DNA of 56,872 nt, the filler included, from Sphacelaria rigidula (Eukaryota): assembly GCA_964200075.2 (NCBI GenBank). It is 7 parts of 7 records of this genome, joined end to end, with 100 filler letters (N's around TTAATTAATTAA, not from the genome) between each part and the next. Parts side by side here need not be neighbours in the genome. Positions count along the whole stretch, not along the records: positions 16,279 to 24,317 come from CAXNAA020012543.1; 6 more parts are not named here. The stretch is one strand, 5' to 3'. Positions 1-56,872 of this stretch are shown in pieces (position 1 is the stretch's first letter; each line of letters begins with the position of its first letter). The translations under genes were made by a program, and so were the position numbers. The notes beneath the pieces are model-generated. The model searched no databases. It was not told the DNA's origin and saw only the letters and a list, made by a program, of their open reading frames with translations.

Positions 1-164
1 GATCGCATCCGCCAACGCTTCGGCAAAAAAACAGGGGACACACGGCTGGGTGCCCCCCCCCTCAAAAACTCGAATTTTCGATCTTGGGGCCTACGTGTCT
101 TGATTTTTTTTCGCTGCCCCCTGTGGTGGTGCTGATTTTTCTTGAATGAAATTCAGAGGCCGTG

Positions 165-335
165 GTGCTGGTTGTTGCTGTGTGCGCAAAGTTGAACATG
201 CTTGACCCATTGCGTCCCCTTATTCGATGAAACTAACCCGACCGCACCGGGGCGACATTTTTGGTGCGAGCATGACGTTTTTCGGTAGAGTCTTCTGTGG
301 CCTTCCGCTGTAAAAGTGGTTGTCATCGGTATTTT
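165..335 (+). repeat. Dispersed repeat, second copy at about 51715-51890
   Basis: gtgtgcgcaaagttgaacatgcttgacccattgcgt...gcaccgggg..attttt-ggtgcg..catgac...cttctgtggccttc aligns by eye with 51731-51860. Confidence 0.8.
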
Positions 336-1041
336 CTTTTCCCGTCTTTTCTTCTTTGTTAGCGCATGATGATATTCAGTGTTATTCCTCTTCAATAATA
401 TGGAGGCGATAGGTTTGGAGATCAGGCGCCCCAACACAGTATACCAGGCGTCTGATGACACTGAAACTTGACATATGTGTGCCTTGATGGCGCGGGTAGG
501 TGTTGACGCAGCAGTTCCGGCGACCCAAGGCGTTTTGTGCGCTGCTTGGCTTGAAAGGATGATTATGCACGATACTGCAGTGATTCCGAAAACAAGAACA
601 CTTTCTGATGACAGTTCTAGAGGGTAACGGCATGAAATCCATGTGGAGATAGGAGTAGATCTTGCCATCCTTGTTGTTTACATCGCCCCCCTCTTGGTCG
701 AGGCTGGCACTAAGGCCGGAAATAACCACTTGTTAAGGTTCTCAAGATTTCAGAGGCAGATACCCCTGAGTTTTATACGACGTGCCGAGCAAGACGCGGC
801 CGCACAACGCAGCCAAGGAGACGAGCGTCTTTTGTCTCCAACATATTTAGGAAGACAGCTGCTCACTTGAAAGATTACTGGGCATCGTAAGACAGATGAA
901 GGTGTACCTTGTGCTGGAGTTTTTGAGTCGAACTTCGTGTTCGTTGAGGTCTTTTCTTTGCCCTGTACTCACCTGTCATCACTTATATACATGCTCAGTG
1001 TCGTTTTGTGTTCATGCTCACATTTTTTCACCGCGGCTCAG

Positions 1042-1581
1042 GTACCACGAAAAGATCAACGAGAAAGAGACCATGCGTCCTGTCAGAGAGGAGGATGCTT
1101 CACTGCGCGCCAGTCTTCGTATTCCTGCCGTAGTCGAAGGCGCGGCGGTAGCTGCAGCGGAGCCATGGACGGTGTCGACTCAGAGGGTCAGAGCGAGCAA
1201 CCGCCCGTGGCATCACCTTCACTTGCCCCACAGCAGCAAAGTGTGCGGCCGGTATCCAAACCCAAGCACTGCCCCTACTGCGGCCACAAATGTCAGATCG
1301 GGCCGTTCGCAAAGTACCATCGGCAGAGCTTACCGAAAAGTAGGAAAGTTACTGCTGTGGACGTCATTGACAACGCGACGTGCTCCGTCCCCCAACACCT
1401 GCGCCGTTGCCCTATCCCCAACAGCACAGCTAGAGGCCTCCGCCGCTTTGGTGGCAAGGAGTGCTGCTGCACCGGTGACGACGATCATCCAGGAGGTTGC
1501 CTGGGAGTTGTACCGCGAAAAAAGAAGGGGGCAGCGACAGCACAGCCAGCCGTGGAACCGGCAGCCGTTCAAGTCGACTGA
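1042..1581 (+). pseudogene. Degenerate Cys/His-rich coding remnant, possibly the C-terminus of a transposon protein
   Basis: Acceptor-like ctcag at about 1041; YHEKINEKETMRPVREEDASLR then a frame change to KPKHCPYCGHKC...H...CSVP...KECCC; family not recognised. Confidence 0.3.
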
Positions 1582-2437
1582 CCCCCACGTTCGGAAAATG
1601 TGCAGTCTTGACCACGCGCAAGAGCGCCGCTAGGCAGCACTACAGTTTCAACCTGAGAATGCACATAAGGCAGTAGTCGCGTCATGACCTGGGCTCTTAG
1701 GAAGTGATGATGTGGTGTTTTCGGACAATAATACAGTTCAAGTACCCGTTCATATAAATATATCTCACGCGTTTTTAGTACAGCTACCCTATGTACGTCT
1801 TACCTTGGTCGCTGTCTTGGTACATGGCGTGCGCTCGATTCACCAACGCCCGATCAATATGCACAACCTACCGTTGTGCTTTGCTTCGAGTGGCTCGTTT
1901 GCCGACCACCAGTTCCGAATTACCCCACGTGCGATGCGGGTACTCCTGCAAAATACCTTCCTCAACACAAATGGGACCTGCCTCCATGTAGAGACGGGCA
2001 CGACCCCCTGCCTCGGGATCGTCCGGCTCCCCGAAGATGGGATCAGACAGCTCCACAATACGGTCATAAAGCGCGAACGATGCGTGCGCATCTCGTGCAG
2101 CATACCTGCGCAGTGCAGGGGCGACGTACGCAAATGTGCGGAGCAGTGGTCAAGAACGACGATTTTAAGTTAGCAGTACGAAGTGCGTCGGCACAAGAAA
2201 TGACAGCAACACTGGGGATGGAAGCCACGCCAACAAAATGTCAGTATACAAGAGGATGCGCGTGTGCAGTCGGTTTGTTCAATCCTGAAGTTTTCCTTCT
2301 CTGCGCAAGTGGAGGACTTGACAGCAATTCAGACGTCCCTCTCTAAGAATCCAACCGTAGAGGCCCATGACACTTCAGGAAAACCGAAAACAAAGCTGAT
2401 AAAACGTCGACGCGTACAGTCTTATTTCGGCAGCAAG

Positions 2438-3007
2438 TGTTGGAAATTTACACAGCCATCAATCTAGCTGTATATCTTCTGTGTATGAGTTTTTACTCTG
2501 TAGCAGATCAGCGGGTCAATACGTCTCGGTTCAACTAGGAGCCACCCAATATTGACCAAAGGTTCAAACACTGTTTTTTCTGTAGGTACTTGAGTTCAAT
2601 GTCCTGTCAGATAAGCCATTGTTTGAGAGTGCTGTAGCTTGAGTAAGAATCCAGTCTGTGAGCTGGCAAACCAACAAGTCAGAGTCAAGGACGCGTTTTA
2701 GTCTACGTACGTGTAGAGCTTTTGTTTTTTGTTCCAAGGATTGAGGAATTGTAGTCGGTGGTCCTCACCGCCCTCTGCAGTCACTTTCCTTCACTACCAT
2801 CAGTTCTCCGTTTTAAGAGGAAACTGCGAGTTCTGCTTTTGCTGGCCAAATAAAGCGCCCAATCAACCATTTGTCTCACTGATTTATTCTGAAGCTGCGG
2901 AAGCAAGTGGTCTAATCAACCACGGTGCAACCTCTGCATACTACTGTTCGCTGAACAGTAGTTGGCCTGTCGTAAGGACAGCGCTACGACCACGAATTAT
3001 TCCAACA
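2438..3007 (+). repeat. 5' LTR of the copia element (570 bp)
   Basis: Inverted termini TGTTGGAA...TTCCAACA; followed directly by a PBS; homologous along its length to 27679-28315. Confidence 0.9.
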
Positions 3008-3020
3008 GGTTTTGAGCCAT
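3008..3020 (+). promoter_or_regulatory. Primer-binding site (GGTTTTGAGCC)
   Basis: Abuts the LTR end CA and resembles the GGTTATGGGCCC half-tRNA-iMet PBS of many copia elements. Confidence 0.7.
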
Positions 3021-3179
3021 CGATTCGCGACCACGTAGGTCTTCACGTCATCAGCCTTCGCTTCGAGACTACGTCGGTCAGCACCAGCGAGAGGACTTCC
3101 CGACAAGGTCGTCACGGCAGCTAACAAGTGAGAAGAGTCCTATCTTCATATTTCTTATTTGATCAAGGTTTTAGGTGTG

Positions 3180-4260
3180 ATGAATTCTCACACATACTGT
3201 AACAAGATGAATAATCAAGGAGAGCCATCTGTTGCACAGCTCATCAGGAGCATCAGGAAATTCGACGGAACAAATTTCCTCGAATGGAAGCGCAGCACGC
3301 GCGCAATGATTTCCCTCACACATCCTGGGATTTCGGATATAATGAATGGAAGTAAACGTCCCGCGGAAACGTTTGATGACGTGGAGCACACTCAAGGTGC
3401 GCGATCAGTTCCAGTTGCACGACCCAGGTCAAGATCAACTCCGCCACACACCCGCTCCCAAGGAACCGCGCCGTCTTCATCTGAAGAGGCAGCCGAAACA
3501 AGTGATCCAGTTGGGGACCCGCTGGCTGGCAGCGGAGTGGACTTCTCTCGGGAGGATACACATGTGAGAGTTGTGGTGAACAGACGTGAAGTTGATGATT
3601 GGGATCGCTGCAACGAACAGTTGTTCAACATACTATACTTGACAACTACAGGCCCAGCGGGTAGTTTTCTTCTTCGCTTCGAGCCGAAGGGCCACGCAAG
3701 ACCGGATGGCAAAATTGCATGGGAGGCACTGGTCGGTAAATACGAGAACTCTTCGAAACAACGTCGGCGTATTCTTATGCGTCACCTAGATAACATCAAG
3801 ATGTCATCTGGCCAAGATCCTGACGTGTTTTTGACCAAGATCTATGAACTACGTGATCAGCTGGTGTACATGGGTGAGCCCATTTCAGACGATAGACTTA
3901 CGGACATCGTGGTGGAAGGCTTGACAGATGAATACGACAGGATAAAGTATGATGCGGAGCGTGACCCAGACTTCAGCATCTCCGACATCGAAGTAACAAT
4001 GAGGAATATGTATTCAAATCGCGTCGCACGCGGAATTTTATCGAAGGGAACACGCGGCCGTGATTCTGCCATGATAGCAACCTCACCCCTCGATTCATCT
4101 GCAACACCTACAAAATTTTGCTGGAAAATGTTTTTCCTGCGGTCGGCCTGGACACCAAAGCCGAGACTGTCGCTCGAAACGACAACCTCTCAGCAGGAGC
4201 AGGACTGTAAAATGGTGCAGCCTGCATCGTAAGATAAACATGAAAATTCAGAATGTAAGA
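3180..4260 (+). pseudogene. gag: Copia gag, frameshifted before the zinc knuckle
   Basis: KFDGTNFLEWK, DGKIAWEALVGKYE, DPDVFL; knuckle CFSCGRPGHQSRDC lies in a shifted frame at about 4128-4170. Confidence 0.9.
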
Positions 4261-4423
4261 GTCAAATCACTAACGGTGCTACGCCGACGAGTAGCAGGAA
4301 CAACAACTACCAGAACAAGAACAACCATCACCGTCGAAACAACACGCGCAACAGCAACAACAACAACTCCGGGTTCAGCACGAACAACACCATCAACCAT
4401 CCGAATCAGCCAATACCGCCACC

Positions 4424-7400
4424 ATGGACCCTGCGTCAACCACTTCTTCAACTACTGTTCCTTCCAATGATCAAGCTCAAGACACGAGCGGACCTGCATC
4501 TTCAACATTGATTGACACATGCGCGCCACCGAGTGGCATAGGCTATACCTTTATTGCCGATCCTGCAGACAAGGACATGACTCAGCTATCGGCTTCGATA
4601 TTATTCAAGATGGTATGCGACTCCGGGGCCAGTCATCACTACATCGACAATCAGCTACTCCCTAATATTGAAGAGGAAATGTTTGATTATGCGAAACTCG
4701 ATCCCCCCATGAGAATTCTGACAGCTGCTCGTCATCTCCTCAGTGGGACAAGAAAGGGAGTACTACACTCCATCGTCTGTGATCAACAGGGTAATCAACA
4801 CTCCGTCCACCTTCCGGCCATTATTGTTCCAGGCCTCGGTAAACATCTTTTCTCACCTGTCGAGGCAATACTGAAAGGAGTATCAACTATATTTTCGTTA
4901 AATTCTCACGTGGATCTTGGAAGCGTCAAAATTCCTATCCGGACCGACAATACCGGTACGCTACACTTCCTCAACATGAAACTTATTCGGGATCAGAAGA
5001 CCTTCCGCACCAACTCCGGGTCTACGTTTACAGCTGAGGTGGTTTCTGGAGACTGCATGGGCCAAGGAACAGCATATACAGCTATGGCCACCGAGGACGA
5101 CCCCGCGGCTCTTTCAACCACTGTAAGTGCAGAAATATGGCATAAACGCCTGGATCATCCGAGTGAACCCGTTATGCGTCGTATCATGAATACACCCGAG
5201 ACGGGTGTCAAGTTTATTGGTTCACTTTCTTCGTGTGACACCTGCATGCTGAACAAAAGCACCCAGCAAAACCATCCGAAGACCGCGGACTTTTCATCAA
5301 TGACTGAGCGTCTACAACTTGTGACAACGGATCTGTCTGGACCCATCACACCGGCTGCATTAGGAGGGTATAGGTATATGGCTAAATTCACCGACCACTA
5401 CAGTCGACTGAAAGTTGTATACTTTATCAAGGCAAAAAGTGAGGCAATTGCTACCATGTGCAAGTATGTTCAAGACGTGGCAATTCCCTTAGGACTACGA
5501 GTACACCGCCTGCGGTCGGATCGGGGGGGGGAATATATTGCAGACTACTTTCGACGATACTGCAAAACTACAGGAATTCTCCAAGAGTTCACCTGTCCAC
5601 GTACCCCCCAGCAAAATGGTATGTCAGAACGCGACGGAAGAACTATTCTAAACATAATCCGTTGCCTCTTGAACGAGGCGAACCGACACAAGGAAGGACA
5701 CCTCAACAAACTGGAGGACAAGGTATGGGAGGGACGGCAGCCCTTCATACCGCATCTACGACCGGCATTCCGGCAGGATTAGTAGTTCCAGAAACGTCAC
5801 ATTCATTGAGCAAGCATCTGGAGCTCCAACCAATTTGTGGCAAGAACCAACTCCGAATACTTGGGAGGGAAATATCGACAATCAACAATACGAGGACCAC
5901 ACTAATCAGAACATTTTCGACTTTTTTGAAGGTATCAAGCAGCTGGAAAATGTCGAAGACAGTTCTACTACTTCAACACATCCAATGCGGCTTCGATCTG
6001 CTGGCAGTGTGGAACAGCCTACTGCAACATCTTCAACGACTAAACAGCAGTCCAATGAACTACATAAATTAGCTCTGACGGCGGAACATTCGTCACAGCA
6101 GTACATGGCTCTGGAAACTGTTCTACAGTATATCGGAACGGTTGGCATAAAAGCGTAGTGCCACCTGCATCGATTCCAGTCCCCAACAACTACAAACAAG
6201 CATCTTCTTCACCTTTCGCAACAAAATGGAAAGCAGCCATGTTAGACGAACTCCGCAGCATTCAAGACCATCGCGTGGCCGACACTATTCCAGCTGGAAA
6301 CGTTCCGCCGAATAACAACATAATTGGCACGAGATGGGTCTACAAGATCAAAGCCGACGGACGATTCAAGGCCCGACTTGTTGTACAGGGTTGGGCACAA
6401 CGACACGGCTTCGACTGCGGGAGCACTTTCGCACCAGTCTGCCGACTGGAGAGTCAGCGAATCCTCCTTGCGATTGCAACTGCAAAACACTGGCCAATAA
6501 TACCCTCGATGTTCAAACAGCCTTTTTGAATGGAAAGCTACAGGAGACAGTATTTTGCAAGCAGCCACCTGGATTTGAGACAACGGACGCTACTACCGGG
6601 CAACCACATGTGATGCTTTTGCGCCGCGCCCTTTACGGTCTGCGTCAGAGTCCCAATGTATGGAACGCAACGATAGACTCCGAGCTGAGAAAAATCGGCT
6701 TTACTCCTACTGCGAGCGACCCCTGCGTCTGTACGAGAGGACACGATAATAAATACGTCATGCTTACGCTATTTGTGGATGACATCCTTCTGACCGGACC
6801 TTCGATCAAGCTTCTTCAAGACGTTCAAGATAAACTAAAGAAGGAATTCTCCATTTCAGAGCTTGGACCAGTGTCCCTTATCCTCGGCATGGAGATAGTG
6901 AGGGATACAGAACGGGGAATACTCAAATTATCTCAGCACAAGTACATCCTTTCCTTACTACAAAAGTTCAAGATGGAGTCTTGTCATTCAGTGCATACAC
7001 CAGGGATCATCAATAATACACTTCCAGCTTCGGAGGAACATCTACTGGATCTTCAAGGGATGAAGCAGTACCAAGCTATAGTGGGAAGCTTGATCTTTCC
7101 ATCCCAATGCACGAGATTCGATATAGCTTTCAGCGTTACTCAGGTCGCCCGCTACATGAGCAAACCTACCACGGAACACATGGCAGCTGTCCAACGTATG
7201 TTTCGCTATCTGAAAGGTACACCGGATCTGCCCATCGTCTACCGCAGTTCAAGAAACAACTTGGAACTGAAAGGTTTCGCATATTCATCATATGGGAATG
7301 AAGGTCTTGGAGGGAAGATGAGATCAACATCTGGGACTATGTTTTTTCTGGCTAACAGACTTATACATTTTTCTTCGAGTCTACAACGGATAACAGCCTC

Positions 7401-7738
7401 TTCTACAACCGAAGCTGAACTTATAGCACTGGCAAGAGGAGGGAAATTCGGTACATACCTTTTCAATCTCCTTCGAGAGCTTGGGTGGTCTCTGCGGCCT
7501 CCAACGCTTTTTTTCCGATTCACAAGGCGCCCTCCACCTCTCTTCGAACGCGAACTACAGTAATAAGAGCAAACATCTGGCGATTAGGTTCTACAGCCTC
7601 AAGGACCTCATCAACAACGACCAACTAATCGTCAACCATGTCAGGACTACTCGTCAGTTGGCCGACATACTCACAAAATATTGTGAAAAGGCAACACACC
7701 GGCGACTCCTTAATGCAGTCGCCGATTTCGGAAAGTGA
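4424..7738 (+). pseudogene. pol: Copia pol (protease, pre-integrase zinc finger, integrase, RT, RNase H) with frameshifts and an internal deletion
   Basis: CDSGASHH; WHKRLDHPS...CDTC; TDL..TDHYSR..RSDRGGEY..PQQNGMSER; RWVYKIK..KARLVVQG; LDVQTAFLNG; ALYGLRQSP; LFVDD; SSTTEAE; KHLAIRF..QLADILTK. Confidence 0.95.
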
Positions 7739-8039
7739 CCCTACCGACGGAGGTAACACACGTTCGTCATTAACAAGGATGACGAACTGATCGGCGTGCG
7801 TCATTACTAGTACGTCATTTTTAAAGGAGGCGTATCAACTTTCGTACGTCAAACACTTCAACGAAGCAGGACTGGGACCACCACCAACGCACACCCAGTC
7901 ACAACTCTCAAACCACCTCTCCCATCTTCATCTACCAACATACACCACTACTTCCCTTCTTCAACAATGAACAACAAATTGTGAGAATTGAGGTTTAACT
8001 TCGAGATGAGGCTCAAGCCTAAAACAGTGCTTTCCCCAC

Positions 8040-8139
8040 NNNNNNNNNNNNNNNNNNNNNNNNNNNNNNNNNNNNNNNNNNNNTTAATTAATTAANNNNN
8101 NNNNNNNNNNNNNNNNNNNNNNNNNNNNNNNNNNNNNNN
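8040..8139. other. Artificial contig spacer (N44-TTAATTAATTAA-N44); same spacer at 16179-16278, 24318-24417, 32457-32556, 40596-40695, 48735-48834
   Basis: Six identical 100-bp spacers exactly 8139 bp apart; contigs are 8039 bp (last 8038). Confidence 0.98.
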
Positions 8140-8505
8140 ACACCAAATCTTCGAAATATGGTTCCATTTCTTCACCTACTGATAGCTATTGACAACTGCT
8201 ACACGCCGTACAAATTTGGGTTTCCATCACCGAAATTTTGGGGTCCTAGGGGAAAGAACAATTGTGGGGAATTCCGCGTGTCCGAACGGACGCCGAAATG
8301 GTTCCGAAATTGTTTTTTCACCTAGGACCCCAAAAGTTTGGTGGTCGAAATCCAAATTTGTATGGTGTGTAGCAGTTGTCAATAGCTATCAGTAGGTGAA
8401 GAAATAGAACCATACTTCAAAGATTTGGTGTGGAAACGAAGATTTTCATTCCCCGGTTTTCCCATCCCCAATAAAAGATCCATCCCCAATTTGTAAGATC
8501 TCGTG
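8140..8505. mobile_element. Fold-back MITE, family A (left end lost at contig edge)
   Basis: 8140-8265 is the near reverse complement of 8305-8431; ends aataaaagatccatccccaat as does the copy at 12165-12500. Confidence 0.85.
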
Positions 8506-11500
8506 TTGTTCGCCCTTCTTCAACTCGAATGCGTCATGGGCACTTTCGGGCAAAATTCTATCTCAACAATTGCCCTGCAGGTAGGCTACGACGTCTCAAA
8601 GCCCTACTCTATGGGTTCGTGTGCCCAGTATCGAACTCGACAGTCTGTAGTCATTCTGGGAGCTACATGATAGGCAAATCAAAACAGGGCGACTGTACGA
8701 TGCTGTCGCGAAGGCGAAGCAAGCGGACCCGGAGGTTTGATCAATGGGGAGCGCTGCTCGACAAACCGACGAAGCACTTGATCACATGTCCTCGGTGATT
8801 TTGGTTCATCCACTACCACGAAGTAGCGGAAGCTGCCGATGATGTAGGATAGCCCATGTAGCGTGATTATGCTCAGTAATCATCTGATCGAGCCCTGCTT
8901 CCACCTGTCAAACCGATTCCTTTACTACCTCGAATACCCAAATCCGCTACTCCTACGCGAATCATCAGTCAGTACGGGCGCCTTTCCCCGGAGGTTTCCC
9001 ATGGGATTATATACATGAAAATGTTGTTGGCAATATTGGCTCGTGTGGCGCTGTCTCACTAGACTGAATAGCAGAAGTTTGCACAGTAGCTGCTAAGCTT
9101 CCTCGCGATGTGCAGCAAAAAAGGAGAAATATCGGGTGGTTTTCTGTGGCGTTTCTCGGCCAAAACAAAATCAAATAGCCTCTTTTGCACGCAGAGAGCT
9201 GGAGGAAAACCTGGGCAAGCTTGGGAGAGTGAAAGGGGTGGCGATCGAGATTAAGCCTCACCGCTCATCACTTGCTGAAACAAAACCAATTCTGCACACG
9301 TATGTCCAACGAAACCAAATGATTCGGTTCAAATACTACTGCTACTGTTGACGCGGTAGCCTTGGTAGCTCTTCGCTTAGATCAACTGCAATCTTACACA
9401 CATGATACCCTTCAGCTCACGTGTCCAAGGTACTTTACTAGAGTACCTTTTTGTGACAAATCATGGCAATACGCCTACTCCAGCAAGATCCTACTTGAAA
9501 CGCCACTCAGGCAAGTAGACTGTGAGTTACGACAAAAGAGGTATTAAGTGAAAAAATATTTATGTTTCGTTATTTCCTTGAACCGTTATCAGTTGTGCTG
9601 CCTATCTTGCTGCTACGACTTGATTCAAACACAGTGAATATAGACCGCATAATCTAAATTCTCAACACATGTCACTCTGTCATCTAGGTTATCGCTTGGA
9701 ACATCGAGCCTTCCTGGCGATGTGGTGCGGGTGGTCCGAAACGGGCGGGGTGCGGGGCGACAGTGTTTCCTACGTAAAATAATGAAAGTTCTCATGAATT
9801 CAGAACCCGATATTGACAGGACCGTCATTATTAAACGACGCAAACACTTGCACCCAATGTGACAGGGACCGCTAATTCGTCGGCTTGACGACGCGACAGT
9901 AGCGCTTGGTGAAACGGCTGAAGCGTTGGATTCCTTTATTTCGGTCTCGTGCGGGCTCAAGATTGCCAACATCAGGTGACATATGGCACGCCTCATGACC
10001 ATGGCTTGACTTCCTTTACACCATGGATTCCGTGTGACTGCTGAACCCAGAGCGCATTTGCTTGACACAAGCTTACGAAATCACAGCGTGGTTCTTCAGA
10101 TCAAATATCCCATGCTGAGCATGGGCGTGACGCACGGGGATTCCTATGGTAGTTCTGTTCAAAAAGCGAATGGTGTCACGAGCACAAGTGTCTTGATATT
10201 GTACGTGAGCAACTCTTACGCCGTACTTGGACACGACGCATCCCGGTTTGGTTGAATTCAGCAGCTCTTAGCGCACATGGGTCGATCAGGCTTATGATGT
10301 CAAGGTAAATGGTGGTGGCACAATGGTCAGCTTTTTCACGCGATAAACCGTACCAAGTGCAGTGATATATCATAACTAGATCGTGGGAGGTAGCAGTCCA
10401 GCCCATGACAATAATACTTAAGGGTCAACTCACGATCAAGTCGGCGCGAGTCAGCTAGGAACCGACGCTGGGGAATACGGCACCGGCAATATCCTCATGT
10501 TTTTGGGGTGGTACTCGCTGACGCTTACAGAGTGCCTGCCATGCTCCACGCCACCGTTTCTCAGCGCGGATGCCCTGTTCACCAGAGCGGGAATTTCTTG
10601 CACAGGAAGGAAAGAGCTCTGTTCGAACTCCCCGTATAGCAATGTACCAGGCTCAATTCGCGGGGAAAGCAGTGCGGGGGGGAATGACAGGGCGGAGACC
10701 CGAAGGTACGTAATGCAATTGTAGGAGGGAGCACCAGGAAGCGAGGGAAGGGGGGGAGTCTCACTTCCGTACATACGAGTAAATACCTGAGTTCATTGAA
10801 CTTTGATTCGCTCCGCTGCTTGTCTCCTTCCCCCAAAGAAGGGAGAGTGCAGTGCAAATTGGATGAATACACACTTCAAACATAAGCCTAGCGCCGCAAG
10901 AGTTCACTTTTTGGGCTGCTGATCTAACTGGTCGGGTTGGAAAGATTGACGCACGAACCTGTCGAGTCGGCTGTGTGTGTTCGGTGAGGGTGATGTTTTT
11001 TCTAGGCGATTCGATAGGACAGAAGTAAATGGAAACTCGCTATATATACTGTCACGAGCCCCGTGAGTGGGACTAGCTCAACTCGGCAGGGTAATGAGTC
11101 CACCATCGAGTCAGCTTAGTGTTCATACAGGCCGCAGCTGAAGGCTCACGTTGAGGTCTATGTTAGCGTTCGCTCGACCTCGTACCCTACACTTCGGCAG
11201 GCGGGATGTAGGTTTTTAGCACCTCGGAGACGTTGCTCCCCCCCCCCCTAGAGCGCTGAAGCTGGTACAAAGTATGGGGGAATCTTTGGCCAAGCTCTCC
11301 GCTGTGAAGGTCTACTCAGAAGCATTAAAGGAGGAGGGAACCATAGGGAACCGTAAATGGAGTGAGAAGAAGTAATACACGGGACATCCCGATGTGAGTA
11401 AGACCTTGTGTTATGCAAGTCGTCCTTGAACCTTACACGGTGAAAATGACCTCCCTGGAGGAAAGAAACCAGTACAGCACCGGGGCAAGAAGAAAGACGA

Positions 11501-11739
11501 TACGATCGTGAGACGCCTGGATGGTTTATCATGGAGATCATCTGGCACAAACGTGGGGTGCTTACGTCAAGGGTGTTGAGCTTGGTTTCAGGCTGCAAGC
11601 CTATGTTGGACGCATTATCTAGTGTCGGCGAACCAGCAAAAGAACTGAAAGGCACCAGACCCCTAATAAAAACTGGGATTAGGATATATATCCCAGTACC
11701 TTGACTATATCCCACCGCAGGACTTGAAACAAACAAGCT

Positions 11740-14700
11740 GGAGATACCCTCGAAAGCGATCGAGAGAGAGAGACGGTAAGGAAAGTCGGATGGAGTAAAG
11801 AGTGGACGGGTAAAGTACTAGTAGTGCTGGTATTCGGAGTCCGTAGCGATATGACAAAAATAGAGTTTAAAGTAAATGCAAATTAAGTCGGACTATACTG
11901 TTTGGAGAGAAGAAAAGTAGAACGGAAGGAAGAACACTTCCGACTCAAGCTAAAACAGAGCGCGAGTAAAGAGTGGGAAATGACAGAGACAAGTAAGGTG
12001 TCGACGTGGGTTAGAAGGGTAGGATGGAGAGTATGCATAGTCAATGGAACATCAAACCTGAGACGTGATCCACAGGTAAGCGGAGGAAAAGAGGAGCAGG
12101 AGCAAGTAAGTGCCCGAAAGGGGAAGGGGAGGGGACATAGCGACCCGGAGCACATACTATGTGCTCTTACACATTGGGGATGGATCTTTTATTGGTTTAT
12201 TGGGGATGAGGAACCCGGATAATTAAAATCTTCGTATCCACACCAATTCTTGAAAATATGGTTCCATTTCTTCAACTAATAATAGCTGTTGACAACTGCT
12301 ACACGCCATAGAAATTTGGATTTCGATCACTGAAATGTTGGGGTCCTAGGTGAAAAAACAATTTTGGGGAATTTCGGGTGTCCGAACGGACGCCAAAATG
12401 GTACCATATGTCGAAGATTTGGTGTGGATACGAAAATTTTAATTCTCCGGGTTCATCATCCCCAATAAACGATCCATCCCCAATTGTTAGATCCCGTGTT
12501 ATAAATAGAGACCAGACCGGAAACGGGAAGAAAAATCAAGCAAGGAAAAATAGATGTCAAAATGAAAGAGAGCGAACAGTAGCCAAAAGAGAACATATAA
12601 TGATTCGGAAAGGAAATTGAGAATGTGATCGTAGAAAACGTTTGGATTCGCCACAGACAAGCGCAAATAAACAAGAATAGCTTCACGAGTACGTAAACGC
12701 TACCTAGATCTAGCTGGAATCCAAGAGTCATGGGAGAAAGAGGGGGCGGACATAGGATGCAAATATGAAGAGTACGCATGGATAGGGAAAAAGCGGAAGG
12801 AATAGAATCCCAAGAGCAGAGGACCGGGGGGAGTAGGATTCTTATCACGGAGTATCTGTGTGACAGCATAGAAGTGATCGCAGGCTCGAAACTTGAAGAG
12901 AGCATATGGATAAGGGTAAGAGGAGAGCGGGGAACGAAATACTTCTTTCAGGGAGTATACATATGCCCACGGGATCGAAGAGTAGGGAGAACGATATACA
13001 GCGGAGGTTTGGAGAGATAGCACTAGATGTACATACGTATAAGAGGCAATAAGAAGTAATGCTAGTGAGACACTAGAATGCAAGGGTTGGAAAGCAGGTC
13101 AAGCGGATGATATCATGGGCAATACAGGGAAGATAAGAAGAGCACGAATGGGGTAGAAATACTGAAACTCCTTGAGAATAACTAGATGAAGACGCTGAAC
13201 GATAGGGCACACAAACCAGAGGCGTGATTAACATGGACTCGAAAATGCAAAGACGAGAGAGAACCCTCCGTTCTTGATTATGTAGTGGTAGAGCATGAAA
13301 ACATTCAGGAAATGGAAGTAACTGTGTGCGCGGAGGACATGGGAACTAAATTGCCTAATGTAGGCAGAGAGCCAACAGATGAGATCTTCTAAGAGAATTA
13401 GGCGAGGTAGGAAGTTGTACAAATGGAGAATCAATAGACTAGATATGGAAGCAAAACAGCAAAAGTTTCGAGAAGAAATGGCCAAGAACGCAGTGAAAGT
13501 GTTCGAGCTGCTGGAAAGCGTAGATACACTTGGTACCGAAATAGGAAAGGATCGTGCAGAAGCGAAAGTTATTGAAAGATGGACACAGTTGGTCAAAAAC
13601 ACAGCGAGTAAAGTCATCGGGAAGAAACTAATCGTGTGCAACAGAGCAGTAAAATGGGGGGGTGAGGAAGTGAAAGAGGCTATAAGAGTAAGGAGAGATG
13701 CCCACGAGAGATTCATATCGAGTACAACTACGGTACGATGAGAGAAGTATTCTTGAGCTCAAAGAAAAGTTAAAACAATAGTAGAGAAGAACAAGAAGGG
13801 AGTATGGGAAGGTGTAGTGAACGGAACAAATGAGGATTTCGATGGTGGGATGACACGAATGTGGGTAGGAATAACAGAGCTCATGAAAAATCAGGCATAG
13901 ACATCGGGACAGCCACACTACGGGTACAGAACAGTAAAATGGTCAGTACTTCACAAGCGAAGAGAGATACTAGTCGAGCACTACCGTAAGCTAGGATGAT
14001 CAAAAACTATCGCGAAACTCGACACGGAATACGAAAAAAAATCAACGTGTGGGCAGAGGCAAATGTAGAGGCGTCAAAACGGGAGGAAATTAGCTCCAAA
14101 GAATTGCAGAGAGTTTGCCAGAGAGGAAGTAAAGGAGCGTGTAGCTATACTCATGAACAAAAAGGCAGCAGGGGCAGACAGCATAGTGAATGAATTTCTA
14201 AAGTACGGGGGAGAGGGAAAGATGACCATGATGGTGACGCTGTATAGCTGGATCTAGGAAAACGAGTACACATCCAACAGGCGGAGAGAAGGAGTAGCAA
14301 TAAACCTTTTAAAAAAGAAGCAAGGTTGACCCACGGTATCATTGAGGAATAACGCTACTGAGCACCGTAGGAGAAATGTTCTGGAAGACTCTGAACGATA
14401 GTGTGGGGACGATGGTGGAGAAAAGAACAAATTAGCGAGGAACAAGCAAATCTTAGACCAAATCGTACTTGGGTAGATCATGTGTACACATCAGGTAAGA
14501 CTACTCATGGCGGGAAAGACGCCGGGCTGACAGCGTACTCTCCTTTTTGGACGTGCAAAATACTTTTGACACAGTACGGAGAAATGGGGTGTGGGAAAAG
14601 GTGTGGGAAACTGGGATCGGAGGAAACATGTGGAGAATGGCGAAGATGACAGAATGTGCCAAAAGTGCCATGACGCTAGACGGGAAAATATCGAAATATT

Positions 14701-16162
14701 TTGATAGTTTACAAGGAGTTGCACAAGGATGGACGCCATCACCAAGCTTATCAAAGTATTTATCAATGACCTGATAATAGCAGTAGAAGCAGCAAGGCAA
14801 GCAGTCAAGGTAGGGGAAGATAGGGTGTCAGGATTGATGTTCGCGGGGTGGTTTCGTAGGAATATCAAAAACACCAGAAGGATTGCAGCAGCAAATAGAG
14901 GAGGCGTTAGAGTACACTAGGAAATGGAGAGTGACAGCGAACGTTAACAAATGCGCGGTACTCGTTCGTAACGAAGATGAGAAAAACCCGGTAGATATCA
15001 AATGGAAGTGAGGAGAAGAGAAACTGCTGTTCGTGGACTAGTATGCATACCTTGGCGTAGATATCTCAATAAACTGTTGTTGGGATGCACAGATAAAAAG
15101 GTAATGGAAAAGGGTAGGGCGTAGATGAGCAGGATGGACGTGATTCTCAGAGACTCGCACCTAGATACTAGGATTAAGAGACGTATGTACCTGATGAACG
15201 TGATCGTACCAAAGCCGGAATTTGCAGGAGAAATAAGCGAGGGGAACGCGAAGTTGGTGAAGAAGTTGGGAAAAGTACGGATGTCAGCAGCTAAGAAAAT
15301 ACTTGTGTGCTCCAACACGACGAGTAATACAGCTTTGAGAGCAGAGTTGGGAATGAACCCACGTGAAACATACAGAAATTTGAGAGAGTTCAGATGGCAC
15401 TGTAACGTAAAGAACGTGCAGAGAAATAGATTGCCAGCCATTGTTGATAGAGCTGAGTGGAAGATAATGACGAAAGGGTAGACTGGAATGACGTGGGATA
15501 GGGAAGTCGAGAAAGTATGGAAGGAGATAGGAGGAAACCAAGACGAAATACATAAATGAAGACGCGGGGTACAGGCAAAAGCAAGAGATATGGTCGAAAT
15601 AAGGGAAAAAGGAGCGCTCAGACGCAACGTAGACGAGGCAAGAACACCTGAAGATATACGGGAGGTTGAGAGAGGATACGGATGAAAACATATCTGCATG
15701 GCTCAATGGACGCTGCGAAAAATATGGAACTGCGATTTTGGGTGGGGGACCTGGACCTGCCAGAAAAAGAAATAGATATACCAGTCGTCGAAAGGAGGAG
15801 GAAGTAGATAGACAGAACTGCCTCCGTGGCAAAGGAATAGAGAGCAGAAGTCATGTAGTGGCAAAATATGAGCTATAGAAAGAGGAACGGGACGTGCTAA
15901 AGGGGGAAATGCGGGACATGAACAAAGGTGGCATGAAACCGTTTGAAGTATTAGACAGTAGGGAGGTAATGATGGCTATGCTAGGAGATAGATGGTGACC
16001 ACAGACGGCAAAACATGCAGACGGGTTTGTGTAATATATGGAAGAAACGTAATGAGCACCGAAATGTTGCAGGTGTCTCTATAAGGAGTAGGAATGGTGC
16101 TCGGCCTCGAAAGGGATGCGTGGTCAATGGCCAAACGACTAAGGCAAGCAACAAATGAGTAC
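11740..16162 (+). mobile_element. Non-LTR retrotransposon (LINE) with AP endonuclease and RT, heavily decayed; 5' boundary approximate
   Basis: Endonuclease remnants EESIWIRV..GVYICP and SVLDYVVV; RT remnants KAAGADSIVNEFLKYGG, DVQNTFDTVRRNGVW, QGVAQG, KVFINDL, GLMFA; 3' end ...caacaaatgagtac then a C run. Confidence 0.9.
12165..12500. mobile_element. MITE family A copy nested in the LINE region, internally deleted
   Basis: TIR attggggatggatc...gatccatccccaat; body matches 8140-8300. Confidence 0.85.
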
Positions 16163-16465
16163 CCCCCCCCCCCCCCCANNNNNNNNNNNNNNNNNNNNNN
16201 NNNNNNNNNNNNNNNNNNNNNNTTAATTAATTAANNNNNNNNNNNNNNNNNNNNNNNNNNNNNNNNNNNNNNNNNNNNGGATCAAAAACAACAACACAGG
16301 TCCACGACCTCTATTTCATACAGACCCGCGCGCTGAGTACGAGATTCAGCCCTTCCCCGGTACAACCAGCGGAGGAATGACGTAGTTAATTTGAAAAACG
16401 AAAAATGTTGCTTCCCGAACCGTCTGGACAGTACGAATCCACCACCCAGAGAGGAGGGGGGCGGG

Positions 16466-16800
16466 GGTGTATTCATGACCTTGCATGCGGCAGTGACCCA
16501 AGAGCATTGCACTCGCACCCCTACTAAGCCGGGACGGAGCACGCCGGGTTTTCGCTGCACCAGGCTCGCAGGCACCGAGCGTGAAGTGTCGTGATTTGCA
16601 CGGCGAGTCGCTTGAGGGGTGAGCTGCATCCTACCAAGATTGTCCGGCCCGAAACGTACTAATTATCTGGCAGTTTGGATGACAGCCTCGAATGAGATGC
16701 TTGTTTTTCTGGTGTCTCCTCTGCAGACGCAGCCGTGGGATACATTGCATCTTCGGGAGTGGGGAGTGATGTCCGACCTTCCAGTCCGTGATCAGTCCTG
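16466..16800 (-). mobile_element. 3' end of a second LINE-like family, may extend to about 17120
   Basis: Homologous to 48881-49090; tail (rc ...gcaaggtcatgaatac) resembles the tail at 16120-16162; flanked by a G-rich run. Confidence 0.6.
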
Positions 16801-17134
16801 AGCAACTTGACTGCAGGGTGAACAGATGGCTTGAGCTTACTTAATCAAATGACAACAAGCAAATCGACGTGTCGTCATTGCGGAGAAGCAAAAATATTCC
16901 AAGTTTCGCGGCATCTTCGTTCTTCCCTGACCCTGTCTTCAACGGTAACAACGTCTCCCACTTTGTCAGGCGCGAGGTAAACATCGGTCGGTGTTGAGGG
17001 TATCCCCTGGAACCGCTCGGAAAACGGACAATGAGTATCGTGAGACGACTCGACCTGGGGGCCAGAAAGCTGATCAAGTTCATGTCCACGAAGCGCCCCG
17101 CGACTTGTACAGCGATCATCTGTGTAATGCACCC

Positions 17135-17315
17135 GCGTGCTCGTAGTTCGAAACACCGGAGGAGCGACGTTTTTCAAACCCAATCTGGCCAGTCCCCGCA
17201 GGGACTATGTCCCTGACCCCAACCCCAGCACTAACCTTAAGCCCAGCCCTAACTCGACCATGGGCATGTTCAAATTCCGATGCGGTCCTCCACGCGCGCG
17301 ATCCTCAGGCATTAC
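17135..17315 (+). mobile_element. TGTAATGC-TIR MITE (family B), partial
   Basis: Matches 22144-22354 including the ccctaa-like core and the right end gcattaca. Confidence 0.8.
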
Positions 17316-18777
17316 AACTCATGTACGGGTTGTGTTTTGAAGCCCAACTTCGTTTTCATCCCCCCTTCATCTCGCTTCCGCTCGTATACATCCCTGCCGT
17401 AGGTGGTCGACGCGGTACGACTCTTTCATGGCCTCGTCTACTTCAGCAGGAGAATCCGTGAAAGGCAGTTGAGACACGATCACCATCAATATCGTGTAGT
17501 GTGGGGGCTGTCTCAGAAATCGAACTTGCCGTCTCACAACGTGGACTCTCGCAAAGGATGCACGGAAGCCGTGAAGCTCACTCGCGTCCTGCAGCAAAAT
17601 ATGAAGAAGAAAAACGATGGTGTTCACCGGCCATTATTTGGCCAAGATGTATTACAACGCACAGTCTCCTCTTGAAGCAGCGGTAGGGGGGTCGAGGTTG
17701 TGGAACCTAAGCTGCGATCACTCTCGGACAGAAAACATTTGTGCGCCACTGGGCACACGTACGTCGAACCGGAATGCAGATTCTGGCTCAACTTGCTGCC
17801 GACGTGTTTTTCTTGTCGGCTCTCACAATCGCTTTTGTGATGTATCTTGCCACAAATCCTACCGCGTCAAAGATGGCGGCACGTTACCTACTCTATTATC
17901 CCTAGTGGCGCGCTGCCTACAACACGGTAAATTAAGATGGTTACATGTTTGATGAGCTCAAATGAACCGGCAAAAGTTGTGCTGCTATTTGTTTTACACT
18001 GATGTTCAAACACCTAGACATAGCGTTGTTGACATCGCAGCATTCCAACAATTGTTTGGTTCAAGCCATCCGACTACAGTACACGTATTTTACTACGAAT
18101 TACACCCACTTCATCACCGGGTGCGTCATCATGCTATGTGTACATCCTCCACCAACACAACAGGGCTCAGGCAGCCGGCTCTCGAAATGGGGAAAGTGGT
18201 GGAGCGTTTGTTGGAACGAATCGGCGGGCCGATATGCTCGCGAGTCTCGCCACGGTAGAACGCTGCTACACCTGCTCATGGTCCCCTCGTGACATGCATT
18301 GAAAACAACCCAGACGATGACATGAGTGGTGCCACGGTACAAGTAAAGATGCACAAAAACGTTCCGGGGCTCTTCACTAGGGGAGCTACTTGATGTGAAA
18401 CATCTAGGCCCGAAGGTGGAAGTTCAGACAATTCTTGACCTAAACGTGCACCCCTATCGTGTCGCCACCCACATATCATACGTCAACGGCGACCAAACGA
18501 ATCAACTCCAACCTGTCCGCAAAAAAATCGGTACACGACGAAAGCGAAAATGTCCGCCCTGAAAGACTGAAGATGCCACGTAAACAAGTTACGGGTACTC
18601 GCGTGGGACGACTCATCCCAACCAGGTTTTCACGAGGTGGCCATCACTCACTCACGCCGATGGGACGTATCGTGGATCTTGTCACATACCTATGAAACCG
18701 GCCGGTTGGCTCAACTACATGCCAAAATAATTCTCTGCAACTGTATACAATGACCGGGTCCAGGAAATTGCTACATG

Positions 18778-21700
18778 TTACACCGGAGCTGCCGTAGTAG
18801 GCGCAGCGGTCGTCGGGGCTGCCGTAGTAGGTGCAGCGGTCGTCGGGGCTGCCGTAGTAGGCGCAGCGGTCGTCGGAGCTGCCGTAGTAGGTGCAGCGGT
18901 CGTCGGGGCTGCCGTAGTAGGCGCAGCGGTCGTCGGGGCTGCCGTGGTAGGCGCAGGGGTCGTCGGGGCTGCCGTGGTAGGCGCAGCGGTCGTCGGGGCT
19001 GCCGTGGTAGGCGCAGCGGTCGTCGGGGCTGCCGTAGTAGGCGCAGCGGTCGTCGGGGCTGCCGTAGTGGGTGCAGCGGTCGTCGGGGCTGGCGTAGTGG
19101 GTGCGGCCGTCGTCGGGGCGGCCGTCGTAGGCGCTGCTGTGGGCGTCGCCGTGGGCGCCATAGTTTTCCTGACAGGTCCTCGTACCTTGCCTGTGAACGC
19201 AAGGACGTGAGATTCCCGAAGCAAGATATATCGAGCCATGCAGTGACTATGGAGTTGAAGGTTTGATTGGCATGGCCGCACGTTCATGAAGCCGAAGACA
19301 CCTCGCTGCATGCAGAGTGTGTAGTGTATGTTTTGCCACATGCAGACGGTATCGTGATCCTATGCGCGCTATTTTTTGCCAACACCAAGTATTTTCACAC
19401 CACTCCGTGATGATTCTTTAAAGCAAGCACCGCTGGGTGTTATGAACGATGTAAGTTATGTCCGCATTCTAAGGTATTACGAGGTCAAGCCTTGGTTGCG
19501 TCAACTTGCCATGTTTGGATTTCTAGTTTGTGGAATTTTCTCCCTTGCCTCGGGGGGCTGTATGAGACATCGCCAACACGTTCCTTGGGCACCATGCACT
19601 ACTTCTCGGAGGGGCGTCTAGCTCACTTGTCCGATTTGATCGGCTCCGCTATTTCGATGAGAGTTGTCGGGACAAATCTCCGGGCGTGAAGGTCCTCGGA
19701 AGATCATTCAACACATCTTGATTTTCTCTAGATTTGAGTTGTTCTTCCAAGGCCGCTTTCGAATCGTCGCAGCCGAGCGAATCGCAGCAGCGGGCTGTAC
19801 ACCTCCCGAGTGAGGCAATGCATGATAACCAAGACATTCGGTGACAATAATTGCTATTCGAGGGGCGGAAAGTGAACCAAGCCTCCAAAAGCCGTGAACA
19901 AACCAACAAGATTCGATGCCTTGGCACGTGGCGACGATTCAAGGAACACGCAAGCGGCGATATCCACGAGGGTGGGCATGTGGCCACTGCGCATCCATGT
20001 CCAGCGCATGTACGCCCATGACACACCCCACGAAAACCACCAGACTACAGTAGACATGCGGTCAACCCGTAAAAATCCGAGATCCGATTCCCACTTCCAG
20101 CATGCGGCAGTCCAGACAGTCCAACCCAATGACGCGGCCCTACAGCGTTCAGCCCCCCCGTATTCACAAACATCTCACCGTCGTCGTAGAAGTAGTAGTC
20201 GTCGTCGTAGAAGAGACGGTCGTCGTCGTAGAAGAGACGGTCGTCGTCGAAGGAATCGAACCGATTCCTCCTGCTGTGCTTCCTTCTCCTCCTGCCCTTG
20301 GTATCGTCACTGCTGTCGCTGCTGTCATTTCTATCATTATCCCTCTTGTTTTTCTTGTTGCTCCTCTTGCTCCTCTTCCTTCTCCTTCCCTTGTTGTCGT
20401 CGCTGCTGTCGCTGCTGTCACTGCTATCATTGTCTCTCTTGGTTTTCTTGCTCTTCTTGCTCTTTTTGCTCTTCCCCTTTCTCTTTTTCCCCTTTCTCTT
20501 TTTCCCCTTCTTCCCCTTCTTTCCCCTTCTACCCTTCTTCTTTCCCTTTCTCTTCCTCCCGTTCTTCCTCCTCTTCCTTTTCTTCCTCGACTTCTTTCCC
20601 TTTCCGCGCACTGGCTTACGCTTCCTGTCGCTGAGACTTCTGCTCAAGTCGCCTGGAGGATTTGCGCGTTAAAGGTGCATATGACGGTCCCGTCCAAGGG
20701 ACGACGGTGCAGCAACGTGAAGGTCACCATCATGATGAAAAAATAACACTCGGAACCTTTTAATGGGGGTCTACCGCGAATCCTACTGTTGTACACACCA
20801 TCTCAAACGGGTTCTCGTTGGTAGTGCAATGGGAACATCACCCGGTGTTCTGTCGTAGTTATTCACTCTCTAGTAAATTCGACGCGATTCATGCCTCGAT
20901 TTTGTAGACGCATCGCACTGTGCACTTTCCAACAGGAATGATGCACGCGCGCTTCACAGTAACTGTTGCTGCTGACGAAAGAGGCCGAAGATTACGGACA
21001 GTAATCTTCACGCGATGTGCCCGGACAGTCATTTTCACGCGATGCGCATGGAACAGACTCGCTCTGACGACGGTAACGCGTGGAAGGACCGCGTGCTCAA
21101 AATCGCACCGAAGTTTGGAACACCCCAGGATCGACGTTAACCAATCGGGCCAGTCCCTCTGCAGGGACCACGCCCCTGACCCTTACTCCAACCCCAACCT
21201 CAACCCTGAGAGTGTCTGACCTCCAATGCTCTCCCCCAAGCACGTGGTCCTCCCACGCATTGCTCGACTACAAACATGGGCAGGGGAAAACGCCCGAAAG
21301 AGTGTAATGCGAGGGAGGACCGCTTGCTTTTTGGACCGCATCGGAATTTGAACACCCACGGATCCACATTTTCCAAGATCGCTCGGGCCAGTCACCGACA
21401 CACACCCGGCCCCTACAGAGTGCCGGGACTAACCAGCCCACGTTGTACAGCACGTGAAAATTGCTCAAGGCCAACATCTACATTCTAGGAGTCATCCTAC
21501 GATAGGGGGGGGGTATTTGATTGCACGAAAAAAGAGGCTCAAAAGTGCTTCAGACGACCTGTCACACTCGCGGTGCGCTTGTATTTGGTTCAAAGCGGTG
21601 TCAATCGGTATGAACGAGCGTTATATATCTATAACAAGCTCGTTCGAGCAACCGTTGCTCCCTTCAAGGACGATTTGACTCGGAATTTCGTGCAAGATGT

Positions 21701-21958
21701 AGCCCAAAATATACCCTCCGCACCCCCCCCCCCCGTTGTAGGATGACTCGTAGAAGGTGCAACGAATCGCTAAAGTCCAGCATTTACACTTCAGGTGATG
21801 GAGCATGGGCGCTTGTGCTACTTTTCGGCATTCAGCCTTCCCCACCGACGGGATGCACCTACCATGCGTCGATGCGGGAGTCAAGGCATCCGTCAAGGCG
21901 AGAGCTCCCTCATCATGCTCCGCGGCGTCCAAGCGCGCAAGGGCCGCAACGGATGATT
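18778..21958 (-). CDS. Spliced gene (5' exon not found) for a modular low-complexity, probably secreted protein. Exons 21958-21863, 20652-20179, 19794-19627, 19190-18778; in-frame TAG at 19651-19649
   Basis: All introns GT-AG and phase 1; internal exons 96, 474 and 168 bp; joined frame reads ..TPASTH/GDLSRSLSDRKRK..(K/R-rich)..(DSSDSSDD)..DDDYYFYDD/ARCCDSLGC..TPGDLSRQLSSK*RSRSNRT/SKVRGPVRKTMAP(TTAAP)nV*. Confidence 0.75.
18782..19140 (-). repeat. 15-bp coding minisatellite (30-bp higher-order unit) encoding about 23 PTTAA repeats
   Basis: gctgccgtagtaggc/gcagcggtcgtcggg alternation; most variants are synonymous in the minus-strand PTTAA frame. Confidence 0.95.
21073..21262 (+). mobile_element. 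MITE family B, diverged copy; inverted partial end at 21303-21360
   Basis: gtaacgcgtggaaggaccgcgtgct...agcacgtggtcctcccacgcatt. Confidence 0.75.
21489..21749. mobile_element. GAG-terminal MITE (family C, Sola-like)
   Basis: TIR gagtcatcctac...gtaggatgactc; flanks ctag/gtag; close copy at 22689-22938. Confidence 0.85.
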
Positions 21959-22143
21959 CTAGCCGGCGTGTTAGGGAACATGGGGGCGGCGGAAAATGCA
22001 TTGGACGAACATTTTAATGAATACAGCGACTGCGCCTACGACCAGCATACGCCTGTTTGCAAGGAATACAAGCGCTCGGAGTGTAGAACACAAGTTCGGT
22101 CCAAGTGGGGAGGGTGGGGGGAGCGGGAGGCTCGGCAGGGGAG

Positions 22144-22354
22144 TGTCATGCGTGAGAGGACCGCGTGCTTAGAGGACCGCGCCGTGGTTCAAAACACCTC
22201 AGGATCGACGATTTTTGAAACCAATCGGGCCAGCCCCTGCAGGTACCACGCCCCTGATGATAACCATAACACTAACCCTGACCCTAACACCAACCATAGG
22301 GATGTTCAAATTCCGATGCGGTCCTCTAAGCAGGCGGTCCCCTCACGCATTACA
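22144..22354 (+). mobile_element. MITE family B, complete, 6-bp TSD GGGGAG
   Basis: About 37-bp TIR tgt(c/a)atgcgtgag..accgc.tgcttagaggaccgc; ggggag on both sides. Confidence 0.9.
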
Positions 22355-22637
22355 GGGGAGGACCTGGGCAACTTCTCGAATCTGGCGTGGTAACAGCAGC
22401 TTACTGGTGTTGGCGTTCCAACAGAAAACTGCTCAACTTTAGTATGCTTGATTCCAGCCCAAGAGGAAATACTACTGGATTCTAGTAGAAGACGTTCACA
22501 AGTGCTTGGTTTTGTTTAAAGGAATCGGAGCAAGACGGCACATGTTACGAGACACTCAGACATGATGACCACCGCAGGCTATTGACTGTAAAATGATGCC
22601 CTGTGCTTGACGCGAATAACGCCTGCCCGGACGACGC

Positions 22638-23075
22638 TGTAATGCGTGGAAGAGCCGGGTGCTTGGGGGACCGTATCGTAGTACAAAAGAGTCATCCTAC
22701 GATAGGGCGGGGGGGTGTTTGATTGCACGAAAAAAAAGGCTCAAAAGTGTGTCGGACGACCTGCCACACTTGCGATGCGCTTGTATTTGGTTCATAACGG
22801 TGCCAATCGTTAGAAATGAGCGTTATTTATCTGTAACAAGCTCGCTCGAGCAACCGTTGCTGATATCAACGACGATATGCCTTGGAATTTCGTGCAAGAA
22901 GTGGCCCAAAATAACCCCCCCCTATCGTAAGATGACTCAAAACACCTCAGCATCGACGTTGTTCACAGTGAATCGTGCCAGCCCCCCTGCAGGGACCACA
23001 CCACGGGCTCTAGCCCCAACACCAACTTCAACACTAACGCTAACGAATGGGATGTTCAAATTCTGATGCGGTTGT
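22638..23075 (+). mobile_element. MITE family B interrupted by a family C MITE (22689-22938, TSD AAAA)
   Basis: Family B sequence resumes at aaaacacctcag after the insert; aaaa duplicated. Confidence 0.85.
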
Positions 23076-24454
23076 CATGACTTTGGGTCAGGAAGAGCGC
23101 GGCTTTTGAGTTACCTCGTACCTCATTTTTTGGTCCAACCCTGTTCTTGAGAATCCGCTGTCAATAACAAACAGAGAGGTACATCACTGTGCTGACGTTC
23201 CTTCATGTCGAGAATACCACTGCATCTGGAGGTCGAGTGTGTGTTGCCATTACTCTTCACCGAAAACTGTTGCAGTGACATCTACGAAGACATCCGAGCC
23301 AGCTTATCTACAAAACCGGGTAGACAGTACTTGCAGATTATTTCGCCGACCTTTTTCTGTGGTCTCGGACCGCTACCGAGTACCCTCCCTGTACGTTCAA
23401 GGCAAGGTAAAACTAGACCCACACACGCAACACGTCCATGTTACAGCAACGCCGCGCCCTCACTTGTGGTCTCGGCCACGCGTATCACGTGGCCACGGCT
23501 GGATCCTCAAACCTCACCTCCAATCACAGGACTCGCCGACAGGGTCAAGCAGAAGGTGATTCCCAAAAGGCCCAAGCCCAGATTCTTGGCAGACCACATG
23601 CTATCCGCGTGGTTCTGTCAGCGAACGGGAGCAGGAAATGGAACATATCGGTCAGGGGCAAGCACCACTCGATGACGGCATGCTTGAGGTTGTTTCATGT
23701 GTGCTGTGCAGCTACGGGGATCCGTTTTCGCGAGTGACGAGAGGTACGATGGGCTCTGGGTTGATCCATGTGACGTACGAAGAATATGGCATATCCGAGG
23801 TTTGATTGTATAGGTTGCTTCTATCAACACCAAGGAACGATCGCTTTTTTTTATCCGCTTTCGAGGCAGCATCCCATGCGCAAAATACAGCACGCCAAGC
23901 TACCTGGTGTCGTGCCTGCTCCGAAGAGGACGAATACCTCAAAGTTCTTCCATCAGTGTACCCGAAGGTCCCGTGGGGTTGATACAGAATCCACAACCAC
24001 TTTACGTGAATTCGGGTGGTTTGGAGCTCGTTTACTCTTCACGAATACACATTTGCATCGCCACTGTGTACGATTAGGATGTAGGCTAACCATACGGCTT
24101 CCGAGTAGTCATGATCGGCGGTAGTACTTGACCCGAGAAATTAGTGGACCTATACTCACGCCAAGTCCTTGTGAACTTGGGGGCACTAAACGAAGTGATG
24201 ATGTCCTTGCAGGAACTCCAAGTAATTTTTGTCCATGCTGACTTTCAGCAGTGCCTTCCCCTGGTCGACCATCAAGTCGAATTTGATGTACCCACGACAT
24301 AGTTTCTCTACACTGTTNNNNNNNNNNNNNNNNNNNNNNNNNNNNNNNNNNNNNNNNNNNNTTAATTAATTAANNNNNNNNNNNNNNNNNNNNNNNNNNN
24401 NNNNNNNNNNNNNNNNNTATTGTGTGAGGTTCCAAGGTTACTCCACCTGGCCTC

Positions 24455-25013
24455 AGATACTCTACCCGATCCCCGAGTATTTCGGTCTGACATCGAACAA
24501 TCTACTCAAAATTTGAGTACTAAGAGTACGGCCTCGAATACTCTACTCAAAATTTGAGTACTAAAAGTACGGCCTCGAATACTCTACTCGAATTTTGAGT
24601 ATCAAAAGTATGCTATCGAATAACCTACTGGAGTATTGAGTAAAGACTCTCGGCGCTACTCGAGTAAAAAGTATCGCTTGGGTATGGCCCTCATACTCTA
24701 CTCAATTTATTAGTATATTGAGTATCGCTCAAAATACTCTACTCAAATTTCGAGTACCAAAAGTATGGCCCCAATTACTCTACTCGAGTGTTGGGTATGC
24801 TCTCTCAGTACTACTCGGGTATAGAGTATCGCTTGAGTATAGTCCGTGTACTCTACTCAAAACTTGAGTATGAAAAGTATAGTTTCCAATACCCTACTCA
24901 AATTTTGAGTAAAAAAAGTATGATCTTCAATACTCTACTCTAATTTTGAGTACTATAAAGTATGACCCCTTGAAATCTACTCAAATTTGAGTTACTCTAC
25001 TCAACACGCCCTT
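24455..25013. repeat. About 41-bp tandem repeat (tactctactcaaaatttgagta...) inside an hAT-like non-autonomous element
   Basis: More than ten tactctactc motifs; ends tactctactcaacacgccctt like the element at 55823-56071. Confidence 0.8.
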
Positions 25014-27678
25014 GAAGGGTTCATACCGTGGTTGAATATAGGAGGGACAGACGGCGGGCGACCCGAACACTAGCTCCGCAAGTTTGCCACGGATCGCTGA
25101 ACTACCGGGATGAACCATAACCGTTAAGGACTACTGGGACGTAGCGTGGGTAGTCTGAAGCATGTATATTCTAGCCCGTAACGTTGGTAAATTCTCGACG
25201 TTGAACTTCCTGACGGCCGTACGTTGCGCATTTTGAGTGTACCTCACCACTTTGCTGTATGGTCACTCTTGATCACTTGGGCATCGGATGGGCAGTCTGA
25301 ATATTGTACAAATTGTCTGTACGATATTTATTTGACTCGAGTGAGTCGCATAGTAATGCACGAGGTAGGTGAGTTTCGTAGAGAACCAATAGTAGGACAT
25401 GGCGTGGATAGATCCGACACCTAAAGGAAAGGCACGGTTTGTTACTAACCGATCGGGTGTGCGTTCTGCCGCTGCTATTTTTGCTTTTGCACCTGCTTCG
25501 CAATTTCCTTCTCTTTTCCTTCGCCGTTGTTAGTGTTACGTTCCTCTACAGATTTTGATGATGATAATGAAGAAGAAGAAGCGGATGAAAAAGATGGCTA
25601 CGACTGAGTCGATTCGACGAAGACGACCACTTTAAACAGATTTCACCGCATTTCAGTAGCACTCCAATAGTAGTGCTGGTATGTTACTACATGTGCACCT
25701 GTGTGCTTCGACTCTTTCAAGTTGCCACAGCCGAAGCTGTGTTGGGGCGTCACGTGCGATGCGGTGTGCCCCTCATGATGTATCCTAATATGGTCAAATG
25801 TTCGAGCTAGTGAGGAAGGACATCTGGTGCAACCGCTGCACAGCGTAGTCCTCACCAGAAAGGAGTTGAGTGCGTGTTTAGGTTTGCAGATGATTTCTTA
25901 TGTTTCGAGAATGGGCGTGGGAACCATGTGCTAGGCTTTACCGTTTAATCATATATGGAGTAGGAACTCGGCCTACGAGGGAGAATTCGCATAAACTATG
26001 CCAGTTTGTAGTGCCTGGCAAGTAAGCACCCGTTCATACCCAAGAAACCGGAAAGTATACGATGTTTTGTTTGAGTGTAGCTGTGGATGAAACGTTCATA
26101 GGTTGTATTGGTATTAGCTGGTTTTTCCCATCATACATTCTAGCCCCCCTTTCTTTGAACGAGTTCCTTATTTCGGGAGATCGACTCATAGTTTTTGTTT
26201 CGTGAATTAGATCAGCACTACCCCACCGCGGCGACTCTCGTCGAATTGCTGTGAATATGTGAGTATTAACGTGGATTTATGTATGATTTCTCTTTCTTAC
26301 AATGCTGGAGAATTCCGCTGAACCACGACATCATTCTATAAGAAAAACTTGGGCTTTTAGGGTTACAGCGGCGGTTTAAGGTCAACCGAGAACGAGTAAA
26401 ATGGTCGGTGTGCGTGTCTAAACCACATTCGTGGATTTCAATAGTTGGGGCAGGATTCCCATTACATCAACAAGAAGAATGATGAATGGAAGCGGATGAA
26501 ACTCGTGAAGCTGAATGCCATCGTCGTAGTATGGTGTGGTTTATGGTTTTGGGTAAACCCCGCCAAAAGGTGAAAATGTCGAACGTAGGGTCCAGCTAAA
26601 GCGTCGCAAGCTGAACAGTGGAGAATATGTTGGCTATGTGAACACTACCGTCTTCAACGATTGATAGAGGGTGTAGTACTGCATTCGGCACGTATGTACG
26701 ATCAGTTTCAAATGACGTCAATTCGATTAAATCCCTGCACGACTACATTTTCGTGACATATTTCAACACATGTTTCCCTCAGATGGCATGGGTGCAGTGA
26801 AATACTGCGCGCATCACGGTATCGGGTTTGCCGTGTAGCCTAGTATTTATTCTGTACCTGTGATCTTTCGCAGATGGACCTCATTTGAGGAACAGCAGAA
26901 ACACTGAATGCTTTCGACGTACACCAGCGTGCGTCTAACGGTGGAGAACGAATATGTATGCGCTTTGTTGCACAGCTCTGAATGCTTGTTTCGCGTGCAA
27001 GTGGCTTACAAAATGAACATGAGAGCCCACTACTACCCAGCTTGCCCTTGCGACAAATGACTCAAATGCGCGTTTTGAAGCGGATCGTAAGAACGGAACA
27101 TCACATATTCGGCGGATATGGCCGTTGGATACTCCAGGCCAACCCATATCATTATCGCGGCTAGAATAGCAGCGCCTTCAGGAATGAGCAAGTATCAAAA
27201 AGCCATTGAATATTCTCCGAATCAATGTTTACACCAGCCAAGGCCAAACACCACGCGATCTGTAGGTAGCGGCATCTCAATACGTGGTTTTTACAATTTT
27301 GTCCAACCAACCGTATTGTTATAGTATGAGTACTCGTGTCGCTTGCGACTCTGAATCTAAGCGTGCGACCTCACTCGTATTAACCTTGTGACTGACAGGA
27401 TAGGTGGTAATTTGAATCGACATCATTTACATGTGACTTTCCAGCATGTGAGTTTCATACATTGATGGCACATTGAACAACTCTTTCCCATTCAGAAGTT
27501 TGCACTCAACCAAAAGACGGACATTCCATCTGGCGCAAGTATTGTTCACTTCCTTGTAAAAAGGCATCTGACGCGAATAATGTTCACTTGGTTGTAGGAA
27601 GGTTGAAGGAAGGAGCGAGATCAAGTATTATGAGCCAATGAAACGGCGCCTGGTTGAGGACGACATGAAAAAATGCCA

Positions 27679-28315
27679 TGTTGAAAAGACTCGTGTTGTG
27701 TGAAGCTGTCTTCTGGACAAACCCATTACTGTCGCTTTGAACAACAGTTTATAGCACAGGTGCACCGGTGGTTGTTAGACCACTTGCTTCTGTAGCAGAA
27801 GAAGGAGTAAGGTTCTTCTCACAGGCGCTTATATTATGTGGCCAACACAGAATAAAACGCAGTGTCTTTTCAAAGCAGAGAGTTGAGGGGAAAGAAGGGC
27901 CGTGACAGCACCAACGGCCGAGGTGGCCGAGTCCAAGCATTCTCAATCGTGAAAATAAACAGCCAAGTCGGTACATCTACGTGAGCCCAATTCATATCAT
28001 ACCATTCAACGCTGACGTGTTAGTCTTGCCAGCTCTCACGCTACATCTACTGTGAGCTACGTGGCCTAGTTTCCTTGATAATACTGTACACTGCTGTGCA
28101 ACAAATCATGACAGCACACTTCTAACCGCAGTATCCTATGAGCTATGTAGTCGAGCGTGGAGGGATCCATTCAATCAAAGATTCACGTTGAACATTACTG
28201 AATAGTTCATGATTTCGTTGAGCAGAAACAACTTGTACCGCAAATTGCTGTGGAGTTGAAATCCAAAACACCGAACATACAGCCAAGCTACAGGCTGAGT
28301 GTGAAATTTCCAACA
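27679..28315 (-). mobile_element. Solo LTR related to the copia LTR at 2438-3007
   Basis: Termini TGTTGGAAATTT...TTTTCAACA on the minus strand; shared blocks gagctggcaa and gaagcaagtggtctaa; no clean TSD. Confidence 0.85.
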
Positions 28316-28730
28316 GAACACAGTCTATGACGATTTGAAAAAAATATGACTCCGACAAAAGAGAGTTACGGAAAACGTTTTCTCAAATCTTAGAGTCAGA
28401 CTGGAAGGAAAAATAGCCGGTAACGGTGCACTTTCCGCCAGGAAGATTTTCCAGAGCGATTTTTTCAGAGTCAGAGTCCCGTTTGCACCCCTTAACTCTG
28501 AAAGACGTTGTTCCTCTTCAGAGTTCAGAGCGGAATGAGAAAGAACCACGCCCACCTTCACTACAATATGGTCCACGTCCAGTCCAAAGTCAAAAGATCC
28601 TGACAAGCAAAGTGGGACATTCATGATCCATCAAAACTGCCATGATCATCACAATGGACCATTCACGAAGTACAAAAGCTTGATATCGCAATCAGAAGAC
28701 CTCCCTGACGCCATGGTATCAGCATTCAAC

Positions 28731-29139
28731 AGCCTGGATCCGTTTTTGAGGTTGAACATTTTAATGAGTTTCAACTCAACAACAGTGCTTTCCCTGACCT
28801 AGAGTCATGACCAATGAATTTCACATCGACGACCTCATGCCCCCCCGACCTCCCTAAAACAAGGTTCGGGGGTTGCACGTCTTCCGTGCCCCCAAAGAGC
28901 ATGTGCGAAAGCACCTTTTCGCCTCGATATCGGGGCGAAAAAGGGGACGTGTTTAGCCCGAAATTGGTGCTTGCGCATATAAACCTTGGGGGCGCGGAAG
29001 ACGGGCAACCCCGAAAACAGTTATAAAGGGGTCGGGGGGCATGAGGTATTTCATATGAAATTCATTGGTCATGACTTTAGGTCAGTGTTTGCGAGTTGAA
29101 ACTCATTAGAATGTTGAACCTCAAAACCGGATCCAGGCT
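28731..29139. mobile_element. Fold-back MITE, palindromic over almost its whole length
   Basis: agcctggatccg.ttttgaggtt...gtcatgaccaatgaatttca...cctcatgccccccgacc mirrored at 29030-29139. Confidence 0.85.
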
Positions 29140-31399
29140 CTGATTTGCTTGGCTGTGTTGCGTGAAAGTTCAAATGCTCGACGGGTACACGTTGCGTTGG
29201 GTGCAGTTCCTCATTCTTGCCAGCTTCAGCTGGAAGAAGACGCACAAGCAAAGACGGTGGGAACGATTCGTAGTCTACAGCGCACAAGCAATGCTACACC
29301 TGGCTGTATTCCCATCCCGTGAGAGATCATAACGTCTTGCACCACCATTTTGGGGGGCATGTGGAAAAACCATCGCAATGCGGCCGAGGTCTGCTGTTTG
29401 AAAGTGCTGCGTACCGTACTGTCTGTATCACTGTTTGTACGATTGACAGTAAATAGTTCACAGCATCGCAATGCAGTGTTGTAGGGTTCTGTGTTGCATT
29501 CTCTGTACTGCACTGTGCTCCACGCTACACAGAACTATAGCACTACAGCACTACAGTGTCCTGTAGTGCGTCGTAGTAGATTGAAGTACTGCAGGTGCAG
29601 TGGAAAAGCGTGGTGTATGGTGCGTCCGGTGCCGCAGTGTACGGTACAGTCAGTGTTGTGCCGGCCTATGCACTTTCGAAGTGGAAGCTAGTCGATCGTA
29701 CATTTGGCGGGGCAACCTGCGGCCAATCACTGCGACCAACAAAAACCACCTCAAGCCACGTCACATCAGCTTCCGCTATAAACGTTTTAACGTCCAATGT
29801 GAAGTTTCGAAGCTTCCACTCTGCACTCTAACTCTATGATAAAATGAAAATTATTCCGAAACTCTCTAACTTCAAACTTCGATCGGCTAGCGGGCGTCTG
29901 ATCAGAAAGGGCACCGCATTTTGAACGCCCGACCATGCTTGAGGAGCTGCTCAAAGTTGGAGAAAGAAATAAACCAAGAAATATATCGGATTTCGCACTA
30001 ATACAGTACAAACGGACTTACGCCTCCGCATGTGCTGTGGTGTTTCGTCTGTACAATACTACTCGAGCTTGTATTGTCAACCTTGGAAACGTCATGTTTT
30101 ATTTCGAGGATGTTGTATCGTTCGCGACGAACAATGGGCTCCGTGCCTAGACCCATCATTCTGTGCTGTAGCTGAGCCCGCTGCGTGGTGCAACTGGATC
30201 CCGTCAAGACGGTTTGATCTGCGACAGCGATGGCCTAAAACCCTGCACTCGTACTGTTGTGTCCCGCTCGGTACGAATGTTGTGGTCGACACGCAATTCT
30301 CCCTATACACTTTTGGAAGGGCAAGGTGGGTTGCCTGTTTGGTCTTCTATAGAACGAATGAGGCGCCTGGCTCCCACACCCATCATATCTATACTGTGGT
30401 TCAGTTGTTGCTGTACTGAGGTGCGCTTGAACCCTCCGAGTACGATTACATTTTCGCTGGACATTGCTTGAGCATCTCTACTGTTGCCGTGTACCGATAT
30501 GTACAAAACTGGGGTGAGAGCACAGTGCGCTCGATTTACGCAAAGTTGAAGCGACGTGATGGCTGTGCAGTCTTTGTGTCTTCTCCGGGTGCCATTGTCC
30601 AGATGCAAGACGCCGCTTTTCCAATTGCGTGCCGTACGCCATGTTTGAGTGACCCAAATTAATGTCAAGCGGGTACTGAGTATCTGGATTCCTAAACGAC
30701 CTAGAGGTAGCCGTGAACAGCGGATCCTATTTTTTGGGCTTGATATCTAAAATGAGGTTTGAGTGGCATATCGTTTTTGCAGGGATGACGCGAAACAGTT
30801 ACACAGAACACAACCATATTTCCCCGCAAATGTCTGCAGCAGTGAATCAGTTGTGGCTAGGTGCACCGAACGAATGCGGCGTAAATGCGGGTCGATGAGG
30901 ATATCACCAGAGAGAGAAACGACGACAGAGAGGAAGCTTCTCGCCCGTGTACATTGTGTGTCCTCGCTCGGAGAGTACCAGTCGCTCGAGAGACTGGCAT
31001 CATGTATGTTACCAGCGTGTACCGAATCTCTCAAGTGCCGGTAGGAATGTCATATTGCTGCACAGTCCCCCAAAGAAACGTCGAGGTGCGGAGGGATCTC
31101 GTCTCTTCTTGTCTGTGGAGCCCACCAATTCAAAAATCGATTTCTCTCTGCCTCTCGTTTTGGACAGGACGCGCCTCTGTGTGCTGCAGAACACGTCGTT
31201 GAAAACAGGGCGATGTTACCATCACCGCTACTGTTGTTTTCTGTCACATCCATGCCGGCAAGGACGGTGCTGCGGCGATACCAGATCCAATTGAAACTTG
31301 GGGGGTGTTATTTGTCGCTGATTTTACCCGACGTGTAACTCTCTGGGTGCGCGACGATAAAAGCGTGCCACAAGCCAGTTGGGGAGTGTATGAGAGATC

Positions 31400-32125
31400 A
31401 AACACTTGTGAAGACCCTGTTGACATGCGGAGTGAAAAACGATACCTGTGGTGATGACCTAACTGTTGCTTGCGTGGCGCATGGGGGGGTGCCTCTATGC
31501 TGCAGTCTTGAGCACCCACGCACCCATTACGTGTGTCGCGGTGGTTTTCGATGATTCCCACGTGAGGAGGTCATTCATAACAAGCTGGGGCAAGATACCT
31601 TTCACGAGGAACAAGAGTGCTCTATGACCGACCACTTGTCGTTGCATTTGACACCCACGCCATCAACCGCCAACCACAAAGGTCTCGTGATTTGAAGCAA
31701 CGATGTCGGCACTACGGTAGGCAAACCGTTTGCCTGGATGACAGAACGAACCATTTTATGAGGGAGCCCGACCACAACAACGTACAGTGGTTTTTGCACG
31801 ATCCCAACTATACTTACGAGCAACACCTCGACAAGAGTGTCATGGAAAAGCTTCGGAGATCCCTACAAGCGGTGTGTCCTTATGTCGGGCGCCTCAAAGC
31901 TGACATGAGCGACTGGTGAGGGTGTGCACAACTGCGGCAACTTATTATTATGCTTCAGATATTCTAACTGTCGAAACAAGAAGCAGAGAAGTTTTCGCAA
32001 GGACAGGAAGGGTATGTCGCAAACACTCGCGGGAGAAACGACGACTATCGATTTTCGTGACAAGGACTACTTCCCTCTGACGTACCCGTTGCTTTATCCG
32101 CAAGGGGGGCTTTCGCGGTTTCATG
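31400..32125 (+). pseudogene. Helitron Rep/Helicase N-terminal remnant
   Basis: NCCLRG, LRRSLQAVCPYV and YFPLTYPLLYPQG match the order of the Helitron motifs CC..G, L...NPY and Y.PL.YPLLFP.G. Confidence 0.7.
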
Positions 32126-32297
32126 TACGTCGTTCCCTCGTTCTTTCTCTTTTGTGCTATTCCCATACCACTGTTACTTCTATGGAGTGGGTTGTTTGCC
32201 GCTATGATCGTTGCTTCTTCGGAGTGGGTTGTTCGCCTCGCAGCGTACTAACTGAGATCTCATTCGTACATCGTGTCGCCTCCTCACGGTTGCTTCT

Positions 32298-32456
32298 GTA
32301 ATGCGTGAGAGGATCGCGTGCTTAGAGGACCGCGCCGTGGTTCAAAACACCTCAGGATCGACGTTTTTCAAAACCAATCGGGCCAGTCCCTGCAGGTACC
32401 ACGCCCCTGACCATAACACTAACACTAACCCTGACCCTAACCCTAACCATAGGGAT
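32298..32456 (+). mobile_element. MITE family B truncated by contig end
   Basis: Nearly identical to 22144-22303. Confidence 0.9.
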
Positions 32457-33397
32457 NNNNNNNNNNNNNNNNNNNNNNNNNNNNNNNNNNNNNNNNNNNN
32501 TTAATTAATTAANNNNNNNNNNNNNNNNNNNNNNNNNNNNNNNNNNNNNNNNNNNNGGGACTGGACACGCGGTTTCGGTAGCTACTGAAAAGAGACCGGT
32601 TCTGTGCGTTCCGCGCAAGTGCGGCGAAACCGAGGGAAAAAACGGTTCGGGAAAAGAGTGGAATGGGCCCGAGTTACACCGCATTTTGGCCTTACCGATC
32701 TCATATTACGGAACGGAGGGCGTAATCATTACGGTGCTATACATCGTTTCATCATTCATGCCGAAGGTGAGCATAATTCAAAATGATGTTCCACGTGCAA
32801 ACAAGCAGAAAAAAAAAAACGAGAAGCAGGAAAGGCAACAAGAAAAAGTGAGGGGCCGCAGGAGGCATACAGAAAGACAACAAGGTGCCAAACTACAAAA
32901 TAATATAGAAATAACCTCACATATATATGCGCATATACACCGTGAATACTGCGCTATTGCCGGGTGGTCTATGTGAAAAAATACAACTACATGGAGAGGC
33001 AAACCCTGCTCTCCCGTGCTAATGTGCCTGCTCTCACGTACTACTGCAATACCGTAGTGCCACAAATTACGGCGCCACCCCCTCGAAATGGACATCGAAC
33101 CATTGAATTTCAAATTTGAACTTCAGAGTGCTTTCGTCTCTGCACCCACGTCAACAATCGCAAAAATCAGCACGCGGTACTCATGATCGATCCATGGATT
33201 GGGTGTATCACCCTATCAGCCGATTGCAACAATCCATCTGGTGGTCATGATGGGGTTGTGTTGTGCCTTGAGGTCTGCAGGTTGGCGTTGTGCGTGTGGC
33301 ATGCGGGCGGGGGTGGGGCTGCCCACCTTGGGCACATCAAAATTTGACTACCCAAGTTGCACAGGGATCTGAAACGCTTCTCCGCACTGCCGGATGG

Positions 33398-34022
33398 CAG
33401 TTTCGAAATCGGTATAGCGGTATAGAGGGTAAGGCAGGTTCAGTACTGGTATTTGGTACATCTCATACCCTACCATACCCGCTCGATCGGGTATTTTCAA
33501 AACTCATGCGTATGATACCTACGATACCACGGTATTTCGAGGTTCCAATACCTCCGTATCTGCCCAAGCGGATATTTTCAAATGTCATACCTACGATACC
33601 GATGATACCATGGTATTTCGAGACACCAATACCTACCGTACCCGCCCAGTCAGGTATTTTCAGAACTCGTACCCATGATACGTACGATACCACGGAATTT
33701 TGAGATACCTGCACCTACCGTACCCGCCTAATCGGATATTTTTAAATGTCACACCTACGGTACCGACGTTTCCACGGTATTTCGAAATACCAACACCTGC
33801 CGTACCCGCCCAGTCAGGTATTTTCAGAACTCGTACCCATGATACCTACGAGACCACGTTATTTCGTTATTTCGAGGTTTCAATACTTACCGTACCCGCT
33901 CATTCAGGTATTTTCAGAACTCACACCTACGATACCCACGCATACCACGGTATGGGATACCCCGGTAAGTACCGTGGGTAAGCTCGGTACGGACTTCACC
34001 TACGGTTCCCGTATCCCAGCTG
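33398..34022. mobile_element. Non-autonomous element with about 82-bp internal tandem repeats
   Basis: tacctaccgtacccgc..ggtattttcagaactc..atacctacgataccacggtatttcga about six times; CAG..CTG ends. Confidence 0.7.
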
Positions 34023-34439
34023 AAGCCCCAATGATGATGAACTATAAAGTTGTAGCCTTCGCGAAAAAAGCCAAACTACGCCCTTGTCCTGTGTGTTGTC
34101 ACGACCAGAGGCTCGAATTGTGTGTGCATCGGTTGCAGGCAAAGCTGTGTAACAAAGAATCCGCCCAAATCCAAACCGCAGTGAGCTGTTCAGATCCAAG
34201 TGTTCACAGAAATGAGGTATCCACTTGTATTATACTAGTAAGGAGCTATTAGTCCCCACAACTGTAGCTCACCAATAGGACCCACTTGGAACCCAGAGCA
34301 ACGGCAGACCAATGCTGATTGTGCTCAGGTCGCCAAAGAGAGTGACCACAAACGAGGGTGGTTTACTCGATACCACCCTACGCAAGAGTTATGTCCACAC
34401 ATAGTAATGATACAAAAACGAAAAGCCAATGCCGGGCGT

Positions 34440-37424
34440 ACGTAAACTGAGGCGTTGCTGGCCCACACATCCGACAGTCCGTCTGTAACGGCAAATACCT
34501 CGTGTATCATATCGTCCACCCCAGTCCAAGGAACGTTCCGACAATACTGTCCGTTGTGTGCATAATATACAATATGCCGACACGACAATTTAACCATGAA
34601 ACATGTATTTCCCATCAACAGCTGTCGCCTATTCGGAAAATTAATCTGGATCTTTCCAAGAAAATCTCGTCCCTCAACGTCCTAGACAAAGATTCATATC
34701 CAAATATTGCTTTTGATCCGAGTCACGTGTGCCCAAGAGGTTACTGTACCTCATCGAGGCCAGTGCCTTCAAATACCGTAACACCGTGCAGTGTTATTCC
34801 TTGCCATGACATCTCTGGAGCGGCGTCCTCATCGCTGTCTGACTCAATTTCACCCAGCACAGCTCACAAACCAGCGGTGGATACCCCTCACGCAGCAGCT
34901 TAGACAGGTGTTACTATTTGTACAAGCGAGGAGGCCATCATCCAACATACCCGCCTGACACGTGATAGCAAATTGCTCTCTACCGACGAATGTCACCAAG
35001 CCAAAACTCTGATACAACTACCACAGTAGCTACTATCCGTCGTTAAAGATGAAGAGTGCTCCAATTTGACTGTCGGGATGGTGCAGCATCTGCAGTCGTC
35101 GCTTTACTCCAATATTTCCATCTCCGGCCGGGGTCTGCGCAGCCAAAAACTGGAGGGATGGTAGATATGTGTCTTGGCTACTCAGAGCAACTTGATTTGT
35201 CTCTGCAGCTGCCGTGTGTGTCAAGATGTTGCCAAGTCGGCGGGGGGTGTGCTCAACATGTCAGGTGCGGCGTAAAAGCGCGTCGGCTCGTGGGTCGTAT
35301 CCAAGAGGGCAAAACACAAAAGTGAGTACATGACAACCTATTTCAGCCCACACGCGGGTACAGGTAACCGCGCGAGTTGTACCCGTCTGTGCTAGGCCCA
35401 AACCACTTAAAAATCAATCCCGACTCAAAGGGAAGGTGCCCACGGCCTATATAGAGCATGTACACCAATTTTCTCGAAAAAAGAGCGCGTTTTAGGGCCG
35501 AACAGCACCGCGGGAAACCAGGGTCTCGCAGAGTACCCTATTTTGTCCGACAATGGGGGTGGATGTACCCAGCAAAAGCTACCGAGTTTATCTTATACCT
35601 CATTTTCTCTTATGCTGTCTCATAGTTTGTTTGAAATGTACCTCTATTTGACCAATATCGGCCTTCCACAGCCGCCGTCCGACCCACACCACAAAGTCGA
35701 ATGGCCGAAGAACTCCAACCCTTATCTATACTGTATCTCCTTCTACGACCTAGAGACTCGAGACCCCTGTGGAGTGATTGCCGCACCGCACAACCGTTGA
35801 CAAATGGCACAACAAGCTGCGAACCAGTTATTGTGCAGTTTGCGTTTTTTTACGTGTTTCGCGGCTCGTTGTGTCGGTCGCCAACGGTCGTGCGGTGTAT
35901 CAATCACTCCGCAGGTGTCTCGAGTACACGAGTTGCTTGGTTGCCTTGTCTCTTACGGGATTTATCAACCTCGCCCACACAGCCTTGAACATCAGAATCT
36001 CTGAACGGTTCAACCCTTGTGCAACCATCTGCTCTCCACTGGCTTGGTGCACCTTGATTACTCTGCTGTCGTGCAGTACATTTATTAATAGCATATCCAT
36101 CGCGTTTACTTCTGTGATGAAATCGTCAGGGAACATTTGCCAATTCTCATTCAGACCATCAAATCTTCATCTCTCCAAACGTTGCACGTTATGTACCCGC
36201 AAGACTCAGTTGTCTCTAGTCGCGTTGAGCCTCATAGGTGGTGCTTTCGCGCGAAACTTCCCCCACATATGTCGTGGGTTCTCCGTGAACCGGCTTCGCT
36301 CTTCCTAGCAGGCCAAATCTGGTCTCTCGACTGAATGGTGCTGGAACCGTCGCAGTCCCTGCACCTGTGACGGGGTGTAGCCCGCCACATGACTCGTCCC
36401 CGCCGCAGGCGGTGCCCCGTGCATTAAGTACACGTTGTTGCCTGAAGCTCCGCGAGCTGCTGTACAATGGTACCCATGGGTCCTTCCATTATGGATACGC
36501 TCCCCCTCGAGTCCCCGCACTCGGTTGGTGATGGCGTGTTCCCAGGCGCAGCTGGGTATATGACCGCGTTGCTTCCGTCTGCCACCTCGTTTGTGAATGA
36601 CAAGATGGCGGTTGATGAAACACGAGTCCTGTAGAGTGTGTCGAGATATGTGATGCCGTGCGTCAATTCAATGGACGCGACTGGTGTAGTCGATCAGAGT
36701 ACACGACTGTCAGCCAATCAAGATGGTGTAGGAGAGTAGTATAGTATAGTCAGGCAAAGCAAGGAAAAAATAGCGATGAGTGGGAAGAACCTCACCTCAG
36801 ACCATCAAGACTATACGTGCGTGGGTCCTAAACACGCCAACTATGGTAGTATATCCCACCGCGTGTAGCGGTCGCAACAAGAAACGCAAATGCCTCACTA
36901 CTGTATGATAAATCCAGCCCCGTAGACCCTACTGGTTACCCTATTCATATACACGTACCACCAAACGACTGGAGTCGATTTGCGTGCGGTGGCCGTGCTG
37001 CACAGCATCCAAAAAGGTCAAGTGTAGCACCGTGTTCTGCTCCTGATTTGTGTTTTGCGTCGATACACCCGCTGGATTGATATCAACATTCAGCCTCACG
37101 GACGAACGGCGATTCGTCCAAGGGTGTCGCCGGACTACCCGCCATACAATTGTGCACCCAATGGCGCACCGCACCATGCACTAAACACCTGCGCTGTTCG
37201 TACGAGGCACGATTCATGACAACCTAATGGAGAAGACAGCCTTCAGGGTTACAGATATAGTGTGCTAAGTATCTACAGAGGTATGCATCAAATCTCCCAA
37301 CAGGCTCACCATGGTCGTTGCCTGCTTTCGATGCCGAGTCCTCTCTCTCCGACCCGGTGCACTCGGAATCTGAATCTCCAATCCAGATCCTCGCTGAAAA
37401 CTTACCCGCGGCCGATGGGTCCAT
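34440..37424 (-). pseudogene. Unidentified degenerate spliced gene
   Basis: ATG at 37424 with donor at about 37308, further acceptor/donor pairs and protein-like ORF fragments (36941-37177, 36424-36666, 35900-36136) broken by stops and frameshifts. Confidence 0.3.
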
Positions 37425-37750
37425 CTAGCCCGCTGTAGGAAAAACTGCGACGTGCCCGATCTGGTGCCAGTATTTTTTCGGATTCATCACGATTCCCGGG
37501 GGGGGTCTTGTGAGCTACTGCGTCGCGTCGACATCCTCCCTCCTTCACCGCGGGCGCGATAATCACCACGACCAGTGTCGGAGAGTGGTATCTGGCCTTC
37601 CAGATTCCTCATCACCTCGCTTTTGGCTCCATTCGCTAGCCGCAACGCTATCTCCTCTTGTTACGAACCCACCAAAGATGATCTGCCGACAACTTCAACC
37701 GGACCTGGGTCGACCTCAGGAGTGGGTGGCAGCAGGAGCAGCCTTCTTCT

Positions 37751-38120
37751 GTAAAGGAAGATCAGTTGATGGCGCTATACTCTCCCGGGGTAACACCAAC
37801 ACCCGCATCCCCAGCCAACGCAACACAACCGCATCCTCGAGGGTCGCCGGGAGATCTGTCGACGCCATCGGGACACGGTAATGAGTGACTAGGCTCACCG
37901 TTTCCTTTAAAACCAAGACCTTCGGACGCGTCCGCAGTTGACGCATCCGAAGGTGTTGATTTCGAGGAGCACGGCGAACCTAGTCATCCATCAACGTGTC
38001 CCGATGGTTTGGAAAGATCTCGCGGAGACCCTCGAGAAGGCGCTTGTGTTGTTTGGCTGGGGATGCGGGTGTTGGTGTTACCTCGGGAGAGTGTGGCGCC
38101 ATCCGCTGGTCTTCTTTTAC
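37751..38120. repeat. Long imperfect inverted repeat, arms about 180 bp, 7-nt loop at 37933-37939
   Basis: ggtaacaccaacacccgcatccccagccaa pairs with ttggctggggatgcgggtgttggtgttacc; ttcggacgcgtc/gacgcatccgaa closes the loop. Confidence 0.9.
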
Positions 38121-40014
38121 TTCGCTTCTGTGCTTCAATTCAGCCATCTGTTGCTTGGATCATACTACCCATGCGCTATTAACCTCCTGGTAGTTGCACT
38201 CCTCTTTTGTCTCGAGGTACCTATGTGAGCATGCAGGGGTGTGCTTCTCCCGGAGTTGGGCGGGGAACGTCGTATCTTCTCCTTGGAAGACACGCTTGAA
38301 TCCCCACCTCCACGAGTCTAATGCCGGTAGCTCCCCTACTTTTGCGCAGGGTGTTACCTACTTCGTTGAGAAGTATTGTCGGCAGATTCGATGGCGATAC
38401 CTTCCGTGTATCGTTTTCCGACGCCAACGTATTCGAGAGTTTGTAAGTCGCGCCCCGCTAATCTATGTGATGAGGAGCCTCCAGTTGTGGAGGTCACGAG
38501 TTCGACTCCCGAGATATCCTTTTTTTTTCGCAGAATCTGGTTCCGTCATTGAGGCCATGTGTTAGGTAGTACACTTTTTCATATATGTATATATATATAT
38601 ATTCAGCGGCAGAGTTTACATCCCCAGGTTGGTCTGCAGTTCGCAGCGATATACTTAAATCGGGCTAACTCGGGAAACGGAAGAAGTTATTTTGTGCCCG
38701 GTATGTTGAGGTTTTACGGCTGGCCAAGCTCGTATGCCAGCACGACTTGCTTCGCTCTCAGTAAAAATGTTCCGGAATGAAAGCAAGCGTTTGAGCTCTG
38801 CCAGGTTAGCCACGGGAGGAGAATTGATGAGCCCCTACGGTAAACGTGGAAAGATTTGAGTGATCGGGAGAGATGGCGATACTCGGAATGTTAGCTTTGC
38901 GATGCTGCAGAAGTCAGACCATGAGCCTTCAACCACTGGGGTATATTTTGTGTATATTGCACTCATCCTTCAAGTGAACATGATGCCGATCCACGATGAC
39001 GACCCTGGTGGGTTAAAATGGTTCATCATTGGACCGTCAGGATGGGTGGTGTGCTGAATCGGCATTGGTAACTTGAAAAATGAGTGTAATCCTTTGACAG
39101 CCGACGCGGGCAGTTTATTGAGTCGGCATTGTTTTTTCTTGAAAACTAATGGAAGACCCAGATGACCCTTCGAACGGCTTACCTCTCGTGATTTGCGTTT
39201 GTAATTGTTTTGATAAGTGATGCCGTCATACCAAAAGGGCACGAGAAAAACGAAGGATCAGTGTCTGGGGTAGGATGTCGAGGTCGGATGCAGGAAGTAA
39301 TCTTTTGATGTGTGTATTACGGCATACCTGATCGCCATGTGAAAAGCTCGTACTACTTAGTATTTGGGACGCGGCTCAACGTGATACACCTCAGGTTCCA
39401 AACCACCCCAACAGGGTTGCTAGTGTTACAAAACCAATTCGACCCCTCTCCGAGCGGAGGTTCTTCCTCGTCCTAATCATCGATTAAGCGTCTGTCCCAC
39501 CACTCATCCGTTTCCATGGTTTCAGTATTTCCACACATCGAATGCGTTTTTTTTCCTTTCCCTGGCAACCGGAGAGGTAAAGTTGAATTCGAAAGAGTTT
39601 CCAGGCCACTGAGCCATTCAGCTGCGCAGGCCTCAAGAGCTAGTTTGCATCTACGCCCGCTGCGGAGTATTTGTCACTTTATGTTTCTAAACTCCTTCAG
39701 TTAAGATTCCTGCACGCTTTGCGTTCGTCAAGGACTCCGTGAGCTCTTGCATCCTGGCTCCTGTTTTGCCGTGCGAAGGGCTTGTGATTGTTCCTAATCG
39801 AGTGACTAATGCTAAGATTTTATTGAGTGTCGAAGTTTAGTTTAGTCCAGATGACGGTAGGATACCCAGCGGAACAAATCTCATTGTATGAGCTTATTCG
39901 GTACAACGCTGTATCTAAACAAAATTACTCGCCCGCTCGCTACTCGGAAGCATCATGGTTGCGGGAAACGAACGTGTATGACTCCGTGGGTCATGAAGCG
40001 TGGGCATCAGGGGG

Positions 40015-40083
40015 CGTAGTCGTTTGTTGCCTACCTTGGCCGTTTGACCATTGACCACGCATCCCTTTCGAGACGGAGCGTGA
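40015..40083 (-). mobile_element. 5'-truncated LINE tail of the 16162 family
   Basis: rc gctccgtctcgaaagggatgcgtggtcaatgg..; degenerate TSD catcagggg/cattagggg. Confidence 0.8.
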
Positions 40084-40849
40084 TCATTAGGGGAGTAATT
40101 ATGGATAAGGTACAAGTATTCAAGTTTGTACCTTGGCTGAGAGTGTCGCCTATATCTGACGGGAACCAACGTCAATATCTTGTTTCCTGTCGACAACGAA
40201 TGATGGATTGGTAGCGAAACAAGTTTACGGAGAGAGCATACAATGGCATGCAGCGATTCGTGAGTGAAATGATTTTGTGCGACCTGCTCGATGCTCTGGA
40301 GGTTGCTGTTGTTTGAAAAAATGCGCACAATATTCGCGGGTCATTATTTGCAAGATATATCGAGCAAACGGCCGTAGATACCGGCGAAAGTGGTGATGGA
40401 TATAATGACAAGGCCGTTCATATTATCGACATGTATCAAACAAATAGTGGAACATACCGTCGAAGTTCGCATCCGGCTGATACTGCCCATGTGTCTAATG
40501 ATGCCACGTTGGAACTGACCGTAGGTCTTGTCTAGAGGGAAATGTACCAATTAAGATACGCTTAAGGCACCTGGCGGGAAAAACTCTATATCTTGNNNNN
40601 NNNNNNNNNNNNNNNNNNNNNNNNNNNNNNNNNNNNNNNTTAATTAATTAANNNNNNNNNNNNNNNNNNNNNNNNNNNNNNNNNNNNNNNNNNNNCCCCC
40701 TCAGCCCTAGGGTTGAAAAACCCTGGGACTGAACGTGGTTCACACGATGGATCGCCGCGTTACCATGTCCCTCTTCCCGAGTACTCGGCGTCTCGGTGTA
40801 GCCGTCGATCTTGAAAATCGTTTTGCTGGGTTATACCGCGTAGGGTATT

Positions 40850-41090
40850 TCAACACCGTGCAGGAACGATTCTATCCCGCCCAGGGGGGGTCCTTGATCT
40901 TGTTGACCGCTCTGTCGGGTTAGACCACGTAGGGAATTTAAACACCGTACAGAAACGATCCCATCCAGTCTGGAGAAGTCCTTGATCTTGTTGATCGCTC
41001 TGCCGGGTTAGACCACGTAGGGAATTTAAACACCGTACAGAAACGATCCCATCCAATCCGGAGAAGTCTCTGATCTTGTTGACCCCTCTG
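40850..41090. repeat. About 89-bp tandem repeat (about 2.7 copies) in the probable gypsy LTR
   Basis: aacaccgt.cag.aacgat at about 40852, 40941 and 41029. Confidence 0.85.
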
Positions 41091-42899
41091 GGCTGTCCGT
41101 AAACCTTTTGCGGATCTTGGTACATCGGAGAATCTACTGCGCAATTGAGCCCTTCTCTGCTCGAGATGGTGTATCGGATGGACGGAGCCTGGTCTGCGGT
41201 TGATATAATTCCCACAAGACATGGAAACACGTCCAACTGTGACTCAGTGAAACTGTCCAAATCCTCTCCTCTGAAAGCCAGTGTGGTTTAGCTCCGTCGT
41301 GAAACAACCGTTGATATTCTCACACTCACGACGATCCTGGGCCCAGCACTGCTATCCCATCCGTCAGAATATATAGTAGAGGTGTGGACGTGATGTCCTC
41401 AGCCAACCCTAAATGTGCCCCCCCAAGCTAGCTAACAGACCTCGCCTGGACCTGAATGCTACAGCTGTTCTGGGTGCACATGAAATTTCTCCACGTTGGC
41501 CGCGAACACCGTTCGCTCTTGTACTTTACGCACCCGCATTTCGACCTCAAGGTTGAGACCTGGTATCACCCCCTGCTGCACCGTCCCCGGCCCAGTCTAC
41601 AAGTCATGTACAAATTTGGCCGGTACATCTTCGTTCAGAACGGAGCTGTCAGACTCTTTGACTAGCATCATATCTTTTACCTCTTCCCTACGCCGGTGGC
41701 GTTGGGTTAACAGCTCATGAAAGTCTTTCAATGTTTGTCGCTGTTGCTCTTCCGTGTTATTCAACGGTAGGGATTCTGCTTCAGGTGACACAGAGTCGAC
41801 TTGGGTGCGAGGCTCGCGCTCAAAAGCAACATTGATCGCGTTGAGCTATGCGGCAGTGACTGGTCGGAAGTAGTATGATGAATCCATACAGCAGGATACA
41901 CATACTCGTCCCTCCATTATAGACATGGCGCACATAGTTTGGCTAAAACGAACTCCCCCCCAGCGTCACTTCAAATGAAATAGGGCGTTTCGAGCGTCAA
42001 GAACAGTTCCAGCAGACCCTTAACTACGTGCTTAGTAACCTTGGGCTGCTAGTGAAAGAGCAAAGAGAACTTGGTTGCTCGATCCATAACAACCAACAAG
42101 TACTTATTACCGGAAGTAGAAGTCTGCTTTACGTCCGATATGTTCATCTACATAATCTCCCAGAACTATAAGAAGCGGGCGGGTCGCACCATTATGGTGC
42201 GACTATTAGTACGTTTGCGTCGGCGACATCCACAAGACAGCACGTGTATGCGAGTATCGGCGACAAGACCGGGACACTCATAGCGTGCGTTGACCCCTAC
42301 AGTCGTTTTCATCACTCCGGCGTACCCATGCGTAGTGTGCACCAACGCGAGTAGGCCAGGTACTAGACTGCGTGGAATAGCCAACTTACTTGGTGTCCAA
42401 CTTACCTGGTGGCCTAGGTGAGGTATACCATAGAAGATCATCATTTTGGAACGTACGCTGTCTGCCCCTTACTTGTACCTTCGTCCTTTTCTCCAACATG
42501 AACCTTTCTCTAATGAGCTCAAGCCGGGAGTCCCGCTCTTGCAGCAAAACTAGTCGCGGCTTCTTCATCAGAATTGCTCTCGCCTGCTCGAGAACGGTCT
42601 GAGGCCTTCACCTGGTATCCGTGGCTCCTCAGTTGGAGCCTCCCCCCCACCAGGGTCTTGGCCTGACTCCCGTTCTGCCTCTTGAACCGACGAACGAGTT
42701 ACAGCGGCTCCCCAAGCCTCTGGTAACTCTGCTTCGTCACGAGGCCACATCGTAGCGAGCGTGCTCAAATCCTCAACCTCACCCTGGATATGAGTCAGGC
42801 TGAACAAAACTTCCGCTTCCACTTGATATAACCGCCTTCATCATCCACGGGTGAACGAAATAAGCCACAATCTATGATATGGCGTCGTTAATTCACGGG

Positions 42900-43675
42900 G
42901 TGGTATCTCGTAACAGTCGGGAGTAGTCGCAACTTTCACGAAATCGTCTCTTTTCAGCTCGACTGCTTCTTCCTATCCACCTGCGTCCGCCCCATGGTGT
43001 CTGAATTCCTCGCCTTGGTTTCCCTTTCGTCAGCTGAGAACGAAATAATCTGGGCATCGAATTCTCGGAAGTGTGAATCGCCTCGCCCTGTCCTGTCGGC
43101 ACCAGAAAAATAAATACCTGTCCGCCCTAATCGCTAACCCAACGTGGGGCAGGCGACGGTATACGTTTTCACTCGCTGCTTCAAAGCTAGCAGTTGTCCT
43201 TTCCTCCGACGATCAGCTTTCGGGGCGACCACATAGGTCCGTCTCTTCCGATACGGTGCGCCCACCTGCACGGCTGATACTGAGGCCTGCTCATTGAGAC
43301 ACCCAGCTCCGCTCAACACGGAGCAACGAGCTCGTTCTCACCAGGAGAGCGCACTATCACAGCAGTACTCTCCAAGATCAGCGTTGTCCCAGAGGTTGGT
43401 GAGAGGAATGACTCGACCAACTTTTTGACGATACTGGCTGATGCGGACTGCGGCTCGGCCCATTCGATGGTGTAACCCGAGTTGTATTCCCTACCAACAC
43501 TTTTGGTTGCACTTCTTCCACAAGGTTGTGGGAAGAACCGCGCCCCGGACTCGTATGTACCAGCCTGACTCCCTCTCCAATCTGATATACTCCAACACAA
43601 TCCAACGCCTTCCAGTCCGCATCAGCGTGTCACTTCTACGAACTCTTTGGCTGCCAAAATACTGCCTCCACCTCC
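42900..43675 (-). pseudogene. C5-cytosine DNA methyltransferase-like domain inside gypsy pol
   Basis: GGGGSILAAKEFVEV/ADADWKAL (motifs I-II), QPKVLVGN (IV position), TTLILES (VI position), LSGAGC..SVSAVQVGAPYRKRRTYVVA (VII-VIII), joined across frameshifts. Confidence 0.65.
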
Positions 43676-45619
43676 AACTGGAAAAATCCATTCGCTAAAT
43701 CAACACTCCTAGAGTACTTGGATTCTGCTAGCCCACTATACATGGTCCGCATATCCCTCCAGCTGCCGCTGTACGACTCAAGAAGTTGGTTCAGTCCACG
43801 ATAATCTTGACATATTCGTAAAACTACCGTCCATCTTTCTTTCGAACCCTGACGCAGGCGGTTGCCCATGCTAGCGTCGATCGCACGTAGCCCGGGACTA
43901 GCTTCCTAGCCAAATCTTCTGAGCTTACGTCCTCCGTTAGATGCAGCAGCCACTGCAGCGTAGTATCGTCCTCCACGTTACTCCAAGGCTTTTCCACACC
44001 TCATTCGATGCTGCCAGTTCGCTCCAACCAGACAACCTTACTGTCGAGTCGTCACCAAGCGCGCTTGGCTTGACAGCACGGATGAGGTTCGAAGTTGCTG
44101 AATCTCCTTGGCTGGTGAGGTGGTCGGTGTCAACAGCTCCGAGTTTTGGGGGACTATTAGACACGAACCGTACTCACGGCGCCTCCGGCGAAAGCCAAAA
44201 TCTCGATCGCCCTTCAAAAGATGACGTGCTCTTGTCTCTCCTGGAGAATCTCGTTGCCGAAATAAATCCATATGGTAATCCATGGACCACCCGGACCAAT
44301 ACCTTTATTAAGTTATCCTTTATGCGGAAAAGAATAGGAACTACCGCTGACCCTAGAATTTTCATCTGAGGTATCTTACTGTTACTAGGGTTAGCAGACC
44401 TCAAAAACATTCGTTATATTGCCCCACATCATCTACAACCTCCACCACTGTTTCGATGTATAGCTCCCCCCCCCCGCCCCGGTGCCCAGTGACACCGTTA
44501 CTGGTGAGCGGTGGCTACTTTTGCTGTGGTGTCAACTTCAGCTTGTACCCACAGCTGCTGTGCATCGTTCCTACTCGCTTCGGCTAAAATGGCGTTCGAA
44601 GGAGGGGTAGCCCCAGACGGATGAAATATTTGTATGTGTATCCATCGGGTTAGGTGGAACCTAGTCCCTAGATTGATGTTACAGAGGCGGCGGCAGCGGC
44701 GGCAGCAGCTGAGCATGGAATATGTACACTGCTGGTCGCGCCTGGCTTGGAGTGAACAATGTCAATGGAGACCCAGTTACTGGAAGTATCCGCTGAAGAA
44801 AAATGGAGGAAAGATGGTCGTGCAAACCATTGGTCAGGAGTACTAAAATAAATTATTTGTGGCGCCTCAGCGGCATTTTCTTGCAAAGGTGCAAAAATAC
44901 TGCTGTTATCGTCGTGGTGCAGAAAAACTGCTGCAGTGGCGGACGCACAAAAGATTGATGCTTCTGAGGAGGTGCAACAACCTTCTGCCGCGTGGGAGGG
45001 TGCATCAACCTGCTGCTGCATGGGAAGGTGCTTGCACGGGAGGCTGTTGGACGGATCCCGCCGGGTAGAAGGACTGGACTCGAGGGTTCAGGGGGTTTCC
45101 ACTCATTCTTCACCGATTTTGGGTTGGCTATGTGATAATCGACACGTTAAACCGGCACGCACGTGCCACATAGATGTAAAAACACCGATTGAAATAATTA
45201 TGGATTATTCATTGCAGTATATGACAATCTTCATGATTCAAGAGTCACGAGGGTGGTGTCTGGATGAAACATTCTCAGTCATCAACGGCATAAGGACACG
45301 ATGGAATAGAACAGACATCATCACTTTTTTATCATGATAAGAAAGTGGACACCAGGAAGGAAAGGTGAATAAGGGGAACAGGAATTTGTTTGAGCAAAAC
45401 AGATTAATGTGAAGAAACGATAGAACCAGTAACATAAATAGTAGCGCTTGACCAGTATAACGATAACGAACAAAACAAAAAAAGGGGAAGGGGAAGGAGA
45501 ACGAAAGGAACAGCAATATAACCGGACAAAACAGGTTCACGCGTGTGCATTTGGCCATGGTATCACCTGTTGGGGACAGCTAGGTATAGATTGATGGACT
45601 CCCAAGGGAATTCTGGCTC

Positions 45620-46465
45620 CATGTCAACCTGTTCGGACAGCATGGGAAAATCCTGGTCACCTGTCAACCTGTTCGGACAGCATGGGAATTCCGGGATGCC
45701 TGTCAGCCTGTTCGGGCACACGTGGGAAAATCCTGACCACCTTTCAACCTGTTCGGACAGCATGGGAATTCCGGGATGCCTGTCAACCTGTTCGGGCACA
45801 TATGGGAAACTCCTGGCCACCTGTCAACGTGTTCAGACAGCATGGGATATCCGGGATGCCTGTCAACCTGTTCGGGCACATATGGGAAACTCCTGGCCAC
45901 CTGTCAACTCGTTCAGACAGCATGGGAATTCCGGGATGCCTGTCAACCTGTTCGGGCAAACACGAGAAAATCCTGGCCACCTGTCAACCTGTTCGGAAAC
46001 ACATGGGAAACTCCTGGCACCCTGTCAACCTGTTCGAAAACACATGGGAGACTCCTGGCGACCTCTCAACCTGTTCGGAAACACACGGGAAACTCCTGGA
46101 TCTCCTGTCAACCTGTTCGAAAACACATGGGAGACTCCTGGATCTCCTATCAACCTCTTCGAAAACACATGGGAGACTCCTGGATCTCCTGTCAACCTGC
46201 TCGAAAGCACATGGGAGACTCCTGGATCTCCTGTCAACCTGTTCGAAAACACACGGGAAACTCCTGGATCTCCTGTCAACCTGTTCGAAAACACACGGGA
46301 AACTCCTGGATCTCCTGTCAACCTGTTCGAAAACACATGGGAAGCTCCTGGATCTCCTGTCAACCTGTTCGAAAACACACGGGAAGCTCCTGGCGACCTG
46401 TCAACCTCTTCGAAAACACACGGGAAACTCCTGGATCTCCTGTCAACCTGCTCGAAAACACATGG
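45620..46465. repeat. Minisatellite, about 21 units of 39-42 bp (ctgtcaacctgttcg...)
   Basis: tgtcaacc recurs every 39-42 bp. Confidence 0.95.
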
Positions 46466-46779
46466 TCTTGACATCTTGAGCCTTCGTCCTCGCCTATTTT
46501 CCTGTATGCAATCAAATCCTGCTTGTTCGTTGTATGGTGCAAGCATATATATATATATATATATGGTTCATACAACTTTTCGTTCATCCATTCGATGTCC
46601 GACTTGTATATTGGCAACTTGGATAGTCTCCACGATAAACAAACGAGTCGTTCATTACAAGCCAACAACTTTCATCAAATTATTTCCAGTGTCAATCTTG
46701 GCAAAGGAATGTGTGGAACCCATGGACTCTCGAGACCAGAAGAATGCAGGCAGGGCTGGCTCCGGGACGGTCATAGCGC

Positions 46780-46922
46780 GCAGACAGGTAGACGGTCATC
46801 ATCGAATTGATCGTCGGAGCACGCGCATGTAGACGGTTATCTTTGAATGGATTGTCAGAGCGTGCACAAGTAGACGGTCATCTTCGAACTGATTGTCGGA
46901 GTGTGCACGAGTATAAACGGTC
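46780..46922. repeat. About 40-bp tandem repeat, about 3.5 copies
   Basis: gtagacggtcatc.tcgaa.tgat.gtcggag repeated. Confidence 0.8.
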
Positions 46923-47214
46923 AACGGGAACTGACGGAGCATCCGCCTGGAGGCCTCATGCAAACACATTAGCATGCAGCTTCACTCATAGCCGCTCAAT
47001 CGTTGTGGATCTGGGTTGATTGTCACACTCATGAGTAGCTACATAGAAATTCGCAGGCGGGCACCAACAATAATTGTTGACGAGCAACTGTTGCAGGCTT
47101 CATGCAGTCCTGTGACCCACCGCTGCGGGTAATATTAATCAAATAATGGTATGTTCAACAGTGCATCTGGAAACAAACATCCACCTATTCGCAGTCGAAA
47201 TGTAAGCTAGAAGT

Positions 47215-48090
47215 ACATGGTTGGGTTTGATCTCTTAGAATCGGAACAACTTCACATAACTCTCAATTTGTTTTACGCATGCATGGCTCGCATAATCTCT
47301 TTGAATATATCTACCAAGGGCGCAAACGATCAAACAGAGGGAGCCACAGAGAGGTTGCATCCATTTTCCATGACAAAATAGCATTTCGAGCATTAATGAT
47401 TTCCCCCCCCTGACCAGGGGGTAGGGTGAAAACCTCATGTTTCGTTCATTCAAGCCTTGCAATTTATGTGCACGGCAAATCGGTACCGTGCCTGGTGGCA
47501 TGTATGCAGACAGTATGACATTACGGTTAGACAAACAGATTTCCGTGAATTAGCGGACGGCAGCGTAACAATGCCATCCTCTATCAGTTGCATACATGGT
47601 CATGTACGAGGTGCGGTTATTAGGTGCACACGGAAACGATCACCCATGTATTAATGGAAGTCGTGAAGTGAAGTCAAAGCACATGATATGGGTCTGATTT
47701 CTTCAAAATCGGAATAGACATCACATAGCCCCGAAGTTCTCAAGCATAAATGACTTGCCCGTACCCTTTGGAGCTATCCACCAAGGGCAAACCTATCACT
47801 CAGGGGGAATCACGTTGAAGTGACATTCAATTTCCATGACAGTAACACACATTTAACGCATCAATGATCTGCTCCCCCCCTGACCGGGGTAGGGTAAATA
47901 CCCCATGTTTATTCAAGCTTCGCAATTTCCGTTCACGACGAATCGGCTCACATTGTATCGGGCCTTGTAGCATGTATGCACAACCAGTATGGTATTATGG
48001 TATTACGATCACACAAGCAGTTTCGTGAATTTGCAAAGCATAGAGTAAAACGACATTATTTCACCGTTGCATACGTGGTCATGCATGAAA
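47215..48090. repeat. Old tandem duplication of an approximately 465-bp unit
   Basis: Colinear anchors aatcggaa, accaagggc, tttccatgaca, cccctgacc..ggtagggt, gcatgtatgca, gttgcatac.tggtcatg occur twice. Confidence 0.75.
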
Positions 48091-48880
48091 TACTCGAGCA
48101 AGTGGTTCGCGTTCCTTGGAGTAAATGTATATATTATGCTGTATGTACTCGGTACTAATTGTAGCCGACAACATATCGATAGCCCTGTGGATCTCTTCTA
48201 CAGGCAGTTTGTTAACTCCCATCTGCTGGTTGATATCGCGTTCAGTAGTTTCACTTAGGCAACACTGCCATCACTACCTCATGTCTCCCCACAGTATATA
48301 GACTCGGATAAATAGTACAGTACACGGCAAAGGTTCTTCCGCATGCATAGTCCGACATTTGGTATTCGATGGTGATTCGGAACAGTTTTGTTCCCAGAGT
48401 AAAAACATATTATTACTCATGCACTGTTAGACTAAGTACAAAGTCAACGATTTCATCGAGGAGATGGTGTAGGCTGTAAACAGTCAGTACCGTCATCCTG
48501 TACAGCCATATTGTAACAGCATCACAATAAATATAACGGTTGCATGTCGTAAAACCCAAGGGTGTTATCGCAACTCAATGTGCGAAGACACACGCGATTT
48601 TTAATCCAGCGGGTCTTGTCGAGTTTGAGTACGTGTGGCATATTGTACCGTCGTTCCATTTCAGTCAGCTGTGTGAAACTCAAAAAAATCATAGCGTATA
48701 GCAACAGCAGCGTCAGTTGTGAACAAGTCTAACGNNNNNNNNNNNNNNNNNNNNNNNNNNNNNNNNNNNNNNNNNNNNTTAATTAATTAANNNNNNNNNN
48801 NNNNNNNNNNNNNNNNNNNNNNNNNNNNNNNNNNTAGCAGATGGGGCGAGTGGTGGGGGGGGGGGGGGGGGGGGGGGGGG

Positions 48881-49090
48881 ATGTACTCATGATCTTGCAT
48901 GCCGTAGTCATACCGTTGACGTCGCATCACCAAGCGTAAGTGCCATTATGTGTTCGGCGAGTCGCATGAAGGGTGAGCTGCATCTTGCTAAGATTGATCG
49001 GCCCTAAGAGTACAGGCTATCCTGCATGCGGACTACGGCCTCCAATGAGGTGCATCATTTTCTGGTATCACCACTTCCAGAGAACCACGG
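48881..49090 (-). mobile_element. 3' end of the second LINE-like family next to a long G run
   Basis: Homologous to 16466-16735; G run at about 48854-48880. Confidence 0.65.
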
Positions 49091-50554
49091 GTTCCACACT
49101 GCCCAACGGGTGTCTCACCATGAAAACACTACGTAGTACGATCATCCCCTTTGCGCGGAATTGAGGTTCTCCCACCCCGCAAAATATGATCTAGCCCGAC
49201 CACGATCATAGGTACCGCAAAAAAACAAAACGTAGAGCGAGAAAAAAAGAACGGCCCGCTGGTTGCCTAGCTTACGCAGTGAGTAGCGTGTTTTACAGCG
49301 TCGTTGCCAAACCGACGCCAACCCTCACGGGACGAGCAGGGACGGGAGGGAGTGGGGCACTATAAGAGTTCGAACTTCCGCCCGGTCCGCCTGGTGTACC
49401 TATCCCGTACCCTCGCTGATTGGCTAGACCGTGCTCTTCGCAATACCCCGTTGCGAAATTTCAGTGGAAAAACACATTGTACCGCCCGGTCCCGTTGGTC
49501 TGCCTCACTGATACAACCGAACCGGGTCAGGGCGGGATCACGTCCCGCCAAATGCAGATAATTTTTCTGCCCCAAAGCAATAGTATTTCCAGGGTACTGC
49601 CTCCAAGAATCCACCAAAAAACCTACCGAAAAGTACCCCGGAGCACCTGAAATGTCCATCCACACCCGTACCTGTACCCTTACCCTAACCGGCTTTACAT
49701 GAATGTGGTACGCAGTATTGTTCCCACAACATAGTCAGCTGACACCGAGCGAGAACACCGCTCGCCCTGCCTGTTTCTGTTGCAGGTGACATCACAGCTG
49801 AGGCTTTGTCCCACGGGTCGGGGGCGTTCCGACACAGGGAGTCGACTGCCCTTTTGAATCTTTCTTGGTCGACAAGAGTACAGGGTACTTGTACTGATCA
49901 TAAAAAAAAAAAACAGTCCACGAATGAGTGCGTCAAGCAAAAACTACGGTACACTGTATATATATATATTGAATTAATGCATGCATGTATGTATGCATGC
50001 ATGCATGTACTCCGTATGTATGAATAAATTTATGTATGTGTGCTCGGAGGGGCCAAAATTCGACCACTCTGAATGAGAACTTGACAAAAATACAGTAATA
50101 ACCCAACCTACTTCGAGTGGAAAGCGTACTCAGAACCAGCACACCACGGCCGAGACGTAGCTACCCTGGAAAACGACTTAGAAGACTCGTACGTAGTACA
50201 TCAACCCCCTCACTCTTCCCCCGAACGAAAATAGTATGACTCCCATGTGATGAACCTTAACGGTTACTTCTAGAGACCACGTTGGCACCTACAGTACTGC
50301 GCAGGAATACGTGGTACATTATCTCCTGAATCACACCCCTAGCTGATGACTTTTCCGGTTCCAAGAACTCATCGCTGGGGCGTGGTATATACCGTATATC
50401 AGGGGTGATCCTTGAACCTGAAGTCTGTTTTTTTTACACGTTCCTTCCGAGATGGGGGGGGGAACAACGAAGTTTGTCTCGAAGTGCGGTTCACGTTCAA
50501 GAGAATTTCTCCTTCCGTACGCTCAAAATTCGGCAACATAAATGCATGACAAAT

Positions 50555-50870
50555 TACATCAAATATAAACAAACACAAATACAATCCAATACAATCAAAT
50601 CAAAGCCAATAAAAAGCAAGTTGTTAAATCAAACCAAAATCAAACTAAACCAAAAAATTAAAATTGAATCAGATCAAATCAAATCGAATGAAATCAAACT
50701 AAATCAAATCAAAATAAATCAAATCAAGATCAAATCAAAATAAATCAAACCAAAATCAAACCAAAATCAAACCAAAATCAAAATCAAATCAAAATCAAAT
50801 CAAATCAAAACCAATCAAAATCAAATCAAATCAAATCAAATCAAAAGAACTCGCAATAAATCAAATTCAG
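50555..50870. repeat. (AAATC)n microsatellite, degenerate at the edges
   Basis: Visible pentamer run. Confidence 0.95.
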
Positions 50871-51396
50871 TTGACTCTTTAAGCACTGGCGATGGAAAAG
50901 TGTGGTTTTAGAGGTGCTGTTTTATGAACGATATATGGTTGAGTTTGTACAGCTCTCCAAGGGTCGGACAAAGAAACGATTCATCTGAAAATCACTTGAT
51001 TTTAGTGTAATTGATTCGCACCGTACGAATCAATCCTTGGTTCTGTTCTTCACCGTTGCACCTCAGGTACGCACACCCCAGGATCGTGGAATAGTGTAAA
51101 AATTGCGCAAGACTTCTGCGAGCCGCGGTTAACGTTTCTTCATCTCTTTCGAGCAATCAGGTCTCAGAAATCGTAGATTTGGTGATTCGAATCTACAATG
51201 ATTCATCCGATGCCTTGCAGCTTTCACGCAAAACTATTAGCCCGAGACGTGTTTATCAGACCCGTGAAAAAATGCGCGCATGTGCAGCATGGGACACTCA
51301 TTTTTTATTTTATTTGTCGCACCTTGAACCCCTCCCCTTGCTCGGGACGAGTCTGTGGTCTCGAGGGATCAACAACCAATCTCCCCCCCGGTACAC

Positions 51397-51462
51397 TGCT
51401 CCGTCTCGAGAGGGATGCGTGGTCAATGGTCACACGACTAAGGCAAGCAACAAATGAGTACG
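51397..51462 (+). mobile_element. 5'-truncated LINE tail with 14-bp TSD CCCCCCCGGTACAC
   Basis: Matches 16097-16162; TSD at 51383-51396 and 51466-51479. Confidence 0.9.
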
Positions 51463-52036
51463 CCCCCCCCCCGGTACACGCCTTGCATTTTGGTCTTGCG
51501 GGCTGGGCCATGGCTATCAGCACTCCCCCGCACCGCGTCAACTCACGTCAAACAAACTCAGTCAACTAATTTGTTTACTCACGTGCTCACGCGTTCCACG
51601 GGGGAAATTAGATACTACAAAACACGAATAAAACCCGCAACCCGTCGGGAATCGAAGCCAGTATAGAGAAAATAGACAGGTGGTGCTAATATTTGCTTGC
51701 ACAGAGTCCAGGAAGGCAAGTGCTTTGGCTGTGTGCACAAAGTTGAACAAACTTGACCCGTTGCGTGCCCTCGTTGGGCAAAAGCAATCCGGCCGCACCG
51801 GGGTGCCATTTTTGGTGCGCGCATGACCGCATGCTGGTGGATGCTTCTGTGGCCTTCTGCCGTGAAAATGGTTGCCTTCGGTCTTTCCTGTTCCCATCTT
51901 TTCTTCTTTTGGCAAGGCTTGAGACAATGAGGCGTCTGGCTCGGGGACGGAAGGGGACGGTTCCCGAAGGGTTAAACCAAGTCAAGATAAATTAAATTAT
52001 ATTACACGGAATCAAATTCGTACGTGCAGGTGGGAG

Positions 52037-52065
52037 GTACACACACACACACACACACACACACA
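52037..52065. repeat. (CA)n microsatellite
   Basis: Visible. Confidence 0.95.
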
Positions 52066-52403
52066 TGCTTCTGCTCTTTTCCTTGAAAAGTGAACTCTAT
52101 GACGCAGTGGTTCCCGTCGCTTTTTTTTCAGTGTATCGGTTGCCACTCGCTTTCGATAACCCGCGTTTGGGTTCGCAGGCAATTGCGTGAGAGGACAACA
52201 CACGCCTGTTCCTCTACCCTTCCACCACCAGGGAGGGTCATCTACATCTTCGCAGTCATTTTCCATAGTAAACAGGAGGCCGGCTTCGACAGATCACAAC
52301 CCTATACATACACCCGGGTCGTCATCGAAGGGACAAAAAAACGTCGAGGAAAATGTCATTATAGTATTACATATATATAATGAAAATTGAGGAGAGCACG
52401 CAC

Positions 52404-55329
52404 CCGACTCTATGTTGGTCTCCTGAAGGATCATGACCACCTCACGCATAGCCTTCATCTCCGGAGATAAAGTTCCCGGAGGATCTTCCACCACGATCAC
52501 ACCCGACATGCCGCCCAGCGTTTGTACCGAGCTAGATCCGTCTGCAGTGCGTGCGCCCCACAGGGACAAAAGAAGAAAAAAGGAGGAAAAAAAAAGAGAA
52601 CAAGAAAAAGAAAAGGAAGGTAAGATGAAAAAAGCAAACGAACGAAGGACTGCGTAGCACGTTTTTTGGCTGAAATCGGCGCCTACCGAGGTGACTTTAC
52701 TGTGTGCACACCTCCCTTACTCGATGTCTGTCTCGGATTAGGGTTGGGGTTTAGAGTAGAGTTAGCGTTAGCGTCACGAGTAGCGCCAGGGGTGTGGCAA
52801 TGTTACAGTACGTGTCAACCATCGCTTATTTTCGCCGAACTCGGGTAAGCCTGCCTGAAAAAAAACAATGAAGAAAATACGAATAAAAAGAGCAGATAGT
52901 AGGTAGAAGGGACTGAAGAAAGGCGGGGCAGAAAAAAAAAGACATAACAAAATGATCATACATGAAACGAAGACGGAGATCTACAGCACGGTACTCGTAT
53001 GTGCATACCGCGTTACATGTTACAGTAGACAGTTTTCTTGTGCGAACGCTTTAGTTATTTGTCATTTTTCCAAAGCACGCCTTTCCAAGCGCCACGGGTT
53101 TTTCTCCATTTTCTCGAGAAAATTGCGGTGAGCCCGTTTTTGAGATATTAGTTGTTATTGCTCACTAGCCATGGCGAACAATGCGCCATAATAGATGCGA
53201 AATAGAGAAGGATATATATATATATATATAATGCATGTCGTAAATTTGTACACTTATGATGACCCCAACCCCTTTTACCGATCAAGCACATAAATGTACG
53301 TCGATGATTTCATATTCTTGGCAAAGTGCAGGGCAATTGAGCAGACACTGTTGTAGGGATGTACACTTGATGTTGAAACTATCAGCCCATATCGATTTAT
53401 AGCATATACAAATATTTTTCTAGTTTTGTCTTTTTTTGTTTTTCGGCCTCACTCCGTTTGTCTGTTGCATATTTTTCGCTTTCTCTCTCTTGTTCGTCTT
53501 CAGCAAGCGTTTCCATTGTGTTCGCCTTGACGTTTCCATTTTGATCGCCTTGGGTACGTCTATCGTGTGGATAATGACCACAGGTCAGTCACAAGTGTCA
53601 CAACTATAAATGAATATTTCACAGAACATCCCATCATATCGCCAATTACGTTGCTTACTCTACAGGAATTTGGAATAATGGTACTTACTATATAATTATA
53701 CGCATCGTTTTTGGACCTTGATACCAAGGATACGAATTTCGATATATCACGATATCAAGTATCATATCAGGGCATTTTGGAGCCTGGCACACATATACAT
53801 TACACATCCCTAGTATCAGGCTCCAAAATCGCCCTGATGGAATCATTGATATCGTGATATATCGACGTATCATGATATATCAAATATTATCCCCAAGTTC
53901 CTCTATTATTAGGCTCCAAAATCGCTCTGACACGGTACTCGAGATTGTGATATATCGTGTTTCACGATATGTCAAATATTCCCTCGCAAATTCCTCTTGT
54001 AGCAGGCTCCAAATCGCTCTGACACAATATTTGAGATCATGATATATCGTATATCACAAAGTATCAAATATTACCTCGCCAATTCGTCTACTACCAGGCT
54101 TCAAAACCGCCCTCCTACGGTATTTGAGATCTTGATGTATCGTATATCACGAAACAATAGATCAAGTATTACCTCGCAACTTCCTTTAGTATCAGGCTCC
54201 AAAATCGGCCTGATGGGATTATTGATATCGTGGTATACCGTATGGATCTATCGCGATACTTCAAACATTACCTCGCAAACACCTCCAGTATCAGGCTCCA
54301 AAATCATCCTGATCCTCTATTCGATATCGTGACTTATCGATATATCACGACCTGCTCTAGCACATACCATCTCCCAACCTCCTACATGATTAGCACCAAC
54401 GCGGGCCTGGTATGACGAATGATTACGTAATACTGTATATTGAACATACCACCACGGGATGGTAACTGATGCACATACCTTCCTCATAGACATCCCGAGT
54501 TGACATACGTAAGTCAAACCCAAATTTTCGAACGAGTTTTGCGAAAACACGGTCGCGGCCGGAATAGTTCAGAGAGCAACAAAATTCGCCGCCGTTGAAT
54601 GCCCGACTGGCAGCAACAACAACAACACAAACTACTCGAGAGGGTTTCAATCACGTGCGAGGGGAGGGACTGTGCAGCGTTGATGTCGGCGGAGTTTCGC
54701 CTCTTGATCGGAGGGAAATTCAGCGTCATCTAACTGTATGAGTATTACACTACCGTATTTATTACCCGGAGTGCTTTTGCAAACGATCGAATCAAACTAC
54801 CATACGTACGTAGCACCTGTGCAATAGTAGTCGGTGCAGTGTTTCGCTCGTGAAAAAAAAAAACAAGAAAAAAAGAAGGGCACACGAATAATTTTTCTAG
54901 CCATGAATTTTCATGTTTTTTCTTCTCTTTCAAGTATGTATATATAGCTCACAGCCCTTTGAGCACCTCGGCGAACTTAAGGCATACCGAGAACCCTCGG
55001 CCAAGGGCGGGTATGCATGCGTGTGGTGTCCTAGGTGCAGTGTGCGCTGGAAGAGCTCAAAGCGGCGCCGCAAGACGACGAGGGTACTCGGGATTGTCAG
55101 CCCTCCTCAAGATCTGAATCTTTACCCTGATGGCCCTACATTGAAATCAAGTACGTCTCGAATGTGGTGATTTGACCACGAGCTCGCGTGAACTCTGCTG
55201 CTCAGCTCAACTACTGCTGTTAGCTTAGAAACAACACATGCCACGAAAATTTGACGAGATTTGTTTCGGGGGGGGGAGTGGGCAGGAAGAAGTGTTGCCC
55301 ACAGTACGCCAAAACACACCGTAAATGGC

Positions 55330-55373
<44 letters not shown>

Positions 55374-56836
55374 AAATAACAACGGATAATGGCGACAACA
55401 AAATGGATGATGACAAGAAATACACACATACTTCATTTACCGTAGTGCGGGTGGTAGTAGAAGGTTCCCGGGTAGTGGTCCTGGGGCAGGTCATACACGT
55501 ACTCCAGAGCGTCACTCGGACCCGCACGCCTGACATAGCGAGAGAGGGAGACAGAGAGCATGCCGAAGCATCTGGTGAAATCGACCGTATAGAGACAAGG
55601 CACTGGTCAAAGGTGGCTACGGAAATGCAGAGCACACGGGTAATACGGCGCAGCCTTTGTTATTGGAATGCCTCGGCGTTAAACTGAAATCACCTAGATC
55701 GGAAAAAAAATCCGGGTTTTGAATCCCGCCAGATAGGCGCCTTCAAGTTTTTAGTACTGGGAAGCATCTGATTTTCGTCGTTGAAAACGTGAGGACGCAC
55801 GTGAGTAGCATTACAAATGTTTTAGGGGTGTGTTGGGTAGGGTAAATACCCGGGTATTGACTCTCCCGAATTTCATGTTGCGATGATCCGATGTCCACCC
55901 CACCTCTACCGAAACATTGGGTAAAGTGAGGTATGATCGCAATACTCTACCCGATATCTGTGTACTGTTGAGTACGGTCTCGATCCGAGTACTCTACCCG
56001 AGTTTCGGGTGCTAGGAGTACGATTTTCCAAATATACAAACATAGGAAATACCCAACCCAACATGCCCTTGAAAACTTTTAATTATAACGGGAGAGGAGA
56101 GGAAGGGGGAGAGTCAGCACGGTGCGGGATCAAGTGCTGGCTCTTGCAACCCACGACACAATACGTACCAAAAATGCAAGACGTGTGTATTCCGGGGGGG
56201 GGGGGGGGGGGGGGGCAACGGGTGATGCAGTCCTCCGCCCTCTATACAATGACCATGTACTGTAAGACGACATGATACGCGACACCACGCACCAACTCAC
56301 CGATAGATATTGTCCGCGACCCCCTCCGGAGACACATGCAAGCCGTGCACGTGCAGATTGGTCACGTTCGGCCATGCCTCAACCCTTCCCTCCCAAAACC
56401 TCTCCCCCGCCCCACCTCGCTCCCCGTCTTCATCCTCGTCCTCGTCCTTCTCCTCCTTCTCCTCCCCATTTGCCGTCATGGTCACGCCCGCCGGTTTCCC
56501 CTCCGGCATCTCCAGGCTGTTGACAAGGTTCACGACCAATTTATCCCCGGCCATGACCCGCAGCGTTGGCCCTGGGACGGAGCCTTCGTAGGCGCGGACG
56601 TTTAGCGTCGGCGCGAGCGGGCCCGCCCGGGCGACAGCGGCGACAACGTTGAGCGTTGTTCGGAGCTCACCGCCGCCGTTGCTGGGGTAGTTATCGTTGG
56701 TGCTGGTGGTGCCGGTACTGGTGTTGATGTCGAGGTTGTTGGTGATAGATGATAACAACGATATTGAGGAGGATATTCTTTCCTCTGGAAGCCTTAGGCT
56801 CTCGGAGAATTCCGTCGGGAAGTCGGCGAAAAGCGG
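52404..56836 (-). CDS. Multicopper oxidase, partial (cupredoxin domain 1 and start of domain 2). Exons 56836-56301, 55529-55441, 52541-52404
   Basis: VPGPTLRV..GD, TNLHVHGLHVSP, DHYPGTFYYHPHY/DGSS..QTLGGMSGVIVVED; GT-AG junctions keep frame (phases 2 and 1). Confidence 0.92.
53690..54360. repeat. About 93-98-bp tandem repeat inside a non-autonomous element in a multicopper-oxidase intron
   Basis: aggctccaaaatc recurs six times, once inverted at about 53773. Confidence 0.8.
55329..55383. repeat. (CAA)n microsatellite
   Basis: Visible. Confidence 0.95.
55823..56071. mobile_element. hAT-like MITE in intron
   Basis: TIR taggggtgtgttgggtagggta / tacccaacccaacatgcccttg; degenerate 8-bp TSD aaatgttt/aaaacttt. 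Confidence 0.75.
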
Positions 56837-56872
56837 CTGTAATTACAGGCAAAATGAGCACGGGTAGGGGGA

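Follow-up and report, generated by a model that had tools for sequence, protein, structure and literature searches.

A spliced gene of the brown alga Sphacelaria rigidula and its family: predicted secreted polyampholytes with a conserved RxL

The window analyzed here, a stretch of 56,872 nucleotides from Sphacelaria rigidula (assembly GCA_964200075.2), carries on its minus strand a spliced, transcribed gene. Its product, by a reading to which we give an even chance, would be secreted as a proprotein into the wall, cuticle or mucilage of the alga and cut at an RxL sequence to yield a mature polyampholyte that binds the anionic polysaccharides of wall or cuticle. Little is known of the structural proteins that make up the wall, cuticle and adhesive of brown algae. 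A literature search, thin in its coverage of subscription papers, did not turn up any RxL protein described from a brown alga. The available main text of a study of brown-algal genomes (bioRxiv 2024.02.19.579948) contains neither "RXL" nor "silaffin" (its supplements may list the family), and the available part of PMC3174193 deals with oomycete RXLR only. An expressed family of 16 members with an invariant RxL supplies proteomics with substrates that can be named and with cut sites predicted exactly. It also allows one to ask whether RxL processing predates the silica walls of diatoms.

The gene and its transcripts

The gene lies entirely within contig C12543 (positions 16279-24317 of the window). 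The window itself is a series of unlinked contigs of near-equal size, joined by six artificial spacers (44 N, TTAATTAATTAA, 44 N) at 8040-8139, 16179-16278, 24318-24417, 32457-32556, 40596-40695, and 48735-48834. The corrected gene model has four exons and three introns (of 1559, 1210, and 988 nt), and its coding sequence of 1065 nt, without internal stop, gives a protein of 354 amino acids. Every intron is seen as a GT-AG joint in transcript contigs.

Exon 1 (23599-23518, minus strand, as are all those that follow) encodes MWSAKNLGLGLLGITFCLTLSASPVIG, i.e., the ATG and a predicted signal peptide of 27 residues, and ends at a phase-1 donor, GTGAGG. The signal-peptide exon had been reported as not found; it was revealed by comparison with a paralogue on contig C8996, and the joint 23518-21958 ties it to the rest of the gene. 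The next two exons stand, in position, strand, and phase (1/1), as they had first been drawn, on the evidence of both sequence and joints. Exon 2 (21958-21863, 96 nt), with both its joints seen, encodes an acidic, Ala-rich pro-piece and is identical in C8996 at 91 of 96 nt. Exon 3 (20652-20179, 474 nt) encodes the RxL and the charged blocks; it is bounded by transcript joints and is open and in frame in C8996, where it measures 534 nt. Exon 4 (19190-18778), likewise as first drawn, consists of a short basic lead-in, a (PTTAA)n tail (array 18784-19134), and the stop codon TAA, and is intact in C8996 with fewer repeats. A probable long 3' UTR (17282-18777), its end undefined, is suggested by one X5 contig over 17282-18817, contigs giving neither end nor strand.

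The transcript evidence consists of contigs from four runs (X1, X4, X5, and X7) of the ten listed. Counts rest on the joints listed, and contig depth was not used for ranking parts. No run is recorded as RNA, and it is by their GT-AG joints alone that X1, X4, and X5 are presumed to hold transcripts. The joints 23518-21958 and 21863-20652 are present in all three of these runs (from two studies), and a single X5 contig carries both. The joint of the last intron, 20178-19189, was seen among the joints listed in X1 only; its shorter side spans 22 letters, and it could derive from a transcript of the paralogue. A second X1 contig has a loose end at 20178 whose letters are those with which exon 4 begins. 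The comparison run, X7, has none of the three among the joints listed. A variant of the second joint bears the base of the paralogue, which suggests that both copies of the gene are transcribed.

That paralogue (locus L005, C8996 670-7180) is a duplicate of the whole gene with its flanks, 80-90% identical over most of the contig (about 85%). Selection to preserve the protein has left only a weak sign in the comparison of the copies: exon 3 is 92.6% identical and intron 3 is 91.8% identical, so that the exon is hardly more conserved, and exon 2 differs by four non-synonymous and no synonymous codon changes.

A family sharing the signal-peptide exon

Used as a protein query, the first exon found 8 loci in the genome. 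A start-codon pattern gave 33 matches, of which 30 were fetched; 16 of these 30 have a 27-codon signal-peptide exon with a phase-1 donor, and 14 do not. The gene is thus one of 16 or more loci of the genome that have the signal-peptide exon in common. The models of members other than C8996 come from DNA alone, the first strongly basic exon of each being chosen by its content of Lys and Arg. Within the first nine residues of that exon, RxL occurs in 16/16 loci, compared with 51/1271 (4%) after arbitrary CAGs in the window. The codons are varied (four for Arg, four for Leu), as is the middle residue, which takes five forms. Since the 16 loci are related by descent, the RxL represents conservation rather than 16 independent events.

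The family is made up of this gene and C8996, four Lys/Gly-(DDDHY)n members, and ten Arg/Gly C2-like members. The four (C13205, C11233, C12411, and C7148; loci L055-L057 and L100) are short, secreted by prediction, and have the RxL, a Lys/Gly block, and then a (DDDHY)n tail of Asp, Tyr, and His. They are clean diblock polyampholytes, possibly metal binders, and would be better test proteins than the gene in the window.

The ten (C16141, C7604, C2207, C7786, C1107, C7001, C7470, C8124, C10311, and C14390) have Pro/Thr exons, a linker between RRL and RxL, and a C2-like domain, secreted by prediction, in which two Cys are conserved, the domain having scored Pfam E-values of 0.005 and 0.03 in two of three tested (below the cut-off) and 0.92 by Atlas. 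Repeats of (GNSGDAP)n or (GNGGNGP)n close several of them. As in the corrected gene, the next exon after their basic one has a brief basic lead-in ahead of Pro/Thr/Ala repeats. Ahead of the C2-like part, all ten carry the pair RRL-(17-18 aa acidic linker)-R[GS]L, and because of these pairs RxL polyproteins probably do exist within the family, though this gene is not one of them.

The only named relative found for the family is CAM9637215.1 of Sphacelaria rigidula itself ("unnamed protein product, partial"), 91-95% identical to exons of C7470 and C8124. It contains the RRL...RGL linker, as the C2-bearing branch does, and belongs to that branch; it lacks its N-terminus, has no assigned function, and is not alignable to the charged exon of this gene. 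Outside this genome, no relative was found with residues 100-158 of exon 3, with an alignment of five charged exons, or (by Atlas) with the charged exon of a paralogue, all low-complexity queries and hence weak searches. A pattern scan of metagenomes gave 30 loci, none a family member (0/30), and with a Pro/Thr tail against a library of 1.84 billion, the best 12 of 37 matches were all of low complexity and uninformative.

The protein and its proposed function

The first 27 residues form the predicted signal peptide and the protein's only hydrophobic stretch (Kyte-Doolittle 2.1 at residue 7 and no more than 1.1 after residue 30). The proposal that the protein is secreted is thus favored both by hydropathy and by a first exon that is conserved and spliced. 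There follows a pro-piece (residues 28-66, net charge -5) that ends in the protein's only RxL, the predicted processing site RSL (residues 64-66; 20641-20633), at the same place in all 16 family loci. Next come a basic block (residues 67-131; 20632-20438) of 49% K, 20% R, 15% G, and 8% S, net +44; a mixed block (residues 132-190; 20437-20261) with DSSDSSDD repeats amid Arg/Lys runs, net +11; and an Asp/Tyr/Phe block (residues 191-217; 20260-20180), net -10. All of these parts had been described from the sequence and are confirmed in the translation. Their order also holds, in that the RxL precedes a Lys-rich block and an Asp/Tyr block comes later, in the corrected translation and, as regards the RxL, throughout the 16 loci. 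Thr, Ala, and Pro make up the tail (residues 218-354). Its PTTAA reading lies in the coding frame, as 58 of 60 differences from consensus among 23 units fall at third codon positions, and this third-position variation rules out the alternative frame, in which the tail would read as Tyr/Asp/Cys. A Pfam search with five exon products gave as its sole match a weak Extensin_1 (E 1.3e-4), whose 22 bits fall short of the cut-off of 105.

How might such a protein work? The signal peptide would take it into the ER. A protease of the secretory pathway, for which site-1-type subtilases and plasmepsin-V-type aspartic proteases are candidates, would cut at the RSL and remove the acidic pro-piece of ~40 aa. 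We infer the cut from the conservation of the site and from analogy with the RXL domains of diatoms (parts of PMC5525289 and PMC4557024). The mature chain, 288 aa and 30.7 kDa unmodified with a pI of about 11, would be a disordered block polyampholyte. Its N-terminal polycation might bind anionic alginate and sulfated fucans, its Asp/Tyr/Phe block might bind cations or the basic block of neighboring chains and offer tyrosines for oxidative cross-linking, and its (PTTAA)n tail, probably O-glycosylated, might form a hydrated extension. Weighing against this reading are the faint trace of purifying selection between the two gene copies and the lack, in the searches described above, of relatives for the charged exon outside this genome.

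The charge of the basic block also fits a precursor of cationic peptides for defense or anti-fouling, where cuts at RxL and at basic sites would free pieces rich in Lys and Arg and the acidic blocks would inhibit them until then. There are five RxK/RR sites in exon 3 that could serve, the family has expanded into Lys-rich and Arg-rich versions, and the non-synonymous excess in exon 2, in small numbers, is in keeping with such a role. However, the basic blocks are almost devoid of hydrophobic residues, in contrast to most membrane-active peptides, RxK/RR sites are missing from the Lys/Gly members C13205, C11233, and C12411, and the long mucin and C2 parts are left unexplained. We consider a defensive role unlikely, if the strongest of the alternatives.

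Perhaps instead the RxL is kept uncut as a motif for sorting or binding, or the protein is carried to a compartment inside the cell (vacuole, physode, or secretory vesicle) and condenses polyanions there. More than a signal peptide is needed to settle the destination, and neither a protease nor a cut was identified in this analysis. But in ten members the RRL...RxL pair encloses a short stretch, variable and acidic, that resembles an excised linker. Mucin-like tails point to the cell surface, and the tail of this protein argues accordingly against an internal destination. We place this possibility below the previous one and regard it, too, as unlikely.

Less probable still, and in our estimate a poor prospect, is a true analogue of silaffins or cingulins that templates silica or another mineral in walls, cuticle, or wounds. 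The order of parts is that of diatom biosilica proteins, so far as the available descriptions go, and a kelp is reported to deposit silicon in cuticle, apoplast, and wounds (part of PMC3434887). Against it, the lysines lie in dense K/R/G runs, unlike those of cingulins (part of PMC9650480): exon 3 has 20 KxxK motifs and no K[SG][SG]K, and four paralogues have 0-1 of the latter. Also, the silicon transporter family PF03842 found no match in this genome, which is fragmented and rich in introns so that absence is not implied.

A remnant of mobile DNA in the last intron

The first-pass annotation had joined four exons in frame, the third of them contributing a second spacer, homologous to the first and with its own RxL, so that the product became a two-module polyprotein yielding two products. 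Neither the joining nor the second module survives. The supposed third exon reads RQLSSK and then TAG (19651-19649), ahead of its GTGAG donor, and that model therefore stops at residue 239. The second "spacer" is the translation of a mobile-DNA remnant within intron 3.

This remnant (19503-19909, edges approximate, assigned to neither strand) is a decayed, palindromic, MITE-like repeat that contains the false exon, the TAG, and the "donor", and it is recognizable by inverted arms and by a profile match on two strands. The profile, built from the 17 copies with visible inverted arms, all on other contigs, matches 19567-19895 on the plus strand (E 7.9e-40) and 19903-19568 on the minus strand (E 2.9e-37), covering both the letters translated as GDLSRQLS and the "donor". 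The third-exon stretch has two further matches in the genome, and these are long palindromes. An 18-nt pattern from the arms matches the genome 96 times, compared to once for a control, and 28 of the 30 loci returned are neither this gene nor C8996; 28/28 align, partly by construction, seven of them (six elements) over at least 300 nt. The element is, like a MITE, short and non-coding, with long inverted arms and many dispersed copies. The decayed copy shows no unusual stability when folded (z -0.77). It is older than the duplication that gave C8996, and other inserts differ between the two copies.

A likeness to the true spacer at seven of eight residues is uncommon: when the two introns were Markov-shuffled 3000 times, 11 shuffles reached it. 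Nonetheless, we take it as coincidence, since repeat copies often read LSR at this place (4 of the 27 best words listed, none above 5/8) and since the true spacer and the false exon use different families of Ser codons. In C8996, which keeps the gene's other exons open, the stretch is frameshifted with the TAG retained, and the shift lies upstream of the TAG, which rules out read-through. That the second spacer, with its RxL, persists as a minor or read-through form is scarcely credible: the uncommon likeness and some contigs lying on the last intron are outweighed by the in-frame TAG, the frameshift in the paralogue, the origin in a dispersed repeat, and an X1 contig that joins 20178 to 19189 across the stretch. 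A palindromic repeat can evidently fake an exon, donor site included.

Repeats of other kinds were seen as well. A short, abundant interspersed repeat with CCCTAA-like runs lies at 21073-21261, 22141-22355, 22937-23072, and 17142-17316, with many copies in the gene's introns and at other loci. Tandem arrays occupy 24491-24992 (unit of 41 bp), 33469-33953 (82), 40824-41090 (88), 45617-46465 (42), and 53810-54350 (93). At about 12000-16180 on the plus strand is a purine-rich region of broken ORFs, which we take, from motif likeness, to resemble the reverse transcriptase of a non-LTR retrotransposon.

Comparison with wall proteins of diatoms

A broader and distinctly more tentative suggestion, one we hold well short of an even chance, is that brown algae and diatoms share a secretory route of RxL cutting. 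In brown algae it would mature an expanded, undescribed family of block-polyampholyte wall proteins (some Lys/Gly followed by Asp/Tyr/His, others Arg/Gly followed by an excised linker and a C2 domain). Assembling through their charge with alginate and fucans, these proteins would form cuticle or adhesive. They would be the non-mineral counterpart, perhaps the ancestral state, of silaffin and cingulin chemistry.

In the diatom protein Sin1, the signal peptide precedes a piece of 30 aa with RRL at its end, the "RXL domain"; which protease takes such domains off was still unknown in 2017 (part of PMC5525289). Their removal has been reported for silaffins (part of PMC4557024). The diatom wall proteins with RXL domains (Silicanin-1, frustulins, silacidins) are like this protein in having a signal peptide and a piece of 30-40 aa that ends in RxL (part of PMC5525289). 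It differs from them in being brown-algal and without a transmembrane helix, and in that its cleavage is predicted. No likeness of sequence to a diatom member emerged from searches with the charged exon, which low complexity makes weak.

Sil1p of Cylindrotheca fusiformis has an acidic N-terminal part, as this protein does. In both, an RxL is followed by a strongly basic region of low complexity (part of PMC4557024). Sil1p, however, has several Lys/Ser repeat units bounded by RxL, whereas here there is one RxL, after the pro-piece as it is in the rest of the family, no RxL-separated units, a basic block rich in Arg and poor in Ser, a mucin tail, and no known silica. The Y-type cingulins of Thalassiosira pseudonana resemble this protein, as far as their available description extends, in being secreted and repetitive with a Lys-rich beside a Tyr-rich region. 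Their lysines sit in K(S/G)nK motifs (part of PMC9650480), and those of this protein lie outside such motifs. Where cingulins alternate Lys-rich with Tyr/Trp-rich regions, its blocks appear to be single (exon 3 has five Tyr, no Trp, and one Tyr-containing block after the basic blocks), and its paralogues carry tails rich in Asp and His. Mucin-, extensin-, and AGP-like Pro-Thr-Ala tails are like the (PTTAA)n tail in composition only, its glycosylation being predicted.

Of the features of silaffins and cingulins, then, the predicted signal peptide and the RxL after the pro-piece are shared, and the RxL-bounded repeats and K(S/G)nK motifs are not. By analogy, the best reading is of a protein that works as the RXL-domain wall proteins of diatoms do but is neither a silaffin nor a cingulin.
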